NCBI GenBank assembly: GCA_021786105.1
Contig: JAJYNW010000018.1
Coordinates: 5,241 to 69,240 of the forward strand
Source: a bacterium
Lineage (GTDB): Bacteria > Patescibacteriota > Microgenomatia > Daviesbacterales > UBA10151
Length of the DNA: 64,000 nucleotides
Direction: 5' to 3'
Shown: positions 1 to 64,000 of the stretch, in pieces
How the letters are laid out: each line of letters opens with the position of its first letter
Position numbering within the stretch: the first letter of the stretch is position 1
The notes under the pieces: model-generated
The model's database searches: none
Told to the model about the DNA's origin: nothing
The model's input: the letters and a program-made list of their open reading frames with translations, nothing else
Program-made: the position numbers and the translations under genes

Positions 1-165
1 CACGATAAACAGTTAAACTTACAGTATAGCTATCACCAGGATTAAGCGCTCCTTTAGGAGAAACATTAAAAATCACTGGCTCCTCAGCTGCAAAAACTTT
101 TGTAAAGGATGGCAAACTGAATAAAACTAATAACAACATCGTAAAAGGTAAATAAGCTTTCTTCA
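1..165 (-). CDS. Partial CDS (N-terminal fragment; gene runs off the window start): secreted hypothetical protein with signal peptide MKKAYLPFTMLLLVLFSLPSFTKVFA/AEEP
   Basis: Minus-strand ATG at 163-165 followed by a hydrophobic signal-peptide-like N-terminus; the frame stays open to position 1. Confidence 0.3.
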
Positions 166-228
166 TATTTACTATCTTAAACTCTTCAGCCTGGAACTTC
201 AATTTAAATAATTTAATTAGCTTGAAAG

Positions 229-257
229 GTTGCCACACCCCTTCGGGATCGCAATGA
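229..257. repeat. Truncated copy of the GTCATTGCGA...palindromic element family (compare the full 90-bp copy at 51422-51511)
   Basis: The reverse complement of 229-257 (gtcattgcgatcccgaaggggtgtggcaa) closely matches the 5' end of element 51422-51453 (gtcattgcgagagaccgaagggagcgtggcaa). Confidence 0.45.
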
Positions 258-267
258 CAAAAGGAAG

Positions 268-1191
268 TTAAAACCACCCTTTTTTCTCAGCAGATAAATT
301 TTTCAGTTCTTCGTAAAGCTGTTTTTCCTGTTTGGATGGGTTTTGCGGAACCTCCAGATTGACCCGGACATAGTGATCGCCGTGGCCGCTACTACCTAAA
401 CGGGGAACGCCTTTACCTTTTAATTTAACCAGCGATCCGGGCTGAGTACTCGGCGGCACCTTAACTTTAACCCGGCCCTGCACAGTATTAACTTCAAAGA
501 TATCTCCTAACACCAACTGCGGAATATTGACCGTAATCTCAGAAAAAATATCCGCCCCTTCCCGGATAAATTCCGGGTTTCTGGCCACATTAAAAACAAT
601 ATCCAAATCATCAAACCTCATTTTGGTACCGTTATCTACCCCGGCCGGCACTTTAATCTTCATTCTTTTTCTTTGGATCCTGCCATCCGGATTCCTGGAT
701 TCAATTTCCACTTCTTTAGTCACCCCATGAATAGCTTCATCAAAGCTCAAGCTTAACTGGTAAGTAGGACGTCTTCTAAATTGTTGGCCAAAAGGGGAGC
801 CGCCACCAAAAATTTGGGAAAATAATTCAAATGGGTCTTCAAACCCACCAAAATCCCCACCAAAAGGATTTCCGCCACTGGAAGACCAAGAATATGTTTG
901 CCAACCACCCCCGCCTCCAAATGGATTACCTCCTCCAAAAGGCCCACCCGCTCCGGCACCACCACGATCAAATGCCGCTTGGCCAAATTGATCATAAGCT
1001 CCCTTTTTCTGCGAGTCGGATAAAACTTGGTAAGCCTCAGAAATTTCTTTGAATTTTTCCGCTGCTCCGGCAGCTTTATCTATATCCGGGTGATGTTTCC
1101 GGGCCAATTTCCGGTAGGCAGACTTAATCTCCGCCTCCGAAGCGTTTTTAGTAATACCCAAAACTTCGTAGTAATCTCTTTTTGCAGCCAT
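268..1191 (-). CDS. dnaJ: DnaJ-class co-chaperone (J domain + Gly/Phe-rich region + C-terminal substrate-binding domains; no CxxCxGxG zinc finger, so type II/CbpA-like)
   Basis: N-terminus [31 protein letters not shown] (J domain with HPD), a long GGxxFGG G/F-rich linker, and a DnaJ_C-like C-terminus. It is the last gene of the hrcA-grpE-dnaK cluster. Confidence 0.85.
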
Positions 1192-1236
1192 AATTAATCT
1201 CCGGATTGTCTATTATACATTGTACATCTTATATTT

Positions 1237-1260
1237 AAAAAAGCCCCGGTCTCCCGAGGC
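1237..1260 (-). terminator. Rho-independent terminator/attenuator between orf89 and dnaJ (minus strand)
   Basis: Minus-strand RNA GCCUCGG-GAGA-CCGGGGC (7-bp stem with one G-U pair) followed by UUUUUU. It sits 30 nt downstream of the orf89 stop and about 45 nt upstream of the dnaJ start. Confidence 0.55.
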
Positions 1261-1289
1261 AAACATTCACTTCTTCATTCAAATTTCAT

Positions 1290-1559
1290 TTATCGTCTTC
1301 TGTTTTCTAAGTCCGCAACGACCTGCGCTAACTCAGCATAACCCTTGTTATTAATCTTTATTTGCTCGGGCGGGAGCGGTTTGTATGTTGTTCTTCGGAA
1401 CTCCTCTATAACGCTTGGTAAAACATCTCCAAGTCTGTGCGTCCTATTTGTTCTTTTCCCAAATTGTCTGAGCCGGATCTGGTCGTAAGTCCGATGGATA
1501 CACTCCTCAGGCTCTTCAGTAGCAATTCTTTCTTCCGGAGCAATCTCTCTAGTAATCAT
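1290..1559 (-). CDS. Hypothetical 89-aa protein encoded between dnaK and dnaJ
   Basis: The ORF is translationally coupled to dnaK (its start overlaps the dnaK stop at 1559). I could recognise no domain. Confidence 0.4.
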   Translation of the reverse strand: MITREIAPEERIATEEPEECIHRTYDQIRLRQFGKRTNRTHRLGDVLPSVIEEFRRTTYKPLPPEQIKINNKGYAELAQVVADLENRRR

Positions 1560-3475
1560 TATTTCTTCTCTTCTTCCACCACTTCTCCTTCAACCGCTTC
1601 TTCTTTTTTTGGTCCGGCTTCACCGGATTCGCCTTGAGTCTGTTCACCAGCTGGCTGCTCTCCGCCGGGCTGTCCCTGACCTGGTTGCTGATACATAGCT
1701 GCCCCCACTTTTTGCAAAGTCTCTGACAAAACTTCCATCTTCGGTTTTAAATCTTCAGGCGAAGCGGTTTGGATCACACCTTTGAGGTCATTTAGCTTTT
1801 GTTCTACATCGGTCCTAACATCCGCAGAGATCTTATCGCCGGCATCTTTTAAAGTACGTTCTGCAGTAAATACTAAAGTATCAGCCTGATTCCGGATCTC
1901 TACTGCCTCTTTTTTCTTCTTATCTTCCTCAGCATGAGCTTCTGCCTCTTTAGTCATCTTTTCCACTTCTTCCTTGGATAGACCGGTGGAACCGGAAATA
2001 GTAATCTTTTGCTCTTTGCCAGTGGCTTTATCTTTGGCTGACACATTCAAAATCCCATTAGCATCAATATCAAAAGTCACCTCAATTTGCGGCACACCAC
2101 GGGGAGCTGGTGGAATCCCGTCTAAAGTAAACCTGCCCAAAGATTTATTATCTGCCGCCATTTCCCGCTCGCCTTGCAAAACATTAATTTCCACGGCCGG
2201 CTGGTTGTCAGCAGCAGTTGAAAAAACTTCTGATTTGGAAGTCGGGATGGTGGTATTTCTGGCAATCAACGCCGTTCTAACCCCGCCTAAAGTTTCAATA
2301 CCTAAAGTCAGGGGAGTCACATCCAATAGTAATACGTCTTTAACTTCCCCGCCTAATACTCCGCCCTGAATAGCTGCACCAACTGCCACCACTTCATCCG
2401 GGTTAATTCCTTTATGCGGTTCTTTACCGAAAAAGTCTTGGACGGCTTTTTGCACTGACGGCATCCGGGTCATTCCTCCCACCAATACCACCTCATTAAT
2501 TTGTTTGGCCTCTAGCTTGGCGTCTTTTGAAGCTGCTTTCACCGCCTCAAAGGATTTATCAATCAAAGGCTTAACCATCGCTTCCAGCTTGGCTCGGGAC
2601 AGCTTCGTTTCTAAATGTTTTGGTCCGGAAGAATCAGCAGTAATAAACGGTATGGAAATTTCTGCCTCCATTGAGGAAGAAAGCTCAATTTTGGCCTTTT
2701 CCGCCGCATCCCGCAGTCTTTGCAAAGCCTGCCGGTCACTCTTTAGATCAACCCCCTGCTCTTTTTTAAACTCTTCTACTAACCAATCGATAATAACTTG
2801 ATCAAAATCATCACCGCCCAGATGGGTATCGCCGTTAGTAGATTTGACTTCAATTACGCCGTCACCCAGTTCCAGAATAGAAATATCAAAAGTTCCGCCA
2901 CCCAAATCATAAACCGCAATAGTGTGAGCGTGGGATTTATCCAAACCATAAGCCAGTGCGGCTGCCGTTGGTTCATTAATAATTCTTTGAACATTTAATC
3001 CGGCAATTTCCCCGGCTTGCTTGGTAGCTTGTCTCTGAGCATCATCAAAATACGCCGGCACTGTAATCACTGCGTCGGTGACTTTTTCACCCAAGTAGGA
3101 TTCGGCATCAGCTTTTATCTTTCCTAAAATTTGGGCGGAAATTTCCTGTGGGGTGTATTCATGGCCTTCCACTTCCACTACCGCCATCCCTTCCCGGCCT
3201 TCTTTAATGGTATAAGGCAACCATTTCATATCCCTCTGCACTTCTGGATCAGTAAATTTGCGACCCATTAGCCTCTTGATAGAAAAAATGGTTTCTTTGG
3301 GATTAACAATTGCCTGTCTTTTGGCCACCCGCCCGACGATATTCTTAATCGGATTCACCACTGAAGGAATTGTATTTTCCCCCTCAGCTGAGTGGATAAC
3401 TTTGGGCTTGCCGCCCTCCATCACTGCCACACATGAATTAGTTGTACCTAAATCAATTCCTACAATTTTAGCCAT
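1559..3475 (-). CDS. dnaK: Molecular chaperone DnaK (Hsp70)
   Basis: Full-length Hsp70 signature: [16 protein letters not shown], and the acidic GGEQP...EEEKK tail. Confidence 0.97.
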
Positions 3476-3938
3476 TTGCTTGTTCCTTTCTACCTACCAC
3501 TACGGCTGCCGGCCTTAACACTTTACCGTTTAAAGTGTAGCCCTTGCGGACTACTTCTAATATTTTATTATCATCCCCCGCCCTTGTGTCAACAGCCTCC
3601 TGCAAAGCGGGATTAAATTCACCCTCAGCATCAACTTCTTCCAATCCCTCAGACTGCAATACCTGTTTCAGCTCTTTTACAGCCAGCTCCACTCCTCTAA
3701 ACCAACCCGATTGCCTATCAGCCTCACTTGCACCAACTAACGCTTGCGCCAGATGATCCAAAACAGGCAGAATCTTAACCAGCAGCTCTCCGGTACCCCA
3801 CTTGGTTAACTCTGACCGGCCTTCCGCCACTCTTTTTTCCAAATTATGGTAATCGGCTACCGCTCTTTTAAGTTGCGCATCGAGCTGATTAACCTTTTCT
3901 TCTAATTCTGTAACTTTGTTGTCTTGTTTCTTAGTCAT
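3468..3938 (-). CDS. grpE: Nucleotide exchange factor GrpE
   Basis: A coiled-coil N-terminus followed by a GrpE C-terminal domain, overlapping the dnaK start. Confidence 0.9.
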
Positions 3939-3942
3939 AATT

Positions 3943-4671
3943 TTAGATTCTTATCGCTTCATTTAACAAATCTCTGACATATTTAACATAAGGCAGCACC
4001 AACGGAAAGTTCATCCGCGCCGGCCCGATAACCCCAATCACTCCGTCTTTGTTATTGCCTGCATTGTACTTTGTAAATACAAAGCCGGTCGGGCGAAGAT
4101 ATTCAAACTCCATATCTTCCCCAAACAATATATGGACTGGATCAGACCCGACTGCTCTACCAATTATTTCCTGCAGCCTGGGATTTTCATCAAAAAGTGA
4201 CAAAACATACCTGGCTACATCAATATCGTAAAATTCCGGCCAATCCAAAATATTAGCTGCCCCGGCATAGACGCTCCGACCTTCTTCATCAATTGCCAAT
4301 CCCAACATATCCAGCCGTTGAGCCAAAGCAGTCACTGCTTCTTTCAAAAGCCTTTCCTGCTTGTGCCTTTGAGCCATCATTTTATCTTTGATGGACACTT
4401 CAGCCGCCACCGGCAAGGTTTTTTCCTTCATCAGTTCAGCAATAAAAAACTTCATACCCATTGATGTCGGTGCCCGTCCGGCTGACGTGTGCGGTTGTCT
4501 CAAATAACCCATGTCGGTTAAGCGACCCATTTCAATCCGAATGGTGGCAGGGGAAACCCCCAAATTATGCTTTCTTTCGATCACTTCAGAACCCACCGGC
4601 TCCGCCGCTTCAATATATTCTTCTACGATTGCTTTTAAAAGTGCTTGTTGTCGATCCGTTAGATCTGCCAT
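3943..4671 (-). CDS. hrcA: Heat-inducible transcription repressor HrcA (compact 242-aa form)
   Basis: N-terminal wHTH (LTDRQQALLKAIVEEYIE..PVGSEVI) and a C-terminal GVIGVIGPARMNF motif. It is the first gene of the dnaK operon. Confidence 0.85.
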   Translation of the reverse strand: MADLTDRQQALLKAIVEEYIEAAEPVGSEVIERKHNLGVSPATIRIEMGRLTDMGYLRQPHTSAGRAPTSMGMKFFIAELMKEKTLPVAAEVSIKDKMMAQRHKQERLLKEAVTALAQRLDMLGLAIDEEGRSVYAGAANILDWPEFYDIDVARYVLSLFDENPRLQEIIGRAVGSDPVHILFGEDMEFEYLRPTGFVFTKYNAGNNKDGVIGVIGPARMNFPLVLPYVKYVRDLLNEAIRI

Positions 4672-4681
4672 ATGTTAAGAA

Positions 4682-4719
4682 CTAGCACTAACATATCATG
4701 ACTGCTAACTGTTGTCAAG
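4682..4719 (-). promoter_or_regulatory. hrcA promoter (-35 TTGACA, 17-nt spacer, -10 TATGTT) with an overlapping CIRCE-like operator
   Basis: Minus strand reads ccTTGACAacagTTAGCAGTCatgatatgtTAGTGCTAG. The inverted repeat TTAGCAgTC-N9-tAGTGCTAg matches the CIRCE consensus TTAGCACTC-N9-GAGTGCTAA at 15/18 positions. Confidence 0.6.
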
Positions 4720-4934
4720 GCCCGATTTAACTGAAGTTATTCCACCTTTATCACACAAGTTTACGCTTCAACCTTTAGGGTTGCGGGCTAAACTTATGGA
4801 TATATCAATTACCTGTACGATCGCACACTAAATTGTCATTTTTTATGACATTCTGTCATAGGTTTGGGCCATTTTGGATATGATATGATTAATTTATACA
4901 AAAAGGACAAACTTTAATTTTCCTTTTAGCAGGA

Positions 4935-5545
4935 GTGCTGGTTATTGCTGCAATTGCCGGAGCATTTTACTTGGGCAAATCAACCCTTCGCCAAAATTCC
5001 TCTGGGCAAGCTACCCCTACTTCTCCAACCCCAGTTACCACTCCAAAACCCCCACAACCAACTTTAGCTTCCAGTTCTAGCCCTGCACCAACTAATCCTG
5101 ATGAGTCTGCCAATTGGAAAACCTATACAAATGATATTTTTTCTTTTCAATATCCTAATAACTGGTATGTTAATAAATATTTAGGATCATCAAACTTTGC
5201 TTATTTTGTTCAGGTAAGTGACGTTGAGAGTTCATATACTTCTATTCAAGGTATGAGTGATACGCATACAGGATAGATATAGGTAACAATGCTAATCCTA
5301 TACCATCAAGCTTTCCTTATACTAATGACTCATCTACAAATAATACTATTAAACCATTTAACATAAATACATTAAGTGGAATAAGGGGACAAGAAACTAG
5401 CGAAGCAGGACTCATTGATGCTGTTTATTTACAAAATCCTAAAGGTGGATACGTTTTTTTACAATTAACTCTCCTTACTAATAATAAAGAAGCTTCAGAA
5501 GAAATATTTAATAAACTACTTTCCACCTTTAAATTTACCCAATAA
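4935..5545 (+). pseudogene. Membrane-anchored, Pro/Thr-rich secreted hypothetical protein interrupted by a frameshift near 5261-5276 (GTG start with AGGAG RBS)
   Basis: The frame-0 ORF 4935-5276 ends at TAG. The -1 frame is open from 5261 to 5545 with no start codon and continues the same protein (IDIGNNANP...FKFTQ). It is a paralogue of the 27911-28558 product (WKT..FQYP motif). Confidence 0.5.
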
Positions 5546-5546
5546 A

Positions 5547-5580
5547 TACAAAATATACAACGATCGTCGTATATTTTGTA
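5547..5580. terminator. Bidirectional hairpin between convergent genes (12-bp AT-rich stem TACAAAATATAC/GTATATTTTGTA, loop AACGATCGTC)
   Basis: A perfect 12-bp inverted repeat lies immediately after the + gene stop (5543-5545) and 46 bp from the MFS gene stop. The stem is AT-rich, so termination efficiency is uncertain. Confidence 0.4.
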
Positions 5581-5625
5581 TAAAGTTTAAGCTTACATCT
5601 CAGAGGTATAAAGCTAAATTCTGAT

Positions 5626-6849
5626 TTATTCATTAATCCGGTAATTACGGAATTTGGGACTAAGAAAAGCAATCACCGAAGTAATTAAGACTGTCCCCAT
5701 TCCGCCCAATACCACCGACACCGGCCCACCCACTAATGACGCCAAAAATCCAGCCTCAATATCCCCCAGCTGCGGCCCGCCCTGGAAGAAAATTCTCATG
5801 ATTGAGGACATTCTGCCACGTAAGTGGTCCGGGGTAATCATCTGTCTGATAGTATTTCTTATGGTGGCCGAAATCATGTCCCAAAAGCCTACCAAGGCCA
5901 AAAAAGTTATAGAAATAAAGAAATTTTTAGACAAACCAAACCCAATAGTAGATATTCCATAAAAAATCACTGCCAGAATAATTATTTTGCCCTGATTCCT
6001 GATATGGTTATGCAAAAAGGCAATCAATATTCCGGCCACCACGGCCCCAATAGCCGGGGCCGAATACAAGAATCCGAGTCCTTGCGGGCCTACATGCAAA
6101 ATATCCTGGGCAAATACTGGCATTAAAATCGTGGCTGTGCCAAAAAAAGTAGCCAAAAAGTCTAAAATCATGGTGGAATAAAGAATCGGAGTTGTCAAAA
6201 CAAAATGAAGACCGTGCCGGATTGAATCCAAATTAAACTCCACTTCAATGTTTGAAGTATTAACCGGAATTTTAATTGACAACAAACTAATGATAAAAAA
6301 CAAAAAAGACACCACATTAAACAGGTAAACCGCCTGCACTCCCCAACCACCAATTAGAAATCCTCCAATAGCCGGGCCAATCAAGGTAGCTGACTGGAAT
6401 TGTAGAGACTGCAAAGACACGGCATTCAAAAGAAAATGTTTTGGCACTAAATTAGGCAGCACAGCCTGTCTAGCCGGCAAAGAAAATGAAGAAGCAGTGG
6501 AATGAAACACCAGAATTAAATAAATCATCCAGGGATTAATCAGATGAAGAATAGTTAAAATAAATAAAGTCAAAGCCGCAATGGCCAAAGAGCTTTGACT
6601 GATCAGCAGCAATTTTCTTCTATTGAGCTTATCAGCAGCCAATCCGCCGATTAAAGAAAACACCAGTATTGGCAAAAAATTGGCAAGACCAATCAAGCCT
6701 AGAGAAGCGGGGTTACGAGTCAACTCGTATACCTGCCACGCCACACCCACTGTTTGCATTTGGTTGCCGATTTCGGAAATAAAAGATCCAGCCAAAAAAT
6801 TTCTAAAAGTTGGCACTTTAAGGGATTGAAGGGGTGAAATCTTCGTCAT
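5626..6849 (-). CDS. MFS transporter (EntS/MFS_3-like)
   Basis: 12-TM profile and an MFS N-terminus (FRNFLAGSFISEIGNQM..). I place the start at the internal ATG (MTKISP..., 6849) rather than the ORF-track start, which would overlap nadK. A TATTAT -10 box lies upstream. Confidence 0.8.
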   Translation of the reverse strand: MTKISPLQSLKVPTFRNFLAGSFISEIGNQMQTVGVAWQVYELTRNPASLGLIGLANFLPILVFSLIGGLAADKLNRRKLLLISQSSLAIAALTLFILTILHLINPWMIYLILVFHSTASSFSLPARQAVLPNLVPKHFLLNAVSLQSLQFQSATLIGPAIGGFLIGGWGVQAVYLFNVVSFLFFIISLLSIKIPVNTSNIEVEFNLDSIRHGLHFVLTTPILYSTMILDFLATFFGTATILMPVFAQDILHVGPQGLGFLYSAPAIGAVVAGILIAFLHNHIRNQGKIIILAVIFYGISTIGFGLSKNFFISITFLALVGFWDMISATIRNTIRQMITPDHLRGRMSSIMRIFFQGGPQLGDIEAGFLASLVGGPVSVVLGGMGTVLITSVIAFLSPKFRNYRINE

Positions 6850-6881
6850 ATGAATGTAATATTTTAGTATAAGGGTATAAT

Positions 6882-7631
6882 ATGCCCAGTTCAATGAAGA
6901 CATTGCTTGTTGGTAAAAATTCCAAAGATATCGCCGGGTTGGTCAAACAGCTTGGTTTTCAAATCGTCACAGAGCATCCCGACGTCATTATTAGCTACGG
7001 CGGAGACGGGACTTTGCTTTATGCAGAAAGAATGCACCCCGGAGCCCCTAAACTACCAATCAGGGATAGCTCTGTTTGTAAAAAATGCCCCCAACACGGC
7101 GAAAAAGTTTTGCTGGAAAAATTACTGGCTGGCAAGTTACAACTCAAAGAATATAGAAAACTGGAAACCACTATTTTATATCAGACATTTTATGCTTTAA
7201 ATGACTCTGTCATCCGCAATCTGCACCCTATGCACACAATCCGTTTTAAGGTGACGAGTTCAACGAGTCATCCCGGACTTGATCCGGGATCCATAAATAA
7301 TAAATTACTAATTGGGGATGGTATCGTAGTAGCTACTCCTTTTGGTTCCACCGGTTATTTTCATAGCATTACCAGGAAGTCTTTTGAACAAGGTTTTGGG
7401 GTGGCTTTTAATAATACTACGGAAAAAGTTGACCCGCTTTTTTTAAAGGACGAAGATGAAGTAACTTTCAAATTAATCAGAGGCAATGCTACCTTATCTT
7501 TTGACAATAATCCTGACTTATTTAATATTGATGCAGGTTCGGAGATTACTTTTAAATTATCAAACCAGGTGGCCAAAATTTACGAGCTGGAATCCCTTAG
7601 GTGTCCTGATTGCGAGGTTACAAGAGGTTAA
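6882..7631 (+). CDS. nadK: NAD+ kinase
   Basis: GGDGT and DGxxxxTPxGSTGY motifs. A TATAAT hexamer at 6876-6881 directly abuts the first ATG, so the true start may be the ATG at 6894 (MKTLLVGK). Confidence 0.85.
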   Translation: MPSSMKTLLVGKNSKDIAGLVKQLGFQIVTEHPDVIISYGGDGTLLYAERMHPGAPKLPIRDSSVCKKCPQHGEKVLLEKLLAGKLQLKEYRKLETTILYQTFYALNDSVIRNLHPMHTIRFKVTSSTSHPGLDPGSINNKLLIGDGIVVATPFGSTGYFHSITRKSFEQGFGVAFNNTTEKVDPLFLKDEDEVTFKLIRGNATLSFDNNPDLFNIDAGSEITFKLSNQVAKIYELESLRCPDCEVTRG

Positions 7632-8602
7632 TTTACCGTTGATTCTAAAAAGTTCAATTCTTTTTTAGCAGTATCAAAAGCAACTTTAATCCCCACCGGC
7701 ATGGGGATATTAACCGTAAAATGACCAAAATCCAAATTAGCCATAATGGGGAATTTATAATCTTTCAAAATATCCAAAACCATCTCCTTCAAGGTTGGTT
7801 CCACAATCTCTTTTTCCCTGGCAGGTTTAATGTAAGTTATTTTTCCAATCAATAGCCCGGAAATTTGCTCAAAAATCCCTAAATATTTTAGTTGTGTTAA
7901 ATACCTGGCAATATCATGTAAAGATTCCCCTACTTCTTCAAAATATAAAATAGCTCCTTTAAAAACTTCCTTAGGCGGAAAATATTCTGTTCCTGCAAGC
8001 TGACACATCAAGTGTAAGTTCCCCCCCACCAAAATCCCGTCGGCCTTCCCTTTTTGCCACTCTTCCCAGTCTGTTAAAGGACTGACGATGCTTGCCGGCT
8101 TTGCCTTAGTTAAAAATTTCATAAATACTTCTGTATCGAATTCTCCCAAATGTTCCTCTCTCTCGCTCCAGGGATGGCCCAATCCAAAGGTCACATCGTC
8201 CATATGAAATCCGACCAATCCTGTTTTGGCAAACAAAGCCAAATGGAAATTGGTCACATCACTCATACCAATAAAAGGTTTTGGGTTTTTGGTTATCAGT
8301 TTATAATCTAAATACTCCAAAACAGTGATCGCCGAATAACCGCCGGTTTGCGCCATAATAGCTTTTATATTTTTATCAGCAAACATGGAGTTGATATCCT
8401 CTGCCACTTCTTTGGGCGTCCCAGCTGTCCACCACCTGGCTTTCCCGATAGTTTTCCCCTCTCTAATCTTAAAGCCCAAATCAGTCAGGATCTTTTTCCC
8501 TCTTTCATAATTTTCTTGAAATGAAGGCAGAACCGGCAAAGACGAGGCTACAATGCCAATAGTATCTCCAATATTCAATTTTTTCGGTTTGATTATTTTC
8601 AT
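7628..8602 (-). CDS. LD-carboxypeptidase (peptidase S66, LdcA/MccF-like)
   Basis: S66 N-terminus LNIGDTIGIVASS and a conserved C-terminal catalytic region. Confidence 0.8.
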   Translation of the reverse strand: MKIIKPKKLNIGDTIGIVASSLPVLPSFQENYERGKKILTDLGFKIREGKTIGKARWWTAGTPKEVAEDINSMFADKNIKAIMAQTGGYSAITVLEYLDYKLITKNPKPFIGMSDVTNFHLALFAKTGLVGFHMDDVTFGLGHPWSEREEHLGEFDTEVFMKFLTKAKPASIVSPLTDWEEWQKGKADGILVGGNLHLMCQLAGTEYFPPKEVFKGAILYFEEVGESLHDIARYLTQLKYLGIFEQISGLLIGKITYIKPAREKEIVEPTLKEMVLDILKDYKFPIMANLDFGHFTVNIPMPVGIKVAFDTAKKELNFLESTVN

Positions 8603-8620
8603 AAAAACATTATATAAAAA

Positions 8621-9133
8621 TTAATGCTTCAAAGCCTTTTCAACCATTTCGTCTATTAAAGGGCTTTTTATTTTTATATACACTTCCCTATTCTCATTTG
8701 CTTTTTCAGCAGCAATTTTCTTGATCTCTGAATATTTTTTCACTTCTTCAGGATGTGTCCGTAAATAACCTCTGAAAACAATTACATTATCCCACTCTTG
8801 GCTTTCTTTGAAAGTCAAATGCACATGGTATATCCTAAGTTTTTTATTCTCGTCTTTCAATGATATTTTGTGGAATAATCGTTCAGCTGACCCACCTTTA
8901 GGACCAAATTCATAACCTATTTCTTGTATTTTTTTGGATACAGCCTTTAAGTTCTTTTTATTGGTAGCAATACAAATGTCGATTATGCCTTTACCGCCTA
9001 AACCCGGTACTGATGTACTGCCAATATGCTCAATTAAATCATTCTCCCCTAAAATTTTTCTGATTCGGTTTTTTTCTAATTCAAAAAGCTTTGGGAAGGC
9101 TGGATCATAAGGCTTAAAAATATATTTTTTCAT
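8621..9133 (-). CDS. GrpB-family (UPF0157) nucleotidyltransferase-like protein
   Basis: IEHIGSTSVPGLGGKGIIDI motif typical of GrpB. Confidence 0.7.
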   Translation of the reverse strand: MKKYIFKPYDPAFPKLFELEKNRIRKILGENDLIEHIGSTSVPGLGGKGIIDICIATNKKNLKAVSKKIQEIGYEFGPKGGSAERLFHKISLKDENKKLRIYHVHLTFKESQEWDNVIVFRGYLRTHPEEVKKYSEIKKIAAEKANENREVYIKIKSPLIDEMVEKALKH

Positions 9134-10923
9134 CAGCTTTTCAAGATGCTTAAAAATGCTTCTTGGGGGATTTCGACTCGGCCGATCATTTTCATTTTCT
9201 TTTTACCCTTTTTTTGTTTTTCCAATAATTTATCTTTTCTGGTTCTATCCCCACCGTAAAGCTTAGCAGTAACATCTTTTCTAAAAGGAGAGACTGTTTC
9301 CCTGGCAATAATTGTCCCTCCAATGGCGGCCTGGATAGCTATCACAAAATTTTGTCTGGGCAAAACTTCTTTTAATTTTTCCACCATATTCCTGCCAAAC
9401 GAAGCAGCTTTCGGCCGAAAAACTATGGTAGAAAGCGCATCCACTTTTTCACCGGAAACCATAATATCCACCCTGACTGCATCTGTTTCCCGAAAATCTA
9501 TTAATTCCCAGTCAAGTGAAGCAAAACCTGAAGACACTGATTTTAATTTGTCATAAAAATTAGCCACCATTTCCGAAAGCGGCATTTCATAAGTCATTTC
9601 CACTGCCACCCCAAAATGCTGCATATTTAAAAACTTACCCCGCTTTTCCTGTACTAATTCCATCACCGGACCAATATAAGTTTGCGGCACAAAAATCCGC
9701 AGCTTTACCCAAGGTTCTTTTAACCCCTTAATATTCTCTCCCTGAGGCAATTCGCTGGGCGAAGTAATCGGTTCCTCATTTAACAGATACTCCACCGAGG
9801 GAGCGGTAGCCAACAAATCCACATTAAACTCCCCGGACAATCTTTCCTGCACCACTTCTGCATGCAAAAGTCCCAAAAACCCGCACCGAAAACCCGCCCC
9901 TAAAGCATCGGAGTGCTCAGGGATATAGGAAAAAGCCGGGTCAGTCAATCTAAATTTTGCCAAAGCTTCTTTTAGTTCAAAATATTCATCAGCATCAATC
10001 GGGAAAAGCCCCACAAAAACCATTGGTTTAACCTCCTTGTAACCTGGCAATTGCTCGGCATTAAAATCAGCAGCGATTGTATCACCTACCCGCACTAAAT
10101 CCGGTTCTTTAATACCGGTAGCAATATAACCAATCTCCCCGGCTTTTAACCCTTCATTCGGCACCAGCTGTGGGGCAAAAAAGCCAGTTTCTAAGACATG
10201 ACCAGCGGCCTGAGTTTGGAGAAAATAAATAGGAGTGTTAACTGGAGGAGTCTGCCCATCAATGATCCTTACCTCCGCCACCACCCCTTTAAACAGGTCA
10301 TAAAAAGAATCAAAAATCAGCCCCCGAAACTTCCACCTCGGGGGTGGAATTGTAGCTGCACCTCGGGATTTTGGGGCGGGAATACGCTCAACTATAGCCT
10401 TTAAAAGTTCTTCCACCCCCTCCCCGGTTTTGCCGGATACCAGCAATATTTCTTCCTCGGAAAAGCCAAAAGTATCAACCAGCTGTTTTTTAACCCCCTC
10501 AACATCCGCATTCGGCAGATCGATTTTGTTAATCACTGGAATCAAAGTCAGATTTTGTTCTAAAGCAGCCAGACCGTGGGCCAAAGTCTGGGCTTGAATT
10601 CCTTGGGTAGCATCCACCAGCAAAACCGCTCCTTCCACTGCGGCCAGCGCCCGGGAGACTTCATAGGAAAAATCCACATGGCCCGGAGTATCAATCAGGT
10701 TTAGAGTATATTCCACGCCTTGATGGTTATATTTCAACCTTACAGGAGCCAATTTAATAGTAATCCCCCGCTCCCGCTCCAAAGCCAAAGAATCCAGCAG
10801 TTGCGGCTGCAATTTATCTTTCAGCACGGTACCAGTTATTTCCATTAGCCTGTCTGCCAAAGTTGATTTCCCATGGTCTATGTGGGCCACTATAGTCAGA
10901 TTACGAATATTAGATTGTTGCAT
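9133..10923 (-). CDS. lepA: Elongation factor 4 (LepA)
   Basis: IRNLTIVAHIDHGKSTL G-domain and a LepA C-terminus (GKKKMKMIGRVEIPQEAF). Confidence 0.95.
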   Translation of the reverse strand: MQQSNIRNLTIVAHIDHGKSTLADRLMEITGTVLKDKLQPQLLDSLALERERGITIKLAPVRLKYNHQGVEYTLNLIDTPGHVDFSYEVSRALAAVEGAVLLVDATQGIQAQTLAHGLAALEQNLTLIPVINKIDLPNADVEGVKKQLVDTFGFSEEEILLVSGKTGEGVEELLKAIVERIPAPKSRGAATIPPPRWKFRGLIFDSFYDLFKGVVAEVRIIDGQTPPVNTPIYFLQTQAAGHVLETGFFAPQLVPNEGLKAGEIGYIATGIKEPDLVRVGDTIAADFNAEQLPGYKEVKPMVFVGLFPIDADEYFELKEALAKFRLTDPAFSYIPEHSDALGAGFRCGFLGLLHAEVVQERLSGEFNVDLLATAPSVEYLLNEEPITSPSELPQGENIKGLKEPWVKLRIFVPQTYIGPVMELVQEKRGKFLNMQHFGVAVEMTYEMPLSEMVANFYDKLKSVSSGFASLDWELIDFRETDAVRVDIMVSGEKVDALSTIVFRPKAASFGRNMVEKLKEVLPRQNFVIAIQAAIGGTIIARETVSPFRKDVTAKLYGGDRTRKDKLLEKQKKGKKKMKMIGRVEIPQEAFLSILKS

Positions 10924-11752
10924 ATTTTACACTCCCCTTCTCTATTCTGGCCTTAATGTTATCTTCGCAAATAATCATACATTGCATTCTACCCTTATGT
11001 GTAATAAAAGGCTTTATTTTATTTATAAATTTAAGCAGTGAAATTGCTTGATTAACATTAATTCTCCATAAATCCTTTTTGAATCTTGAACCATCCGCAG
11101 CTAATGCTCCTCTTTTAGAGATACATCTAGCTCGAGCTAAAATACCACAATTAGTCAATCTGCTTACCATCCAAGTAATAATATCTTTATCATAAGAATC
11201 AATTTTGAATCTTGCTCTCTTTTGGTTTAAGATAAAGTTCCCCTCTGCATCGGTATATCCTGCTATAAATGCCGCAATAAGCTGATCGTCAGCATCAATC
11301 CATTTAGGTACTTTTTTATGTTTAGGTATTAAAAAATCAAAAGATTTATTCAGATGACAATTAACACTAACCCTATCTTTACCTTTAGATACAGTTACTT
11401 GACCATATTTAGAAAACATATTTTTCATCAAATTGATTTGAGCTTCTTGTGTTGTATTACACCTAGCCACTATTAAATCTGATAGCGCACTTGTTTGATA
11501 CACATTTAAATCTCCTAACCTAAACCCAATCATATAAGCCTTTTCTGCTAAATTATCCGAAAAATCATACTTCCTGTATCTCATTCTTGCTTCAGAGGAC
11601 GATCTTTTCGGTATACCATACTCCCGCATTCTCGTCCTAACAGTTACCGCATCACATTTATAAAGTTTGCCTATTTTCAAAGGAGATAGATATTTTTTCC
11701 AATATAGCTGCTCAAGCTCCTCCGGAGGTATAAAGACTTTAGCTCTCGGCAT
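10910..11752 (-). CDS. LAGLIDADG-family homing-endonuclease-like protein (two LAGLIDADG motifs, N-terminal HTH)
   Basis: Motifs AYMIGFRLGDLNV and IAAFIAGYTDAEGNF. It is free-standing and its stop overlaps the lepA start by 14 nt. Confidence 0.6.
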   Translation of the reverse strand: MPRAKVFIPPEELEQLYWKKYLSPLKIGKLYKCDAVTVRTRMREYGIPKRSSSEARMRYRKYDFSDNLAEKAYMIGFRLGDLNVYQTSALSDLIVARCNTTQEAQINLMKNMFSKYGQVTVSKGKDRVSVNCHLNKSFDFLIPKHKKVPKWIDADDQLIAAFIAGYTDAEGNFILNQKRARFKIDSYDKDIITWMVSRLTNCGILARARCISKRGALAADGSRFKKDLWRINVNQAISLLKFINKIKPFITHKGRMQCMIICEDNIKARIEKGSVKYATI

Positions 11753-11857
11753 TAATTAATTATATCTAATTAAACTCAAGTTATGCAATAATAGAAAAAT
11801 TTCTTATGTTCATGGAGCATATTTTAACAGGTTATCATCCTGAATTCAGCCAAAAGA

Positions 11858-12091
11858 CTACCTAGTGAAAACAGAAGTTAACTGATAAGTTAATTTTATC
11901 TGAATAAGCAATAAGATAAAAATAATAACTAGAAGGAGTAACGCTAATTTCAACCAATGAAATCTCTTCTGCTTGATATCCATAATAGCTCCGAGCAATA
12001 TGGCAACGAAACTAGCTGGTAATCCAAAAGAAGTAATATAATTTAAAATCCGGATGGTAATAAAAAGATAATCCATAAATTTTCTAAACAC
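11858..12091 (-). CDS. Small membrane protein (77 aa), hypothetical
   Basis: Two predicted TM helices; it overlaps the murJ stop by 8 nt. Confidence 0.3.
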   Translation of the reverse strand: MFRKFMDYLFITIRILNYITSFGLPASFVAILLGAIMDIKQKRFHWLKLALLLLVIIFILLLIQIKLTYQLTSVFTR

Positions 12092-13766
12092 TTTCCGGCA
12101 GGATCTCTTTGGATTTTAATTTCTCCTGGAACCTGCCCATTCTCTTTAAAAGCTCAATGTAAGTATCCAGCTCCCTAACCTGCAAAAACCTTACCAAAAT
12201 TACATACACCGTTAAAGCAAACATGGAGGATAGCCCAGTCAGAGCCAGCAAGTTTACAGTTCTGGTAGTATCAAAGATCACCTGGTCCAAAAGTTTAATG
12301 GGAATATATAGGAAAACTCCCATAATTATTGCTGACATCAGCATTTTCAAGAAGGGAATAATTGCTGCCTTTAGGTCAAATTTACCCACCCTTAAATGCA
12401 GCATCCAAAACAGCAGTATGGCCGAAATAATCGCGGCAATAGAATTAGCCAGGCCAATACTCCAAACATCAAACTTTAAAATCATAATCAGATACAAGCT
12501 GAGGACAATATTTAATACCACCACAATCAAAGATACTATCACCGGCGTCTTGGTATCCTTAAGCGCATAAAAACCCCTGACAAAAAGCAGGGAAACCGCC
12601 TGGGCAGACAGTCCGATAGCCAGGTAGGCCAAGGTGGCACCGGTTAAAACGGTGGCCTGCCAGTTAAATTGGGAGGCACCAAAAACTAACCTGACCACCG
12701 GCACCCTGATCACAATCAAAATGGCAATGGCCGGCAGCGTCAGAAACAGAATTTGGTGCATGGTGGTCAGGATGGTAACTTTAAATTCTTCCATCTTGCC
12801 CCGGGCTTTTTCCGACGATAAAACCGGCAAAGCTGCCTGGGCCAAAGTCGCCCCGAAAAGTCCAATTGGCACAACTTGCAGGTGTTGAGCAAAAGTTAAA
12901 TATGTCACAGACCCCACAGATGCCAAAGTGGCTAAAGCCAGTCCTACTTTCTCATTGATTTGTTCAGCAGCCAACCCAATGGTCCTAACACTCATCAGCT
13001 GCATAATCTCTTTTACTCCGGGGTTGAAAAACTTCGGCGGGAATTTGAATCTAAAACCCATGGACCGGACCAGCGGTAATTGTATTGCAGCATGTAAAAA
13101 TGCCCCTATCACTACCCCATATGCCGCACCCATCACCCCAAAACTCTTAGAAAGGAAAACAATCCCCACAATAATTCCCAAATTGTAAAATACCGGCGCC
13201 AGAGACGGGATAATAAACCTTTGAAAAGATTGCGAAATACCGATAAAAAAGGATCCAATCACCAAAATCACCTGGCCAAAAAGAATTACTCTTGCCAGCT
13301 CTACGACCTGTGATTGTCTAACCGGGGTAAACCCGGGTGCTATAAAACTGGAAATAAGTGGCTGGGCAAAAATAAAAATTAAGACCGTAACTACAATAAA
13401 GATTGCCAAAGACACATTCAAAACTGCCCGCGCCATCTCAAAAGCATCCTCTTTGCCTTTATTTTCCAAATGCTCTGTAAATACAGGGATGAAAGCCACA
13501 GACAAGGCGCCTAAAATGATTATTTGAAATATTAAATCCGGTAATGCAAATGCAGCCCAAAAAATATCGATTTTTTCCGGCAAGAACACATGAGCCAGCA
13601 ACCGGTCTCTAACCAAACCTAACACCTTGGAAAGCATCATGGTGGCCATGATGATCGAAGCAGCTGACAATATCGATGTTTGTCTTGAATAAAGAAGGGA
13701 GAATAAATTCTTAACCATATTCTTCTGGACTAATTTGGTACGTATCTTTGGACTTTTATTTAGCAT
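12084..13766 (-). CDS. murJ: Lipid II flippase MurJ (MviN)
   Basis: About 14-TM polytopic protein with an MurJ N-terminus (ATMMLSKVLGLVRDRLLAHVF). Confidence 0.85.
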   Translation of the reverse strand: MLNKSPKIRTKLVQKNMVKNLFSLLYSRQTSILSAASIIMATMMLSKVLGLVRDRLLAHVFLPEKIDIFWAAFALPDLIFQIIILGALSVAFIPVFTEHLENKGKEDAFEMARAVLNVSLAIFIVVTVLIFIFAQPLISSFIAPGFTPVRQSQVVELARVILFGQVILVIGSFFIGISQSFQRFIIPSLAPVFYNLGIIVGIVFLSKSFGVMGAAYGVVIGAFLHAAIQLPLVRSMGFRFKFPPKFFNPGVKEIMQLMSVRTIGLAAEQINEKVGLALATLASVGSVTYLTFAQHLQVVPIGLFGATLAQAALPVLSSEKARGKMEEFKVTILTTMHQILFLTLPAIAILIVIRVPVVRLVFGASQFNWQATVLTGATLAYLAIGLSAQAVSLLFVRGFYALKDTKTPVIVSLIVVVLNIVLSLYLIMILKFDVWSIGLANSIAAIISAILLFWMLHLRVGKFDLKAAIIPFLKMLMSAIIMGVFLYIPIKLLDQVIFDTTRTVNLLALTGLSSMFALTVYVILVRFLQVRELDTYIELLKRMGRFQEKLKSKEILPESV

Positions 13767-13870
13767 TATCTGCCAAATTGTCCACTACGACCATTAGTTG
13801 TTATCTAACCTCAAATAATTATAGTAGATAAACTTGCTTTGCAATAGGGGCATATGATAACATAACCGCC

Positions 13871-14182
13871 ATGCCTATCATAAAATCTGCAATTAAAAAA
13901 GTCAGGAAAGATAAAGTCAGAACAGCCCGCAATAAAAAGCGGGAAAATACTTTGAAGTCTTTAGTCAAAAAAGCTAGAGTCACCAAGACTGCTAAAGATT
14001 TACAAGCAGCATTCTCAGCTTTAGACAAAGCTGCCAAAGTTAAGCTGATTCACCCCAATAAGGCTGCTCGATTGAAATCAAGACTGTCGAAATCAATGTC
14101 GCAGCCTTATTCCGCAAGCGAAAGTAAAGCTGCTAGGTTAAAATCAAGATTATCCAAAGGTGTTAGTAGTATTAAAAAATAA
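13871..14182 (+). CDS. rpsT: 30S ribosomal protein S20 with a C-terminal KAARLKSRLSK x2 extension
   Basis: MPIIKSAIKKVRKDKVRTARNKKRENTLKS... plus a tandem 11-aa repeat at 14060-14158 encoded with synonymous differences. Confidence 0.85.
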   Translation: MPIIKSAIKKVRKDKVRTARNKKRENTLKSLVKKARVTKTAKDLQAAFSALDKAAKVKLIHPNKAARLKSRLSKSMSQPYSASESKAARLKSRLSKGVSSIKK

Positions 14183-14226
14183 CTAACCCCTATCCCCTAA
14201 ACCCTAGACCCTAGTATAATGAATTT

Positions 14227-14811
14227 ATGCCCAAATCTAAGCATAAGCTTGGTATTGACTTAAACCTACTAAAACCCCAAAGCAATCCGGAAAAACTTCC
14301 CGCCAAATTACTCAGTTGGCTGCTCTCCTCCGGCCGGTATATCTTTGTCTTAGTAGAAGCTCTGGTGTTAATAGCATTTGGCGCCAGGTTTAAGCTGGAT
14401 GCAGATTTAGCTGCCAAAAAAGAAGCCATTGAAGATCAAATTCCCTATATCGAAAGCCTTAAGCCTTATGAAGTTTTAATCAGAGATACCCAGCTTAAAT
14501 TATCAACTATAGATAATGCAAAACGTAATTCGCTGGATTGGCCGATGGTATTAAAAAAAATTGCTGACCAAACCCCATTTAGCGTTAAACTTAGCAGCGT
14601 CAATATTACAAAAAATGCTGGCAACGGCGGTATCCACATCATCGGTCAAACCCCCAGCGGCAACGACCTAATTAGCTTTATTGCCGGCTTAAAGGGGGAT
14701 AATGCATTCAGTAATGTTGATCTGGAAAATATTGGGGTCGATCAAACAATGATTTCCTTTACAATAAGCACCTCAGTGAGACTAGGAGGCATGGAGGGAA
14801 AAAGCCTCTAA
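14227..14811 (+). CDS. Type IV pilus assembly PilN-like membrane protein
   Basis: Single N-terminal TM helix followed by a periplasmic domain. It is immediately followed by a PilO-like gene. TATAAT lies 6 nt upstream of the ATG. Confidence 0.5.
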   Translation: MPKSKHKLGIDLNLLKPQSNPEKLPAKLLSWLLSSGRYIFVLVEALVLIAFGARFKLDADLAAKKEAIEDQIPYIESLKPYEVLIRDTQLKLSTIDNAKRNSLDWPMVLKKIADQTPFSVKLSSVNITKNAGNGGIHIIGQTPSGNDLISFIAGLKGDNAFSNVDLENIGVDQTMISFTISTSVRLGGMEGKSL

Positions 14812-14814
14812 TCT

Positions 14815-15420
14815 ATGCAAAGCAAATCCACTCTCTATTCCAGATATTTTACCTATATCAAGCCGATTACCAGACTTCCGATCGTAAAAAATTATGGTCC
14901 GACCATCTTTACTTTACTAACCGTATCTGTACTGGCGTATTTTGCCATCAAACCGACGATTGAAACCATTGTGGTGCTGCAAAAAAAGCTGGCTGATTCA
15001 GAAGTAATGCTGAAAAAGGTTACCGAAAAAGCCAATAACTTATCTTTAGCTAAAAAAAATTATGATAATTTAAACCAAGGCATTAAAGAAAAGATTGTTG
15101 CCGCCATCCCTGATACGGTCAGCTTAAAAACGATTACCCAAACTTTGGAAACTACTGCCCAAGCCCACGAGGCATCAATATCAGCGTTACAATTCCAACC
15201 GCTGGTCATAGAAGCCAAAACTAAAGCTAAAACAGGTTCGCCGGCTGAAATCCCTTTTACCTTCAATATTGCCGGCGATTACAAAAACTTAGTTGCCCTC
15301 TTGCAAGACCTTAAAACAAGTAGTAGGTTAATCACCATCGATAACCTGTCTATATCTAAAACAAGTGACGGTACGGCAATAATTATGTCCTTATCCGGAA
15401 AGGCTTATTATTTCAAATGA
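14815..15420 (+). CDS. Type IV pilus assembly PilO-like membrane protein
   Basis: N-terminal TM, coiled-coil and a PilO-like C-terminal domain; 3-nt gap from the PilN-like gene. Confidence 0.5.
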   Translation: MQSKSTLYSRYFTYIKPITRLPIVKNYGPTIFTLLTVSVLAYFAIKPTIETIVVLQKKLADSEVMLKKVTEKANNLSLAKKNYDNLNQGIKEKIVAAIPDTVSLKTITQTLETTAQAHEASISALQFQPLVIEAKTKAKTGSPAEIPFTFNIAGDYKNLVALLQDLKTSSRLITIDNLSISKTSDGTAIIMSLSGKAYYFK

Positions 15421-15599
15421 CGAGAAAAGAATGGTTGTTAGCTGCAATTTTTACTTTTGCAACAATTATGGCCTGGGTTATATCGGATGTTTTCCATGCC
15501 CGGTCTCAGGTGGAAGTATCTCCAAAACTGCAGGAGGTTATTGAACCAATTAACCCTAATTTTAATACGGATAGCTTAGAATCTACGCCATCACCATGA
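15417..15599 (+). CDS. Small membrane protein (60 aa), possibly a pilus assembly accessory
   Basis: Overlaps both neighbours by 4 nt; has a single TM helix. Confidence 0.3.
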   Translation: MTRKEWLLAAIFTFATIMAWVISDVFHARSQVEVSPKLQEVIEPINPNFNTDSLESTPSP

Positions 15600-16570
15600 T
15601 GAATTTCATCACCAAATTAAAGATACCCACTGTTTTAGGGCTTGGCGTAATCCTTGCGGGAACTGTAGCCGGAGTGTATTTAAACCTTCAGGAACAAGTC
15701 TTTCTTTCCCGGGCCGCGCCTAATTTAACCCCTCAAAATATTACCGTAGCAAATATTACCGATACTTCAGTGGCAATTTCCTGGGAGACAAATTCCGAGG
15801 GCTCTTCTTTTATTACTTACGGTCAAAATAACCCCGGCGAACAAACAACTCTGGATGACAGAGATAACGGCACTCCCCAACCTCATTCCACCCACTACGT
15901 CACTCTGAAAAACCTTCTGCCTAAAACCGCTTATCAATATAAAATTATTTCCGGGAAAATTACCTCCGATGTGGAAAAATTCGAAACCGCTCAACCTCTA
16001 ACTAACCAAACAGAATTTGCCCCGGTCATCGGAACCGTATTAGATGACAACAAACCTTTGGAAGACGGCGTTGTTTATTTAGCCATCCCCGAGGCTGCTA
16101 TTCAATCGGCGCTGGTTAAAATCGGCGGTAATTTTCTGATCCCGCTTTCACAAATTAGAAAAACTGATTTATCAGATTATCAACTAGCAGAAGGATTAAA
16201 CGCCAAACTGACAATCCGTTCTGATAAAGGAGAAGCAAATATGCTTTTTAAATTAAAGGCAACCTCTTCACCTCTTCCACCGATAAAAATCGGACAAAGT
16301 ATTGATTTGGCCACGCCGGAGGAAACACCAGTCCCAACACCTAATGAAAATTTAGGAAAATATGATTTAAATGGGGATGGGAAAATAAACGCAGCGGATT
16401 ATGCCATCTTGTCAGCTTGTTTTAGCAAACGCACTAGCCTGGTTTTACCCGGAAAAATATCCTGCACCAAAGCAGATCTTAATGAAGACGAAGTCATAAA
16501 CCAAAAAGATTTGGAGTTGATGAATCAAAAGTTTAAAGAATTAGGCGTCCCGGCAGTAGAATCACAATAA
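15596..16570 (+). CDS. Membrane-anchored protein with a fibronectin type III domain and a C-terminal dockerin-like (2 x Ca-binding repeat) module
   Basis: FN3-like ITVANITDTSVAISWETN...YQYKI, and repeats DLNGDGKINAADYAILS / DLNEDEVINQKDLELM. Confidence 0.55.
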   Translation: MMNFITKLKIPTVLGLGVILAGTVAGVYLNLQEQVFLSRAAPNLTPQNITVANITDTSVAISWETNSEGSSFITYGQNNPGEQTTLDDRDNGTPQPHSTHYVTLKNLLPKTAYQYKIISGKITSDVEKFETAQPLTNQTEFAPVIGTVLDDNKPLEDGVVYLAIPEAAIQSALVKIGGNFLIPLSQIRKTDLSDYQLAEGLNAKLTIRSDKGEANMLFKLKATSSPLPPIKIGQSIDLATPEETPVPTPNENLGKYDLNGDGKINAADYAILSACFSKRTSLVLPGKISCTKADLNEDEVINQKDLELMNQKFKELGVPAVESQ

Positions 16571-16588
16571 AATTATCCTAAACTGGAT

Positions 16589-18817
16589 TTAAGCAGCTTT
16601 CTCCTTAACTTGTTCAGCAAGATCAGCCACGCGTTCAAGATTAACCTTATCAGGGAAACCATCATAGGTTAAGCTAATCCAGGGTTTATTATATCGTCTT
16701 GAGATATGCTCTGAAAAAGCCGCTACAATTCCACCCGGCATACAACCATGCGGCATCACTGAAATCACTCCAGCAAAATGCCGATTGCGCATCTGACGAA
16801 GACCCGTTCCGATCGATAAAACAGCTTCGCTGCCGTTACGGCTGGGCAGGTAAACACCCGACTCCTTTAGCAACTCCCAGGTGTGCGGTTCATACTCTGG
16901 AATAACTTTGTCACCCCAAGAAGCCACACCACGTTCACGCCACAATAACGCTAGTTCTCTTATAGTACCCCAGAATAATCGCCCTGGTTGTCTAAAATTC
17001 CAGGCATCCTCCAAGTTTCTCCAGGTGATGTATTTGAGCCATTCGCTCATTGGCGCCACTTCCGCCTCCAATCCATTAGCCTCACACACCTCTACAAGAC
17101 CCTTATTACAAAATCTATTAGCTCTAAGATAAATCTCCCCATTAATACCTACCAAAGGACGACGGGGTTTATTGGGATCTCGCGCTTCTGCAAATTTAGC
17201 TGTAGTTTCCCTCATCAACGGTTCAACTGGTTGACCAATCTCCATTAATTTTAACAACTCACCCAAAGATTCCTCGTAAAGTTTATTCACTTGTCCTCCT
17301 TGACGCTCATACGATCTAGTCATCCATAGCAATCGTTGCAAAAGATCGGTAGCTAATATCCCTTCCCAAGCCCGAAGTTCAAACTTTTTACCCAAACCTA
17401 AATCTGCGTAGGCGTTATTGGAAACTGTAGTCACTACCTCCACATCTATACCTAAATCACGAAGAATCTTTTGTTGCTCCTGAGCATATTTACCTAACCG
17501 ACAAGCACCATACGAACCAGCCATCAAGGCCCGAGCTTTTTTTGGAAGAGTACCATCCTTCGCCATCCGGAGAAACCCACCAAGTGTGTCTCGGAAAGGT
17601 AAGCATTCCTTGCCGCTAGTCACATCCCGGCTAAGAGCCATACTTCTCTCATCAGACTCAGGCAAAACCTGCGCCTCCACCCCAAAAGATCGCATAACAG
17701 CAGCAACCACTGCAGCATGGTCAGACATTTGCGGGATAAATACATACTGACCAGAGTGCAGTATTGTGGGAACTGACCGGTAATAGTTTTCCGGTTTACC
17801 CATCAGATGCAATTTAGCGCGCTTGTAACCTCTGATAGTATTCACAAATGCTTCCAATCGGGTTATGTAACCAGCTTCAGCGGCATGTTCATCAAGCTCA
17901 ATCTGACCCAAAGGTTTTCCTCCCATGATATCCTCAACAATGTTTTGAATAAATGAGTTAGGACCACAACCGAAGTTTGATAGGAATATTCCAAATAACT
18001 GCGGATTTTCTGCAATGATCCGGGAAGCAGCCAGAATTTTATTTTCATAATTCCAATAAGGCCGATCAGAAATCTTTTTAACATCGACACTGCCCAAAGA
18101 AAGATAGTCCATAGGAATTGGCACTACTCCTAGTTTTTGCAACTGCGTATCCATACCTAAGTTAGCACCCTCATCTTGAGCATTATAAGCACGAGCAAGC
18201 AGTACAACACCCAAAGCACTTGAATCAACTTTTAACTTTTCTAATGCCAGCTGACCTTCTACTTGTAGTTGACTCTCAAATTGCTTTTGCGCCTCTATCC
18301 CTCCCTGAGCAGCTCTCAACCCCTCCCTCCAGCTAAAACCCAATTTCCTTTGAGCAATCCTTGCCAGACTCTTGACTAAAATCTTATCGCCTCTTGATAG
18401 ATCTATCACTGGATCCAATATATCTATAGGAAGAAGGCCGCGCGCGAGACGATTGTCTGGATTAAAAACCGTGCGGATAATATAAGGCGAAGCTTGAACT
18501 AAAGGGCAGGAATAACGCTGATTTTCATCCCCATCCATCCGGCCCATTCTGATCGCATTAGGAATAAGGATTTTATTTACACCTCGCTCCACCAACTCAG
18601 CCACATGGCCATGCAGCAACTTTACTGGGAAACAAGTTTCCGAATAAGCCAGTTCCAGCGATTTCTCAATAGTCTGCTTATTCGTGGGTGTAGAAAAAAC
18701 CATTGGCACCTTAAGGTTGTGCAAAAAACCTCCCAGTAGCGGCGCTAAATCAAAAGTCATGAGCGCTTTCGGTATACCAACTGTACCCGGTTCCAATTCA
18801 ATTTCTTGTCTGTGCAT
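16589..18817 (-). CDS. 2-hydroxyacyl-CoA dehydratase-related protein (DUF2229/HgdB-like; partner of the activase)
   Basis: Start placed at the internal ATG (18817), preceded by the strong RBS AAGGAGGA. It overlaps the upstream activase gene by 20 nt. Confidence 0.6.
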   Translation of the reverse strand: MHRQEIELEPGTVGIPKALMTFDLAPLLGGFLHNLKVPMVFSTPTNKQTIEKSLELAYSETCFPVKLLHGHVAELVERGVNKILIPNAIRMGRMDGDENQRYSCPLVQASPYIIRTVFNPDNRLARGLLPIDILDPVIDLSRGDKILVKSLARIAQRKLGFSWREGLRAAQGGIEAQKQFESQLQVEGQLALEKLKVDSSALGVVLLARAYNAQDEGANLGMDTQLQKLGVVPIPMDYLSLGSVDVKKISDRPYWNYENKILAASRIIAENPQLFGIFLSNFGCGPNSFIQNIVEDIMGGKPLGQIELDEHAAEAGYITRLEAFVNTIRGYKRAKLHLMGKPENYYRSVPTILHSGQYVFIPQMSDHAAVVAAVMRSFGVEAQVLPESDERSMALSRDVTSGKECLPFRDTLGGFLRMAKDGTLPKKARALMAGSYGACRLGKYAQEQQKILRDLGIDVEVVTTVSNNAYADLGLGKKFELRAWEGILATDLLQRLLWMTRSYERQGGQVNKLYEESLGELLKLMEIGQPVEPLMRETTAKFAEARDPNKPRRPLVGINGEIYLRANRFCNKGLVEVCEANGLEAEVAPMSEWLKYITWRNLEDAWNFRQPGRLFWGTIRELALLWRERGVASWGDKVIPEYEPHTWELLKESGVYLPSRNGSEAVLSIGTGLRQMRNRHFAGVISVMPHGCMPGGIVAAFSEHISRRYNKPWISLTYDGFPDKVNLERVADLAEQVKEKAA

Positions 18818-20789
18818 GTTCCTCCTTCTTTTCAAAATTACCAAATAACAACTCATTCCGACGGGTATAGTGAGTTCTAACTTTTCCCTGTTTCAGATGT
18901 ATTCCAGTAGCATCATAGCGGTCACAGCGCGAACCATAATACAATCTATGCCCGCCTTCAGTAGTCATCATACTGATAACACACAGATTTTCACAATGAT
19001 GGCAGGTAAAATTTGTTAATTTGTAACTGGCTTCCGCTAGCTGAGAAAAGCCTTTAAATTGTGATAATTTATCTGCCGGCTGCTCTTCCAAAGCTAATAG
19101 CGCGGCGCCAATCGCCCCTGTCACCTCTTTATGCACAGGAACGACGAAAGTTTTATCCGGATATTCGGCCCGGAAAGCCGACACTGCCGCCTCGTTGTAA
19201 AAAACGGCTCCTGTCAGGACAATGTGATTACCCACTCTGCGCATACCTACTACTTTAGAACGATAGTTCTTAGCAAGCGAGATAGACAAACTGGATACGA
19301 TCTTCTCAAGGGATGCTCCAGCATGTTGAGCCGCAGTTACCGCCTGACTCATAAAGGCTGCGCACTTCTCCCCAAGATCCAGCTGCTCCTCTGCATCAAA
19401 GGCTTTACGAGCAAATTCCCCGTTTCTGGTAGAAACTCCCAGCTGTTCGGACAACTCATCAATAAAACTGCCAGTACCGGCAGCGCAAGCTTTGTTCATC
19501 TGGTACTCCAAAACCACGCCGTTCTCCAAATAGACATACTTGGAATCCTGACCACCCATCTCAAAAATCGTATTTACCTGGGGATCAATGTTGAGAGCGG
19601 CTCTAGTTTGGGCAGTAATCTCATCTCTGATTAAATCAGCACCAATAAAGTTGCCGACCAGATAACGGCCCGAACCGGTTACCCCGACAGCCTTCACCAT
19701 TACCCTACCTTCAACCATTGGCACTAAATTAGCCATCACCTGTTTGATTGCCTCCAAAGGCTGACCAGCTGTCATCAAATATGTTTTAGCCAGCACCTCG
19801 CCGCCAGGAGTAATTACCGCCGCCTTAGTACTAGTCGAGCCAACATCTACTCCCAAACCCACCTCTCTTATTTCTGGACCTAATTCAATCGGTTTCCAGC
19901 CATCTGGCAAAATCTCCGGCTTTAATTGACATGGAACATAAGTTAATTCATTATTACTCTGCCGGAGCGGAGAAAATTCCTTTGGACTACATGACTCGTT
20001 TCGGGCTAACAAAGCAGCACCAATCGCCCCGCGACTGGCATGCTGGGACGGTACTATCACTTGTTCGCCTAAAACACCAGAGAAAGCCCGCACCACCCCC
20101 TGGTTTCCGGCGACACCTCCAATAAGAATTACTGGTGACTCAAAGGTGCCTTTCCATTGCGCCCTTACCATCCTAGCCACGCTATCGGAAAGCCCGGCCA
20201 GCATCGCTGGTATAGGTGTGCCTTTTTGTTGAAGATGAATCAGATCCGATTTGGCAAACACAGAACAACGGGCAGCGATTCGGGGTGGGTCCTCTGTCCA
20301 CTCCAGAGCTTTTGACCCAAATTCCTCAATGGATATGCCCAAACGCGAAGCCTGCTGCTCCAAAAACCGGCCGGTGCCTGCAGCACATAAAGACGAACGG
20401 GCAACTCGCCAAGGTTTATTAAGTCGGTCTTCTAAACCAATCACTAAAGAGGTTTGGCCGCCAACTTCAACAATTGTTTTGGGGTTAGGATGATCCAACA
20501 ACACTCCAACGATTGCGGCGTAAGGAGAACTGAAAATCTGCCACCCTTCCTGATCTTCGTAAATCCTACGTCCTGAACCAGTTACTCCGGCACTCACGAT
20601 TCGATCCAAAGACACATAAGTCTGGACCCGCTCCCATAAGGCTTTTGTAGCTGCAACCGGCCCTTCTTGGATACGTTCGCAATCTAGATAGATTGGTTGG
20701 CCTGATTTATCTACCAAGGCGACTCGGGCATTTACCGAACCAATATCTAATCCTGCAAATAAAGGACCTCCATCTGATTGTTCGATCAT
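18798..20789 (-). CDS. CoA-substrate-specific enzyme activase (tandem BadF/BadG/BcrA/BcrD-type ATPase domains, HgdC-like) with a C-terminal Cys-rich motif
   Basis: Two acetate/sugar-kinase-fold ATPase repeats (GLDIGSVNARVAL... and GVDVGSTSTKAAV...) and a C-terminal CHHCENLC...CDRYD motif. Confidence 0.75.
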   Translation of the reverse strand: MIEQSDGGPLFAGLDIGSVNARVALVDKSGQPIYLDCERIQEGPVAATKALWERVQTYVSLDRIVSAGVTGSGRRIYEDQEGWQIFSSPYAAIVGVLLDHPNPKTIVEVGGQTSLVIGLEDRLNKPWRVARSSLCAAGTGRFLEQQASRLGISIEEFGSKALEWTEDPPRIAARCSVFAKSDLIHLQQKGTPIPAMLAGLSDSVARMVRAQWKGTFESPVILIGGVAGNQGVVRAFSGVLGEQVIVPSQHASRGAIGAALLARNESCSPKEFSPLRQSNNELTYVPCQLKPEILPDGWKPIELGPEIREVGLGVDVGSTSTKAAVITPGGEVLAKTYLMTAGQPLEAIKQVMANLVPMVEGRVMVKAVGVTGSGRYLVGNFIGADLIRDEITAQTRAALNIDPQVNTIFEMGGQDSKYVYLENGVVLEYQMNKACAAGTGSFIDELSEQLGVSTRNGEFARKAFDAEEQLDLGEKCAAFMSQAVTAAQHAGASLEKIVSSLSISLAKNYRSKVVGMRRVGNHIVLTGAVFYNEAAVSAFRAEYPDKTFVVPVHKEVTGAIGAALLALEEQPADKLSQFKGFSQLAEASYKLTNFTCHHCENLCVISMMTTEGGHRLYYGSRCDRYDATGIHLKQGKVRTHYTRRNELLFGNFEKKEEHAQTRN

Positions 20790-20851
20790 TTTTTAAGCTT
20801 TTTATTTAGTCAGGAAATATTTAATCTGGATTATACCGGGATTATTACAAT

Positions 20852-21496
20852 TTATTCAAGGCTGAGGAATTTATTAACCAGCAAAAACTCTGCCTGGGGT
20901 TTTTCTAGTTTTCCTGATTTAATTTTGAAATCAATCTCTAAAACCTCTTTATAAAGACTGGCAATTTTTTCCATAGGAAAGTTTTTTCTTTGCCTTTGCA
21001 GTTTATCTTTAACAAATTGCGGGGCATTTTTGGGAGTTACTGCCAAATTCCTTAACAGGTAAAAAACCATGGTCAGACAATAATGAATATCAAAACCGGC
21101 CAGTTTTAATTTTTCCAGCTCCACAAAAGCTTTTTGATCTCCAGCTGCCAATAAATCTAAAAACGGAAAAACCGATACCTCTCTACCTTCCGGAAAAAGC
21201 AAAGCTTCAAATCCTGGCCATTTTTTGGGATCAACTTCCCGATCAAACCATAAAATTAGGGTATAGGGTGTAGAGTGTAGGGTGTAGTTAGCAAATTCAG
21301 TGGGAGGGTTTTCTAAAATTACTAATTGCTGATCCTCAAATAGTGATTGGGCAGACAAACCAGTTTTGATGGTTGATAAATCAGTCCCTTCTTCGTAGAC
21401 CACTACATTATTGGGGTCAAATTTTTGCTTTAAATCTATCAGTTTTTTTCTTGAGGCAACTTTAGCGGGTCCGTGCAGCAGCAGTGGCTTCATCAT
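20852..21496 (-). CDS. Short DNA polymerase III delta subunit (HolA)-like protein
   Basis: N-terminus PLLLHGPAKVASRKKL...LSAQSLFEDQQLVILENPP resembles the HolA N-domain. This is a weak call. Confidence 0.35.
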   Translation of the reverse strand: MMKPLLLHGPAKVASRKKLIDLKQKFDPNNVVVYEEGTDLSTIKTGLSAQSLFEDQQLVILENPPTEFANYTLHSTPYTLILWFDREVDPKKWPGFEALLFPEGREVSVFPFLDLLAAGDQKAFVELEKLKLAGFDIHYCLTMVFYLLRNLAVTPKNAPQFVKDKLQRQRKNFPMEKIASLYKEVLEIDFKIKSGKLEKPQAEFLLVNKFLSLE

Positions 21497-22697
21497 TTAT
21501 CAGTTCTCCTGTGAGTATCTTTTTAACATATCCCTGGATGGTAGAAAAGTCATCATCTAAAGACACCAGTACATAAGCCCCGCCATAATCACCCCGGGGC
21601 GGATTAACCAATAGTGATTGCCGGTTATTTGGCAAACCGGTTTTTGGAGAATCGTCCAGCACAAAAGTATCCATCTTACCGGCTTTACGGGATAATTTGA
21701 AAAACTCAATCACGTCCTGAACTGAAATATCCGTATCAATACTACGGCCAAAAGTATTTAACAACTCCGAAATTTTACCTGGACTAGTTAGCGTTTCCCA
21801 GGACAATACCTTCTCCTTAATGGCAGTTATCACCTTCTCCTGCCTTTTAGACCTGGCAAAATCAGACGATTCCCAATTAGTACCATGCCTCGACCGGACA
21901 AATTTTAAGGCAGTTTCCCCATCCAGATGAAGCGGGCCTTTATCAAAGCGGAGATGTTCATACCGGCAGGTGAAATATTTGGCGCCCATATCCTCCTGGG
22001 CTGAATCTGTGGCTATGCTGCCGTCGGGGGCAAAAAAGAATTTTCTTTTGCCGGGCTGAACGCCCATTTGTTTGGCCTGATCGTCTGAAACATCAATCTC
22101 TTTCTCGGTATAACCGCATAGATCATTTTCCTTACCCTCAATAGGATAGTTGTAATCATCAAAAGTTTTATCCACCGTAATATCCAACCCGCCCAAGGTG
22201 TCAACAACTCGGACAAACCCCTGAAAATCAATCCTTAAAGCATAATGTATGGGCAAACCTAAAATGTTGCCAATAGCAGTTTTGGTTAATCCCAAGCCAT
22301 TATTTTGCGACAGGCCCATTTGATAAACCCCGTTGACTTTAGTTTGCAAAGACGGCAGCCATAAATCTCTGGGGATAGAAATCAGATTAATTTGGTTAGT
22401 CTTCAGATTATAGGAAGCTACCATTATGGTATCAGTCAAATTTGGCCCATCATGATCACCCCCGCCTATCCCCAACAGCAATATATTAACCCGGTCATTA
22501 GTAGATTTTAAGGAAGTTCCGGAAAGAATGTGAGTAACATAAGAACTGGTACCGGACCGGGTCACCAGAAAAAAAGCAAACGATATCAAAACACCAACCA
22601 CCAACAGCAGGAGGCTTAATTTTTTAAAAATATTTTTGGCGCGTTTCTCTTTGGAGGAATTTTCTCTCCCGAGTCTTACAAGTCTTAAATTCTTCAC
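21462..22697 (-). CDS. LytR/CpsA/Psr (LCP) family cell-envelope phosphotransferase
   Basis: N-terminal TM plus an LCP core (RVNILLLGIGGGDHDGPNLTDTIMVASYN...ISIPRDLW). Confidence 0.8.
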   Translation of the reverse strand: MKNLRLVRLGRENSSKEKRAKNIFKKLSLLLLVVGVLISFAFFLVTRSGTSSYVTHILSGTSLKSTNDRVNILLLGIGGGDHDGPNLTDTIMVASYNLKTNQINLISIPRDLWLPSLQTKVNGVYQMGLSQNNGLGLTKTAIGNILGLPIHYALRIDFQGFVRVVDTLGGLDITVDKTFDDYNYPIEGKENDLCGYTEKEIDVSDDQAKQMGVQPGKRKFFFAPDGSIATDSAQEDMGAKYFTCRYEHLRFDKGPLHLDGETALKFVRSRHGTNWESSDFARSKRQEKVITAIKEKVLSWETLTSPGKISELLNTFGRSIDTDISVQDVIEFFKLSRKAGKMDTFVLDDSPKTGLPNNRQSLLVNPPRGDYGGAYVLVSLDDDFSTIQGYVKKILTGELINDEATAAARTR

Positions 22698-23375
22698 CTA
22701 AATCTTCTCCGAAACTTGCTGGCAGATCTTCACAAACCCTTCCGCATCTAAAGAAGCTTTACCGATTAATACTCCGCTGATATTTGGCTGGCTGACAAAA
22801 GCTGAAACATTATCGGCAGTCACACTGCCACCGTATAAAACTTCCAGACCTGAACCATTTTTTTCTTTTAAACTCTCAGCCACTTGATTAGCGTTTTCTG
22901 AAGTATCCGGGTTTCCAGTACCGATGGCAAATACCGGCTCATATGCTATTAATTTACAACCCTGGGGAACCGGAGTCTCCGCACTTTGGACACATACTAA
23001 TGGAGTGATATTATTTACCAAAGCCTGTTCGACTTTTTTGGCAACCATCTCGTCAGTTTCGCCAAAATTTTGCCGGCGCTCAGAATGGCCCAAAATCGCC
23101 AGGTTAATCAGTTGATTCAAAATTGGGGCCGACTCTTCGCCGGTATAAGCACCCGTTCCAAATGGCGATAAATTCTGCGATCCTACCATAATAGGAAAAT
23201 TACCTACCGTGATAGTTTTTTTGACCTCCGATAAATCAGTAAAGGTGGGACAAACTACCACCTTTAAATTATCATCTTTAGAAATATGCGGTCCAACTTG
23301 TGAAATCCACTCCAAAGCTTCACTGATATTTTTGTTAGATTTCCAGTTAGCAATAATCCAAATAGTTTTATTCAT
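22698..23375 (-). CDS. tpiA: Triosephosphate isomerase
   Basis: IIANWKSN, GHSERR and AYEPVFAIGTG motifs. Confidence 0.92.
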   Translation of the reverse strand: MNKTIWIIANWKSNKNISEALEWISQVGPHISKDDNLKVVVCPTFTDLSEVKKTITVGNFPIMVGSQNLSPFGTGAYTGEESAPILNQLINLAILGHSERRQNFGETDEMVAKKVEQALVNNITPLVCVQSAETPVPQGCKLIAYEPVFAIGTGNPDTSENANQVAESLKEKNGSGLEVLYGGSVTADNVSAFVSQPNISGVLIGKASLDAEGFVKICQQVSEKI

Positions 23376-23566
23376 AATTAATATTTAAGGTGGCAAAGTC
23401 ACAAAGTACAAAAGCAATTAGAAAGTTTTGTGTGCAGATACTAGTCACAAAACTTTCCTATAGCGAGACTAGAGAATTAACTTAATGTTTCAGCTTCCAC
23501 TAGTCAAGCGGTGCTTTTTACTGTGACGAGCCACTTATTTTCTGCGACCACGGCGAGCTGATTTAT

Positions 23567-23866
23567 TCAACCAAACCAGCCATACTTTTCCAAGTTTATC
23601 ATGAAATCCTTACTTACTTCTATGCCCTCTTGCTCAAGCAGTGCCTTCTGGAGATTCCTGGAGTGCTCTAGACATTTGGTGGAAATAAAACCATGGCGGT
23701 TGACTACCCGGTGCCAAGGAAGGCTTTCCATATTAAAATGTAAGACACCTCCCACAAACAAACCTCCTTGGGGAAACCCGGTTAAGGCCGCCACTGTTCC
23801 ATAAGTGGTAACACGACCAGCGGGAATTTGTGCAACAATTTTGAGAACTTTATCTTTAAAATTCAA
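23567..23866 (-). CDS. Alkyltransferase-like protein (MGMT/Ogt DNA-binding domain with PWHRVV in place of the active-site PCHRV)
   Basis: The MGMT C-terminal domain is present, but the catalytic Cys is replaced by Trp, which is the ATL hallmark. Confidence 0.7.
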   Translation of the reverse strand: MNFKDKVLKIVAQIPAGRVTTYGTVAALTGFPQGGLFVGGVLHFNMESLPWHRVVNRHGFISTKCLEHSRNLQKALLEQEGIEVSKDFMINLEKYGWFG

Positions 23867-24120
23867 CTTTGAAGTAATTTTAATAAATCTTCTTTCGAGG
23901 TCACACCAATTTTCCTGCCGACTTCTTTTCCATCTTTTAAAACAACATAGGTAGGAATACTCATCACACCATATCTGGCCGCTTCTTCTGCTTTTTCATC
24001 CACATTAATCTTTTCTATTTCCACCTTGCCAGCCAGCTCTTTTTCCAGCTCTTCGATCACCGGGTTCATCATTTGGCAGGGACCGCACCAGGGCGCCCAA
24101 AAATCTAAAAGTTTGGTCAT
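23863..24120 (-). CDS. trxA: Thioredoxin
   Basis: WCGPC active site; 85 aa. Confidence 0.85.
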   Translation of the reverse strand: MTKLLDFWAPWCGPCQMMNPVIEELEKELAGKVEIEKINVDEKAEEAARYGVMSIPTYVVLKDGKEVGRKIGVTSKEDLLKLLQS

Positions 24121-24233
24121 AAGGAATAAAATAATACCACTACCAAAAATTTTGTAAAGACTTAAAAGCCGGTTCGTATCGTTTTCTTACTTTCAAAGTT
24201 AACAAACTACTTTTGAAAACAATTAGCTAAAAT

Positions 24234-24611
24234 TTACGATTTAATGATACCAAGCTGTATTAGTGCAATCATAAATATTAATTCCACACCAATAATGATA
24301 AAAGAATATTTATTTGCTTGGCTAGCCTTCTTTTGGAATTGATTTTTCCAGCAATAATAATAAAACGCTCCTGCTATTGCCGGATTCAGTGCTTCTGTAA
24401 CTATTACCTGTATTTTTTCATTTCCACTTAAAGCAACATTACCCTGTCTAGAATTTTCAACCCTTTTAATCAAGTAGAGTACGTATACTAAAATTAGCAA
24501 AAATATTACATTTGCATTTAAATAGTTCTTAGCCAAAAAATTAATCAAAAGAAATGGCAAATTTAAAATAGCTATTAGAGTAAAGACAATATATCTTTTA
24601 ATCATTTTCAC
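24234..24611 (-). CDS. Hypothetical membrane protein (125 aa)
   Basis: Hydrophobic ORF with no recognisable domain. Confidence 0.35.
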   Translation of the reverse strand: MKMIKRYIVFTLIAILNLPFLLINFLAKNYLNANVIFLLILVYVLYLIKRVENSRQGNVALSGNEKIQVIVTEALNPAIAGAFYYYCWKNQFQKKASQANKYSFIIIGVELIFMIALIQLGIIKS

Positions 24612-24660
24612 CTCTTTTCTGGGAAAAGGATATAAAATTATAGTAACACATTTCTACAGC

Positions 24661-25092
24661 CTAAAAGGTAATTGCATTTGAAGACAATACAACGCTTAAC
24701 CCTAAAAGAGTTATTACAAGTATTTCAAGAATTGATACTCTCAGTACTCCTAACCGTTTATTCCAATCAAATTTCGGGAAGAATGCAGATACAAAATTGA
24801 CAATTCCAAAAACTAAGGCTACCCATCCATAAGCAGTGAATATATTTCCAAGCTTTTGTTGTAATACCAGTAGCCCTTGAGACACCAGAAAAATCCCGTC
24901 TACTAACCACTGCGCTCTATCTTTAAATAGTGGATTTTGTTTAATATGTGCCAAAATCGGCGTCTCTCTTTGCATAGATACATATACACCAGGAGTCATC
25001 TTTCCAGTTTGGAGAGCAAAAAGATTTAATATATAACCGATTGGAGTCAAATATAATAGCGTCAGCAAAACTTGCTGAGCAAAACGCTTCAT
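24661..25092 (-). CDS. Hypothetical membrane protein (start moved to the ATG at 25092, MKRFAQQ...)
   Basis: About 4 TM helices. The ORF-track start is a TTG. Confidence 0.4.
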   Translation of the reverse strand: MKRFAQQVLLTLLYLTPIGYILNLFALQTGKMTPGVYVSMQRETPILAHIKQNPLFKDRAQWLVDGIFLVSQGLLVLQQKLGNIFTAYGWVALVFGIVNFVSAFFPKFDWNKRLGVLRVSILEILVITLLGLSVVLSSNAITF

Positions 25093-25151
25093 ACCACCAT
25101 TGTAACAAATCAACCAATTTCTGATTTAAATATGCTAATATATCCTCCGCT

Positions 25152-27053
25152 ATGCCCAACCTCTTAGATGATCTCAACCCCCAACAACAAGAAGCTGTTA
25201 AATCTACTGAGGGCCCATGTTTGATTTTGGCTGGAGCTGGTTCCGGCAAAACCCGTGTTTTAACCTACCGGGTGGTTTATTTAATTTCCGAGAAAAAAGT
25301 TCCGCCGGAAAATATTTTAGTTTTGACTTTTACCAATAAAGCCGCCGGTGAAATGATGGAAAGAATCAGAAAACTAATCTCTCATGATCCAAATACAATT
25401 GGTCACGAACCGATGATGGGAACATTTCATTCATTTTGCGCCAAAATCTTACGCCGGGAAGGCAAAGTTTTAGGCTTGCCGCCTGGTTTTGCCATTTACG
25501 ATGAGGGCGACGCTTTGGATGCAATCAAAGAAGCTATGGGTAATTTAAATATTCCCACCCAAAAAACTTCTCCCTACGCTGTCAGACATACTATTTCCGG
25601 GGCCAAAAACGAATTGATCTCCTCTTTGGAATATCCGCAATATGCCCGGGGTTATTTTCAGGAAATTGTGGCCAAAATCTATCTGGAATACCAAAATATT
25701 TTAGAAAGAAATCATGCTCTGGATTTTGATGATTTATTACTATATACGATTAAATTATTTAAAACAGACCCGGCAATCCTAACCAGGTACCAAATCCAAT
25801 TTCAATACATTCTAATTGATGAATACCAGGACACCAACCCGGCCCAGTATTTAATTTCCAAATTTTTGGCCAACCGCCACAAAAATATTTGTGTAGTGGG
25901 TGATGCCTCCCAATCAATTTATTCTTTCCGCGGGGCAGATTTTCGCAACATTGTTAATTTTCAGAAAGATTATCAGGGAGCCAAAGTTTTTAATTTAGAA
26001 CAAAATTACCGTTCCACTCAAAATATTTTGGATGCAGCCCATGCAGTCATCTCCAAAAACCGGTCCCACCCTATTTTAAAACTCTGGACCGATAAAGACG
26101 GCGGCGAAAAAATCGAGGTAGTGGAAGTCAGAAACGAAGTCGAAGAAGCTCTTTTTATAATCTCCAAAATAACTGGGCAGGAGCAAGTGAGCGGGATTGC
26201 CGACCGAAATACTGTTCTGTCCAATTTTGCCATTCTTTACCGCACCAATGCCCAATCCCGGTCTCTGGAAGAACAATTCTTAAAAGCCGGCATCCCCTAC
26301 AAATTGGTCGGCGGCGTCAGTTTTTACGAAAGAAAGGAAATCAAAGATGTCCTGGCCTATTTGCGCTTACTGCAAAATCCCAAAGATTCGGTTTCATTAA
26401 AAAGGGCTGAAAAAATCGGTAAAGGCAGACTGGCTAAAGTAATGGAGCTGGTTGCCGAAATTTCCCCACAACTGGAAAAATATGCCACTTTAGATTTACT
26501 GGACCGAATTTTGCAAAAAACCGGCTATTTGGCTTACATTGACGACAATACGGAAATCGGTAAAGCCCGGGTAGAAAATGTCAAAGAACTGCGTTCAGTG
26601 GCAGAAGAATTTCCTAATTTGGTGGAATTTTTGGAAAATGTGGCTTTGGTGGAAGCTTCCGACTCGCCGAAACACCGACACACTGATACACTGACCAATG
26701 ATGCCGTCACCTTAATGACACTGCATTCTGCTAAAGGCTTAGAATTTCCGACCGTATTTATGGTAGGAATGGAAGAAGGCTTGTTTCCTCATTCTAGATC
26801 CATGCTGGATATGCGGGAACTGGAAGAAGAAAGGCGATTGTGTTATGTCGGCATTACCCGAGCCAAGGAAAAATTATATTTAACATATGCTAGACAAAGG
26901 TTGTATTTTGGTCAAAGAAGTAATAACTTAGTATCCAGATTTTTAACTGATATACCGGAAAGCTTAATTACCAGTAATATTAGTTACAAAGATGAAAATA
27001 GTTTTAATGATAAACTTATGGATGCTGATGAGGAAGATTGGCTGAATGCCTAA
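25152..27053 (+). CDS. pcrA: ATP-dependent DNA helicase PcrA/UvrD
   Basis: All SF1 motifs are present: AGAGSGKT, TFTNKAA, DEYQDTN and VGITRAKEKLYLT. Confidence 0.9.
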   Translation: MPNLLDDLNPQQQEAVKSTEGPCLILAGAGSGKTRVLTYRVVYLISEKKVPPENILVLTFTNKAAGEMMERIRKLISHDPNTIGHEPMMGTFHSFCAKILRREGKVLGLPPGFAIYDEGDALDAIKEAMGNLNIPTQKTSPYAVRHTISGAKNELISSLEYPQYARGYFQEIVAKIYLEYQNILERNHALDFDDLLLYTIKLFKTDPAILTRYQIQFQYILIDEYQDTNPAQYLISKFLANRHKNICVVGDASQSIYSFRGADFRNIVNFQKDYQGAKVFNLEQNYRSTQNILDAAHAVISKNRSHPILKLWTDKDGGEKIEVVEVRNEVEEALFIISKITGQEQVSGIADRNTVLSNFAILYRTNAQSRSLEEQFLKAGIPYKLVGGVSFYERKEIKDVLAYLRLLQNPKDSVSLKRAEKIGKGRLAKVMELVAEISPQLEKYATLDLLDRILQKTGYLAYIDDNTEIGKARVENVKELRSVAEEFPNLVEFLENVALVEASDSPKHRHTDTLTNDAVTLMTLHSAKGLEFPTVFMVGMEEGLFPHSRSMLDMRELEEERRLCYVGITRAKEKLYLTYARQRLYFGQRSNNLVSRFLTDIPESLITSNISYKDENSFNDKLMDADEEDWLNA

Positions 27054-27056
27054 GTC

Positions 27057-27755
27057 ATGATGGAAAAATATTTAGGCATTCTTTTAATCATTGTCCTAAC
27101 CATATTTGCCAAAAGCGTATGGCGGGCACCGGCTGTTTTAGGAGAATCTACTCCTTCTTTGCAGGAAACCCTGCCGGTTAATCAACCCGTTCACACTGAA
27201 TCCTCTTTTACGGAAAAACTGCAGGAAGAAACTGAGGTTTTACCTAAAAAAACCGTTTATGAAGATGATCCGGAAACAGAGGCCGGTGAAGAAAAAGTGT
27301 TAGAGGAAGGCACAGATGGCAAGAAAACCAAGATTTACAAAATCACCTATTCCAAAGACGGCGAAGAATACGACCGGGATTTGGTATCAGTAGAAACCAC
27401 GCCAGCCAAAGATAAAAAAATCTCCCGCGGCACTAAAATTGTCTGGAGAACTTTGGATACACCCGATGGATCTATTCAATATTGGAAAAAAATGCGGGTT
27501 TACGCCACTCACTATGATTCCCATTGTCCGGGTTGTGATGAATGGACGGCCATCGGCATGAGGCAAGGCAAAGGCGTAATCGCCGTTGACCCAAAAGTTA
27601 TCAAGCTCCGTTCTAAAGTTTACATTCCCGACTATGGCATGGCAGTAGCCGGTGATACCGGCGGGGCCATTAAAGGCAATATTATTGATCTTGGCTTTGA
27701 AGATGCCAAAACAGCTGGTTGGAGTGCGCACTTTGTGGATATCTACCTTTTGTAA
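27057..27755 (+). CDS. G5 + 3D domain cell-wall protein (YabE/YocH-like)
   Basis: N-terminal TM, a G5-like region, and a 3D domain (DTGGAIKGNIIDL). Confidence 0.7.
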   Translation: MMEKYLGILLIIVLTIFAKSVWRAPAVLGESTPSLQETLPVNQPVHTESSFTEKLQEETEVLPKKTVYEDDPETEAGEEKVLEEGTDGKKTKIYKITYSKDGEEYDRDLVSVETTPAKDKKISRGTKIVWRTLDTPDGSIQYWKKMRVYATHYDSHCPGCDEWTAIGMRQGKGVIAVDPKVIKLRSKVYIPDYGMAVAGDTGGAIKGNIIDLGFEDAKTAGWSAHFVDIYLL

Positions 27756-27764
27756 AACAAAAAG

Positions 27765-27909
27765 CAAGCTCTGCTTAATTCCGAGTCTTCGAGGAATCAA
27801 GCTCTGCTTAATTCCGAGTCTTCGAGGAATCAAGCTCTGCTTAATTCCGAGTCTTCGAGGAATCAAGCTCTGCTTAATTCCGAGTCTTCGAGGAATCAAG
27901 CTCTGCTTA
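27765..27909. repeat. Tandem array: 33-bp unit CAAGCTCTGCTTAATTCCGAGTCTTCGAGGAAT x4 plus a 13-bp partial copy; each unit carries the ATTCC...GGAAT hairpin of the palindromic element family
   Basis: Perfect copies at 27765, 27798, 27831 and 27864, with a partial copy at 27897-27909. They fill the whole intergenic space between two convergent stop codons. There are no unique spacers, so this is not a CRISPR array. Confidence 0.95.
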
Positions 27910-27910
27910 T

Positions 27911-28558
27911 TTATTGTAAAAACTTAAAGCCGGATAAGATTTTCTCCCCGTTCTCCCCGATGATCCTCAAAAGATACATCCGGCCTTGATTTGATAAATA
28001 TAGGTATTTTGGCGAACCGGGCTGATATAACACAATTTTATATTTGGTAGTTTGACCGGCAACGACGACTTCTTCATCAGGAGTGACATGCCCTTTTGAA
28101 GCCCAGTCAAACACCCCCCAAAGAAAAGGGTAATACCAATATTTATCAAACCATTTATCAGCAATCAAATTATCCGGATTATCAAATACCCATACAGAAA
28201 AGGGATTGTTGTCATAATTCTGATCTTTTCCTAAAACCACCACAACTCCCGCAACTTTACCCGGCTCGTATTGCACATAGTTGGCAAAATTCCGTCTAAA
28301 ATTCCCACCACCTCTTTTGCTGTATTCCTCCTCCGAGTCTTCTTTCACCTGAAAATCTTTTGGATATTGGAATGCTAAGCCCAAGTTGTTGTCATTGTAA
28401 GTTTGGATTTGCAGAGTTTGCACCGGAGTTTTCCAAATTTTTGGTACGGCTAAAACTGAAGGTGAAGGTTTTATTAAACCTAGAAAGAGCAGACTAATCA
28501 AACCGACAATAATCAGTACAATAATCACAAGAAAAAGAGTGGCAGTACCCTTTTGCAT
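27911..28558 (-). CDS. Membrane-anchored secreted hypothetical protein (paralogue of the 4935-5545 product)
   Basis: Start placed at the ATG at 28558 (MQKGTATLFLVIIVLIIVG) and followed by a signal anchor. Shares the WKTP..FQYPKDF motif with the 4935 protein. Confidence 0.5.
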   Translation of the reverse strand: MQKGTATLFLVIIVLIIVGLISLLFLGLIKPSPSVLAVPKIWKTPVQTLQIQTYNDNNLGLAFQYPKDFQVKEDSEEEYSKRGGGNFRRNFANYVQYEPGKVAGVVVVLGKDQNYDNNPFSVWVFDNPDNLIADKWFDKYWYYPFLWGVFDWASKGHVTPDEEVVVAGQTTKYKIVLYQPGSPKYLYLSNQGRMYLLRIIGENGEKILSGFKFLQ

Positions 28559-28623
28559 GATAACTCCATCATAGCATAAATTCACTCTTGCCAAGATGCA
28601 ACCAGTTCTGTTATTATCGGTCA

Positions 28624-29280
28624 ATGATGAAGAAACCTACTTCAAAACCTAAATCAGACCGACCCTTTAGCAAAATTAATAGCTTACTTGAAAAGTTTTC
28701 ATCTGCTAGAAATCTGAAGTCATCAAAAACATTTTATCTTATTCTGATCATTGCCGGTCTTTTACTTTTGGCAATCTATAAAAAGAATTGGTTTGTAGCC
28801 GCCACAGTTAACGGCTCGCCTATCACTAACCTGGAATTGCAATCCCGCCTAAATCAGCAATTCCGGACTCAAACCTTAAATCAACTTATTGATGAAAAAA
28901 TCATTTTAGGGGAGGCGGCTAAGAAAAACGTCGTAGTAACCGAGACGGATATTGATAAAAAAATCTCGGAAATAGAAGCGCAGGTGGGAGGAGCACAAGC
29001 TTTGGATTCTCTACTGGCTCAGCAGGGACAGGACAGAAATAGTATCAAGCAACTCATCAAATTACGGTTGATTGTTGAGAAGCTCTATACCAACGAGGCC
29101 ACGGTTTCCGCAGAAGAAGTTAACAGTTTTATAGAACAGAATAAAAACCAACTGCGGGCTACAGATTCTGCCGGACAAGAAAAAGAAGCCTACGATGCCA
29201 TTAAAAGCCAAAAATTATCCCAAATCTCTGCACAAAAATTCCAGGAACTCAAACAAAAAGCCAAAACCCAACTATTTTAG
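28624..29280 (+). CDS. SurA N-terminal-domain-like periplasmic chaperone (no PPIase domain)
   Basis: Start at the ATG at 28624 (the ORF-track start is TTG). Single TM followed by SurA_N-like helices. Confidence 0.5.
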   Translation: MMKKPTSKPKSDRPFSKINSLLEKFSSARNLKSSKTFYLILIIAGLLLLAIYKKNWFVAATVNGSPITNLELQSRLNQQFRTQTLNQLIDEKIILGEAAKKNVVVTETDIDKKISEIEAQVGGAQALDSLLAQQGQDRNSIKQLIKLRLIVEKLYTNEATVSAEEVNSFIEQNKNQLRATDSAGQEKEAYDAIKSQKLSQISAQKFQELKQKAKTQLF

Positions 29281-29335
29281 TTTTTGATTCTCACGAAAAA
29301 CTCCTTATAATCTCTTCCTGTTATATAATTGTTAG

Positions 29336-30409
29336 ATGAATCTTAAAACAATCAAAGATAACCAGAAAAAAGAATATAACAAATTAGCCACTCATGTTAT
29401 CCAATCTTGGGAATGGGGAGAATTTAGAAAAACCTTAGGAATCCCCCTCCTCCGATATGGTTTATACCAAAACGGCAAATTATCAAAAGTCTTCCAATTA
29501 ACCTTACACAAAATTCCCTTTACTAATCAATACGTTGGCTATTTGCCCAAAGGACCTTTCCCGGATGCTGAACTGGCAGAGGCTTTAACAGAAATCGGCA
29601 AAAAAAATAACTGCGCTTTCGTCAAAGTTGAACCGAATGTAGTTACTTCTGTCATTCCTGCGAATGCAGGAATCCAAAAAACGGACTCTAGTTCGGAATC
29701 GGATCCCGACATTCGTCGGGATGACAAAACTATAGATTCTAGTTTTATTAAATCCCCCAAGCCCCTGTTTACCAAATATAATTTCGTCCTTGATTTAACA
29801 AAATCAGAAACAGATCTTTTAAAAAATATGCATTCCAAAACCAGGTACAACATTAAGGTGGCCAAAAAACACGGAGTGGAAGTGAAAGAGCTATCAGACA
29901 ATGGAGCCTTTGAAATTTATTTAAAACTTTATTTTGAAACCACCCGCCGACAAGGTTACCACGGACACAACGAATATTACCACCGGCAAGCCTGGAAAAC
30001 TTTAAAGGAAGCTGGTTTAGCCAGATTACTGATTGCTTTTTATCAGGGCGAGCCATTGACGGCCTGGATGCTGCTAAATTTCCAAGATACTCTTTATTAT
30101 CCTTACGGCGGCTCCTTAAAAGCTCACCCGGAAGTCATGGCCAATAACTTGGTGGCCTGGGAAGCTATTAATTTGGGCAAAAAATTAAAGCTAAAAAATT
30201 TTGACATGTGGGGAGCGCTGGGGCCTGATGCTGACCCAAAAGATCCCTGGTATGGATTCCATAAGTTTAAACAAGGATACGGAGGAAAATTAACTGAATA
30301 TGTCGGTACTTATGATTTAGTTTTTAATTGGCCCATTTATTGGCTGTTTACAGTTATCGATAAATTAACCCCGCTTAAAATCTTTTTATTGAAATTGCTT
30401 AGAAAATAA
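29336..30409 (+). CDS. FemAB-family peptidoglycan interpeptide-bridge aminoacyltransferase carrying an in-frame palindromic-element insertion
   Basis: FemAB hallmarks (KYNFVLDLTKSE..TRYNIKVAKK, GYHGHNEYYH) plus a low-complexity insert VIPANAGIQKTDSSSESDPDIRRDD that coincides with two hairpins. Confidence 0.8.
   Translation: MNLKTIKDNQKKEYNKLATHVIQSWEWGEFRKTLGIPLLRYGLYQNGKLSKVFQLTLHKIPFTNQYVGYLPKGPFPDAELAEALTEIGKKNNCAFVKVEPNVVTSVIPANAGIQKTDSSSESDPDIRRDDKTIDSSFIKSPKPLFTKYNFVLDLTKSETDLLKNMHSKTRYNIKVAKKHGVEVKELSDNGAFEIYLKLYFETTRRQGYHGHNEYYHRQAWKTLKEAGLARLLIAFYQGEPLTAWMLLNFQDTLYYPYGGSLKAHPEVMANNLVAWEAINLGKKLKLKNFDMWGALGPDADPKDPWYGFHKFKQGYGGKLTEYVGTYDLVFNWPIYWLFTVIDKLTPLKIFLLKLLRK
29651..29726. 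repeat. Palindromic (MITE/RPE-like) element inside the FemAB-family CDS
   Basis: Termini GTCAT...ATGAC. Contains two perfect 8-bp-stem hairpins: ATTCCTGC-GAAT-GCAGGAAT (29654-29673) and ATCCCGAC-ATTC-GTCGGGAT (29703-29722). Confidence 0.6.
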
Positions 30410-30416
30410 ATTTAAT

Positions 30417-30917
30417 ATGGACACCAGCTTAATCATTTCCGGCGGCATACTTCTTGGTTGCATTATCGGCTTATCCTGGTTTGCAGGATCCGATGCCCCT
30501 TTTGTTCCTACCAAGATGGACCAAATTAGAAAGATCTTAAAATTGGCCGGGGTGAAAAAAGGCAAAAAATTTTATGAATTAGGATCAGGGGACGGCCGGG
30601 TGGTATACGAGGCAGCCAAGTTGCATGCAAAAGCCTTTGGAGTTGAACAGTCCTGGCTCCGGGTTTTGTATTCTAAATATAAAGCCCACCGCTTAAATTT
30701 AATGAGTGCCAAATTTATGCATGGTAATATTTTTGCTAAAACTTATGGCGATGCCGATATTATCTATATCTATCTTTTACATAAGGGGGTTAAAAGACTG
30801 GAAGACAAATTAAAAAAAGAATTAAAAAAAGGGTCAACAGTCATTACTCAAACTTATCATTTCCCCAACTGGAAACCGTTTAAAAAAGAAGATAATTTTT
30901 ACCTCTACCGCGCTTAA
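30417..30917 (+). CDS. Small membrane-anchored class I SAM-dependent methyltransferase-like protein
   Basis: SAM motif I YELGSGDGRVV, with an N-terminal TM helix. Confidence 0.5.
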   Translation: MDTSLIISGGILLGCIIGLSWFAGSDAPFVPTKMDQIRKILKLAGVKKGKKFYELGSGDGRVVYEAAKLHAKAFGVEQSWLRVLYSKYKAHRLNLMSAKFMHGNIFAKTYGDADIIYIYLLHKGVKRLEDKLKKELKKGSTVITQTYHFPNWKPFKKEDNFYLYRA

Positions 30918-30941
30918 GACCCAAAGGATCGCAAGCTTTGC

Positions 30942-31553
30942 TTAAAAACCCAATACTTCACCAACTATAATTAAATCAATTCTATTTTGTTTAACTTCCT
31001 TATCAATAATTAGAATTTTATTAACTGAACTGCCCTTACCGTAGACTTTTTTCGCCCTTTCAATTTCTAGTGGCAAACAGTGTTCGTAAATCCGCTTTAT
31101 CCCCTCATCGTTATTTTTAACAATTTTTTGAGCACCCGCTACCCAAATTACATGGGCTGATCCAAAAACATAAGCCGGCAGCTGACTGCCACCCTGAGAA
31201 GCAATCAAAACATGTCCATCTTCAGTGATTGCATGAATACTACCAATCACCCACTCCGGCGCCGCTCCCAATTTCAGCATTGCCAAACCCTGCGTATCTT
31301 TATCCATACTCGTCAATTTTTTCCGAACTGAATTATATCTTCCGGATTCTACGATTTCTTGAGCAATCCCCAAAGTATCCAGAGTCACTGAAGTCATATT
31401 CATGATTTCTGCTCCTTTTGGAATTAAAGCAAAAACTTCTTTTCTCGCCTCTTCCCCGTTTTGAACAAATTTGGCATTAATGCCATTTGCAGCAAGTGCT
31501 TCAACAGTTTTATTAATTGTTTCTTGATTAGGTAATTTGTCCCATTTACTCAT
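30942..31553 (-). CDS. LUD-domain (LutC/YkgG-like, DUF162) protein
   Basis: Size and conserved core are consistent with the LUD domain. Confidence 0.55.
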   Translation of the reverse strand: MSKWDKLPNQETINKTVEALAANGINAKFVQNGEEARKEVFALIPKGAEIMNMTSVTLDTLGIAQEIVESGRYNSVRKKLTSMDKDTQGLAMLKLGAAPEWVIGSIHAITEDGHVLIASQGGSQLPAYVFGSAHVIWVAGAQKIVKNNDEGIKRIYEHCLPLEIERAKKVYGKGSSVNKILIIDKEVKQNRIDLIIVGEVLGF

Positions 31554-32635
31554 AGTGAAATTATCTTCTTTGTGGCATCAGTTAATTGCTTAAGCTTATC
31601 ATCCTGTAAAACAAACAAATCTTCAATTCTCACTCCGCCAAAATCCGACAAATATATCCCCGGTTCAATGGAAAAAACCATGCCTGCTTTTAAAATATCT
31701 TTACTTTTCGGTGACAAATGCGGCCCCTCATGGACTTCTAAACCCACTCCATGACCCAAAGAATGAGGAATACTCGAATAACCTTTGGCAATAATATAAT
31801 CTCTGGCTATTTTATCCACCTCAGCTGCTGTGATTTCTTTCTTAGCTTTAATGGCAGAATTTATAAAATCTACTGCTTTTTGCTGGGCAGCTAAAACAAC
31901 ATCATAAATTTCTTTTTGTTTTACAGTTGGTTGGCCAACAAATATAGTCCGGGTCATATCAGAACAATAATTATTAAGCTTGACTCCAAAATCCAGCAAC
32001 ACAAAATCGTTTCCAGTTAGCTTGGTCTCCCCGGTTTGGTGATGCGGCACCGAAGAGTTTTTGCCAAAAGCCACAATGGTAGGAAAAGAAATTCCTGCCC
32101 CCCGGCATTTAATAAAATTTTCCATCTCCTGGGCAATTTCTTTTTCCGTCACTCCCACTTTAAATTTTTTTAAAATATGTTTAAAAGCTAAATCTCCTAA
32201 TCTGCAGGCTTTTTCTATTTTATTAATTTCTTTCGGAGTTTTAATGCTTCTTAAATGGCTAACCTCAAAGTGTTTTGTATTTTTGAAATGCTTGCTAAAA
32301 ACTTTATATTCAGCAACCGTTAAATTATCTTCTTCTATTCCTAAACTTTTGATTTCTTTTTTATGCTTTTTAAAAAGATCCGCTGTGGTTTTTTTATGTC
32401 CCCTTTCAAAAAGGGTTAGGTGAGAAACTTCCCTTTTGACTGCTTCCGTATACCTACCATCGGTAATAATATAAGCAAAATCTTGACCAACAAAAACATA
32501 AGATTCCCGCTCATCTTTGGAAAAATTAGTAAAACCAGTAAGATAGACAATGTTGGCTACATCAGAAATTAGCACTGCATCAACTTTATCCTTTTCTAAT
32601 TTTTGTCGTAGATCTTTTATTCTGCGTTGAAACAT
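31550..32635 (-). CDS. Xaa-Pro aminopeptidase / prolidase (M24B)
   Basis: Creatinase-N domain plus an M24 pita-bread domain (HGVGLEVHE, metal ligands D..D..H..E..E). Confidence 0.85.
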   Translation of the reverse strand: MFQRRIKDLRQKLEKDKVDAVLISDVANIVYLTGFTNFSKDERESYVFVGQDFAYIITDGRYTEAVKREVSHLTLFERGHKKTTADLFKKHKKEIKSLGIEEDNLTVAEYKVFSKHFKNTKHFEVSHLRSIKTPKEINKIEKACRLGDLAFKHILKKFKVGVTEKEIAQEMENFIKCRGAGISFPTIVAFGKNSSVPHHQTGETKLTGNDFVLLDFGVKLNNYCSDMTRTIFVGQPTVKQKEIYDVVLAAQQKAVDFINSAIKAKKEITAAEVDKIARDYIIAKGYSSIPHSLGHGVGLEVHEGPHLSPKSKDILKAGMVFSIEPGIYLSDFGGVRIEDLFVLQDDKLKQLTDATKKIISL

Positions 32636-32645
32636 GAACCCCTTT

Positions 32646-33146
32646 TTAAAAAGACTTTGGTTTTAACGATGGTGGAGTTTCAGCCATTACTGTAAAACCT
32701 GGGCTTAAAGTTAAAGCTTCAACAATCTCTCTGCTAATCTCCCGTGCTGTTATATTAGTCGGGATATGTCGTTTAGGATGCAAAGCATAAGATTGTTCTT
32801 TTAAAGAGATTGTTTGTCTTTTTAAAGAAACAAAAATTTCTCCCGCATCAATTTGAACACTATTTGAATCAGCTAATCTTCTAGCTACATATAGAAATTT
32901 CGGCACGTCATTAGCACCTAAACCCGGCTCCACAATTATACTTTCGTGGTTTACCCCCATTCCATCGGGAGAGACCAAAACCAATTTACCAATTCTTACA
33001 AACTTTGCATAGCTAATTCCTTCTTGAGGTCCTTGAAAAACCTGACCTTTTAAAAAACTTAATGCCAAGTTTTTTGGGCTATATATAATCTTGTCTCTTT
33101 CAACCATAATGCTCAGAATTATAATTATCTTTCGGATTATTTGCAA
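32646..33146 (-). CDS. Hypothetical 166-aa protein (probable start at the internal M, MVERDK...)
   Basis: No confident family assignment. Confidence 0.4.
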   Translation of the reverse strand: MQIIRKIIIILSIMVERDKIIYSPKNLALSFLKGQVFQGPQEGISYAKFVRIGKLVLVSPDGMGVNHESIIVEPGLGANDVPKFLYVARRLADSNSVQIDAGEIFVSLKRQTISLKEQSYALHPKRHIPTNITAREISREIVEALTLSPGFTVMAETPPSLKPKSF

Positions 33147-33153
33147 AACTAAT

Positions 33154-36100
33154 CTACATGGTTAAATTTTTTAACTGGCAATATTCACACTTAGGGTCAT
33201 CACAACGCCTATCCCAAAATTCCAAATTAATAATTTCTTTGGCAGTTTGCAAAATTTTCTGTTCCAAATTTTTGACCAACTCCTCGGTCATGTCAAACCG
33301 TTCGCTTTTAAACCTCCCTTTCTCGTCCGGCTCCACAAAATCAATCACTCCTTCGGTCATTTTCATCAGTCCGTTTTTATAGCGGTCCAGCAAAATTTTA
33401 TAAAAGACCAATTGCTGTAAATAATTACGTTCACTTTTTTCATTAGACCCATCAATCTGGCTGCGCGATTTCGCCTTTCCGGTTTTAAAATCATAGACAG
33501 CCACATCACTGCCGGAAAGCATTTCAATCATATCCAACCGCCCGGTAAGAACCACTTCATCCGACAGCTTGACCCCCCTGATAATCAACTCACTTTGGAT
33601 ATCCTTGCCCCAAGTCGGAATTACGTTGTCAAAATACCCCAGCAGCGCCCGCTCTCCCCGTTCAAATAATGCTTTCCGGTCCGGCTCACTCAACGCCTCT
33701 TTATCCAACACCTCACGGAACCTTTCTACCAGGAAATAACCAGTCAAAGCTTTGTTTTTCCTTTGGCGGATATAACAATCTAAAGCATGGTGGATGGCGG
33801 TGCCAAACTTCATATAATTTTCTTTAACCTCCGGAAACTGCAATAAATTGCGGTAGAAAAATTGCCAGGGGCATTTTTGGTAATTGCTTAAAGCGGTGGC
33901 CGACAATCCCCGGATTAAAAAAAGCTGCCGGAAAAATTCTTTTTTCTCAGAGAGAAGAGCTTGCTCGTTTTTGGCTGGTAAGATTGACGCTGGTCTGGGG
34001 TTAAAAATCATATCCTTATTGGCTAAGAATTGTTTTTCAAATTTTTGAGTATTAATTTCCTCAACCAGCCTTTTGTCAATTTCTGATAAAAATTGCGAGG
34101 GGCTACGCTCGTTTCCCTCCATTCCACGGGTGGAAAAGGTAAGCATAATATCTTTTCTGGCCCGGGTCATCCCCACATAAAACAGTCTTCTTTCGTCCTC
34201 ATCTTCCGTAGATTCCAAATTTAATTTAATCCCTAAAATATCCCAAGGAATCTGAAAACCGGCTGACCGTTTTCTGGCGTTACCCCAATGACCATCATAA
34301 ACATTAACTATATAAACATAATCAAACTCCAAACCCTTGGAGCGATGAGCTGTCATCAACCGGACGGCGTTTTGGCTGACAGTCTCCACATGGCTTTTAA
34401 GCGGCAGCTCATGTTTTTGGCAAAGTTCGAGGTAATTTAAATAATCACCCAAATTAAAATTAGGCTCTTTTTCCACCAGCACTTTAATTTCTTCGAACAA
34501 AGCAGTTAGTTTATCCAGCAGTTCATACCGCCGGCTATGTTTTAGCATCGCTTCACGGAAACCCGACTTTTCCACCACCCCAATAAACAATTTTTCAAAT
34601 GTATCGTTATACGCATCCTTTTGCCAGGCAGTTAACGTCTGATAAAACTTAACTAAGTTTTCAAAACTAGACAGTCTTAATTTCTCCTCCGACTTCTGCA
34701 TCAGCCGGCGTAACACCTCGTAAACCGGCAGCTTATTTTGCCGGGAAAAATCCATTATTTTGTAAATATCCAAAGGTTCAATATCAAACAAATCCAGATG
34801 CATCGCTTTTAGCAAATCCCGCTCTGAGCCAATATTCCAGATTGCCCTGAGGGTAAAAATTAATTTTTGGATATACAAATCCTGTAAAATATTTTGGTCT
34901 GAATGAATCACAAAAGGAATGCCGCATCTTTCCAAAGTTTCCGCCGCCAGGTTTAAGTCTTTATTATTGCGACCAATGATTGCAATATTTTCCGGCGGCA
35001 CCCCCTGCTTAATCTTTTTTTGGATATCTTCAGCAATGAACTGGTACTCGGCAAAATAATCATTTAAAACCGCCAGCTTAATCGGCTCAGCCTGTTTTTG
35101 CTGGGAATGCAAATTAATCTTTTTGGGCAACAGCAGGTTAGCGGTAATGTTGTTGGCGATCAGACTGTCCGCCGCGTCCAAAATTTGCTGGTGCGAACGG
35201 TAATTTTCACCCAAATGGACTAATTTAGCATGGGGATAAATCTTTCGAAAATACAAAAAATTTTCAAAAGATGCTCCCTGAAAACGGAAGATTGCCTGTT
35301 TTTCATCGCCAACCACAAAGATATTAGGATTATCTTCAAAATAACTGCCCAAAAATTCCACGATTTTATTCTGGGCATTATTGGTATCTTGATGCTCATC
35401 AATCAAAATATACTGGTATTTTTCCTGCAGGCGCAGCAATAAATCCTTATCTTTTTCCAAGGCTGTTTTTACCACAAGCAGCATGTCATTAAAATCATAT
35501 TTTTGTAAGTCTTTAAGCGCTTTTTGATAAGCCTGATAAATAATCAGCAGTTCCCCGGCTTTTAAAATCTCTCTTTGTAAATCCCGGTACTTGCCTTTCA
35601 TTTCACCTTTATACCTGCCCTTGTCGTGATATAAATCCTCTGTGGCATCAAAGTTTTCCTGCCAAATTTTTAGGGCTTTTTCCAAATCCTCCGGACCTAC
35701 CCCTTCCTTTTTCAAATTACTGATTTCTGAAAGTGCCGGCCTGAGGTAATACAATGGGTCCCCCATTGGTTTTAAGTAGGTTAAGTCTAATCCGGTAATA
35801 ATTTTTTCCAATAGCTGGATTTGCTCCACCTCGGTGATACTGTCGGCAGAAATTAAGTGGGGAAAATTTTCCGGATGGCGCTTGATCACTTCATTGCAAA
35901 AACCATGAAAGGTGTAAATTTCCACCTTGTAGCCCGGGGTACCAATCATATCCACCAGCCGCTCCCGCATTTCCGATTTGGCTGACTCGGTAAAAGTTAA
36001 AGCTAAAATATTTTCCGGGTTAACTTGGGTTTTTAGTAAAATATTGGCAATCCGTAAAGTTAAAATTTGCGTTTTACCGGTACCCGGACCAGCCACCACC

Positions 36101-36186
36101 ATCACCGGACCTTCTATCTCATCAACCGCCTGTTTTTGCTCACGGTTTAATTTTGAATACAGACTCTTGAATTGAGAAGAAACCAT
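33154..36186 (-). CDS. Single-chain UvrD-family SF1 helicase fused to a C-terminal PD-(D/E)xK (RecB/Cas4-like) nuclease with a 4-Cys cluster
   Basis: Helicase motifs VVAGPGTGKTQ, DEHQDTN and VGMTRARKD. C-terminal nuclease motifs D..DFKTGK...QLVFY, with C...C-x4-C-x2-C. Confidence 0.8.
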   Translation of the reverse strand: MVSSQFKSLYSKLNREQKQAVDEIEGPVMVVAGPGTGKTQILTLRIANILLKTQVNPENILALTFTESAKSEMRERLVDMIGTPGYKVEIYTFHGFCNEVIKRHPENFPHLISADSITEVEQIQLLEKIITGLDLTYLKPMGDPLYYLRPALSEISNLKKEGVGPEDLEKALKIWQENFDATEDLYHDKGRYKGEMKGKYRDLQREILKAGELLIIYQAYQKALKDLQKYDFNDMLLVVKTALEKDKDLLLRLQEKYQYILIDEHQDTNNAQNKIVEFLGSYFEDNPNIFVVGDEKQAIFRFQGASFENFLYFRKIYPHAKLVHLGENYRSHQQILDAADSLIANNITANLLLPKKINLHSQQKQAEPIKLAVLNDYFAEYQFIAEDIQKKIKQGVPPENIAIIGRNNKDLNLAAETLERCGIPFVIHSDQNILQDLYIQKLIFTLRAIWNIGSERDLLKAMHLDLFDIEPLDIYKIMDFSRQNKLPVYEVLRRLMQKSEEKLRLSSFENLVKFYQTLTAWQKDAYNDTFEKLFIGVVEKSGFREAMLKHSRRYELLDKLTALFEEIKVLVEKEPNFNLGDYLNYLELCQKHELPLKSHVETVSQNAVRLMTAHRSKGLEFDYVYIVNVYDGHWGNARKRSAGFQIPWDILGIKLNLESTEDEDERRLFYVGMTRARKDIMLTFSTRGMEGNERSPSQFLSEIDKRLVEEINTQKFEKQFLANKDMIFNPRPASILPAKNEQALLSEKKEFFRQLFLIRGLSATALSNYQKCPWQFFYRNLLQFPEVKENYMKFGTAIHHALDCYIRQRKNKALTGYFLVERFREVLDKEALSEPDRKALFERGERALLGYFDNVIPTWGKDIQSELIIRGVKLSDEVVLTGRLDMIEMLSGSDVAVYDFKTGKAKSRSQIDGSNEKSERNYLQQLVFYKILLDRYKNGLMKMTEGVIDFVEPDEKGRFKSERFDMTEELVKNLEQKILQTAKEIINLEFWDRRCDDPKCEYCQLKNLTM

Positions 36187-37364
36187 TATTCTTCGACTAC
36201 TTCTTCCAAAACACTAATTTCTCTTTCTTCCTCAATTTCAAAACCAGCCAGCTGGGGGAGCGATCTTCCTATGATTCCCTGCAAGTCCCCATACATACCA
36301 TGGGTATGATCTAAAACTTTTCTGATCTCTTTTTCCTGCCGCCCCCATTTAACACTGAACCACCTTTTTTCTCTTTCTAACTCATCTTGTAAACCGCTAA
36401 AAGCTTCGACTATAGCTTCTACCCTTTGTTTAAATTCTGTTCCGGTTAAATATTGATAAAGAATTTCTTTCTTTTCATTTTTCCCTTCACTTAATGATTT
36501 TTCGTGATTAAGGCTAATTAAATTAAATCTCAAAGCCAGCGCTAACGGAATTACAAATTGCCAGGTAGTCAACCATACTCCTTCCCTATAAGTAAACGTC
36601 TCCAAACCCTCCGGCTTATGTATTGTCACTAAAACAGCTAAATCTGCCTTTTTAGCTCTTTGGTCTTCTTTTAGCTTCGTAATCCAATCATTTTTCCATT
36701 GCGCATTTTTCGATTCCCATAAAATAGTCCCACTATTTCTTCCGAGCTTATCTACAACCCGATGGACAATATCTGCCCCGCGTTCACCTTTTTTAACCTC
36801 TTCTAAAATATCCATTAGGAATTCTTGTTTAAGCGCTTTTTCTAACTCCAGTTCCAATACCTCTCCTTGAGTCTGCTGTGAACCTTGCTGCATTTGATTT
36901 TGAAGTTCATCTAATTTTTTTAACGCATCATTGAGTTTTTTGTCTTTTTCCAAATTCTTGAGCTGATTTTCCTCTTCTGCTTGTTTCCTAACCTCACTCC
37001 TTATTCTCTCCTCGTCTTCCATCGCCTTCTTTTTCATTTCAATTTCTCTTTCTTCATCTTTTCTTCTAAGCGCTTTAAAATCATCCAATAATTCACTCAT
37101 TTGTGAAGTTAATTTTTTATTTCTTTCTTTCTCCTCATCATTCTCTTTTTGCATCCTTACCATTTGGATTCCAAATTGTTCCTTGGCATTTTTCTCAGCC
37201 TTCTCTTCCGCCAATCTTGTGGCTTCTTCAATTTCGCTTTTATGTTTTTGTTCTAAAGAGGCTGATACTTGTTCTTCCATTTGATGAGTCAAAGCCTCGC
37301 CAATGGAGAATTTATGCTGGCATTTGGGGCAGGTAACAGTAACTTGGTTTGTTGGGGAACTCAT
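36186..37364 (-). CDS. DUF2130-like protein: N-terminal CPxC Zn-ribbon, long coiled-coil, C-terminal PD-(D/E)xK-like domain
   Basis: CPKCQHKF, then a 150-aa E/K-rich coiled-coil, then GADIVHRV...ILWESKN...ADLAVLV. Its stop overlaps the helicase-nuclease start by 1 nt. Confidence 0.5.
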   Translation of the reverse strand: MSSPTNQVTVTCPKCQHKFSIGEALTHQMEEQVSASLEQKHKSEIEEATRLAEEKAEKNAKEQFGIQMVRMQKENDEEKERNKKLTSQMSELLDDFKALRRKDEEREIEMKKKAMEDEERIRSEVRKQAEEENQLKNLEKDKKLNDALKKLDELQNQMQQGSQQTQGEVLELELEKALKQEFLMDILEEVKKGERGADIVHRVVDKLGRNSGTILWESKNAQWKNDWITKLKEDQRAKKADLAVLVTIHKPEGLETFTYREGVWLTTWQFVIPLALALRFNLISLNHEKSLSEGKNEKKEILYQYLTGTEFKQRVEAIVEAFSGLQDELEREKRWFSVKWGRQEKEIRKVLDHTHGMYGDLQGIIGRSLPQLAGFEIEEEREISVLEEVVEE

Positions 37365-37449
37365 AAAACCTGAACGGTTTCGACTATACCACGATTGCTA
37401 TTTGTAAAAAAGATATCGTTTCTGGATCTTTTTGAGTTACAATTAGTTT

Positions 37450-37830
37450 ATGTCCAGAATTATTTCAAAAATTATTCCTGCTTTGATCTTTTGGGGAGCC
37501 TTTGTGGGAGTAGTTTTAAATGTTCCTTACCCAGATAGCTTTGCCCAGGCAAATTTTAACCAGATCATTCCCTTCTCTGTCTGCTTTTTTTTGGCATTAC
37601 TTTTCACTGCCAATATCTTCTTAAAAAATATTTTGCAGTCATTTTCCCTTGCCTTAGGCTTATTTTTTTTATTAGTTTTAAAAGCCTTAGATTCTTTAAA
37701 CTTAGTCACCGGAACTTTAACCCTGACCGCCACCGGCTTACTTTTCAGTTATTTCCATAAAGGAAAGAAGAATAATTTGACTAAACAGTCAAAAATCCCC
37801 AGACTAACAAAGCTCTCAAAACAAAAATAA
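37450..37830 (+). CDS. Hypothetical membrane protein (126 aa)
   Basis: 3-4 TM helices and a basic C-terminus. Confidence 0.35.
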   Translation: MSRIISKIIPALIFWGAFVGVVLNVPYPDSFAQANFNQIIPFSVCFFLALLFTANIFLKNILQSFSLALGLFFLLVLKALDSLNLVTGTLTLTATGLLFSYFHKGKKNNLTKQSKIPRLTKLSKQK

Positions 37831-37871
37831 AATTTGCAAAATACGCTTCTCTAAGATATTATCCGCCAGAA

Positions 37872-39584
37872 ATGGCTATCGACCAAGAACGAGAAACATC
37901 AACAGAAAACTCTGCGGCAAGACCTTCAAGGCCAAAAAGGAGAATCTCCAAAGCCTTAGAGCTGGCAGCCAACACCCTTGTCGCTTTCACTATTCTCGGT
38001 ACCAGTGGATGCACAGCCTGGAGTATATGGAATACCATTCAAGACCGCAGACAGATCGAAGAATTATATAAAAAAGCTTCCGCCACGCTAGACGAACGCT
38101 TTAATCCTCATTTTCCTAGCTTTAATCCGGGAAATATTAATTTGGAACCAGACCAACAAAAAATCGATTTACAACCAAAGCTATTTCAACTACGGAAAGA
38201 GACAGATATATTAAATGGAGCTTTCTTTGAATTCGCCAAACGTCCTAACGCCGAATTAGCAAACGCCGAAACAACTTTTCGCCAAATCGCTACTGAACAC
38301 CTTTTTGACTATTTGCAATTACTTAACACCACTAATCCTCAGCAAAAAGCCATATTTGTAAACAAAAACGGCAGATCAGAAGTTCAACTCGACAATGAAA
38401 TTTACGACCTTTCAAACCCTCTTCAGTTTCAAACACTTTTCGCCGTCACCTCGCTTAAATTAGAAACGGCAAGCTTAGATCAAGAAATCGACAAGACAAC
38501 TGATCAAACCACTAAAGAGATTTTGCTGAGAAGAAAAAGCATTACCATGCTAAGCCAGCAATCCGCCATCTGGCTTAAAGACCAGGATATTCGCTTAGGC
38601 ATTGCTGAAAATGGCATACTTTTAGCCAGCCCTTTAAGTTTTGCCAGTTTTGCCCGGACCCTACAGCTTACCAACGATCTCGGCTATCCTCTACCTCGGA
38701 CTGGAATCTTTGGTCCCAATCCAAAATACGGCGGCGAATATCTTGAGAAAGACTCAATTTCTAGTAAAAGCACAATTATTGACTACTTAGATCCTTACGG
38801 CTCTCTTGATTCTTTAGTACACGAAACCGGACATTATGTAAGTGATGTATCAACCTCTATCCGCCCGCAGTTTTCCCAATCAGCCTTTGAGGCACAAGCG
38901 TTACAATCAGAGACAGGAGGCTTAGCCACAGTCCGCGACCCCAAAAATGTCCACTATTTCCTGGCTGATCGTGAAAGAAATAACCGGAAGGAACAATATG
39001 CCGAGCTTTTTGCCCAGTATATAACAAAAGGTAAAGTAGTGAGAGAAAAACTCATCCAACTTCAATCTGACGATCCTGCTGCGGCGCAAATCTTACAAGC
39101 AGAATATGACTTTTTCAAAACTTTTTTTCAGGGAAGAGAATTTATCGAAGGAGGTTTTACCCAAGCAGAAATCAACCAACAAATTGTAAAAATTACCAAA
39201 GAGGCTGAGACCGCAATAACACAAGAATTACCAAAAAAACGGGTTTATACTGTCGGAGAAAAGGTAACTATTGTTGACAAAGATACCAAGCGCCCCGGTA
39301 TCCTGCTTAAAGATCTTCCTAATAACCCGACTAAAGCCGATTCGCCGGCCGTGTTTGACTATGATGTTGTAGAAATAATCGAGGGGCCGGTTGAACTAGC
39401 AACCGAGTATAATCTAGACAAAAAAACTATGACATTTATACCTAAGAATAGTAAATGGTGGAAAGTCCAACTTAAAATGCAAGGCGGTCAAAGCTATTCC
39501 CGAATTGGTTTCCGAGGCGGAGAAACCGGATGGATTGAAGAAAAATGGTTAGGCGATACTTACAAACAAGCGCCTTCTAATTAA
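37872..39584 (+). CDS. Membrane-anchored hypothetical protein with a lone HExxH motif (candidate zinc metallopeptidase of unassigned family)
   Basis: N-terminal TM (LELAANTLVAFTILGTSGCTAW) and SLVHETGHYVSD, with acidic residues further downstream. Confidence 0.5.
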   Translation: MAIDQERETSTENSAARPSRPKRRISKALELAANTLVAFTILGTSGCTAWSIWNTIQDRRQIEELYKKASATLDERFNPHFPSFNPGNINLEPDQQKIDLQPKLFQLRKETDILNGAFFEFAKRPNAELANAETTFRQIATEHLFDYLQLLNTTNPQQKAIFVNKNGRSEVQLDNEIYDLSNPLQFQTLFAVTSLKLETASLDQEIDKTTDQTTKEILLRRKSITMLSQQSAIWLKDQDIRLGIAENGILLASPLSFASFARTLQLTNDLGYPLPRTGIFGPNPKYGGEYLEKDSISSKSTIIDYLDPYGSLDSLVHETGHYVSDVSTSIRPQFSQSAFEAQALQSETGGLATVRDPKNVHYFLADRERNNRKEQYAELFAQYITKGKVVREKLIQLQSDDPAAAQILQAEYDFFKTFFQGREFIEGGFTQAEINQQIVKITKEAETAITQELPKKRVYTVGEKVTIVDKDTKRPGILLKDLPNNPTKADSPAVFDYDVVEIIEGPVELATEYNLDKKTMTFIPKNSKWWKVQLKMQGGQSYSRIGFRGGETGWIEEKWLGDTYKQAPSN

Positions 39585-39647
39585 AACGCTTGCATTTCAG
39601 ATCTTTTGCCTCGAAAAAATACCTCGAAAATGCTAAACTAGTGGGCA

Positions 39648-41060
39648 ATGAAGAAATTTTACATAACAACAGCCATACCATATGTCAACGGCCTACCGCA
39701 TGTTGGCCATTCTCTGGAATACTTCCAGGCTGACACGGTCAGAAGGTATCACCGACTGAAAGGCTACGATACCCTGCTTTTGTCAGGGGCGGATGAAAAC
39801 GCCTTAAAAAATGTCCAGGCGGCGGAAAAAGAAGGCCTGCCAGTCCAGCAGTTTTTAGACCGAAATTCTAAAATTTGGCACGATACTTATGAATTTTTAG
39901 GAGTGCATTTGGATGTTTTTCAACGAGGCTCGGATCAAAAAAAACATTGGCCGGGAGTACAAAAATTATGGAAACTCTGCGCCGAAAATGGAGATATTTA
40001 TAAAAAAGCATATGAAGGTTTGTATTGCGTTGGTTGCGAATCATTTAAAACTGAAGGGGAATTAGTGGACGGACTGTGTCCGATTCATCAAAAAAAACCG
40101 GAGCTAGTCAAAGAAGAAAATTATTTTTTTAAATTATCAAAATACCAGGAAAAATTAATTCAGTTAATAGAAAGCAACGAATTTAAAATTACTCCGGCCA
40201 ATAAAAAAGCCGAAGCTTTATCCTTTATCAAATCCGGTTTGGAAGATTTTAGCGTGTCCCGGTCAAACGAGCGGGCCCGGGGTGTTGGAGTGCCAGTCCC
40301 GGGCGATCCCAGCCAAAAAATTTATGTCTGGTTTGACGCTTTGGATATTTATATGACCGGCGTTGGTTTCGGCTGGGACGAAAAAGAATGGGAAAAATGG
40401 TGGCCGGCTGATTTACATATTATCGGCAAAGATATTAATAGATTTCATACAGTGTATTGGCCAGCCATGCTATTATCTGCCAAGTTGCCTTTACCAAAAC
40501 AAATCCTAATCCATGGCTTTGTTAATTTGAAGGGTGAAAAAATCAGCAAATCTGTGGGTAATGTCATCTCGCCGCAAGAAGTAGTCAAAGAATACGGGCT
40601 CGAGCCGCTTCGCTATTTTATGCTGTCACAAATCCCGATTGATGCTGACGGAGATTTTTCATACGAAAGATTTGAGGAAGTTTATAATGCCGACTTGGCT
40701 AATGGTTTAGGGAATCTGGTGGCCAGGGTGGCCAAATTAAGTGAGAAAAATAATATTTCCGGCCCCCAAACAAAACAGGTATGGAATGAAAAAGTTGAAA
40801 CATTTTTAGGACAATATCGTTTTAATGAAGCGCTCACTAGTATTTGGAAAGAAATTTCCGAGGCAGATAAAGTGATTAATCAAGAAAAACCATGGGAATT
40901 ATCAGAAGAAGCAGCCAAACCGGTTTTGGAAGGTTTGGTCAAAAGAATACAAGGTATTGCTTTTAATTTACAACCATTCCTTCCGGAAACTGCTGATAAA
41001 ATTTTGCAACAATTTTCCGGGGCCATCAAGTCTGCCCCACCACTTTTTCCCCGGCTATGA
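39648..41060 (+). CDS. metG: Methionine--tRNA ligase (short form)
   Basis: HVGH (HIGH) and KISKS (KMSKS) class I motifs, with a MetRS-type CP/zinc knuckle region (CVGCE...C). Confidence 0.92.
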   Translation: MKKFYITTAIPYVNGLPHVGHSLEYFQADTVRRYHRLKGYDTLLLSGADENALKNVQAAEKEGLPVQQFLDRNSKIWHDTYEFLGVHLDVFQRGSDQKKHWPGVQKLWKLCAENGDIYKKAYEGLYCVGCESFKTEGELVDGLCPIHQKKPELVKEENYFFKLSKYQEKLIQLIESNEFKITPANKKAEALSFIKSGLEDFSVSRSNERARGVGVPVPGDPSQKIYVWFDALDIYMTGVGFGWDEKEWEKWWPADLHIIGKDINRFHTVYWPAMLLSAKLPLPKQILIHGFVNLKGEKISKSVGNVISPQEVVKEYGLEPLRYFMLSQIPIDADGDFSYERFEEVYNADLANGLGNLVARVAKLSEKNNISGPQTKQVWNEKVETFLGQYRFNEALTSIWKEISEADKVINQEKPWELSEEAAKPVLEGLVKRIQGIAFNLQPFLPETADKILQQFSGAIKSAPPLFPRL

Positions 41061-41920
41061 ACTTAATCGATACTCATGCCCATCTTTATTGGGAATCATA
41101 CAAAGAAGATTTTGATCAAATGATTCAACGGACGGTTGATAATGGGATATCCACCATTATCAACATTGGAGTAGATTTAACAACTAGCCAGCAAGCTTTA
41201 GACCAAGTTTTAAATACCAACTGGCCCAAAGATTTATCAGTTTATTCCTCTATAGGTATCCATCCTCACGAAGCCATTACTTTTGCCGAGAATCCAGCTG
41301 AATTCCTACAAAAAGCCATGGATAAACTGGAAAAAATTTATCAAGGTAGTCCCCAAAAAGTAGTAGGTGTTGGTGAATGTGGTTTGGATTTCTTTTTCGG
41401 AAACAATCCCGGTTTTATTCCTCCATCTATCTCTATTGAAAAAGTTAAGGATTTACAGAGACAACTATTTCAGGCCCAAATTGATTTGGCCAAAAAATTA
41501 AGCCTGCCTTTAGTAGTCCATTGCCGCGACGACCGATCAAAAGATCCACAAAACTCCGAAGCCTGGGACGATGCCTTAAAAATGATTGGCGACCACCCTG
41601 CTATCTTGCATTGTTATTCTGGTTTATCCCATACTACCAACTACGTACTGCAAACTACCAACCTATACGTTTCTTTTGCCGCCAATATCACTTATCTCAA
41701 AAATGATTATTTAAGGGAAGCTGCCAAACTTTTGCCTCTTAATAAGATCCTTTTGGAAACTGACTCCCCTTTTTTAGCACCCCAGTCTAAAAGAGGCCAG
41801 AGAAACGAACCCTCTTCAGTCAAAGAAATTGCTACCATCATTGCTAATTTAAAAGGCATTTCGTTTAAAGAAGTAGCAAGTCAAACTACAAAAAATGCCA
41901 AACGAATATTTGCTTTCTGA
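41057..41920 (+). CDS. tatD: TatD-family metal-dependent DNase/hydrolase
   Basis: IDTHAHL, a TIM-barrel metal-ligand pattern, and the conserved metG-tatD adjacency. Confidence 0.9.
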   Translation: MNLIDTHAHLYWESYKEDFDQMIQRTVDNGISTIINIGVDLTTSQQALDQVLNTNWPKDLSVYSSIGIHPHEAITFAENPAEFLQKAMDKLEKIYQGSPQKVVGVGECGLDFFFGNNPGFIPPSISIEKVKDLQRQLFQAQIDLAKKLSLPLVVHCRDDRSKDPQNSEAWDDALKMIGDHPAILHCYSGLSHTTNYVLQTTNLYVSFAANITYLKNDYLREAAKLLPLNKILLETDSPFLAPQSKRGQRNEPSSVKEIATIIANLKGISFKEVASQTTKNAKRIFAF

Positions 41921-41950
41921 GGCTGAAATGAGTACACTTATGAATACACC

Positions 41951-43726
41951 ATGCGAATATTATTGTTCTTTTTTATTGGCTTTCTGTCCTTTTTCTATTT
42001 TTCGGAAATCCTGCGCCGTATAAGCAAAAATATCCGCTATAGCTTTATCGGGGTATTTTTTGTAGTGCTGGGATTTTTGGTCGGCTTTCTGGGCCGGCCT
42101 TTTTTTGCCGGCGGGGTCAACGTGTTAACCTCTCTTTTCTTAATCGGTGCCGGCCTGGGGCTGATCATCCATCATTTATTGTCCCGGCGTTTCATTTTTT
42201 TCCAAAAACCGGAAAGGGACTTTGCCTTCAAACACGAAAATAGTTTTGAAAGGTTTTTAGAAATCTTACCTGGCTCCTTAACCTGGCTGGCTTTAACTTC
42301 TCCCATCTGGTTATCTTTTACCCTGCCCTATGCTGTCGCTTATTTAATTTTGATTGCCGATGTTTACTGGCTGCTGACTGCTTTTCGGATTGCAATTCTG
42401 GTTTTACTGGGCTACAGAAAAATGGAAGGAGCCAAAAAAGAAGATTGGCAAAAACTTTTGGAAGGTGATTTCCCTCAAAATTGGGAAAAATATTATCAGC
42501 TGGTATTGGTGCCAACCTATAAAGAAGCTTTGTATATTTTAAAGCCTACTTTCGACGCTATTACCAATTGCACTTATCCAAAGAAAAAAATATTCATCGC
42601 CGTTGGGTTTGAGGAAAGAGATGACCCACAAAAAATTAAGGAAACAAAGGAGTATTTGAAGAAAATTGAAGGAAAAATTGCCGGCGTTTTTACCACCATT
42701 CACCCCTATAATTTACCCGGTGAAGTGGCTGGCCAGGGATCAAATAAAAATTGGATGATCAAACACATCGTGCCGGAGCTGGAAAAACAAGGCGTTAAAA
42801 TAGAAGACGTCTTTGTCACCACTTTAGATGCAGATTTTACCATCCACCCGCAATTTTTATCGGGCGCTTTATACACTTATTTATCCTTGCCAACTGACGA
42901 GCGCGATAAAAGAACTTTTACCGGCGTATTTTTATACCATAACAACTATTGGCAAACCCCCACTCCGATGAGGCTAATGGCGGCCGGCACCAGCTTTTGG
43001 CAACTGGCGGAAATGGTGGGCTCGGATAAATACATGAACTATTCTTCCATGTCTATTTCCCTGAAAGCACTTTTGGATATTGGCGGCTGGATACCGGATA
43101 AAGTTAATGACGATAACGGTTTTTACTGGAAAGCCTATTTCCATTTCAACGGGGATTATAAAGTTATTCCGCATTTCTTGCCGATTTCCGGCGATGCCGT
43201 CCAGGACACCACCCTTTTAAAAACTTTCCAAAATCAATATCAACAAATTAAAAGATGGGCTTACGGTGTGGAACATATCCCATTTATTGTCAAACAATAT
43301 TTCACTAAAGATATTGATTTCTGGAACAAAACCGACCGGGTACTTTTCAAATTCTGGGGAGATTTAAAATGGGGATTTTTAGCGATCTTTGTCACCTTTG
43401 GCAGCTTATTGATTCCAGTGGTTAACCCTAACTTTAAAGCCTCGGTAATGTCGGTTAACCTACCCATTGTTTCCTCCTGGATTTTAACAGTCACCTTTTT
43501 TGGACTGTTTGCCACCATTTATGTCCATGAAAAAGTGGCACCTAAACGGCCGGAAAATTGGTCTGCCTTCAGAAAAATCTGGTCATACATTCAGTGGCTA
43601 TTGGTGCCGCTGATTTTGATCACCATCTCCTCTTTGCCGGCTATTGATGCTCAAACTTCTTTAATGTTTGGCAGAAAATTAGAGTTCCGGGTTACTAACA
43701 AGGCTCGACTACTAAAGAAAGGTTAA
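41951..43726 (+). CDS. Integral-membrane processive GT2 glycosyltransferase (DxD + QxxRW; cellulose/chitin-synthase-like)
   Basis: TLDADF and QQIKRW motifs flanked by multiple TM helices. Confidence 0.7.
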   Translation: MRILLFFFIGFLSFFYFSEILRRISKNIRYSFIGVFFVVLGFLVGFLGRPFFAGGVNVLTSLFLIGAGLGLIIHHLLSRRFIFFQKPERDFAFKHENSFERFLEILPGSLTWLALTSPIWLSFTLPYAVAYLILIADVYWLLTAFRIAILVLLGYRKMEGAKKEDWQKLLEGDFPQNWEKYYQLVLVPTYKEALYILKPTFDAITNCTYPKKKIFIAVGFEERDDPQKIKETKEYLKKIEGKIAGVFTTIHPYNLPGEVAGQGSNKNWMIKHIVPELEKQGVKIEDVFVTTLDADFTIHPQFLSGALYTYLSLPTDERDKRTFTGVFLYHNNYWQTPTPMRLMAAGTSFWQLAEMVGSDKYMNYSSMSISLKALLDIGGWIPDKVNDDNGFYWKAYFHFNGDYKVIPHFLPISGDAVQDTTLLKTFQNQYQQIKRWAYGVEHIPFIVKQYFTKDIDFWNKTDRVLFKFWGDLKWGFLAIFVTFGSLLIPVVNPNFKASVMSVNLPIVSSWILTVTFFGLFATIYVHEKVAPKRPENWSAFRKIWSYIQWLLVPLILITISSLPAIDAQTSLMFGRKLEFRVTNKARLLKKG

Positions 43727-43731
43727 AGTTT

Positions 43732-44061
43732 ATGCTAAATAAATCTCATTTTTGGATCGGACTTTTCCCGCTAATCTTAGGCATAATCACCACCTTAACT
43801 ATTGTAGTTTTATTAAATTTTTTGCCTCCCAAATTACCTCTTTTTTATTCATTACCTTGGGGAGAAGGACAGTTAGCTACTCGCCAGCAGTTTTTCATTA
43901 TCCCGGCTAGCATTTTTCTCATTACACCTTTAAATTTAGTCATCTCTTGGCAACTGCATCCCTCCCAAATTTTTTTGAAAAAAGTCCTGCTTATCTCCTC
44001 CACCGTAGTAAGCTTCATCCTGACCGTCGCACTAATTAAAATTGTCCTAATGTTTATCTAA
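43732..44061 (+). CDS. Small membrane protein (109 aa), likely GT2-associated
   Basis: 3 TM helices; tightly linked to the flanking genes. Confidence 0.35.
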   Translation: MLNKSHFWIGLFPLILGIITTLTIVVLLNFLPPKLPLFYSLPWGEGQLATRQQFFIIPASIFLITPLNLVISWQLHPSQIFLKKVLLISSTVVSFILTVALIKIVLMFI

Positions 44062-45119
44062 TGGATTTAACATTACCAGCCATAATCTCATTTTTAATAA
44101 CTATTTTGGCCATTCCTCCGACTATTATTTTTGCCAAAAAATTTAAATTGCTGGATAACCCCCAAATCAGACAACATCCGGCTCATACCCAAAAACGAAC
44201 CGTGCCACGGGCGGGCGGACTGGCAGTTTTTTTAGGACTAATATTTACCATCTTAATCTTTATTCCTTTCCAAAATTCCACGGCCGGAATCCTGATTGGA
44301 CTTTTTATTTTATTAGTAGTGGGCCTTTTGGATGATAAATACCATAATCTTTCCCCCTATATCCGCCTAATCGCCCAATTTCTGGCGGCCTTAGCAGCAG
44401 TGGGAAGTGGCATCGGGATTGCTTTTATCACTAATCCTATGGGCGGTATCCTTCACTTTGATACTACCCCACAGATAATAACTCTCGCTAATTTTTTGAC
44501 TTTAGTTTGGATCGTGTGGGTCATGAACATGATCAACTGGTCAAAAGGAGTAGACGGACAGATGCCGGGCATTGTAGCTGTGGCCGCTTTTATTTTAGGG
44601 TTATTATCTTTAAAACTCAGCTTACTGTCTGATCCGACCCAGATTAATGTGGCCAAGCTTTCTTTCATCACTTCCGGCACTGCCGCCGGTTTATTAATTT
44701 TTAACTGGCATCCGGCCAAAATTTTTCCCGGTTTTTCCGGATCAACTATTTTAGGGTTTATGATTGCCGTTCTGGCCATTCTTTCCGGAGGAAAACTGGC
44801 CACCGCCGGACTAGTGCTTTTAATCCCGGCCACTGATTTTGCCTATACTTTCCTAAGAAGAATCTTGCAGGGCAAATCGCCGGTTTGGGGCGATCGAGGA
44901 CACTTACATCACAAGCTGCTGGAGGCTGGGCTCTCTCATCAACAAATTGCCTTGTTTTACATTTTAGGAAGTGTTATTCTTGGTGCAGCAGCCCTCAGCT
45001 TGTCTTCCAAAGGTAAGCTGTTTGCAGCTACGCTGGTGGGGATCATTATTTTAGGAGCAATTTTATGGTTAAACTTTTTTGGGCAATTCTCAAAGCCTCA
45101 CGACCAAGACAATGGATAA
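44061..45119 (+). CDS. Polyprenyl-phosphate N-acetylhexosamine-1-phosphate transferase (MraY/WecA/TagO family, GT4)
   Basis: LLDDKYHNL and NMINWSKGVDGQ motifs; 10-11 TM helices. Confidence 0.8.
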   Translation: MDLTLPAIISFLITILAIPPTIIFAKKFKLLDNPQIRQHPAHTQKRTVPRAGGLAVFLGLIFTILIFIPFQNSTAGILIGLFILLVVGLLDDKYHNLSPYIRLIAQFLAALAAVGSGIGIAFITNPMGGILHFDTTPQIITLANFLTLVWIVWVMNMINWSKGVDGQMPGIVAVAAFILGLLSLKLSLLSDPTQINVAKLSFITSGTAAGLLIFNWHPAKIFPGFSGSTILGFMIAVLAILSGGKLATAGLVLLIPATDFAYTFLRRILQGKSPVWGDRGHLHHKLLEAGLSHQQIALFYILGSVILGAAALSLSSKGKLFAATLVGIIILGAILWLNFFGQFSKPHDQDNG

Positions 45120-45997
45120 AAAACTTTGCTGTCTTTGCCGGTTTAATCTTCTCCGGCACACTGCTTGATCCGACCAACCAAATTAAAACTTTTGAAGCTT
45201 TTGCACTATTTTGCGCTTTTTCTTCTGCTACATATCTTCTCAACGATGTTTTCGATATTGAACGCGACCAGCTTCATCCGTTTAAAAGGAAACGGCCGAT
45301 TGCCTCCGGGCTGATTCCTATTCCTTTAGCGGTAGGGCTGGCTCTGGCTGCCATCGCAGTTTCCCTGCCTTTGTCTTACGGGCTTTCCCCTAACTTTTTC
45401 TTTGCCGGCTTAACATACCTCACGCTGCAGCTGTTCTATTCATCTTACCTCAAACAAGTTATTTTAATTGATGTTTTAGTAATTGCCGCCGGGTTTGTCT
45501 TAAGAGTCTACGCCGGAGTTTGGGCCATTGATGCGCATTTGAATGTCTGGTTCCTGTTGTCCGTCACCAGTTTTGCTCTTTTCCTGGCTATCGGGAAAAG
45601 ACGATCCGAACGGACTTTAATGGAATCCCAAGCTGCCCGCCACCGGGAAACCTTACTGCACTATCCGGAAAATTTGTTGGATATACTAACCTCTATGTTT
45701 GCCAATTCCACCTGGCTGACTTATGCCTTTTTTGCTTTCCTCCAATCTCCTATCCAAGCCGGGCACGTGGTTACCAGATTTTTAGGCGGCTTTGAAATTC
45801 CTTTTTCTGAGGCTAAGTATTTGATGGTTACGGTACCGGTGGTGCTTTATGCTGTCATGAGATACCTTTACATCATTTATGAGAAAAAAGAAGGCGAGTC
45901 ACCGGAACGGGTAATTTTAACCGATACGCCGCTGCTGGCCGCTGTCTTAATCTGGGCCGTTTTAGTTTTGGGAATCATCTATTATTTAGGCGCCTAA
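45065..45997 (+). CDS. UbiA-family prenyltransferase, decaprenyl-phosphate phosphoribosyltransferase-like
   Basis: NDVFDIERDQLHPFKRKRPIASG (UbiA Asp-rich motif); about 8 TM helices. Confidence 0.7.
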   Translation: MVKLFWAILKASRPRQWIKNFAVFAGLIFSGTLLDPTNQIKTFEAFALFCAFSSATYLLNDVFDIERDQLHPFKRKRPIASGLIPIPLAVGLALAAIAVSLPLSYGLSPNFFFAGLTYLTLQLFYSSYLKQVILIDVLVIAAGFVLRVYAGVWAIDAHLNVWFLLSVTSFALFLAIGKRRSERTLMESQAARHRETLLHYPENLLDILTSMFANSTWLTYAFFAFLQSPIQAGHVVTRFLGGFEIPFSEAKYLMVTVPVVLYAVMRYLYIIYEKKEGESPERVILTDTPLLAAVLIWAVLVLGIIYYLGA

Positions 45998-46042
45998 TCC
46001 CTTAAGTTGTCCGACTTGGTAAAATTTAGTAAAATATGCAAG

Positions 46043-46702
46043 ATGGAGAAGGAAGCTTCGGAAAAGCTCAATAATTTCTTCTCTGGATCAAAAAAAATCT
46101 CGTTTAAAAAAGGCGAAACAATCTTACGTCCAGACGATGAACCTCATGGTGTTTTCTATCTCAAAGAAGGCTATACCCGGCTTTACTCTATTTCTAAAAA
46201 TGCCCAGGAATTAACTTTGATAATTTATAAACCTGGTGAGTTCTTCCCCTTAGTCTGGGCCATCAACAACACTCATAATGCTTACTATCTGGAAGCCCTA
46301 ACTAATGTTGAAATCTATCGGGCACCGCGGAACGAATTTATTAAGTTTATCAAAAGTAACAATGAATTGATGTATGAAATAAACGTCCGGATTTTGCAAA
46401 GATTAGAAGGCGCCCTAAGGAGAATGGAATATGCCATGTTTGGTAATGCCCGCAGTAAAGTCGCCTCAATCATCCTGATTTGCGCGGAAAGATTCGGTGA
46501 CAAAAATAAAAATCAGGTCCTGATCAAAGTTCCCTTAACCCACCAGGATATTGCCAAACTCATCGGCATGGCCCGCGAAACGGTTAGTATTGAAATGAAA
46601 AAACTGCAGCAAATGGGCCTGATTGATTACAAAGGAAAACATCTGGTGGTCAAAGATTATTCGAAACTCAAAGGTGAATCAGCGCTCGGACTTATTGATT
46701 AA
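46043..46702 (+). CDS. Crp/Fnr-family transcriptional regulator
   Basis: cNMP-binding beta-barrel plus a C-terminal HTH (TVSIEMKKLQQMGLI). Start moved to the ATG at 46043; TAAAAT lies 7 nt upstream. Confidence 0.8.
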   Translation: MEKEASEKLNNFFSGSKKISFKKGETILRPDDEPHGVFYLKEGYTRLYSISKNAQELTLIIYKPGEFFPLVWAINNTHNAYYLEALTNVEIYRAPRNEFIKFIKSNNELMYEINVRILQRLEGALRRMEYAMFGNARSKVASIILICAERFGDKNKNQVLIKVPLTHQDIAKLIGMARETVSIEMKKLQQMGLIDYKGKHLVVKDYSKLKGESALGLID

Positions 46703-47501
46703 CAACCTTCTTTTCCACATATGTTGAAGAGACAAATCCTTCCGCACCATTGGATAACCGTACCCGGTCCCAGGAACCTTGTTCTTCCAATAGCACCAGT
46801 GTGTCCCCCGGCTTGACCTGGGCAATCTCTTTACCGTTTAAACCGGCTTTATCCCTGACCCGCAAAAATCCCGTGGGAGTTTGTTTGACTGAAACTGTTG
46901 GCGTTTGGGTGATAACCGGGTTAGTAACGGTTGTTAAATCCGCCTCGGAAAGGGCTAAATCTACCGAAATAGCCAAGTTAAAATTTTTGGGTAAATCGGC
47001 CCTGATGCTTCTTTTTAAATAATTAGGATGGCTGATTAGAATAGTATGTTCCCCGGCATCTATGTCTATGGTAGTTGGAGTTTTGCCAAAAGATTTCCCG
47101 TCTATTTCTATATTGGATGCGGTGGGATTAGAAATAATGGTTAACCCTTTACCTCTTTCCAAATTTAAAATCTCCCCGGAAGAAGAGGCCGGATCAGGTG
47201 CCAAGTCCCGGTTAACGACAGCCACAGTACCGGCGGTAAGCGTAACCTTGCCTTGCCAGGAAGATTTATCTTTTTCAATCCTAATAGTCCGGACTCCGAC
47301 CGGTAGATTTTTATCCTCATACGGTGTCTTACCGGCTTCTTGATCATTAAGATAAACTGTAGCCTCAGAAGGAGTTGATAGAATGGAAATACCGCTGGTT
47401 GGTTTAATTCCCAAAAAAACTTCTGCTATCTTGTCGGAAAAACGTAAAAGCAAAGCCATTAAACTAAATAATACCAAAAGCCAAACCAGAAACTTTTTCA
47501 C
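46692..47501 (-). CDS. Secreted PEGA-domain (x2) protein with a C-terminal SH3b-like domain
   Basis: ATVYLNDQEAGKTP and SNIEIDGKSFGKTP (PEGA repeats), then GFLRVRDKAGLNGKEIAQVKPGDTLVLLEE..W..V (SH3b). Confidence 0.65.
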   Translation of the reverse strand: MKKFLVWLLVLFSLMALLLRFSDKIAEVFLGIKPTSGISILSTPSEATVYLNDQEAGKTPYEDKNLPVGVRTIRIEKDKSSWQGKVTLTAGTVAVVNRDLAPDPASSSGEILNLERGKGLTIISNPTASNIEIDGKSFGKTPTTIDIDAGEHTILISHPNYLKRSIRADLPKNFNLAISVDLALSEADLTTVTNPVITQTPTVSVKQTPTGFLRVRDKAGLNGKEIAQVKPGDTLVLLEEQGSWDRVRLSNGAEGFVSSTYVEKKVVNQ

Positions 47502-47528
47502 TAGATAATTATACTCTAATTTTTGACA

Positions 47529-48227
47529 ATGGAGCTCAAATTTGGTATTATACGCACTTGTTCATTTAAATTCATTACAGTATTCGCTTTGAAAAAACAA
47601 AGCAAAAACCTTCTGTCTACGATAATTTCTGAAAGGGATGCCCTAACCAGTAAATTATCTAAAATCAAGCTAAGGTTCCCAGGGGGGTTTAAACGGCTTG
47701 CCATAATTTCCTTTGTACTGTTTACTTTATCAGGTTACTACCCAACTTTAGCTATTCCACCAGTCAAACGGTCAGTGGTTAAAGCTCAGGCTGCCGAGCA
47801 AGCCGGGGAAGTCATCGCCGAATCTTTTTCCAAACCTTTAGTCTTGCCGCATCCCGGCTATTTATCAACCAGGTTTTCCGCCTGGCATCCGGGAATTGAT
47901 ATTGCCACCGGTTTAGGTATGCCTATTCACCCGATTACTGACGGAGAAGTTACGGAAGTAGGAAGAGATTTGTTTGGCTTGGGTAATTTTGTAGTAGTAA
48001 CTCACGAAAATGGTTTCAAATCGAAATATGCCCACATGGGTAGAATTTATGTCAAAGTAGGCGATAAAGTTACTTCGGAAAATACTTTGGGCGAAGTCGG
48101 GTTAACCGGTCATACTTCGGGTCCCCACACTCATCTGGAGGTTACCTTAAACGACAAGTACATCGACCCTCAACCTTTACTGCCGGAAATCCCTGATATG
48201 CCCATTCAAGTTGTGGCTAAGAAATGA
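47529..48227 (+). CDS. M23-family (LytM) peptidoglycan endopeptidase
   Basis: HPGIDI..G.PI and GNFVVVTHENGFKSKYAHM...GLTGHTSGPHTHLEV. Confidence 0.8.
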   Translation: MELKFGIIRTCSFKFITVFALKKQSKNLLSTIISERDALTSKLSKIKLRFPGGFKRLAIISFVLFTLSGYYPTLAIPPVKRSVVKAQAAEQAGEVIAESFSKPLVLPHPGYLSTRFSAWHPGIDIATGLGMPIHPITDGEVTEVGRDLFGLGNFVVVTHENGFKSKYAHMGRIYVKVGDKVTSENTLGEVGLTGHTSGPHTHLEVTLNDKYIDPQPLLPEIPDMPIQVVAKK

Positions 48228-48813
48228 TCTCTCCTTCTACTTCCGTTAGATTCACTCCCCGAAGGCCAAATTGCTCTCTTTCCCGATTTATCAACCTTTC
48301 CAGTAAATTCTTTAGCTCCAAAGGATAGTCTACATACTTCAGGCTAATTTCTCCTTTATTCATACCGGCCGTGTTAACAATGATGTTGCCATGATGCAAA
48401 AGTAATCTATCCATTATTGACTGATCCACCTCCAGATGAGTAATCTTATCAAACAGCGCCGCAGTTAATTTGACTGAAAACAAACCTTTTTTAATAACCA
48501 CTCTCCTGGTAGTCAGCAAATATCTGTTGGCATGATAAACATGCAAAATCCTAATGACGGCGGACAAAAACATCAACACCAGGCCCAAAACTAAAGCCCA
48601 AATCCTGCCAATTCCCAACAACCACCCTAATCCCAAACCCAAGCCCAAAAAAAGCATACCCGGGAAAAGTATATACATAATAAATTGAGACCTGGTGTAG
48701 GCCTTAGATAAACCGGTTACTAAAACCAGCTCTTCATCTTCTGATAAATACTTTTTGAAGGTATTTTTTTGCTTTTCAGTCGGTGACTCGCGATAATGAA
48801 ACTTAGCCATCAA
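48217..48813 (-). CDS. Membrane protein with a bacterial PH domain (bPH_2, YdbS/YdbT-like)
   Basis: Two TM helices followed by RYLLTTRRVVIKKGLFS...HLEVDQS...IIVNTAG. Confidence 0.6.
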   Translation of the reverse strand: MMAKFHYRESPTEKQKNTFKKYLSEDEELVLVTGLSKAYTRSQFIMYILFPGMLFLGLGLGLGWLLGIGRIWALVLGLVLMFLSAVIRILHVYHANRYLLTTRRVVIKKGLFSVKLTAALFDKITHLEVDQSIMDRLLLHHGNIIVNTAGMNKGEISLKYVDYPLELKNLLERLINREREQFGLRGVNLTEVEGEIIS

Positions 48814-48869
48814 GAGTATTGTAACAGAAATCTTTCCTAATCTGCATTTGACACAAAAGAATTAGATTT

Positions 48870-50489
48870 TTAATATTCAGGCATGCCGCCGGGAGGCATC
48901 GGGGGTTGTGGTGCAGATGGTTCTGGTTTATCAGTAATCAGGCAATTTGTAGTCATGACCATGACTGCCACCGATGCCGCATTTTGCAAAGCTGACCTGG
49001 TCACTTTCACCGGATCAATCACGCCGGCTTTAACTAAATCTTTTACTTCCCCATCCATCACATCAATTCCCATATTGCCGGCAGAACCCATCACCTTGGA
49101 CAAAGCAATTCCATCATCCATGCCGGCATTCTCCACCAGTTTCCTAAACGGTTGCTCCAGCGCTCTTTTGACAATCTCCACGCCAACTTTCTCTTCACCT
49201 TCAGCTTTTACAGAATCCAAGGTTTTACCAGCTCTCAACAAGGCTATTTCCCCTCCGGGCACAATTCCTTCTTCAATCGCCGCTTTAGTGGCAGCCACTG
49301 CATCAATCACCCGCTCTTTTTTCTCCTTCAGTTCGATCTCGGTGGCGGCTCCGACATTAATCACCGCTACTCCGCCGGTTAATTTCGCCAGTCTTTCCTG
49401 CAACTTTTCTTTATCAAATTCAGAGTCTGATGAAGCCAGCTCTCTTTTGATTTGCGCAATTCTACCGTCAATGGCACTCTTTTTGCCTTTACCGTCGACA
49501 ATCAAAGTATTATCTTTATTAGAAGTGACTCTGCCGGCTCTTCCCAAATCTTCCACTTCTACTGATTCTAATTTTGTTCCGGTTTCCTCAGAAATTACTC
49601 TTCCTCCGGTTAAAATGGCAATATCCTCAAGCATCTCCTTACGTCTGTCGCCAAACCCCGGGGCTTTAACTACTAACACATTAAAGGTTCCGCGCAGTTT
49701 GTTAACTATCAAAAGCGCCAAAGCCTCGCCATCAACATCATCAGCAATAATGACCAAATTTTTAGAAACTTGGACAAATTTTTCCAAAAACGGCACTAAA
49801 TCAGAAGCGGAAGAAATCTTTTTATCAGTGATTAGAATATAGGGGTCCTCAATAGAGGATTCCATTTTATCCGTATCAGTCACAAAATACGGAGAGACAA
49901 AGCCTTTATCAAATTCCATACCCTCTTTATAACTCACGTTCATTTCCATAGTTTTACCTTCTTCCACCGTCACTACCCCGTCTTTACCCACTTTTTGTAA
50001 AGATTCGGCAATTAAATTGCCGATTTGGGCGTCAGCGGCGGAAATGGTAGCTACTTGGGCCACTTCTTCTTGGGAAACAATTTTCTTGCTCATTTTTTTA
50101 AGTTCTTCCACTAAAACATCCACTGCTTTTTCAATCCCATGCCTTAAAATCATTGGGTTAGAACCGGCCTGGATATTTTTTAGTCCTTCTGAAACAATTG
50201 CCTTGGCCAAAATAGTAGCAGTAGTAGTTCCGTCTCCGGCCACATCAGCGGTTTTAGAAGCAGCTTCTTTTAACAGTTGCGCCCCCATATTTTCAAACGG
50301 ATCTTCCAAATCAATTTCTTTAGCCACTGTTACACCGTCGTGAACTACATTTGGTGCTCCCCACTTTTTATCCAAAGCCACATTGCGGCCTTTGGGTCCT
50401 AAGGTAGTTGCCACCGCCTCAGTTAAGGTATTAATACCTTTTAATAATTTCTCTCTTGCTTCACTATCAAATTTCAAAATCTTTGCCAT
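48870..50489 (-). CDS. groL: Chaperonin GroEL
   Basis: Full-length Cpn60, including the GGM-like C-terminal tail [11 protein letters not shown]. Confidence 0.97.
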
Positions 50490-50806
50490 TATCTAATTTC
50501 TCTCCTTCTTGCTTGTTCTTGTTGTATTAAACCATCTACCTTACGACAAAATACTTCTCCCATCAAACCAGTTACAGCTAATAAAGCGCCTCCTGCAAAA
50601 GAAGCTCTAGAAACAAACCTAGCAACTTTATTTTCTTTATACCTATTAAAAGCAGTACCAGCTCCTAAACCAACCATACCGAGAATTGCCGCAACCCTTG
50701 CTCCGGCTATAAGGTCAAAAAGCTCTCTTCTTTCTGCCATTAAATCAGCTTTTCTTAAGTTATAACTAATCTCATCCCAAAGACTTCCATAAGTTCTTTC
50801 TTTCAT
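50489..50806 (-). CDS. Small two-TM membrane protein (105 aa) encoded between groES and groEL
   Basis: Stop/start TAATG overlap with groEL. A GGAAGGA RBS lies 8 nt upstream and a 3-nt gap follows the groES stop. Confidence 0.5.
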
Positions 50807-50809
50807 ATT

Positions 50810-51133
50810 TTATCCTTCCAATATTGCCATCAAGTCATCAAACTTGACCAGCTTTAATTCCTTTCCATCCACTTTAATTTCATCCCCGCCCCATTTCTTG
50901 TAAACTACCTTATCGCCAACATTAACCGGACACTTCATTACTTTGCCGTTTTCAAAAACCATCTCATCACCGCAAGCTACCACTTTTCCCTGGGCCGGTT
51001 TTTCCTGAGCTGATTCGGGAAGAATTATACCGGAAGAAGTTTTGGTTTCAGCGGAGGAGGGCTCAACTAACACATAACCCATGAGGGGTTTTATTGAAAC
51101 TTTAGTACTATTATTTAATTTAGTTCTAGCCAT
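50810..51133 (-). CDS. groS: Co-chaperonin GroES
   Basis: KPLMGYVLVEP...GIILPESAQEKPAQGKVVACGD. Start moved to MARTKL (51133) by alignment logic. Confidence 0.9.
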   Translation of the reverse strand: MARTKLNNSTKVSIKPLMGYVLVEPSSAETKTSSGIILPESAQEKPAQGKVVACGDEMVFENGKVMKCPVNVGDKVVYKKWGGDEIKVDGKELKLVKFDDLMAILEG

Positions 51134-51146
51134 AGTGAATGAATTT

Positions 51147-51212
51147 GTCATCCTGAACGAAGTGAAGGATCTCTAGATTAATCTTGAGATTCCTCGTTTC
51201 ACTCGGAATGAC
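51147..51212. repeat. Composite palindromic element in the groES 5'-UTR: GTCATCCTGAACGAAGTGAAGGATC (51147-51171) and its inverted partner GATTCCTCGTTTCACTCGGAATGAC (51188-51212)
   Basis: Two 25-bp hairpin units in inverted orientation separated by 16 bp. Same family as the copies at 29651, 51422, 52639 and 27765. Confidence 0.6.
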
Positions 51213-51232
51213 AGAGGAGCAGTGCAAAAGAA

Positions 51233-51262
51233 TATATACCAGAGATTAGCACTTCTTGTCAA
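51233..51262 (-). promoter_or_regulatory. Putative groESL promoter (-35 CCTTGACAA context, 18-nt spacer, -10 TATATA)
   Basis: The minus strand reads ccTTGACAagaagtgctaatctctggTATATA. CIRCE half-site-like AGTGCTAA and TTtGCACT motifs are present, but not in the canonical arrangement. Confidence 0.4.
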
Positions 51263-52167
51263 GGACTGATTATTTTTTTCAAGTTTTGTTGGTATTGGGA
51301 TAAAATTTCCAGCCGGCAATCCTCCGGATGGAAATACAACGCCCCCTCTTCTATCCGCTCCAGACCTTGCGGCTTTTGCATGTACCATAATTGAAATTTC
51401 CTAGCTACATTTTCCATGCTCGTCATTGCGAGAGACCGAAGGGAGCGTGGCAATCTGGATTTGGGACTAATCCGACCCAAATTGCTTCGTCGTTTCACTC
51501 CTCGCAATGACGTATCGATAGAACCTACCCAGTTTGGTAGGTATTTAAACACCCATTGGTTATCCTCAAGGTACTTCTCATAAATCCCGCCTCTTTGCCA
51601 CAACACCTTCATTTGTAAAATCTCATGAGCAGTAAAAATATCTTTATTGGCCTGCTCTAACTTATCCTCCTCCAGTAAAATATTTACACAAAGCTTTCCG
51701 GCTGCCCTCCTACCCTTTTCCCCCACCTTCCGTTTTTGCCTGGTCAAAGATAATAATCCTAAAGCCAACAGCCGGGAAACCCACAAGCGGTTTTTAGAAG
51801 TAATAATAAACAAATCAATGTCATCGGTTTTCCCGGCATTATTTACCGCCAGTCCTCCGGAAATACCCACCAATTTTATCCAAGGAATAATTTTTAGGAT
51901 TTGAGAAAGAGCTCTGACTTTCCTTAAATATTTTGCAGACTGCTCTTCTCGCCGGCGTCTTTGACTAATCAACCCATTTTTTTTCTTCAGAAAATAATAA
52001 TCACTCTGCATCTTACACTTTTTACTTTGCACCAATTTCCCAAGCGTTTTTTCTATCTGCCTTAGTGTCACTTTTTTATCAATTAACCATTTATGGATCT
52101 CATAAATAGTCAGGGGATAATCAAACAAATCAGCATAAATTAGAGTTTTAAGAATCGCTTTTTCCAT
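51259..52167 (-). CDS. wHTH + minimal nucleotidyltransferase (Pol-beta-like) domain protein with a 30-codon in-frame palindromic-element insertion near the C-terminus
   Basis: NTase motif VGISGGLAVNNAGKTDDIDLFII. Residues encoded by 51422-51511 (..RSLRSLAMTSME..) are element-derived. Confidence 0.5.
   Translation of the reverse strand: MEKAILKTLIYADLFDYPLTIYEIHKWLIDKKVTLRQIEKTLGKLVQSKKCKMQSDYYFLKKKNGLISQRRRREEQSAKYLRKVRALSQILKIIPWIKLVGISGGLAVNNAGKTDDIDLFIITSKNRLWVSRLLALGLLSLTRQKRKVGEKGRRAAGKLCVNILLEEDKLEQANKDIFTAHEILQMKVLWQRGGIYEKYLEDNQWVFKYLPNWVGSIDTSLRGVKRRSNLGRISPKSRLPRSLRSLAMTSMENVARKFQLWYMQKPQGLERIEEGALYFHPEDCRLEILSQYQQNLKKIISP
51422..51511. repeat. 90-bp palindromic element with perfect 11-bp terminal inverted repeats GTCATTGCGAG / CTCGCAATGAC and an internal hairpin
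   Basis: Seen directly in the sequence. The length is exactly 30 codons and it lies inside the CDS 51259-52167 with no stop codon. Confidence 0.7.
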
Positions 52168-52206
52168 ATCCTGTAATTTAGCATATTAACCCAAGATAGT
52201 ATAATA

Positions 52207-53157
52207 TTGTCTATGCTGAAACTTGAAGATAACTTTCCCTTAAAAAATATCACCACCTTACAAATTGGTGGGCCGGCCAAAAAATTTGTTGCAGTAAAAA
52301 CCCAGGAAGATTTGATTGAAGCCATCGCATACGCCAAAAACAACCAAATACCCTACTTAATAATTGGCGGCAGCAGCAATTTATTAATCGCTGATGAAGG
52401 GGTAAATGGTTTGGTAATTAAAAACGAAATCTCCGGCATCGAATCAATATCACACCTCGGAGGTGTAACATTGAAAGTTAAATCAGGTACTATTTTGCAA
52501 GATGTAGTTGACTATGCCATTAACCACAACTTGGCTGGTTTAGAAAAGTTGACCAAAATTCCTGGCACGGTGGGCGGAGCAGTTTATGGCAATGCCGGCG
52601 CTTATGGTCAAACCATTTCCGACCACATAACCCGCGTTGTCATTCTGAGCGAAGCGAAGAATCTCAAGACTTTAACTAAAAGCAAATGTAAGTTTGGTTA
52701 CCGAAACAGTATCTTCAAAAAGAATAAATACCCAATTATAGAAGCCGCATTCCAGCTGGAAACTGGTAATCCGGAAAATCTGCAAATGGCCGCCAAGGCA
52801 GTGGCGTGGAAAAGATTTGTCAAATATCCGCCTGGTCTAAAATGCCCGGGCTCTTTTTTCAAGAATTTAGTGGCGGCGGATATTCCCGAAGAAATCTTAA
52901 AAAATATTCCGCCGGAAAAAATTGTTTACGGCAAATTGCCTGCCGGAGCACTGCTGGAAGAAGTGGGTGCCAAAGGGCAGTCCTTAAACGGCATCGCCAT
53001 TTCGGACCGCCATGCCAACTTGTTTATCAACCAAGGCACCGGCACCGCCCAGGCTTTTTATAATCTAGCCAAAACTTATGCCCAAAAAGTGAAAGAAAAA
53101 TTTGGTATTACCTTAGAACCCGAAGTCCAATTAATCAACCTGCCGCCATTTTCTTAA
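52207..53157 (+). CDS. murB: UDP-N-acetylenolpyruvoylglucosamine reductase MurB
   Basis: FAD-binding N-terminus (TLQIGGPAKKF...IIGGSSNLL) and a MurB C-terminal domain. Confidence 0.9.
   Translation: MSMLKLEDNFPLKNITTLQIGGPAKKFVAVKTQEDLIEAIAYAKNNQIPYLIIGGSSNLLIADEGVNGLVIKNEISGIESISHLGGVTLKVKSGTILQDVVDYAINHNLAGLEKLTKIPGTVGGAVYGNAGAYGQTISDHITRVVILSEAKNLKTLTKSKCKFGYRNSIFKKNKYPIIEAAFQLETGNPENLQMAAKAVAWKRFVKYPPGLKCPGSFFKNLVAADIPEEILKNIPPEKIVYGKLPAGALLEEVGAKGQSLNGIAISDRHANLFINQGTGTAQAFYNLAKTYAQKVKEKFGITLEPEVQLINLPPFS
52639..52663. repeat. 25-bp hairpin element GTCATTCTGAGCGAAGCGAAGAATC inside murB (encodes VILSEAKN)
   Basis: Same family consensus GTCATYCYGARCGAAGYGARGRATC. Confidence 0.55.
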
Positions 53158-53690
53158 CTTTTAGATATATTCCAAAAGTAGCGGAAATTGTTTATATTTT
53201 TCACTAGCTTCCAAGTTAAAATGTTTTTCTCCTGCATGATTTTACTCTGCCTGATACCACAATCATAAGGATCGTTATCAGAAGCAAAAAAGAAGAAATT
53301 CTGACACGAATCTTTAATCTTATTCCAGTTAAAAGGAATTTTTAACAAATCTGCTTTATATTTGGATAATTCCGGAATACTTCCTTTATCAGCAAATCCG
53401 GCAACTAAAATCGCCTTATCGATTCTTTTACCAGGAGGTAGCTTTTCTAAAATTCTTAGGATTAGTGTGGCGCCGGACGAATGTCCCACTATTACTGACT
53501 CTTGATTAAAATCCCAATCTTTATTGGCAAAAACTGTGTCCAACCAATCTTCTAAAATTGGCGTCTCAGAATTAGGCAAATCAGGAGACCAAACTTGATA
53601 GCCCTTCTCCGCTAAAACCCATTTCAGCCAAGGGAACCAATTGCCGGAAGAATTATTTCCCGCTCCATGTAAAATTAAAATATTTTTCAT
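53154..53690 (-). CDS. Alpha/beta-hydrolase of the RBBP9/YdeN serine hydrolase family
   Basis: ILILHGAGNNSSGNWFPW and GHSSG nucleophile elbow. Confidence 0.65.
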   Translation of the reverse strand: MKNILILHGAGNNSSGNWFPWLKWVLAEKGYQVWSPDLPNSETPILEDWLDTVFANKDWDFNQESVIVGHSSGATLILRILEKLPPGKRIDKAILVAGFADKGSIPELSKYKADLLKIPFNWNKIKDSCQNFFFFASDNDPYDCGIRQSKIMQEKNILTWKLVKNINNFRYFWNISKS

Positions 53691-54013
53691 AACTCTTCTT
53701 CTCCTATTAACTGGTAAATTTCCAAGGGGATTTCTTCATAAGGATGAGAGGTTTTAATAGCCGTTACCACACTTTTCACTTTATCTTTTTGACAAATTAC
53801 TTCAATTCTTTCTTCCTCTACTTCTTCCAATTTACCAATTTCCCCAATGGTTGGATGCGCTCCTTCTCCTGGAATAAATCTACCAATACCTTTGGTAGAA
53901 AAAGAAGCATGATGATAATTTCCCAGCACTCCGGCCCCGGCATCGCCCATGGCAATTCTGACTTTTTGAGCATCTGCCACCGGTACAAATGTCACAATTT
54001 TAACCATTTCCAT
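53687..54013 (-). CDS. Small ferredoxin-fold protein (PII/CutA/NIF3-insert-like), hypothetical
   Basis: 108 aa with a C-terminal HPYEE motif. Family assignment is uncertain. Confidence 0.35.
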   Translation of the reverse strand: MEMVKIVTFVPVADAQKVRIAMGDAGAGVLGNYHHASFSTKGIGRFIPGEGAHPTIGEIGKLEEVEEERIEVICQKDKVKSVVTAIKTSHPYEEIPLEIYQLIGEEEL

Positions 54014-54016
54014 AAA

Positions 54017-55330
54017 TCATTGACCGCTTGGCACCGGTTGCGATTTAGTGTATTTATCCAGCACCTGCTTAACTCCTTTATCAACTGTTTGCAAGGCAGC
54101 TGCCGGATCAGTTCCGGCCAAAGTGGCATTAATACCATCTTCAAAATATTTAATCATTTCATCATTCATGCCGTTATCAAAAGTGTTGGAAGATAAATAC
54201 CAGAATTTATAAATTGGCCCTTGGGTGACAAAAGCACCTACAATCGGGTCGCTGGCCAGTTCATTTGATAAACTGGCTAAAGAATAAGGCTCCCCAAATA
54301 ATCTTACTTGCGCCGCTTGTTGGTAGGCCAACTTCTCTGTTTCAACCGAGGTTAAGAACTTGATGAATTTCCAGGCTTCTGCCGGGTTTTGCGATTTGGC
54401 AGATACAACTTGGCCCCAAAAAGTGGCCCAATCAACATTTTTCCCGGACAGTTGCGGCACCGGCGCCACTTTAAATTTTAAATCAGGATTAGCCACCCGC
54501 AATTCATGTGCCCGCCAGGAAGGGGCAAAGTAAAAACCTAAACGTCCTTGGGCAAACATGTCCGTGGATTTTGGCATATTTACATCCCAGGTCTTTTTCC
54601 GGGGATCTGTGACAAAACCGGTATAAAACTGCAGCACTTCTGCTGCCTGCGGGGAAGCCAGATTATTAAAATCCACCCCCGGTTGCTGCAAAAGAAGCAA
54701 TCCTAAAATATCTGACCAGTGATCCACGTTGCCCGCCGTTCCCAAAGCCGCTCCGGCAGTTTGAAGATTACCGGCGGTGTCTTTGACAGTCATTTTAGTC
54801 GCCTCATCCATAAATTCCTGCCAATTTTTCGGCGGGGTGCCGCCAATGGCATTTAGCATTTCCTCATTGTAAAAAAGTGCCAGGCCGTCTACTTCCATGG
54901 GTGCACCAAGGATGACATTCCCTTTTACAAAACTATCGGCAGCCACTGGATAAAAGGCACTCTTATATTCCGGCACAGCAAAAACGTCGGCAGGAGCGGG
55001 AGCTAGATCATATTGGAACATCGGCAGCCAGGAGTTATGGATCATAAATACATCCGGCCCTACCCCGGCCCGAATTTGGGTTTGAACGCGGGTCCGGTAA
55101 TTAACCGAAGATTGCCGTTCGTAATTGATCACAATATTGGGGTGCTGGTTTTGGTATTGGGCAATTAACGGTTTAATTAAATTATCATCTTCCCATAAAC
55201 CCCAATAAGTCAAAGTTATCGGGCCTTGTGGTTTGGATTTGTTAAAAAGGGAAATACTGGGCCCAAACTTCCAAAAGACAAACCCCAGCACAATACTCAA
55301 ACTCAAAGCGATGATAATCACGCGTTTCAT
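54017..55330 (-). CDS. Orphan ABC-transporter substrate-binding protein (SBP_bac_1, sugar-type)
   Basis: Signal peptide plus family-1 solute-binding fold. No permease or ATPase gene is adjacent. Confidence 0.8.
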   Translation of the reverse strand: MKRVIIIALSLSIVLGFVFWKFGPSISLFNKSKPQGPITLTYWGLWEDDNLIKPLIAQYQNQHPNIVINYERQSSVNYRTRVQTQIRAGVGPDVFMIHNSWLPMFQYDLAPAPADVFAVPEYKSAFYPVAADSFVKGNVILGAPMEVDGLALFYNEEMLNAIGGTPPKNWQEFMDEATKMTVKDTAGNLQTAGAALGTAGNVDHWSDILGLLLLQQPGVDFNNLASPQAAEVLQFYTGFVTDPRKKTWDVNMPKSTDMFAQGRLGFYFAPSWRAHELRVANPDLKFKVAPVPQLSGKNVDWATFWGQVVSAKSQNPAEAWKFIKFLTSVETEKLAYQQAAQVRLFGEPYSLASLSNELASDPIVGAFVTQGPIYKFWYLSSNTFDNGMNDEMIKYFEDGINATLAGTDPAAALQTVDKGVKQVLDKYTKSQPVPSGQ

Positions 55331-55367
55331 CTTTGTAAATTATACCTCAAAACAGTACAATATCGGC

Positions 55368-57149
55368 GTGGCTAAAGCGAAGAAAAAGCTCCCCTTTCAA
55401 ATCCTTAAAAAAAACCTACTGCCGATTATTTTATCCGTCCTGCTTTTTATCCTAATAATTATTACTTACCTGATAACCATCTCAGATAAATATTATCCTT
55501 TAACTTTTGTCGGGGATACCAACATTTCTTTTTTAACCGAGGGCCAAGCCATTAAATTAGTCCAGGCCAATTTCCAAAAAAGGGCCAGGCAGAAATTAAG
55601 CTTCACTCTTTCCACCGGCTCGGCCTCAGCTTTTACCATTGACTTGGCCACCAGCTCGGCTGCCTTGGATTATACTGCCCTGGATAAAAATTTCCAGATT
55701 AACCATAATGTCTCTTTCTGGCATCAAGCCCAGGCTCAACTCCAAACCCTGTTCGCCCCTGCAGAAATCGATCCGGAAATCACTTTGTCTTTGGAAAGAC
55801 AACTTGATACCATTGCCTCAGCAGTTAATCAGGAACCGCAAAATGCAGAGTTAATCTTTAACGAAACACCTGAATCACCAGACAGCACTCCTTCTGCCTC
55901 AATTAAAATCAAAGAGGGTGTCGACGGCCGGTCGCTGGATAAAAATACCGCAGAAAAGTTAATTAAGGAATTTTTGTTAACCGGTAAATGCTCGCCTCTG
56001 CTGCCTTTGAAATCCACTCCACCCAAGATTACTACTGACCAAGTCAATCAGGCTAAAGAAGCTCTAGAAGCAGTCATCAAAGTACCGATTAAATTAACGT
56101 TTGCGGATAAAACATTTGTTTTAGACGCCAAACAACTACTGACCCTTTTGGATTTAACTAAGGGAGAAAATTCCCTTTTGGACCGGGACCAAACCTACAT
56201 TTATTTGAAAAGTATTGCCCAGGAAATTGACCAAAATGTCCAGGAGGGTTTATTTGAATTTGATCCAACCACTAAAAGAGTTTCGGCTTTCCGTCCCTCC
56301 AGTGAAGGCCGGAAATTAGACATCAATAAAACAGTGGATCTTTTAAATGATGCTTTAACCGGCTCCTCGACTAAAACTATTACCTTGCCGGTTGAGGTTG
56401 TCAAACCTAAAATTGAAACTTCTGATGTTAACAAATTAGGAATTAAAGAGTTATTGGGCCGGGGAGTTTCTAATTTTGCCGGGTCAATCGACAACCGGAT
56501 TTATAACGTGAGACTGACTGCTTCCAAAATCAATGGCGTGCTAATTGCTCCTGGTGATACTTTTTCTTTTAACCAAACAGTCGGCGATATTTCCGCCGCC
56601 ACCGGTTTCAAACAAGCTTATGTGATTAAAGAAGGCCGGACAGTTTTAGATGACGGCGGAGGAGTCTGCCAGGACTCCACCACCCTGTTTCGGGCAGTGT
56701 TAAATGCCGGCTTACCGGTAATCCAAAGAACCGCCCACGCTTACCGGGTCGGTTATTACGAACAAGGCTTTCCGCCGGGCTTGGATGCCACAGTATTTTA
56801 TCCCAGTGTCGATTTCCAATTTAAAAATGACACTGCCAACCACATTTTAATCCAGGCCTATACTGTTGGCACCACGCTATATTTTGATTTATACGGCACT
56901 TCTGATGGCAGAACAGTAAGTTTAACCCGGCCGGTAATCACCAACCAAACGCCCCCACCCCCTGAGCTGCGCCAGGACGACCCGACTCTACCCAAAGGCA
57001 CAGTTAAACAAGTGGACTGGTCAGCTTGGGGCGCCACTGTTACTTTTAAAAGAACTGTGACCAAAAATGGTCAGGTAATCGCCAATGAAACCTGGAAATC
57101 TGCCTATAAACCATGGCAGGCTGTCTTTTTAGTAGGGACAAAGGAATAG
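55368..57149 (+). CDS. VanW-family protein with a C-terminal G5-like domain (GTG start proposed)
   Basis: VanW core (GGGVCQDSTTLFRAVLNAG) and an N-terminal TM. The ORF-track start (55233) would overlap the SBP gene by 98 nt, whereas the in-frame GTG at 55368 avoids this. Confidence 0.65.
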   Translation: MAKAKKKLPFQILKKNLLPIILSVLLFILIIITYLITISDKYYPLTFVGDTNISFLTEGQAIKLVQANFQKRARQKLSFTLSTGSASAFTIDLATSSAALDYTALDKNFQINHNVSFWHQAQAQLQTLFAPAEIDPEITLSLERQLDTIASAVNQEPQNAELIFNETPESPDSTPSASIKIKEGVDGRSLDKNTAEKLIKEFLLTGKCSPLLPLKSTPPKITTDQVNQAKEALEAVIKVPIKLTFADKTFVLDAKQLLTLLDLTKGENSLLDRDQTYIYLKSIAQEIDQNVQEGLFEFDPTTKRVSAFRPSSEGRKLDINKTVDLLNDALTGSSTKTITLPVEVVKPKIETSDVNKLGIKELLGRGVSNFAGSIDNRIYNVRLTASKINGVLIAPGDTFSFNQTVGDISAATGFKQAYVIKEGRTVLDDGGGVCQDSTTLFRAVLNAGLPVIQRTAHAYRVGYYEQGFPPGLDATVFYPSVDFQFKNDTANHILIQAYTVGTTLYFDLYGTSDGRTVSLTRPVITNQTPPPPELRQDDPTLPKGTVKQVDWSAWGATVTFKRTVTKNGQVIANETWKSAYKPWQAVFLVGTKE

Positions 57150-57285
57150 GTGTAAAGCTATCTCACCCGGAGGGTGTAAACTTAAATGCACATTAATGCT
57201 ACGGTCGTAATATTAATGTCAACAAATTGATACATTATAGAGGCAACTTTCTTCATCTAAACAATTTTAGTGTATACTTAAAAAC

Positions 57286-58218
57286 ATGATTACCGTCACC
57301 GGCTCCCTGGCTTTTGATCACATTATGGATTATCCGGGGAAATTTTCCGATCACATCATGTCGGATAGAATTCATCAAATCAATCTGTCTTTTTTGGTCA
57401 CCACTTTAAAAAAACAAAATGGCGGCACTGCCGGCAACATTGCCTATAACCTGGCCCTTCTTAAAACTCCGGTGTCTATTGTTGGGATGGCTGGAGTTGA
57501 TTTTTTGGATTATGCCAAGTTTTTAGAAGAAGCCGGGGTGGATATTTCAAATATCCAAACTGCGAAAAATAATTTAACCTCTTCGGCCTTCATTATGACC
57601 GATCAAACAGATAATCAAATTACCGCCTTTTATCCCGGCGCCATGGAAGATACCCATAAATTATCTTTGGAAAGCATGGCGACTGATTTTGCCGTTATTT
57701 CTCCCAACAATCCCCAAGCCATGGTTAAGTTTGCGGCTGATTGCCAAAAGCAAGCCATCCCTTATATGCTAGACCCGGGTATGCAGCTGCCAGCCCTTTC
57801 TCCCGGCGATTTAAAAGACATGCTCAAAGGTGCCAAAATTTTAATCGGCAATGATTATGAAATTGCTTTGTTGAAAGAAAAGCTATTCTTATCTGACTCC
57901 CAGCTTTTAGACAAGGTCAAAATATTAATCACTACCTTAGGGGAAAAGGGTTCAGTAATTCAAACTAAAGACCAAACTTTACAAATCGATTCCGGCAAAG
58001 TTACCGAGGCTGTTGATCCCACCGGCGCCGGCGATGCTTATCGGGCCGGATTTTTGGCTGGTTTTACCAAAGGTTGGAATTTAAAGACTTGCGGGCAAAT
58101 GGGATCAATTGCCGCTTGTTTCGCAGTCGAAAAATATGGTACAACTAGCCATACATTTTCTTTGGAAGAATTTAAAAAAAGATATCAAGAGAACTTTGGA
58201 GAAGACTTAAATTTATGA
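57286..58218 (+). CDS. PfkB-family carbohydrate/nucleoside kinase (adenosine-kinase-like, given ahcY coupling)
   Basis: GG-dipeptide motif NGGTAGN and [13 protein letters not shown]. It overlaps the ahcY start by 4 nt. TATACT lies 7 nt upstream of the ATG. Confidence 0.75.
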
Positions 58219-59471
58219 AATCAGATGTAAAAGATCTAAAACTGGCGCCGAAAGGCAAACTGCGGATTGAATGGGCTGGTTCCCAGATGAAAGTGTTGGA
58301 ACTAATCAAAAAACGCTTTCAAAAAGAACAACCGCTCAAAGGGGTTAAACTGGGCGCTTGCCTGCACGTTACCGCTGAAACTGCCAACTTAATGATTGCT
58401 TTAAAGACAGGCGGAGCCGAGCTGTCTTTATGTGCCTCCAACCCTTTATCTACTCAAGATGATGTGGCCGCCTCGCTCATCGAAGATTACAACATCCCCA
58501 CTTATGCTATTAAAGGCGAGGATAAAGACACCTATTATAAACACCTAAACGAAGTCTTAGATTTTAAACCGCAAATTACCATGGATGACGGGGCTGATTT
58601 AGTCACCCTTTTACACACCGAAAGGAAAGATCAACTCAAAGATGTCATTGGTTCCTCTGAGGAAACCACCACCGGCGTCATTAGACTGCATGCCATGTTC
58701 AAAGACGGTACCTTACAAATCCCAGTGATTGCCGTTAATGATTCCAACACCAAACATATGTTTGATAACCGCTATGGTACCGGCCAATCCACCATTGACG
58801 GGATTATTCGGGCCACCAATGTGTTGCTCGCCGGCAAAAAATTTGTGGTTTGCGGTTATGGCTGGTGCGGCCGGGGGCTGGCTAGTCGAGCCAGAGGCAT
58901 GGGGGCACAGGTGGTTGTAACTGAGGTTGATCCGCTAAAAGCTTTGGAAGCTGTTATGGATGGGTTTGAGGTCATGCCTATTGCGCAGGCGGTAAAAGTT
59001 GCCGATATTATCTGCACTGCCACCGGTAATAAAGCGGTGTTATCAGTCGCACACTTTAAACAAATTAAAGATGGAGCCATTGTTTCTAACACCGGTCACT
59101 TTAACGTTGAATTTGATTATGATGGTTTGGTGAAAATTGCCAAAAGCCGACGGCATTTACGGGATAATTTGGAAGAAATTATTCTCAAAGACGGCAAAAA
59201 GATTTTTGTGTTGGGTGAAGGCCGCCTGATTAATTTAGCCTCCGCTGAAGGCCACCCGCCTGATGTGATGGATATGAGCTTTGCCAACCAGGCCTTGGCC
59301 GCCGAGTTTTTGGTCAAAAATAAAGGTAAATTAAAAGTTGATGTGTATACGGTGCCACAAGAACTGGATGATATGATTGCCCAATTAAAGCTGGAATCAT
59401 TAGGCGTCAAAATCGATACTTTGACTGCTGAACAGAAAAAATATTTATCTTCCTGGCACGAAGGCACTTAA
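58215..59471 (+). CDS. ahcY: Adenosylhomocysteinase (SAH hydrolase)
   Basis: Full-length AhcY with NAD-binding GYGWCGRG and a conserved C-terminus. Confidence 0.95.
59450..59471. repeat. 22-bp direct repeat copy 1 (TTCCTGGCACGAAGGCACTTAA), the 3' end of ahcY
   Basis: Exact copy at 60063-60084. Confidence 0.9.
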
Positions 59472-59474
59472 GTT

Positions 59475-59496
59475 GTAATTAATTACAGTATTTTTT
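59475..59496. terminator. Possible bidirectional terminator: 12-bp palindrome GTAATTAATTAC followed by a T-run
   Basis: AT-only stem, which is weak. It sits between convergent ahcY and GNAT. Confidence 0.25.
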
Positions 59497-59947
59497 CCAT
59501 ATGAATAGAAGGGAGCTTGCCTCCCTCAGAATTAACATGAAATCCCTCTTTGATCTTTCCGAATCCATGTTTTTCATAAAATTCCATTGCTGTCAAGGAA
59601 GAGTCAACCTTTAACTTCCTAACGCCCATTTTATATGCTTTTTGCTCTAAGTATGCAAGAATTTTTGCTCCTATTCCTTTCCTTAAATAATTTGCACTGA
59701 CATATATTGCGGTAATTTCATCATCTTTTAAAGAGCCTACCCCCACAATTTGGTTATTTTCAATAGCAATACAGGTAAAACGATTTTTGTCTTGCATTCT
59801 CTCTTTTACTTTTTCTTCTGTATCCGTTTTTTTCCATACCTTTATCTGTTCTGGAGAATAATCCTTTGCATTTACTTTCCTGATTGTATCCTGCGTTAGC
59901 AAACTAATTTCCCTTACTTCACTAATTTTTGCTTTTCTGATTAACAT
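59483..59947 (-). CDS. GNAT-family N-acetyltransferase
   Basis: Acetyl-CoA binding motif RKGIGAKIL. The gene is AT-rich relative to its neighbours. Confidence 0.8.
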   Translation of the reverse strand: MLIRKAKISEVREISLLTQDTIRKVNAKDYSPEQIKVWKKTDTEEKVKERMQDKNRFTCIAIENNQIVGVGSLKDDEITAIYVSANYLRKGIGAKILAYLEQKAYKMGVRKLKVDSSLTAMEFYEKHGFGKIKEGFHVNSEGGKLPSIHMEKIL

Positions 59948-60027
59948 TCTTTTAGTTTATCATCTCCAACATAAAATGTTTCATTTATCCCATGACCATG
60001 ATATGTTTGTCCAATTCTAAAAGGAGC

Positions 60028-60951
60028 TTAGCTCAAGAGCAAAAACGTTAGGTTTAACCGCATTCCTGGCACGAAGGCACTTAAATTTTTAATATATTCC
60101 GGATTTGTACCGCAACATCCGCCTATTATCTGAACCCCGCTCTTAATCCACTTTTGCGCTTCTTTTAAATAACTATCTGCTGCTTTTACTCCACCTCCCG
60201 TCCAACCCTGCACATCATCAACCCCCCCATCACCCTGGGCATAAACTCCAATAGGTAAATCAGTTAATTTTCTCAGTTTTTTCACCACTTTAGTAATAAT
60301 TCTTGGTGGCATGCAATTTAATGATATGAATAACGGTCCGTATGTTGCTATGACAGACACAGCTTTTTGCAGATCCTCTCCGCCTAACAATTGCCCCTTT
60401 GAATTACAACAAAAACTTACCGCTACCGGTATCTTTACTTTCTGTGCGGCTTGACAGACTGAAGCCGCCTCGTCAATACTAATCATAGTTTCAGCCAAAA
60501 CAAAATCTACCTCTCCTTTTTTAAGATTTCTAACATTTTCTAGATGTTCTTTTTTTAGTTCTTTAACAGGGGGCACTAAATCGGGTCTATAACAATCCTC
60601 CAAAGGAGCAATTGAGCCTCCCACCCAAGCTTGTTTACCTGATTCCCTAACTGCTTCTCTGGCTAATTTACAAGCCAATAGCGTGGCCGCTTTAGCTTTG
60701 TTTTTAAAATTAGCTTTTTTAAATGTTCTTTCTGTTGTTCTAAAGGTATTCGTCACAATAATCTGCGCCCCCGAATCAACATAATCTCTGTGGATTTGTT
60801 TAACTACCTCAGGATGTGTTAATAAAGCTTTAGCAGACCATAACGGCAGAGTGGTTCTAATGCCGCGGGCGGTAATTTCCGAACCAGTGCCTCCATTCAT
60901 TATGATAATTTGACCTGTTTTTAACAGGTTTTCCAACTGCTTAGCCGTCAT
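60028..60951 (-). CDS. Homocysteine S-methyltransferase (Hcy-binding domain, MmuM/YitJ-N-like)
   Basis: Zn ligands in GGCCGTNPEYI plus an upstream Cys. The C-terminal ~7 aa are encoded by the antisense of the 22-bp repeat. Confidence 0.85.
   Translation of the reverse strand: MTAKQLENLLKTGQIIIMNGGTGSEITARGIRTTLPLWSAKALLTHPEVVKQIHRDYVDSGAQIIVTNTFRTTERTFKKANFKNKAKAATLLACKLAREAVRESGKQAWVGGSIAPLEDCYRPDLVPPVKELKKEHLENVRNLKKGEVDFVLAETMISIDEAASVCQAAQKVKIPVAVSFCCNSKGQLLGGEDLQKAVSVIATYGPLFISLNCMPPRIITKVVKKLRKLTDLPIGVYAQGDGGVDDVQGWTGGGVKAADSYLKEAQKWIKSGVQIIGGCCGTNPEYIKNLSAFVPGMRLNLTFLLLS
60063..60084. repeat. 22-bp direct repeat copy 2
   Basis: Identical to 59450-59471. Confidence 0.9.
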
Positions 60952-60952
60952 T

Positions 60953-61867
60953 TTAACGTTTCCTCAACTGATACACAGTTAAATAATGATGTACATTTAA
61001 TTCTTCGCGTCCGCGGCCTGACGCGATACTCGCCAGTCTTCTTCTCTCAGCTTCTATTGCAGATATGGGGCTATAGAATCTATTAGCAACTAGTTCATGA
61101 AACCTTTGCCCATCATCAATCTGCGCTACCCAATGAATGCCGGTGTCCGGATCCTGTTGAATAGGCTCGGGAGTTTGAAACTGCCTCTCCACTTGCCAGC
61201 CTGTTTCAACAATCATTTTGGTTCTTATTTCTGGAGGCACTCGATCAGAAAGAATTATTAAAGCTCTCAAGCTGCTGTCTGCGGCAACTCTTAAATTATC
61301 TAAAGCAGCCGCATTCAACGTTAACCCCGGCAAATCCCAATCTCTACGATAAGAATTTAAAGTGAATGAACCATCGTATTTATCTGCTACATTTATTCCT
61401 TCGGGCGACTGAGGCAAACACATAATTACCCAACCTGATAATCTATTTCGTCCCGTAACAGGTCTAAATTTTTGCAGAAATTCAACTGCATCAGCTCGCC
61501 ATAACTCAACAGGACAATTTAGCCTAGCTGGTCCAGTAACTAAATTCACCCCAGCAGTTTGCAGCCGCCATTTTTCAATTTCTATCCCAAGCACTTCTTG
61601 TACATCATTGCCTACTTCCCTGATATTTCTGCCATCTCCAAGACCAAACTCTGTTATCGATCGACCTTTAAATCCGCCTTCTTCTCGTACCTGGCTGATA
61701 ACGCCTCTCATGAACTTACTCCAAGGATCGTCATAAGGGAAATCCACAGTTTCAAGATGTGGAAAAACTTGACCTTTAACTGTAATTTCTGTCTGCCTTA
61801 CAGGACATCCTGTAAGGCTAATCTCATTATTTGGTATATATTTTTCAATTCCTTTTTCTATTGCCAT
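60953..61867 (-). CDS. Uncharacterised class I SAM-dependent methyltransferase-fold protein (first gene downstream of the SAM riboswitch)
   Basis: Motif I ITEFGLGDGRN, post-I VLGIEIE, motif II RADAVEFL, motif III RLSGWVIMCLP. Not MetF-like. Confidence 0.5.
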   Translation of the reverse strand: MAIEKGIEKYIPNNEISLTGCPVRQTEITVKGQVFPHLETVDFPYDDPWSKFMRGVISQVREEGGFKGRSITEFGLGDGRNIREVGNDVQEVLGIEIEKWRLQTAGVNLVTGPARLNCPVELWRADAVEFLQKFRPVTGRNRLSGWVIMCLPQSPEGINVADKYDGSFTLNSYRRDWDLPGLTLNAAALDNLRVAADSSLRALIILSDRVPPEIRTKMIVETGWQVERQFQTPEPIQQDPDTGIHWVAQIDDGQRFHELVANRFYSPISAIEAERRRLASIASGRGREELNVHHYLTVYQLRKR

Positions 61868-61879
61868 ATTTTTGCCATT

Positions 61880-62061
61880 AAAAAACCTCTCTTGAAAGAG
61901 AGGTTAAATATTTTTGCCCATTTCGGACCTAATCCTCCCTTTACAGGGTTGGGTGTAGCACCTTAGGTTTGTCTAGGTTGCTGGATGGTTTCGAGCCAAT
62001 TCTCTATCTCCCGCTTTACTTTGAAGCTTTAGCGAAAGAGGCCATCACTCTTGATTCTTAA
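61880..62061 (-). promoter_or_regulatory. SAM-I (S-box) riboswitch with an intrinsic terminator/antiterminator expression platform
   Basis: Minus-strand RNA contains AAUCAAGAG (J1/2), ..GGGAGA.. (k-turn region), UGGCUCGAAACC, the P3 pair AGCAACC / GGUGCU, the P4 hairpin CCCUGUAAAGGG, and AGGAUUAGG (3' P1). The terminator is AACCUCUC-UUUCAA-GAGAGGUU + UUUUUU at 61880-61905, and AAGGGAGGAUU can pair with AACCUCUCUU as an antiterminator. Confidence 0.65.
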
Positions 62062-62080
62062 CTAATATTTAGTTGTGAAT

Positions 62081-62109
62081 TTACTTTAAAATAAATCTAA
62101 ATTTTTGTC
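62081..62109 (-). promoter_or_regulatory. Putative promoter of the riboswitch-controlled operon (-35 TTGACA, 17 nt, -10 TAAAGT)
   Basis: The minus strand reads tatTTGACAaaaatttagatttatttTAAAGT, immediately after the stop of the upstream gene. Confidence 0.35.
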
Positions 62110-62113
62110 AATA

Positions 62114-63433
62114 TTAACTATTGACGAAAAAAGGGTATATTCTTCGCATCTGGGCAAATTCATGATACCCATTTCGACCATCAAAAGCAGAATCAATGCA
62201 TCTTTTTAAAGAATTCGCCTTAACAGCTACCGTTTTTCTAGATAATTCTTCGCGCGGCCTTTGCAACAATACATGCTCAGTTCCCTCCACAATCCCGCCT
62301 GGACCATCTTTAACTGCAATAGAAATTGCAAGGAAACCGGTTTGAGTAAAACGGTCATAATGAATTGCCGCCATATAACCACCACCCACTTTCAAATCTT
62401 TAGCTGACTCTTCTTCCGGCAATTCTTCGCTAAATCGCATCCAATAATAAAGATATTCTCTAGGGTATTTACCCGCTAAATTCATAATATTTTTAAAACG
62501 ATCTTTCTTAGGCAACAACAAAGGAGTTCTGGTAACTTCTGCCCAAACTGCTTCCCTTGCCTCTTCAGATAAATCAGGGTTAGACGTAGTTTCACCAACT
62601 TTGCGGCTTTGCTGCTCGGGATTAAGATCAGTAAGAGCCTTACTAACATCAACCATCGTCTGATCCATAAATTCAGCCACTGGATGAATTAGATCTGTAA
62701 ATACACCTTTCGTTCTTAATATCCTATCCAATGGTCCTTTAATAGGAATCTGAATCCCTCTTTGGCTTACCTGAGCTGTATCTATATCCAAAAGCTGACG
62801 GATAACTGCTTGATCACCTTTCACTTGTCCGTTTACTAAAGCACGAAAGAGCATTTCGCCAAAATACTCGTTATATTCCCCTCCGTCCACTGCTGTTTTC
62901 TCTCTTTCCTTTAGTTCGCTTTTATTCACTAATTCAATGTATTCATCTCTTACCTCAGGTTGGGAAAAATCAGGCAAGCTGAAAAGCGAAAAGTGAACTT
63001 TGGTAGGGATACTTTGGTAACCACTTTGCCCAAAAGAGCGAGGCGACCAGTTCCAACCGAAATCAATAACCCGTGCTTCCGGATCCTCCAGCATGGCACT
63101 AGCCAAATTTCCCACGACAAACATCAGCGCCTCACCTTCATCAACTGGAATCTTTTCTGGACCTGGCACATAATCTCTTGTCCAACGCATAGCTTGAAAA
63201 TGATCTCCTTTAGGAGTATAGCCGCCAACGGGCGCATAAAACATCCAATCAGTGCCTGCTACATTTACCAAACATAAAGCATTTGGGGTAATTTTTTCCT
63301 GCAGATAATCATTATTCAGGCTATCTTGGGACATCAGCCTCTTCATGGGGTCGCCCAGCAAATTTAAAAAGGGGACAGTAATTTTTGCTACCTGCTTCGA
63401 CCTCTCGCCGACAACTTCCGCAACTGCTGCCAT
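62114..63433 (-). CDS. Hypothetical 439-aa soluble protein of unrecognised family (start at the ATG at 63433; the ORF-track start is TTG)
   Basis: Long ORF with coding-like composition and a CCTTGACAA promoter context upstream. I could assign no motif confidently. Confidence 0.6.
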   Translation of the reverse strand: MAAVAEVVGERSKQVAKITVPFLNLLGDPMKRLMSQDSLNNDYLQEKITPNALCLVNVAGTDWMFYAPVGGYTPKGDHFQAMRWTRDYVPGPEKIPVDEGEALMFVVGNLASAMLEDPEARVIDFGWNWSPRSFGQSGYQSIPTKVHFSLFSLPDFSQPEVRDEYIELVNKSELKEREKTAVDGGEYNEYFGEMLFRALVNGQVKGDQAVIRQLLDIDTAQVSQRGIQIPIKGPLDRILRTKGVFTDLIHPVAEFMDQTMVDVSKALTDLNPEQQSRKVGETTSNPDLSEEAREAVWAEVTRTPLLLPKKDRFKNIMNLAGKYPREYLYYWMRFSEELPEEESAKDLKVGGGYMAAIHYDRFTQTGFLAISIAVKDGPGGIVEGTEHVLLQRPREELSRKTVAVKANSLKRCIDSAFDGRNGYHEFAQMRRIYPFFVNS

Positions 63434-63564
63434 ATTTTTGGGCAAATACTATCTTTAACCTTCCTAAAATGCTTTGTCAAGGAGTATTTTATGGTAATAT
63501 TGGAAAGTATGAGATTCTTTAAGACTGAAAGTCGCAAAAAATCTACCTTAAAGATACTAATTAG

Positions 63565-64000
63565 ATGAGATTTTTTATTGCCCTGGAAATTCCGGAGGAG
63601 AATAAAGCGCAGTTCCAAGCTATTCAGGCTAGTTTGCACACATTAATTCCTCAAGCCCGGCTAACCACCCCGGACAAAATCCACCTGACTTTGACCTTTA
63701 TCGGCGAGCAACCAGATGAGCTGAAAGATAAGTTAACCCAGGTGTTGCTGGATGCGGCAACTGGCATTCCCTCTTTTGAAATCACTCCCGCCTATATTGA
63801 CGGCTTCCCTAATATTCATCATCCCCAAGTGTTGTGGGTGGGAGTCAAGGATGATATTGATAAAATTTTTATCATTCACGAGAGAATCCAAGACGGATTA
63901 GAAACATTGCATCTACCAACTGACGAAAGGCGTTTTATCCCGCATATCACTATTGCCAAATTAAACAATCAACTCTCATTTAGCGTTGATCGGAATTTGG
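63565..64000 (+). CDS. thpR: RNA 2',3'-cyclic phosphodiesterase (2H phosphoesterase, ThpR/LigT), 3'-partial
   Basis: Two H-x-T-x motifs (HLTLTF and HITIAK); it runs off the window end. Confidence 0.75.
   Translation, partial: MRFFIALEIPEENKAQFQAIQASLHTLIPQARLTTPDKIHLTLTFIGEQPDELKDKLTQVLLDAATGIPSFEITPAYIDGFPNIHHPQVLWVGVKDDIDKIFIIHERIQDGLETLHLPTDERRFIPHITIAKLNNQLSFSVDRNL

Follow-up and report, generated by a model that had tools for sequence, protein, structure and literature searches.

The window, as we call the 64-kb stretch of DNA analysed here, carries nine tagged hairpin modules, six of them paired in three head-to-head dimers and three standing alone, together with a tag-less 33-bp tandem array (Table 1). 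The first-pass annotation of this DNA had described palindromic repeats at seven loci, and the described content was found at all of them, with coordinates within 1-2 nt. In agreement with the positions given there, four elements lie in open ORFs (NAD kinase, FemAB, DUF5457-like and MurB), one lies between convergent genes and one just upstream of groES. The copy in the NAD kinase ORF had been overlooked. The module next to dnaJ, given as 229-257 and truncated, is complete, and the element in the DUF5457-like ORF, reported as 90 bp (51422-51511) with 11-bp termini, does have perfect terminal inverted repeats but is slightly longer at both ends. The description of 27765-27909 as tandem was correct. 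No tRNA was found in the window. The Pfam match to DUF5457 covers residues 5-76 of the 302-aa protein, and the insert was rejected as its cause because the match is confined to these residues.

Table 1. Palindromic elements of the 64-kb window and their surroundings.
Position	Strand	Element	Sequence and structure	Setting	Translated as
229-258	-	Single module, GTCATTGCGA..GGCAA long-stem subtype	GTCATTGCGATCCCGAAGGGGTGTGGCAA; resembles left arm of the 51421-51512 dimer	Adjoins 3' side of dnaJ (268-1191, minus strand)	
7266-7293	+	Single perfect-stem module	AGTC ATCCCGGA CTTGA TCCGGGAT CCA	Inside NAD kinase ORF (6882-7631)	SHPGLDPGS
27765-27909	+	Perfect 33-bp x 4.4 tandem array	Unit stem-loop ATTCCGAG-TCTT-CGAGGAAT, no GTC tag	Between convergent genes 27057-27755 (+) and 27911-28624 (-)	
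29650-29726		Head-to-head dimer of two CGTC-1-like hairpins, tags outward	TGTC ATTCCTGC GAAT GCAGGAAT CCA and TGTC ATCCCGAC GAAT GTCGGGAT CCG, both stems perfect	Inside FemAB-family ORF (29336-30409)	..VIPANAGIQKTDSSSESDPDIRRDD..
51146-51213		Head-to-head dimer of two type-A modules	Palindromic spacer	Between DUF5457-like gene and groES (minus strand); ATGAC end gives groES ORF a spurious upstream start codon	
51421-51512		92-bp head-to-head dimer, GTCATTGCGAG subtype	12-bp perfect termini, central hairpin	Inside DUF5457-like ORF (51259-52167, minus strand)	..SLRGVKRRSNLGRISPKSRLPRSLRSLAMT..
52638-52665	+	Single type-A module	TGTC ATTCTGAGC GAA GCGAAGAAT CTC	Inside murB (52207-53157)	VILSEAKNL

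Anatomy of the modules and maintenance of the palindrome

Each module consists of an unpaired (T/C)GTC tag, a hairpin that opens with an A-T and a T-A pair, and a 3-nt tail. Among the nine modules of the window the tag reads TGTC in six, CGTC in two and AGTC in one. The commonest subtype, type A (GA-mismatch), has an outer stem of 5 bp, then a tandem G.A/A.G mismatch that is invariant, then two further pairs and a GNA triloop; in the window its stem has nine positions with the tandem G.A at the centre, and the loop is GAA (CGAAG if read as 5 nt). The stems at 7266, 29650 and 29700 are 8 bp long with loops GAAT and CTTGA, and the GTCATTGCGAG subtype (GTCATTGCGAG..GCAAT) has a longer, bulged stem. 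Tails in the window are CCA at 7266 and 29650, CCG at 29700 and CTC in type A. In a broad sample of modules, the first tag base of type A was T in 77% and C in 18%, and the tails read CTN or CCN. CGTC-1 modules from a metagenome collection began with C in 75 cases and T in 67, and the tail was CCA in 146 of 156.

Modules occur mostly in head-to-head pairs with the tags outward, which gives imperfect palindromes of 54-115 bp that end in TGTCAT...ATGACA. The broad sample held 65 head-to-head and 15 tail-to-tail dimers, against 3 and 0 in the window.

The palindrome is maintained. When stem position 3 was scanned with all four Y/R combinations allowed, 205 of 442 modules had C-G, 225 had T-A and 12 had a non-Watson-Crick combination. 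A set of 110 distinct modules, all from other organisms, had 97.3% of its cells paired and double changes at five of the seven pairs, and none of 500 shuffles equalled this.

The repeats of the window are real. The 25-mer consensus GTCATYCYGARCGAAGYGARGRATC, searched with at most three mismatches, matched at 51147-51171 (+), 51188-51212 (-) and 52639-52663 (+) only, and never in shuffled sequence. The minus-strand match confirms the second site as the inverted partner of the first. A generic scan for GTC followed by an AT-initiated hairpin found seven sites in the window compared to 0.55 +/- 0.77 in 100 dinucleotide shuffles. A covariance model, which had been proposed as a check in the first pass, was built from the modules of other organisms only, and recovered the three type-A copies with E = 3e-8 to 9e-7. 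The 14 best matches of this model included the copy at 7266 and all other listed loci except 229-258; four units of the tandem array were matched, at model positions 5-26 only. The hairpin consensus that had been proposed for all loci applies to the three that fit the 25-mer, whereas the remaining loci are sibling subfamilies with the architecture alone in common. That the elements are unrelated palindromes starting with GTCAT by chance, as the few letters common across subfamilies might suggest (GTCAT at one end and ATC at the other), is refuted by the shuffles, by the externally trained model and by the many near-identical copies of each subfamily in relatives and in other phyla, and we give this reading practically no credence.

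Relation to CGTC-tagged repeats and Rickettsia palindromic elements

Rickettsia palindromic elements (RPE), reportedly described by Ogata et al. in 2000 and 2002, include RPE-6 and RPE-4, which share with the elements studied here the form of short palindromic repeats that lie in frame within genes that stay functional. A survey of REP sequences (Di Nocera, De Gregorio & Rocco, BMC Genomics 2013; PMC3733652) describes CGTC-tagged REPs of the families CGTC-1 to CGTC-4 and, in its text, equates CGTC-1 with RPE-6 of R. conorii and with dRS3 of Neisseria, and CGTC-4 with RPE-4. The superfamily is defined there by an unpaired CGTC tag (often TGTC or CCTC) at one hairpin end, an 8-9-bp stem with A-T and T-A as the first pairs, a 4-5-nt loop and a 3-nt unpaired tail with the consensus CCA; head-to-head dimers predominate and few are tail-to-tail. 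The hosts named in the survey belong to five phyla. R. prowazekii and R. typhi are given as free of modules.

Judged by these sequence features, the elements of the window are members of the CGTC-tagged REP superfamily, which includes RPE-4 and RPE-6 of Rickettsia and dRS3 of Neisseria, in a host assigned through its FemAB to Candidatus Daviesbacteria (Patescibacteria/CPR). The tag, the stem that opens with A-T and T-A, the tail (CCA included), the excess of head-to-head dimers and the lack of an adjoining transposase were all found in the window or the sample. The stem and loop sizes agree fully at 7266, 29650 and 29700, and loosely in the GTCATTGCGAG subtype. In-frame intragenic copies are likewise shared with the published repeats, as are peptides of the VIPAKAGI, SFPRKRES and RHPGLDPGS types. 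The peptides VIPANAGI and SHPGLDPGS of the window are near-identical to VIPAKAGI of R. conorii and RHPGLDPGS of E. litoralis, which Additional file 3 of the survey gives as REP-encoded, and MurB of R. conorii (RC0332) is described there as holding a CGTC-1 dimer (PMC3733652). When the dimers were compared by BLAST with collections of phages and plasmids, only short, weak matches came back, which we take as examples and not as statistics. One is a module on the plasmid of a Rickettsia endosymbiont, TGTC ATTCCTGC GTAG GCAGGAAT CCA, with a stem identical to that at 29651 in the window; another is a head-to-head type-A dimer in a Helicobacter cinaedi prophage.

The Rickettsia-type reading of the first-pass annotation holds at the level of the family, since the superfamily definition that covers RPE-4 and RPE-6, the peptides and the Rickettsia plasmid stem agree. 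The link runs through RPE-4 and RPE-6, by their equation with CGTC-4 and CGTC-1 in the survey; the classical RPE-1 is about 100-150 bp long. Unlike RPE, the elements reside in a free-standing CPR lineage and not in an obligate intracellular alphaproteobacterium, and several subtypes coexist. They also differ from the CGTC-tagged REPs as presented in PMC3733652. The host lies outside the five phyla of that paper. Compared with its text definition, the dominant subtypes here have a tandem G.A and a GNA triloop, or the longer, bulged GTCATTGCGAG stem, and their tails are CTC, CTT or ATA. Their peptides (VILSEAK.., VIASEAKQS.., SLRG..LAMT) are missing from its list of intragenic elements, and a very large share of the copies here is intragenic. 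The kind of element is known, and the host lineage, CPR, is new. Literature searches gave nothing on such elements in CPR/Patescibacteria, in line with the first-pass remark that they are rarely documented in small-genome uncultivated lineages, and searches by the strings GTCATTGCGAG or CTCGCAATGAC returned unrelated primer matches alone.

Scanning for type A revealed at least 120 loci, spread over 20 or more phylum-level groups, as well as at least 120 viral contigs. In related Daviesbacteria DNA the density of modules was about 1 per 4 kb. An ATA tail dominates in some Daviesbacteria genomes, compared to 13 among the 442 modules of the broad sample, and this pattern is one of lineage-specific amplification.

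Copies within genes and their turnover among orthologues

Intragenic copies, several of them in essential genes, are simply translated, and all three reading frames are used. An in-frame palindrome in an intact ORF, with orthologues that lack the insert, is the pattern by which RPE are recognised, and it was seen for FemAB, the DUF5457-like protein and NAD kinase. In orthologues of FemAB the linker is empty or occupied by other subtypes, and in those of the DUF5457-like protein it is empty or filled with GTCATTGCGAG-type or other insert types. In the NAD kinase alignment SHPGLDPGS falls in a loop that exceeds its counterpart in typical orthologues by about 9 residues; a relative (P0361) has SFPRKRES in the corresponding loop. 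UvrD and SbcD are further hosts of insertions in relatives, and in a relative (locus L005, position 7745) a tagged singlet lies 3' of the G5/3D gene whose orthologue borders the tandem array in the window.

The copy in MurB is of another kind. VILSEAKNL is an in-frame replacement of a native beta-hairpin segment and leaves the length unchanged compared to solved MurB structures, so simple insertion does not explain it. Over about 34 nt, this module has the same sequence in two genomes with differing flanks. In a third genome the MurB module shows two compensatory pair differences and equals the module upstream of groES in the window. Two copies can thus be identical although they sit in different genes and different genomes, and orthologous copies differ by compensatory pairs.

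Because the equivalent loops in orthologues of FemAB, MurB, NAD kinase and the DUF5457-like protein vary between empty and filled with other subtypes, these sequence comparisons indicate turnover of the elements. A comparison with orthologues had been suggested earlier as a way to define target sites; it gave empty and differently filled loops. Among the compared loci there was no filled and empty pair of alleles with identical flanks, and the boundaries of the elements are drawn from the palindrome only, because the 'empty' FemAB sites hold other sequence. These results show that the elements are non-coding and non-autonomous, and that they persist between genes as well as at positions in proteins, surface loops or linkers, that tolerate them.

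Strand orientation, neighbouring genes and possible routes of spread

Single modules are biased with respect to strand composition. Among 130 type-A singlets, 110 had the tag on the C-rich strand, as did 28 of 40 CGTC-1 singlets in an independent collection. When the coding-strand term was removed, 30 of 43 singlets were still biased (p = 0.014), and low-GC loci alone gave 14 of 20 (p = 0.12). The bias is confounded with gene orientation, and the gene calls for foreign loci are crude. It is a new lead, though a confounded one, to a mechanism linked with replication.

Orientation relative to genes bears on the alternative that the modules are functional RNA hairpins (transcript stabilisers, terminators or translational regulators) selected in mRNA, with the DNA repeat secondary. 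Copies are found 3' of genes or in a 5' leader, as after dnaJ and before groES, and in Daviesbacteria loci all nine single modules were sense to the called gene that contains or precedes them, as judged by eye. The dimers also fold well as predicted RNA, with z-scores of -3.9 to -6.8, and RNA roles are favoured for many REPs in the account of PMC3733652. In the broad sample, however, modules inside crude ORFs were 34 sense and 33 antisense, and the better calls of GC-frame-filtered ORFs gave 11 sense and 23 antisense. A sense-strand (RNA) bias was rejected on these counts as a general property. G.T wobble pairs were not in excess on the tag strand in the broad sample (8, compared to 19 A.C pairs), and many copies lie deep in coding sequences, where each of the three frames is used. 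Symmetric dimers make up most of the copies, and Rfam gave no match at gathering thresholds for the whole window and none at E <= 1 for 51100-51560. We consider selection as RNA unlikely to be the main explanation.

A second alternative is that the repeats are of the GTAG type (REP/REPIN), mobilised by a RAYT (REP-associated tyrosine transposase, IS200/IS605 family) as in E. coli and Pseudomonas. The design is the same: four unpaired tag nucleotides next to an imperfect hairpin, a predominance of inverted pairs, and no duplication of the target site. In both systems the unit is likely to be the inverted doublet, from which singlets probably arise by decay, and a mechanism acting on single-stranded DNA is suspected. 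The orientation bias described above resembles that of single-strand transposons. The tag here is, however, (T/C)GTC and not GTAG. The CGTC subfamilies are almost unchanged across phyla and occur also in viral contigs, whereas REPIN-RAYT systems are presented, in the reports drawn on here, as lineage-restricted and vertically inherited. In PMC3733652 CGTC repeats are described as never lying beside tyrosine transposase genes. No RAYT/TIRYT-like ORF was found in the 64-kb window or in eight syntenic Daviesbacteria loci. A RAYT/TIRYT profile run over all ORFs of 249 loci (2.19 Mb of DNA flanking modules) gave one match, at locus L098, which is unlinked to modules: the repeats on its flanks are unrelated, and a CGTC dimer lies 4 kb away. 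Mobilisation by a RAYT is thus improbable, and ranks below selection as RNA.

Prophages integrate at dRS3 in Neisseria, and the modules could likewise be recombination targets, that is, attachment or insertion sites for IS110/IS1111-type transposases or phage integrases. The equation of dRS3 with CGTC-1 in PMC3733652 and the presence of modules in many viral contigs and one prophage are consistent with this idea. It leaves unexplained the hundreds of copies and the lineage-wise amplification of subtypes, and no integrase or DEDD transposase recurred beside modules in the sample, nor was any module in the window interrupted. Clustering of ORFs within 2 kb of modules yielded no recurrent gene family besides phage structural genes, which recur because viral contigs are in the sample, and a search for genes bracketed by outward-facing modules, a loose and noisy detector, gave no recurrent candidate. 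A role as recombination targets is a still poorer account of the family.

The first-pass label had also named MITEs, and this half of it finds no support. Classical MITEs would be deletion derivatives of a DDE-type IS, moved by its transposase through the TGTCAT..ATGACA repeats. Dimers of 54-115 bp with 11-12-bp terminal inverted repeats starting with TG fit that description, and bacterial MITEs such as Correia/NEMIS, RUP and Nezha are likewise small non-coding sequences in many copies that bear terminal inverted repeats and at times insert in frame. However, none of the 65 head-to-head dimers had a target-site duplication of at least 3 nt; the ends read T/GTC..GAC/A (the slash marking the edge of the repeat), and 2-nt flank matches were seen in two or three of the 65, compared to about 4 expected by chance. 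Inspection of the three window dimers showed no duplication either. Units are much shorter than those of MITEs, and single half-elements, with one 'end' only, are common. Within the 2.19 Mb, all of it DNA close to modules, there was no autonomous IS with matching inverted repeats and no module-flanked transposase gene, and the text of the 2013 survey likewise associates no transposase with these repeats (PMC3733652). We regard an origin as MITEs as highly improbable.

Taken together, the explanation that we consider probable as a whole is membership in the CGTC-tagged REPs, with the anatomy and behaviour described above and a spread that would occur at the DNA level and would probably be linked to replication. 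The elements appear to proliferate and turn over as DNA within lineages. Spread probably involves a trans-acting activity that recognises the folded single strand and leaves no target-site duplication, and gene conversion from copy to copy probably contributes to turnover. The candidate enzyme would not be a RAYT encoded beside the repeats. As a specific mechanism, we tentatively suggest replication-coupled, single-strand-specific propagation independent of RAYT, together with copy-to-copy conversion. The agent could be a widespread enzyme that has escaped recognition, or host factors of replication and repair that act on the hairpin stabilised by G.A and GNA. Under replication-coupled propagation, the orientation bias of singlets would be its footprint, with the tag on the C-rich, presumably lagging, strand.

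How palindromes of the RPE/CGTC type spread has been a puzzle since they were discovered inside Rickettsia genes in 2000. Elements that are nearly letter-for-letter the same saturate a CPR genome of roughly 1 Mb, including its genes for MurB, FemAB and NAD kinase. The host range is thereby widened well beyond the five reported phyla, to at least 20 phylum-level groups and to viral contigs, and this breadth argues against any lineage-specific transposase. For the annotation of CPR genomes, the elements are a source of lineage-specific peptide inserts, of false start codons, as in groES here, and of spurious small ORFs. Should a proper mapping onto replichores uphold the strand bias, the CGTC superfamily would have its first clue to mechanism. 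If propagation is indeed coupled to replication, the search for its machinery by phyletic co-occurrence would best be made in the gene-poor, element-saturated genomes of CPR.

Palindromic modules in the window

The first-pass annotation had described a dispersed family of GTCAT...ATGAC palindromes with one shared hairpin consensus. The family is real, once the consensus and the copy list are corrected: its 25-mer, with up to three mismatches, matched three places in the window and none in shuffled sequence, a generic scan returned 7 sites against 0.55 expected, and a covariance model trained solely on modules of other organisms recovered the window type-A (GA-mismatch subtype) copies at E = 3e-8 to 9e-7, with all other listed loci except the 229-258 module within its best 14 matches. 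Repeats were present at the listed loci. The consensus, however, holds only at the three 25-mer matches; elsewhere an architecture alone is common, in which an unpaired (T/C)GTC tag is followed by a hairpin and a short tail, the first two hairpin pairs being A-T then T-A in every window module of the table.

In the three window type-A copies, a 5-bp outer stem leads into a tandem G.A/A.G mismatch and then into two more pairs closed by a GAA triloop; compensatory pairs already separate these copies from each other. Six of the nine window modules are paired as three head-to-head dimers with tags outward. Single strands of the dimers fold better than shuffles (z = -2.3 to -4.7 as DNA, -3.9 to -6.8 as RNA), into one long hairpin or two separate hairpins.

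The window FemAB-family protein is 100% identical to a protein of a Patescibacteria MAG, and the relatives nearest to it carry the annotation Candidatus Daviesbacteria. As had been claimed, copies within coding sequences keep the frame: four elements sit in ORFs that stay open, and between them they are read in all three frames (GTC-ATT as V-I in FemAB and MurB, A-GTC-AT as S-H in NAD kinase, C-GTC-ATT as T-S-L in the DUF5457-like gene). The adjacent dimer, through its ATGAC terminus, provides the groES ORF with its first ATG; in the product, the Cpn10 domain does not begin until residue 20. Translation probably starts at the ATG at 51133, and the annotated N-terminus is therefore likely a repeat artefact.

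Repeat elements and associated features (window positions unless an L number, denoting a DNA locus of a relative or other organism, is given)
Feature	Position	Strand	Detail
Perfect 8-bp hairpin module	7266		AGTC-ATCCCGGA-CTTGA-TCCGGGAT-CCA
Perfect 8-bp hairpin module	29650		TGTC-ATTCCTGC-GAAT-GCAGGAAT-CCA
Perfect 8-bp hairpin module	29700	-	TGTC-ATCCCGAC-GAAT-GTCGGGAT-CCG
25-mer match	51147	+	
25-mer match	51188	-	
25-mer match	52639	+	
Longer 'GTCATTGCGAG...GCAAT' module	229-258	-	
Head-to-head dimer	29650-29726		
Head-to-head dimer	51146-51213		between DUF5457-like gene and groES
Head-to-head dimer	51421-51512		both arms of the longer subtype
Perfect tandem array	27765-27909		33 bp x 4.4; type-A stem ATTCCGAG..CGAGGAAT repeated, tag absent
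Direct repeat, 49 nt	59450-59498, 60063-60111		78% identity, starts TTCCTGGCACGAAGGCACTTAA; at/near 3' ends of neighbouring genes
groES ORF	50810-51151	-	
DUF5457-like gene	51259-52167		
UvrD gene	25152-27053		free of CGTC modules
FemAB linkers without palindrome	L002 10001-11029		in-frame tandem repeat caggttacaggcaa x2
	L003 10001-11008		in-frame tandem repeat ctaccaa x4
CGTC dimers/modules in UvrD/PcrA and SbcD genes of relatives	L001 7113-7172; L002 6039-6122; L005 5960-6016, 6290-6355, 14098; L007 5153-5220		
Type-A clusters	L172 5747-6660; L204 5558-7723; L057 3860-8687		
Inteins (Pfam Intein_splicing)	L002 3061-4656; L006 4848-7808		split a thioredoxin-like and a UvrD gene in two Daviesbacteria relatives; window orthologues without intein
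RAYT/TIRYT-like gene	L098 1170-1817		viral contig

Orthologous sites of the intragenic elements

We compared the FemAB site across 42 orthologues at the protein level and eight syntenic loci at the DNA level. The linker that follows 'EP(N/D)' is short in orthologues of about 331-336 aa; others carry a 20-45-aa insert recognisable as a translated dimer of varying subtype (VIASEAKQS..IATSPSAPRND, VIPSNEGIQ..DPRLRGDD, VILSETKDI..IAQND, SLANASTSETSSEILR). The DNA confirmed head-to-head dimers, with a left junction 0, 6, 11 or 20 nt past the EP(N/D) codons and an almost fixed right junction. 'Empty' alleles hold short tandem repeats in place of the dimer, and the linker seems tolerant of any simple sequence. 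Since different subtypes and empty sites lie adjacent to one another in a neighbour-joining tree, the FemAB site has undergone repeated turnover.

The DUF5457-like linker behaved in the same way and also holds unrelated inserts, which look like further repeat families. One, diverged and of ~50 aa, is common to five proteins (ARRGAKKRSHGRDLLTCENFVEDRYLQSLRKSAQNLQHFL in the orthologue P0252); AT-rich inserts in relatives translate as KNNELRIKHKKHNS and NSHNTKYIIHNT. The window NAD kinase has about 9 additional residues, SHPGLDPGS, and in one relative SFPRKRES fills the same loop.

In MurB, by contrast, the module substitutes for a native beta-hairpin segment, with length unchanged relative to solved MurB structures and orthologues, and about ten Daviesbacteria have VVILSEAKNLKT at this position. 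Module DNA is identical across about 34 nt between the window and the relative L372 despite differing flanks. In L371, two compensatory pairs have changed (ATT..AAT to ATC..GAT, AGC..GCG to AAC..GTG), altering three amino acids and rendering the module identical to the window groES-upstream copy. This pattern reflects either selection of the hairpin in situ or copy-to-copy conversion.

Stem pairing and strand orientation

The palindrome is maintained. At the single stem position where the scan pattern admitted all four Y/R combinations, 430/442 type-A modules of the broad sample of scanned loci were Watson-Crick paired (C-G 205, T-A 225). Among 110 distinct modules from other organisms, 97.3% of cells were paired and 5/7 pairs showed double changes, a level reached by 0/500 shuffles. 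Sheared G.A pairs and GNA loops, as in d(GCGAAGC), give unusually stable DNA hairpins. Because the G.A/A.G tandem and GNA triloop are confined to the tag strand, that strand and its complement should differ in stability.

Head-to-head dimers outnumbered tail-to-tail dimers 65 to 15 in the broad sample. None of these 65 showed a target-site duplication of 3 nt or more, their ends reading T|GTC..GAC|A. No RAYT or other recurrent gene was found near modules at the sampled loci. The sole RAYT/TIRYT-like gene in 2.19 Mb lies 4 kb from a CGTC dimer; it looks like part of a separate REP-transposase unit, since the inverted copies of GGCGCAGGCTTCCAGCCTGTGGGG that bracket it are an unrelated repeat.

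With crude gene calls, singlets (lone modules) within ORFs showed no orientation bias (34 sense, 33 antisense). GC-frame-filtered calls gave 11 sense and 23 antisense type-A intragenic singlets, a tendency that co-orientation of genes with the leading strand would predict. Singlets were strongly biased with respect to strand composition: the tag strand was the C-rich strand in 110/130 type-A singlets and, in a different collection, in 28/40 singlets of the CGTC-1 family. The bias persisted after the coding term was removed (30/43, p = 0.014); low-GC loci taken by themselves gave 14/20, short of significance. Plus-strand GC skew in the window is -0.135 overall (-0.042 in plus-strand genes, -0.194 in minus-strand genes), and its decomposition assigns -0.118 to a replication-like term and +0.076 to coding. 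As the skew is negative throughout, the window lies on one replichore with the minus strand leading; most genes are on the minus strand and two of the three window singlets on the plus strand. Replication strands go undiscussed in PMC3733652. The bias is a lead towards a replication-linked single-strand mechanism or selective loss of one orientation, and proof of neither; under selective loss, the orientation lost would be the one in which the lagging-strand template carries the stable hairpin.

Family membership and distribution

CGTC-tagged REPs were defined, in four families, by Di Nocera, De Gregorio & Rocco (2013; PMC3733652). The modules described there have an unpaired CGTC (often TGTC) tag, an 8-9-bp stem opening with A-T and T-A, 4-5-nt loops and a CCA tail; they mostly pair head-to-head, also occur within genes, lack an associated transposase and come from five phyla. 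The paper equates R. conorii CGTC-1 with RPE-6, CGTC-4 with RPE-4 and Neisseria dRS3 with CGTC-1. Its listed peptides, including VIPAKAGI, SFPRKRES, DSRFRGND and RHPGLDPGS, are the same translations as those in the window and relatives. On a Rickettsia endosymbiont plasmid, a head-to-head dimer has TGTC ATTCCTGC GTAG GCAGGAAT CCA for its left arm, and a Helicobacter cinaedi prophage carries a type-A head-to-head dimer. 'Rickettsia-type palindromic elements' was therefore right as a statement of family membership; the label 'MITE' is not supported. The type-A and GTCATTGCGAG subtypes are absent from the peptides listed in PMC3733652.

About 205 kb of Daviesbacteria DNA held ~48 clear modules, roughly one per 4 kb, many of them intragenic, with UvrD/PcrA and SbcD among the host genes; PMC3733652 likewise notes a tendency of such repeats towards DNA repair genes. 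Dominant subtype and tail vary by genome (ATA in L001, L003, L005 and L372, CCA in L007), which points to amplification within lineages. The window type-A tail is CTC, and ATA occurs in only 13/442 modules of the broad sample.

The type-A pattern (GTCATYCTGAGN{3,16}CGAAGRAT) matched at least 120 loci in GTDB genomes, spanning at least 20 phylum-level groups (among the matches listed, several CPR lineages, Chloroflexota, Acidobacteriota, Bacteroidota, Bacillota, Planctomycetota and Thermotogota), and at least 120 in IMG/VR viral contigs. Clusters included four modules in direct orientation ~190 bp apart in a Gracilibacteria contig, seven in a Lachnospiraceae contig and six in a viral contig. 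Among the metagenome matches listed for the CGTC-1 pattern, the tail was CCA in 146/156 modules.

Taken together, the first-pass interpretation is supported, and the window elements are a new instance of a described superfamily in a new host lineage. The analysis adds a CPR host with a heavy intragenic load, the lack of target-site duplications, the strand-composition bias, site-level turnover in four proteins, and a GA-mismatch subtype that is pan-bacterial and extends to viruses.

Follow-up and report, generated by a model that had tools for sequence, protein, structure and literature searches.

The window, i.e., the whole 64,000-nucleotide stretch of DNA analysed here, quite likely encodes an S-methylmethionine (SMM) cycle under SAM-I riboswitch control, whose core is an operon of an mmtN-like methyltransferase gene and a homocysteine S-methyltransferase (HMT) gene and whose by-products are cleared by AhcY and adenosine kinase. 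According to this reconstruction, the two genes, mmtN-like before hmt, would be transcribed from a promoter of their own and switched on at low SAM, as binding of SAM to the riboswitch would terminate transcription. MmtN would then convert methionine and SAM to SMM and SAH, and HMT would transfer one methyl group of SMM to homocysteine, yielding two methionines. AhcY would split SAH into homocysteine and adenosine, and phosphorylation of the latter by the PfkB adenosine kinase would drive the reversible AhcY reaction onward. We infer both the substrates of the MmtN-like and HMT enzymes and their physiological role. On stoichiometric grounds, a closed SMM cycle should net only the conversion of SAM to methionine and adenosine, so that it is not obvious how repression by SAM would serve homeostasis.

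All six ORFs named in the preliminary description of this DNA are present at the positions it gave, and its labels were borne out. Pfam and TIGR00936 matches upheld those of the PfkB kinase (57286–58218, plus strand; PF00294, E = 7e-44), AhcY (58215–59471, plus strand; TIGR00936, 626.8 bits against an equivalog cutoff of 497.6), a GNAT acetyltransferase (59483–59947, minus strand; PF13673/PF00583) and a single-domain, MmuM-like HMT of 307 aa (60028–60951, minus strand; PF02574, E = 8.6e-62). The other two ORFs, encoding proteins of 304 aa (60953–61867) and 439 aa (62114–63433), both on the minus strand, had no match in Pfam or NCBIfam.

The 304-aa protein had been regarded as a methyltransferase of no assignable family, but profile and modelled fold place it, as a divergent member, in the MmtN/MMT family of methionine S-methyltransferases. 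The profile of its family matched the R. indicus MmtN structure 7VVV (E = 1.3e-12), and hhalign of the family against MmtN gave a probability of 98% over 254 columns with 21% identity, which is below the ~30% quoted for similarity to Group I MmtN (Peng et al., 2022, Nat Commun 13:2947; PMC9135737). Plain BLASTP of the protein against R. indicus MmtN aligned only a 50-aa segment. A Foldseek search of the PDB with the AF2 model (pLDDT 95.2) returned MmtN chains as the nine best matches (E ~ 4e-12, TM up to 0.69), and NNMT followed as the next class (E ~ 3e-8, TM ~ 0.45); the Group I enzyme of R. indicus (PDB 7VVV/7VVW/7VVX) is the closest solved structure by profile as well as by fold. An exhaustive profile search tied the clade of the 304-aa protein to Group I MmtN (P0131, E = 4e-14) and also to plant-type MMTs of ~1,070 aa with an aminotransferase domain. 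The N-terminal domain of plant MMT, which is present in the P0162, P0171, and P0188 matches, is homologous to the 304-aa protein. The clade has the motifs DPW, ExGxGxG, CLPQ, GLxLN, and Q...T in common with MmtN/MMT, and C150-L-P-Q153, D47-P-W49, E73xGxG, and Q238...T242 are invariant in it and common to Group I MmtN and plant-type MMT. With R. indicus MmtN in particular, the protein shares GxGxG, the acidic residue after beta-2 and the SAM-contacting Cys of CLPQ, besides DPW, GLxLN, and Q...T. Within the family it appears Group II-like, and its clade may correspond to the published Group II, to which the assayed enzymes of CPR bacteria belong.

The HMT has the E. coli HMT MmuM as its closest solved relative (5DML, E = 1e-25), with which its zinc motifs Cys213 and G-G-C279-C280 align. 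Only 1 nt separates the mmtN-like stop from the HMT start, which fits the co-transcription of both genes behind a SAM riboswitch that the preliminary description had proposed. The two genes adjoin in all 15 informative relatives, so the arrangement is not due to chance, and a SAM-I riboswitch at the matching leader position precedes them in 12 of 16 relatives. In one relative (L018) a MetRS gene comes after the pair, and no transporter gene was found beside it in the relatives' loci examined. Thus, the methyltransferase belongs to the MmtN/MMT family rather than to an unrelated one and its pairing with HMT is kept, both of which support the earlier suggestion of a two-enzyme route in which the methyltransferase makes the methyl donor of the HMT.

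Judged by covariance modelling, the leader of the pair holds a genuine, albeit divergent, SAM-I (S-box) riboswitch (aptamer 61923..62064, minus strand) despite its sub-threshold Rfam score. An Rfam scan of the window gave no match at gathering level, as RF00162 reached 24.9 bits at 61927–62024 against a gathering score of 44.4, owing to a private insertion of ~31 nt in P2 of the aptamer. This lineage-private insertion (about 62041–62011) could form a 9-bp hairpin of its own (62039–62007), and the aptamer of the closest relative (L019) is without it. A clade covariance model, which was trained solely on the leaders of relatives with the window left out, matched the 64-kb window at a single site, 62064–61923 on the minus strand (69.4 bits, E ~ 6.5e-20). 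In the relatives' aptamers, P1–P4 are 94.7% paired and nine pairs have changed on both sides, which none of 500 shuffles equalled. Although we infer that the window's aptamer does bind SAM, its insertion lies at the P2 kink-turn region, and binding may be poor or absent.

Between the aptamer and the mmtN-like ATG at 61867, a terminator scan identified an intrinsic terminator (61905–61884, or 61878..61905 in its wider delimitation, minus strand) with a 9-bp stem, AACCUCUCU/AGAGAGGUU, and a U tract. L004 and L013 have a near-identical hairpin, and in L011, L012, and L014 it persists with some bases altered. Its 5' strand can pair instead with the aptamer 3' strand AGGGAGG, forming an antiterminator with a duplex energy of -10.3 kcal/mol versus -9.0 for the terminator stem, and the antiterminator partners co-vary in L011 (-13.7) and L012 (-15.2). 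Together, the terminator and the co-varying antiterminator indicate an OFF switch. In L007 metK has a leader of the same kind, which places the pair in a SAM regulon. A sigma-70-like promoter candidate (62083..62111, minus strand; TTGACA, 17 nt, TAAAGT; 10/12 matches) lies just upstream of the riboswitch and is suggestive by its position alone, promoter-like sites near the leader being not enriched (7 found versus 10.3 expected from shuffles).

The PfkB kinase, earlier termed adenosine-kinase-like, is probably an adenosine kinase (AdoK), because its best matches among solved structures are M. tuberculosis-type adenosine kinases (4O1G/2PKF, E = 4e-60), aligned at full length (residues 2–306). 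Its gene overlaps ahcY by 4 nt, and ahcY and the mmtN-hmt operon are transcribed towards each other. L013 and L015 retain the PfkB-AhcY pair, which is seen in part in L012 and L014. AhcY flanks mmtN-hmt only in the closest sublineage (L011–L014), and in L015 AdoK-AhcY is found beside MTHFR with mmtN-hmt missing. The position of AdoK-AhcY next to the operon may therefore reflect inherited synteny instead of a functional link (L015, L017).

The plant SMM cycle, formed by MMT (~115 kDa, with an aminotransferase-like domain at the C-terminus) and HMT, comprises the same two reactions as proposed here. It is considered to keep SAM and methionine levels in check; at this locus, SAM is predicted to shut expression off. 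In the Firmicute S-box regulon (e.g., B. subtilis yitJ, an HMT-MTHFR fusion, and metK leaders), a SAM-I aptamer with terminator and antiterminator represses methionine and SAM genes at high SAM. Likewise, the leaders found here also govern metK (L007) and MTHFR (L015), but the genes of the window encode a predicted SAM-consuming methionine S-methyltransferase and a stand-alone HMT, a combination that our literature search did not find reported under S-box control. E. coli mmuPM combines MmuM with an SMM permease, whereas the HMT of the window is partnered with a predicted SMM-forming enzyme instead.

The closest counterparts are the loci in CPR bacteria and Woesearchaeota where Group II MmtN is combined with HMT (Peng et al., 2022). 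Group II MmtNs of CPR bacteria were assayed and are active methionine S-methyltransferases, their genes often lie beside HMT and in some cases beside MetRS, and they were proposed to work in an SMM cycle. The locus described here agrees with these in its stand-alone MmtN-family enzyme of ~300 aa, its reduced-genome CPR host, the directly adjoining HMT and the MetRS in some relatives (L018). Group I genes, in contrast, neighbour DMSP or NRPS genes and not HMT (Peng et al., 2022). Unlike in the Group II description, a SAM-I leader is present in the window and in most relatives; the word "riboswitch" is absent from that paper. The AdoK-AhcY adjacency does not figure in the gene associations cited from it. 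Since the SMM cycle of reduced-genome CPR bacteria was already described in 2022, the "undescribed" methionine/SAM recycling system of the preliminary description does not hold. What S-box control would add is regulation of a cycle proposed earlier, and it appears to be the sole new part of the operon.

Two other explanations of the pair have to be considered. It is unlikely that MmtN-like enzymes of this clade act on a methyl acceptor different from methionine, such as homocysteine, some other thioether or thiol, or a derivative of methionine, in which case the pair would form no SMM cycle despite the MmtN-like fold. Of the three residues with which Group I binds methionine, a single one is matched (Glu127 by Glu156), at a position that varies within the clade, E being present in 23 of 56 sequences. 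The others, Arg132 (helix alpha-5) and Glu250, sit in Group I insertions that are missing here, and the Pro169/Arg183 phosphate pocket, which in Group I is tied to oligomerisation, is not kept. Pairwise similarity to Group I is also very low, and the correspondence of the clade to the assayed Group II is presumptive. However, Peng et al. (2022) state that the Group I residues matter for binding without being required for catalysis, and that methionine was methylated by each of five divergent CPR homologues. The constant neighbourhood of an HMT, for which SMM is one of the known donors, and the MetRS of L018 also argue for chemistry on methionine and SMM. We consider it equally improbable that the pair is a scavenging device without a closed cycle, with the HMT making methionine from imported SMM or inactive (R,S)-SAM at low SAM and MmtN in a secondary role such as buffering or storage. 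E. coli MmuM-type HMTs do take exogenous SMM, the riboswitch is OFF at high SAM as for S-box methionine acquisition genes, and the closed cycle gives no net methionine. CPR bacteria, moreover, generally cannot make methionine (Peng et al., 2022). Yet the loci examined have no transporter gene with the pair, and the translational closeness of mmtN and hmt, together with their constant co-inheritance, implies that they act on a common metabolite pool.

It is very improbable that all six genes, with those of the GNAT and the 439-aa protein included, make up a single dedicated and undescribed module for methionine/SAM recycling, even though they lie within 6 kb. Besides the restriction of AhcY next to the pair to one sublineage and the prior publication of the core system, tblastn found no GNAT homologue in any relative's locus. 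The GNAT gene is a neighbour of HMT on its downstream side, and its membership in the system is not supported. The same applies to the 439-aa protein, which belongs to a family of six members and is otherwise found at two loci only, both lacking mmtN-hmt, while most mmtN-hmt loci lack the protein. The loci examined share a LigT...VanW-SBP backbone, so inherited synteny explains the proximity. Contrary to the "unknown fold" reported before, fold comparison revealed a GalT-like HIT-superfamily fold, as in nucleotidyl-transferases or phosphorylases. The gene stands apart from the operon, upstream of the promoter candidate and riboswitch, and at all three of its known loci (the window, L015 with MTHFR, and L016) it lies directly upstream of a SAM-riboswitch-controlled gene.

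The locus at 57286–63445 is probably a Group II-like mmtN-hmt operon of the S-methylmethionine (SMM) cycle from a CPR (Patescibacteriota) bacterium, and the system itself is already known. All six open reading frames which the preliminary description had joined into a candidate undescribed methionine/SAM recycling module were found where it had placed them, and four of the six are backed by Pfam and NCBIfam: a PfkB kinase (57286–58218, + strand), AhcY (58215–59471, +; TIGR00936 with 627 bits vs. a cutoff of 498), a GNAT (59483–59947, −), and a full-length HMT (60028–60951, −). The other two, a 304-aa protein (60953–61867, −) and a 439-aa protein (62114–63433, −), have as single sequences no match in Pfam, NCBIfam, or PDB.

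By profile, fold, and motifs, the 304-aa protein is a member of the MmtN/MMT family of methionine S-methyltransferases. Its family profile (A1) recovered the structures 7VVV/7VVW/7VVX in an hmmsearch against PDB (E = 1.3e-12), which represent the SAM-dependent methionine S-methyltransferase MmtN of Roseovarius indicus (Peng et al., 2022; PMC9135737), and hhalign against full MmtN gave a probability of 98.15% (E = 6e-14) over 254 columns with 21% identity. The fold of its AF2 model (pLDDT 95.2, pTM 0.92), a Rossmann-like domain with a cap, matches the MmtN crystal structure, and the best nine Foldseek matches in PDB are MmtN chains (E ~4e-12, TM 0.55–0.69), followed by NNMT as the next class (E ~3e-8). 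An exhaustive profile search of 1.8 billion representatives linked the clade to Group I (R. indicus type) MmtN and to plant-type MMT of ~1,070 aa, the matches to the latter carrying a C-terminal aminotransferase domain. Common to the clade and to MmtN/MMT are the motifs DPW, ExGxGxG, CLPQ, GLxLN, and Q...T. The 58 relatives of the protein are all unannotated, every database name retrieved for the clade being “hypothetical protein” or “Methyltransferase domain-containing protein”, and the few with a named host come from CPR lineages (Levybacteria, Microgenomates, Roizmanbacteria, and Saccharibacteria). The assignment fills an annotation gap by tying a hypothetical clade to an experimentally characterized enzyme family.

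The protein is nevertheless a divergent family member, because parts of the methionine site and the phosphate pocket are missing and BLASTP similarity is weak: single-sequence phmmer and BLASTP searches were not significant or just marginal, with plain BLASTP to R. indicus MmtN aligning a 50-residue segment alone. The GxGxG SAM signature is formed by G75, G77, and G79. Among the SAM contacts of the R. indicus enzyme, Asp69 corresponds to Glu96, the acidic residue after β2 (D in 41/56 and E in 15/56 clade members), and Cys121 to Cys150, which is invariant in CLPQ. Ser101/Leu102 align with Glu129/Phe130, variable in the clade, at a gap in the alignment, and these contacts may be made by the backbone. 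Of the methionine-binding residues of Group I, Glu127 corresponds to Glu156 in the window (E in only 23/56 clade members), and Arg132 and Glu250 have no counterpart, as they lie inside Group I insertions absent from the clade; according to Peng et al. (2022; PMC9135737) these three residues are important to binding and not essential to catalysis. Since Arg132 and Glu250 are absent, the clade may bind methionine otherwise than Group I. The Pro169/Arg183 phosphate pocket of Group I is not kept either, its residues aligning with Asp176/Asp190, which are not conserved in the clade. Two longer proteins from the profile search were rejected as MmtN-HMT fusions: one (P0065, 632 aa) contains the MmtN-like domain twice in tandem, the second copy being degenerate (GMGAG, YLPQ), and the other (P0076, 625 aa) joins an MmtN-like domain to a C-terminal region of ~325 aa without Pfam match.

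Group II MmtN has been defined in CPR bacteria, a Woesearchaeon, and a rotifer, and five of the CPR enzymes (OGJ51966.1, OGG13690.1, MBP9710772.1, PIQ68431.1, and TSC76298.1) showed methionine S-methyltransferase activity; its gene frequently lies beside that of an HMT, and twice beside that of MetRS, and an SMM cycle was proposed for these organisms (Peng et al., 2022; PMC9135737). These traits recur in the clade of the 304-aa protein, which has CPR hosts, an adjacent HMT in 15/15 informative loci, and a MetRS in locus L018. From phylum, motifs, and gene context we infer that this clade is Group II. The observation made in the preliminary description is confirmed, and its mechanism, an SMM-like cycle derived from sequence alone, is correct and agrees with the published account; the term “undescribed” had been overtaken in 2022, and the extent of the module had to be revised as well.

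The partner enzyme, the HMT, carries PF02574 over residues 16–293 (210 bits). Its best solved relative is E. coli MmuM (5DML), with which the zinc-ligand cysteines Cys213 and Cys279–Cys280 (GGCC) are aligned. It scores 175.4 bits vs. 215 for the NCBIfam equivalog cutoff NF007020, and its candidate methyl donors are SMM, SAM, and betaine. No NCBIfam equivalog cutoff was passed by the kinase; the solved structures it resembles most are adenosine kinases of the M. tuberculosis type (4O1G/2PKF; E = 4e-60, residues 2–306), and by these closest characterized relatives it is predicted to be a full-length adenosine kinase. The analysis shows to which families the proteins belong, that the pair is conserved, and how the riboswitch and its expression platform are built; beyond this, the SMM cycle of the window would comprise four reactions. 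MmtN would convert methionine and SAM to SMM and SAH, HMT would form two methionines from SMM and homocysteine, AhcY would cleave SAH to homocysteine and adenosine, and the PfkB kinase would phosphorylate adenosine to AMP.

Seventeen loci of relatives were compared with the window, two of which (L005 and L006) are seemingly one sequence. Only nine loci came from scanning contigs of genomes and metagenomes with degenerate patterns, and more were added protein by protein. The mmtN-like gene and hmt are adjacent in all 15 informative loci, in the order mmtN-hmt and mostly overlapping or abutting in 14 of these and reversed in one (L008); in L018, MetRS is next after the pair. A window homolog of this MetRS (41% identity) lies at 39648–41054 (+), ~20 kb from the pair. 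AhcY followed by adenosine kinase is convergent to the pair in the closest sublineage only (L011–L014, 57–66% identity). The Microgenomates MAG locus L015 has the backbone of the window (LigT, 439-aa homolog, X, AhcY, kinase, VanW, and SBP), in which X is an MTHFR gene where the window has mmtN-hmt-GNAT, and L017 contains LigT, mmtN, hmt, VanW, and SBP and neither AhcY nor the kinase. Because these two loci share the backbone with differing content, the mmtN-hmt pair is a cassette inside a syntenic backbone. Its base composition gives no clear foreign-DNA signal. The kinase and AhcY form a separate conserved operon, whose position beside mmtN-hmt is a sublineage-specific trait; this proximity is biochemically sensible but may be inherited. 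A six-gene module is therefore not borne out: the GNAT has no counterpart at any relative's locus, AhcY and the kinase flank the pair in one sublineage only, and homologs of the 439-aa protein occur in loci without the pair.

The model of the 439-aa protein shows fold similarity to the GalT/CWF19/Apa2 branch of the HIT superfamily. A histidine triad or HxHxQ motif is absent, the sole invariant histidine being H147 in an H-x-S/Q context, and the protein's family profile has no sequence-level match in PDB. A profile search for further relatives returned none, and a 423-aa ORF in L013 was tested as a relative and rejected. The homologs of the 439-aa protein in L015 and L016, loci without mmtN-hmt, each have LigT as a neighbor and a gene under SAM-riboswitch control downstream; this link to riboswitch-controlled genes cannot be separated from synteny, because the genomes are few and closely related. 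Transcription of the gene takes place upstream of the promoter and riboswitch that belong to the operon. The protein is not counted as part of the mmtN-hmt system. Downstream of the L016 homolog (3391–4778) a SAM-I-like element (34.2 bits) is followed by ORFs of 87 and 285 aa, both without Pfam match and the latter with a hydrophobic N-terminus. Past the 439-aa gene (63565–64000, +, and beyond; L010, 1–1303) there are a LigT-type 2′,5′ RNA ligase/phosphoesterase, a peptide deformylase, and a Met-tRNA formyltransferase, the latter two likewise methionine-related; LigT is a constant neighbor in L011 and L015–L017.

The SAM riboswitch which the preliminary description had placed ahead of the pair was recovered by a model of its own clade and not by Rfam. 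At the gathering threshold the window has no Rfam match, and under permissive settings RF00162 reaches 24.9 bits vs. a gathering score of 44.4. At the equal leader position, relatives have SAM-I matches of 25–48 bits, above threshold in L009 and L012. In an alignment of the aptamers of 11 relatives, from which the window was left out, 94.7% of the cells in P1–P4 are paired (slid controls, 30–46%) and nine pairs have changed on both sides, values reached by 0/500 shuffles. The covariance model built from these 11 sequences has a single match in the 64-kb window, at 62064–61923 (−), with 69.4 bits (E ~6.5e-20), and the core sequences AAGAG, CCAGCAACC, GGUGCUA, and GGAUU are kept. The low Rfam score is explained by an insertion of ~31 nt in P2, located at the kink-turn position by the clade-model alignment (62011–62041, −), which displaces the 5′ strands of P1 and P2a (AAUC and GAUGG) to ~31 nt upstream of Rfam's placement. 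The insertion resembles a degenerate copy of the 5′ part of the aptamer and could fold into a hairpin of 9 bp. Only the window's lineage has it, since the aptamer of L019, the closest relative (77% protein identity), is compact and lacks it (102 bits). When the window aptamer was folded by itself by MFE, the structure obtained was not that of the riboswitch (z = −0.6). On comparative support for the fold, the leader is assigned as a SAM-I riboswitch with a P1–P4 four-way junction, in which the private P2 insertion may affect the binding of SAM. Such an element is present in 12/16 relatives and absent from L001, L003, L008, and L018. Lineage-specific insertions can thus conceal real riboswitches in CPR genomes from Rfam thresholds. 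Large P3 and P4 expansions in L004 and L011 also lower scores below the Rfam threshold.

A leader scan of the minus strand placed a promoter-like TTGACA-17-TAAAGT at 62111–62083, and a terminator scan found a 9-bp terminator at 61905–61884 with a U tract extending to 61878, after which the ATG of the mmtN-like gene follows at 61867 (−). In the window, the 3′ strand of the aptamer (AGGGAGG) can pair with the 5′ strand of the terminator (CCUCUCU) to an antiterminator of −10.3 kcal/mol vs. −9.0 for the terminator stem. Antiterminator energies cover 7/12 leaders (window, L004, L011, L012, L013a, L014, and L005); the partners have changed jointly in L011 (−13.7 kcal/mol) and L012 (−15.2 kcal/mol), and L014 is an exception, where the terminator stem (−9.1 kcal/mol) outweighs the duplex (−7.1 kcal/mol), which is near the shuffled mean (−6.1). 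Terminator and antiterminator are mutually exclusive; this is the layout of a canonical S-box OFF switch, where transcription terminates once SAM is bound. A similar SAM-I leader precedes the MTHFR gene of L015. A literature search with most subscription journals outside its range turned up no paper in which mmtN or the SMM cycle is tied to a riboswitch, so that the widely conserved SAM-I OFF control of mmtN-hmt is apparently unreported and is what goes beyond the published account.

This control is a testable constraint on the purpose of the SMM cycle in bacteria unable to make methionine. By stoichiometry, the closed cycle nets the conversion of SAM to methionine and adenosine; it neither yields new methionine nor removes homocysteine. 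A valve between SAM and methionine, the role derived from plants, would predict induction by SAM, whereas the window leader predicts repression. Expression under SAM limitation fits the recovery of methionine or the scavenging of external SMM better than a valve. Tentatively, and with well under even confidence, we propose that the CPR cycle belongs to a SAM-starvation (S-box) regulon and is switched off by SAM, opposite to the overflow-valve model for Group II MmtN. If true, recovery or scavenging of this kind would be induced by starvation and would turn SAM or scavenged SMM into methionine in organisms without MetE/MetH, alongside the operon of adenosine kinase and AhcY.

Several further observations concern the wider distribution of such leaders and cassettes. 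A riboswitch-mmtN-hmt cassette (41% identity), followed closely by another, weak match to HMT, is present on a 214-kb contig (L002, CAYMJR010000001.1) of a MAG labeled “uncultured Gammaproteobacteria”, which reflects either mis-binning or mislabeling, or transfer beyond CPR. In L017 (1–138, −) there is a sub-threshold match to a T-box leader (32.6 bits vs. 93), truncated by the end of the contig. In L007 (7790–12130), three S-box leaders stand in series, a SAM-I ahead of mmtN-hmt, a SAM-I/IV ahead of a 254-aa unknown, and a SAM-I (62.4 bits) ahead of metK, and together they make up a compact SAM regulon of a CPR bacterium. A Pfam-less family of soluble proteins of ~250 aa is encoded directly downstream of mmtN-hmt in two distant lineages (L007, 9951–10715, and L013, 2578–3303; 32% identity, E ~1e-21), each copy behind its own riboswitch (SAM-I/IV at 9783–9919 in L007 and SAM-I at 2409–2506 in L013). 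As an unknown component of the methionine/SAM pathway, this family is a more promising candidate than either of the two unassigned proteins of the window.

Follow-up and report, generated by a model that had tools for sequence, protein, structure and literature searches.

The element described here lies on the minus strand of a 64-kb window, by which is meant the whole stretch of 64,000 nucleotides that was analysed, from a Patescibacteria (CPR) MAG. It occupies the 246-nt gap between an ORF of 439/443 aa (62114-63445) and the ATG at 61867, where a gene for a 304-aa protein begins; this is followed, 2 nt past its stop, by the start of a second gene, for a homocysteine S-methyltransferase (HMT). 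Genes for an SAH hydrolase and a PfkB kinase are found immediately downstream, on the opposite strand (57286-59471). The original prediction was that the gap holds a SAM-I (S-box) riboswitch that controls the two-gene operon, and the sequence elements on which it was built can all be found there on the minus strand, including GAUGG...CCAUCC, AGCAACC...GGUGCU, CCCUGUAAAGGG and GGAUUAGG. The features of the leader and of the operon are collected in Table 1.

Table 1. Features of the leader and the operon downstream, in window coordinates.
Feature	Position	Strand	Remarks
Candidate sigma-70-like promoter, TTGACA, 17-nt spacer, TAAAGT	62106-62111 (TTGACA), 62083-62088 (TAAAGT)	minus	10/12 consensus matches
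Probable SAM-I-type aptamer, 135 nt, P1-P4 four-way junction and pseudoknot	61926-62060	minus	R1 and RF00162 scores, family covariation
AAUCAAGAG	62048-62056	minus	Read from sequence
P1 5' strand AAUC, pairing with GAUU	62053-62056 (AAUC), 61931-61934 (GAUU)	minus	Beyond these, G.A and A.G mismatches only
J1/2 AAGA and first G of P2 (conserved AAGAG)	62048-62052	minus	RF00162 consensus match
P2a GAUGG/CCAUC	62042-62046/61984-61988	minus
34-nt insert, 5' (non-bulged) strand of P2	62008-62041	minus	Absent from closest insert-free relative, L007
Predicted insert hairpin, 9 bp, UCUUUCGCU with AGCGGGAGA	62031-62039 with 62007-62015	minus
P2b GAG/CUC, loop AAUUGG	61993-62004	minus	UUGG (61996-61999) is the putative pseudoknot strand
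UGGCUCGAAACC	within 61986-61997	minus
GAAA joining strand	61989-61992	minus	K-turn bulged strand, 6 nt (e.g., AUUGAU), in relatives; no G.A pairs possible
P3 AGCA-A-CC...GG-UGCU	61957-61982	minus	Variable tip
J3/4 ACA and CCCAA	61949-61956	minus	CCAA (61949-61952) complementary to P2 loop UUGG
P4 hairpin CCCU-GUAA-AGGG (CCCUGUAAAGGG)	61937-61948	minus
AGGAUUAGG	~61928-61936	minus
Switching sequence AAGGGAGGAUUAGG	61928-61941	minus	P4 3' strand, J4/1 and P1 3' strand
Putative antiterminator, AAGGGAGG with CCUCUCUU	61934-61941 with 61896-61903	minus	8 contiguous pairs, duplex -11.2 kcal/mol
Predicted intrinsic terminator, 9-bp stem AACCUCUCU/AGAGAGGUU, loop UUCA, U6 at 61880-61885	61880-61905	minus
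First gene, class I SAM-dependent methyltransferase of 304 aa, remotely homologous to MmtN	60953-61867	minus
Second gene, 307 aa, homocysteine S-methyltransferase	60028-60951	minus	PF02574, E 8.6e-62

The methyltransferase and HMT operon of the original prediction is borne out by the PF02574 match of the second gene product and by the fold of the first. The 304-aa protein has no match in Pfam or NCBIfam, and no Pfam domain is found in its family, which comprises 58-71 proteins from Patescibacteria, Levybacteria and Saccharibacteria. The AlphaFold (AF2) model, with a mean pLDDT of 95.2 and a pTM of 0.92, has a methyltransferase fold that is closest to MmtN: the top nine Foldseek matches in the PDB are all MmtN (7vvv/7vvw/7vvx; E 4e-12 to 2e-11, TM 0.55-0.69), and the next best are generic methyltransferases at E 3e-8 or weaker. 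A profile of the family likewise places 7vvv first in the PDB (E 1.3e-12, residues 36-251), followed by a match at 4.7e-6. The motifs DPW(S/T)E, E-GIG-G-N, CLPQ and GL-LN-A-L are common to the family and MmtN, and conservation within the family includes ExGxGDG, an acidic residue at position 96, and CLPQ. The SAM- and Met-binding residues of R. indicus MmtN used for comparison were Asp69, Ser101/Leu102, Cys121, Glu127, Arg132 and Glu250. The equivalent of Asp69 is always acidic, that of Cys121 (in CLPQ) is invariant, and that of Glu127 is E/D in 29/56 proteins, while the positions of Arg132 and Glu250 fall outside the part of the alignment that is reliable. We are highly confident that the 304-aa product is a SAM-dependent methyltransferase homologous to MmtN; that it acts as a methionine S-methyltransferase is a prediction held with less assurance, but one that we still favor.

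The gene pair is kept in all twelve related loci (L003-L010, L103-L105), and a gap of 200-470 nt precedes the 304-aa gene wherever the contig extends far enough upstream. Leaders upstream of the orthologues have the same motifs as the leader at 61880-62060, and RF00162 aligns to them over complete P1-P4 with scores of 25.2, 41.5 and 43.4 bits. A scan of genome contigs with the 304-aa protein returned one distant locus, L001 in Saccharibacteria (39% identity), which has no aptamer upstream.

At gathering thresholds, no Rfam family matches anywhere in the 64 kb. In a permissive scan, RF00162 (SAM) is the best Rfam match for the leader, and also scores best among its Rfam clan at 61926-62060, but the score of 24.9 bits (E 0.0022) lies below the gathering score of 44.4 that the original prediction had expected it to exceed. 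Elsewhere the permissive scan gave noise (tp2, Yfr10, Phe_leader). The RF00162 alignment from cmscan misplaces P1, since the P1 in AAUCAAGAG is skipped and a poor P1 is forced further in. On Rfam alone, the aptamer call would therefore be doubtful. A clearer result was obtained with R1, a covariance model based on 59 members of the subfamily presented below that lack an insert (alignment A2). R1 matches 61926-62060 on the minus strand with 65.9 bits (E ~7e-14), with model positions 1-105 all covered, and matches only once in the 64 kb. The full-length R1 alignment shows a P1-P2-P3-P4 junction with P4 inside P1, and every helix can be drawn on the leader sequence. The original prediction was to be given up if a missing or sub-threshold RF00162 match coincided with a failure to form P1-P4 and the pseudoknot; the score is indeed sub-threshold, but the helices do form in the alignment, and the strands of the putative pseudoknot are complementary.

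The core motifs AUCAAGAG, GCAACC, GGUGC and GAU agree with the Rfam consensus in the cmscan alignments, as do AAUCAAGAG, AGCAACC, GGUGCU and GGAUU, all present in the leader. The SAM-contacting positions of the structure of Montange and Batey (2006) presumably lie among these four core motifs. In J1/2, positions G11, A12 and G13 are invariant, and A10 nearly so, in alignment A2. P1 of the leader is very short, with four Watson-Crick pairs only. On the strength of the R1 score together with the family covariation, the regulon and the conserved expression platform, all of which are consistent with the SAM-I assignment made originally, the leader at 61880-62060 is very probably a riboswitch of the SAM-I (S-box) class that would act as a transcriptional OFF switch.

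The subfamily was collected by scanning metagenomes for the conserved P3/J3-4 core, CCAGCAACC N5-35 GGTGCTAMACCCAA, which returned 92 stretches with ~85 full aptamers of the leader's subtype. When 19 sampled members were scored with RF00162, 9/19 passed the cutoff of 44.4 at 44.9-54 bits, and the rest gave 27-44.1 bits. With members on both sides of the threshold, the subfamily grades into curated SAM-I without a break. For the analysis of covariation, 85 distinct sequences were placed in a model-based alignment (A3), on which the SAM-I architecture and pseudoknot were imposed; a MAFFT alignment was unreliable at the P3 tip and in P4, and both regions were realigned with the covariance model. 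Standard pairs occupy 90% of A3 cells, compared with 25-49% after a shift of the partners by 1-3 columns, counts that are biased toward the model structure to which A3 was fitted. Two-sided changes are seen at 18/32 pairs versus 8.1 +/- 1.2 in column shuffles, and 0/500 shuffles reach 18. Compensatory changes in A3 affect 7/8 pairs in P1, 4/6 in P2a, 3/3 in P2b and 2/7 in P3.

The helices differ in how this variation is distributed. In P1, the inner pairs are near-invariant in the family, position 4 covaries (UA 29, AU 15), and the outer three positions are mostly unpaired, so that P1 is short (4-6 bp) across the subfamily. The P3 pair that adjoins CC/GG also covaries (GC 51, UA 18, CG 16). 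Most of the proximal P3 bases and the CCAA strand of the putative pseudoknot were fixed by the search pattern and lend no covariation support; the same limit applies to the pseudoknot UUGG/CCAA as a whole, where 99% of family cells pair and the bases are invariant, CCCAA having been included in the pattern. P4 is conserved, and hardly varies.

The genes that follow these aptamers provide an independent argument for SAM as the ligand, as they make up a classical S-box regulon. For the 74 aptamers whose flanking sequence is long enough, the first downstream ORFs include SAM synthetase metK (3), MetE-type genes (3) and genes for Cys/Met PLP enzymes (5), and further MetRS, MTHFR, HMT, SAM hydroxide adenosyltransferase, several SAM-dependent methyltransferases, and two recurrent families that carry no annotation.

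As for the expression platform, the main elements of the original prediction are present. A TTGACA/TAAAGT promoter is found at the 5' end (62111-62083), and TTGACA recurs at a similar distance in the homologous leaders L004, L005, L007, L008 and L009/L010; promoter-like sites in the region are not above shuffles, and the consensus match by itself is to be read as weak evidence. The terminator hairpin (sequence AACCUCUCUUUCAAGAGAGGUU, 61884-61905) is followed by U6, the last U being 13 nt before the ATG. The antiterminator that had been regarded as plausible can form with 8 pairs between AAGGGAGG and CCUCUCUU, and its strands overlap with those of P4/P1 and of the terminator, which makes it incompatible with both.

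A similar arrangement is found throughout the subfamily. A hairpin and U-run starting <=70 nt after the aptamer was called by the hairpin finder in 78/80 distinct aptamers, two of the calls looking spurious. The 5' arm of the terminator is usually CCUCUC(UU), and is complementary to the (AA)GGGAGG at the aptamer 3' end, a segment that runs from the P4 3' strand through J4/1 to the first base of the P1 3' strand. Across the family, the antiterminator duplex has a mean energy of -9.0 kcal/mol versus -6.8 +/- 0.23 for shuffled arms, and 0/200 shuffles are as low. In L003, both antiterminator partners have changed together (GGGAGGGAU with AUCCCUUCU, -14.7 kcal/mol). Pairing with the locus' own terminator rather than those of other loci gives little separation (-9.04 vs -8.65 kcal/mol), the CCUCUC arm being common to most loci; this comparison is thus a weak test of covariation, and only the shuffled-arm control is informative.

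Constrained folding of the leader gives -49.6 kcal/mol for the aptamer with the terminator, and -47.0 kcal/mol for the antiterminator state, the latter being ~2.6 less stable. In the free MFE structure, at -52.9 kcal/mol, the terminator is formed and P1 is not. Switching would therefore have to be kinetic, which is the rule for S-box leaders. In the mechanism that we propose, transcription would start downstream of TTGACA/TAAAGT, and SAM bound in the P1/P3 pocket would keep P1 (AAUC/GAUU) and P4 closed. With AAGGGAGG held inside the aptamer in this way, the hairpin AACCUCUCU/AGAGAGGUU and U6 would form, and transcription would stop before the operon. At low SAM, AAGGGAGG would instead pair with CCUCUCUU, the 5' arm of the terminator, so that the terminator is lost and the mmtN-like and HMT genes are transcribed.

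The unusual part of the leader aptamer is P2. Most members have a standard K-turn in this helix, GAUGG-GGA-GAG ... CUC-AUUGAU-CCAUC, whereas P2 of the leader reads GAUGG-CCUCUUUCGCUAAAGCUUCAAAGUAAAGCGGGAG-AUA-GAG ... CUC-GAAA-CCAUC. The insertion of ~30 nt that had been noticed in this region amounts to 34 nt (62008-62041) relative to L007 (77% protein identity), which already has the non-canonical AUA / AAUAAC. In the leader, the opposite strand is also cut from 6 to 4 nt, and tandem G.A/A.G pairs cannot be drawn between CC/UA and GAAA. The arrangement that characterizes a K-turn, a 3-nt bulge and then tandem G.A/A.G pairs, is consequently not found in the leader P2. The segment GGGAGA was originally described as k-turn-like, but it belongs to the inserted hairpin, whose 3' strand it forms, and the leader lacks K-turn G.A pairs. 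GGGAGA was also tried as a K-turn strand and rejected, as no arrangement puts the C helix, the 3-nt bulge and the G.A pairs in the correct order. Folding instead predicts a three-way junction in P2, composed of P2a, the inserted hairpin and P2b, with GAAA on the opposite side.

The same insert is found together with the same GAAA strand in L018, L036 and L049, where the downstream genes are different, and P3 and P4 differ but are still paired. The truncated contig L105 (68% protein identity) starts with AAUUGGCUC-GAAA-CCAUCC, and probably carried the leader-type insert as well, judging from this remnant. Among the relatives, the GAAA strand is limited to the insert-bearing L018, L036 and L049, and the truncated L105. 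Other hairpins, of 18-75 nt and with eight distinct sequences, occupy the same site in L051, L029, L044/L088, L014, the second aptamer of L004 (L004b), L095, and L045/L071, and a three- or four-way junction is predicted for 12/12 of the P2 domains that bear an insert. In L051, L014, L095 and L045/L071, the GGA...GAU bases of the K-turn persist, and the additional helix lies directly against P2b. The leader-type inserted helix exists in three distinct sequence versions only, with no clear compensatory changes. Within the fetched loci, its core CGCUAAAGCU is confined to these aptamers, where it sits at the tip of either the P2 insert or P3. A test for a dispersed or mobile repeat was negative, the insert being single-copy within the 64-kb window.

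Insert-type aptamers also score poorly against RF00162 (L036, 32.5 bits; L018, 27 bits). The shortfall thus follows the insert, and the low score of the leader can be attributed to the hairpin insert in the P2 5' strand and the absent K-turn G.A pairs. The presence of the same insert and GAAA at other loci, where P3 and P4 have diverged but remain paired, also means that the insert is neither an assembly oddity nor a sign of decay.

The K-turn of SAM-I riboswitches normally bends P2 such that its loop reaches J3/4. In the leader, the junction of P2a, the insert and P2b may supply the bend needed for the UUGG/CCAA pseudoknot in place of the K-turn. The pk-turn, which is structurally unrelated, still allowed SAM binding when substituted for the SAM-I K-turn (PMC4316175). 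A K-turn elaborated into a three-way junction, termed k-junction, is known from the TPP riboswitch (Wang et al. 2014, PMC4005666). The relatives L051, L014, L095 and L045/L071 have the topology of the k-junction, with the added helix placed just ahead of the C helix (P2b). In the leader, the helix is likewise inserted in the non-bulged strand, but it lies 5' of AUA, between P2a and the positions once held by the G.A pairs, with linkers of 2-3 nt on both sides, and the G.A/A.G pairs are absent. Because of the lack of G.A pairs and the location of the helix on the other side of AUA, we do not class the leader junction as a k-junction; the two merely occur in the same place. In the literature searched on SAM-I riboswitches and k-junctions, no natural junction variant of SAM-I is described.

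Compared with SAM-I/S-box riboswitches in general (RF00162), the leader shares the four-way junction in which P1 encloses P4 and the four core motifs, and it likewise has a putative pseudoknot between the P2 loop and J3/4, an aptamer 3' strand that doubles as the switching sequence of a terminator/antiterminator platform, and a regulon of methionine and SAM genes. It differs by its score of 24.9 bits against the cutoff of 44.4, by its host, a Patescibacteria (CPR) MAG, by a P2 that has a 34-nt hairpin in the 5' strand opposite GAAA instead of a K-turn, and by the four Watson-Crick pairs of P1 and the 4-bp P4. The class and the mechanism are thus textbook, and what sets the leader apart is a structural variant in P2 that was missed by curated annotation.

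A farther-reaching interpretation is that the SAM-I K-turn has been replaced in this lineage by a three-way junction free of a K-turn, that sister copies have k-junction-like versions, that the kink in P2 can accordingly be supplied by several unrelated architectures, and that an S-methylmethionine (SMM) cycle is induced by the switch at low SAM. Taken as a whole, this reading stands at about an even chance in our judgment. A different outcome of the same changes would be a decayed riboswitch, in which the insert, the lost G.A pairs and the 4-bp P1 have abolished SAM binding and left a constitutive attenuator or terminator. The low RF00162 score, the missing G.A pairs and the 3' strand shortened to GAAA are what decay might leave behind, the thermodynamic MFE structure contains the terminator regardless, and substitutions at the 1b.1n positions of the K-turn are reported to impair folding and ligand binding of SAM-I (PMC4005666). 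A decayed element would, however, hardly be expected to keep insert and GAAA together at further loci (L018, L036/L049, probably L105) whose downstream genes differ, with P3 and P4 diverged yet paired. Nor has the leader lost any core motif, either partner strand of the pseudoknot, or the complementarity needed for the antiterminator; a short P1 is typical of the whole subfamily, and kinks of other types can substitute for the K-turn (PMC4316175). Decay is therefore improbable, although it deserves more weight than the two alternatives that follow.

A SAM-I fold could also have acquired a changed ligand, such as SAH, S-methylmethionine or another SAM-related metabolite. This would fit an operon that both makes and consumes S-methylmethionine, provided that the MmtN assignment is right, and would avoid the counter-intuitive placement of a SAM-consuming enzyme under SAM-OFF control. 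Against it, the core motifs are identical to those of standard SAM-I, the same subtype precedes metK, metE and Cys/Met PLP genes, and the pocket-forming bases in J1/2, P1 and P3 are the same in mmtN-linked and metK-linked copies, which makes a new specificity highly improbable. As for chance resemblance, in which S-box-like words would have arisen by accident in AT-rich intergenic DNA that has a terminator, the lack of an Rfam match at the gathering threshold would be in its favor, as would the finding that the region does not significantly exceed shuffles in promoter-like and terminator-like sites. The single R1 match in 64 kb with E ~7e-14, the covariation in the family, and the retention of the element upstream of orthologues with 52-77% protein identity are not compatible with this reading, which on these sequence comparisons can be taken as effectively refuted already.

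Returning to the SAM-responsive OFF switch that we favor, the operon under its control resembles a gene pair described by Peng et al. 2022 (PMC9135737), who found active Group II MmtN in CPR bacteria, often adjoining HMT and sometimes MetRS, and proposed an SMM cycle. Group II MmtN and HMT pairs occur in CPR bacteria and DPANN archaea, and Group II proteins are ~30% identical to R. indicus MmtN; a riboswitch is not mentioned in that work (PMC9135737). The locus described here agrees with this in the CPR host, in a ~300-aa MmtN-like enzyme adjoining HMT, and in the Met-cycle genes nearby, and the 304-aa protein has GxGxG, CLPQ, and equivalents of Asp69 and Cys121. The 304-aa protein is, however, only ~20% identical to R. 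indicus MmtN, and the Glu127 equivalent is partly conserved. Cluster look-ups and a profile search gave no match between the 304-aa family (here 71 proteins) and the accessions of the assayed Group II MmtN.

If the MmtN assignment applies, the combined reaction of MmtN and HMT would be SAM + Hcy -> SAH + Met, i.e., a methyl group is moved from SAM to homocysteine. Under an OFF switch, the pair would be made at low SAM, which appears to fit methionine regeneration or the use of external SMM better than the role of draining excess SAM that derives from plants. The inclusion of the mmtN-HMT operon in a SAM-repressed regulon together with metK and metE would thereby constrain the purpose of the proposed cycle, and within the literature searched, the riboswitch is the first regulatory evidence found for the mmtN-HMT pair.

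Modestly new are the replacement of the K-turn by a junction, the existence of a CPR subfamily that lies at the Rfam threshold, and the connection with mmtN-HMT. The subfamily offers natural test cases for how motif-specific the SAM-I kink is, since the K-turn appears in it as elaborated into a helical junction or replaced by one. As a large SAM-I subfamily of Patescibacteria/groundwater scores at the Rfam cutoff or under it, S-box regulation is probably also under-called in these reduced genomes; the R1 model recovers this subfamily cleanly.

P2 in the subfamily of SAM-I-type aptamers that includes the window aptamer varies beyond the canonical K-turn and the 34-nt insert hairpin. A recurrent variant with neither K-turn nor insert is found in the related metagenomic loci L007, L017/L067, L055/L102, L065, L100 and L104, where the 5' strand reads AUA and the 3' strand GUUAAG or AAUAAC, replacing GGA / AUUGAU. 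Both strands are altered jointly, so that A.A and A-U stand where the G.A pairs would be. The second aptamer of L004 has two hairpins inserted in P2, and this helix is predicted to form a four-way junction; RF00162 aligns to the 3' part only (2409-2506, 36.8 bits).

The 10-mer CGCUAAAGCU recurs at helix tips, and these aptamers are its only sites across the roughly 600 kb of loci retrieved. In L009/L010 and L104 it caps P3; elsewhere it caps the P2 insert. The 10-mer may be a recurring peripheral module, and could perhaps fold as a GC-UAAA-GC mini-hairpin. Peripheral expansions are also seen in P3 and P4 of L003, and P4 carries long insertions in five further loci (L032, L033, L043, L073 and L094). 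The near-identical loci L071 and L045 each have a weak second match to the subfamily covariance model, some 100 nt 5' of the main aptamer; it may represent either a tandem aptamer that has degenerated or a coincidental match.

Coordinates of features in the window and in related aptamer loci
Feature	Position	Strand	Remark
10-mer CGCUAAAGCU	window 62025-62034	-	tip of P2 insert
10-mer CGCUAAAGCU, other sites	L009:1128-1137; L104:37-46; L018; L036; L049		
P3 insertion, ~70 nt	L003:2800-2880		peripheral expansion
Extended P4	L003:2900-2935		peripheral expansion
Second aptamer of L004	L004:2352-2507	+	two hairpins inserted in P2
Weak second model match	L071:4570-4662	+	27.8 bits, E 5e-4, 60% GC
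Weak second model match	L045:474-566	-	27.8 bits, E 5e-4, 60% GC
Mini-ORF AUGGCAAAAAUAUGGCAAUAG (M-A-K-I-W-Q-stop)	window 61858-61878	-	overlaps main start 61867, out of frame
GNAT acetyltransferase	window 59483-59947	same as operon	80 nt past HMT stop
PfkB-kinase / SAH-hydrolase pair	window 57286-59471	+	convergent with operon
Upstream ORF, 439/443 aa	window 62114-63445	-	443 aa from TTG start
Aptamers with 106-124-aa family as first ORF	L033, L036, L055, L058, L067, L069, L079, L082		

The GAGAGG segment of the window terminator resembles a Shine-Dalgarno sequence, and the mini-ORF AUGGCAAAAAUAUGGCAAUAG begins 7 nt downstream. Comparable ORFs of 3-6 codons are present in L005, L007 and L009. 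Since the main AUG in L003 and L004 lies directly 3' of the U-tract, the terminator 3' arm may double as ribosome-binding site.

Most of the SAM-recycling pathway is clustered at the window operon, as the PfkB-kinase/SAH-hydrolase and GNAT genes (57286-59947) adjoin it; the GNAT gene is possibly co-transcribed with the operon. Neither Pfam nor NCBIfam gives a match for the upstream ORF, and the protein collection lacks its exact 443-aa product.

Two protein families without a Pfam match follow aptamers at other loci. The second L004 aptamer precedes a gene for a 244-aa protein, and because homologues are encoded downstream of five other aptamers (L020, L041, L054, L057 and L074), the data suggest that the SAM regulon includes this unannotated family. 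The other family, small proteins of 106-124 aa, provides the first ORF 3' of eight different subfamily aptamers, including the insert-type aptamer of L036. L054 also contains a bacterial class A RNase P RNA (13-488, plus strand) that aligns over the full model length but scores only 61.5 bits where the cutoff is 100; it is another structured RNA of these organisms that lies far below the Rfam threshold.
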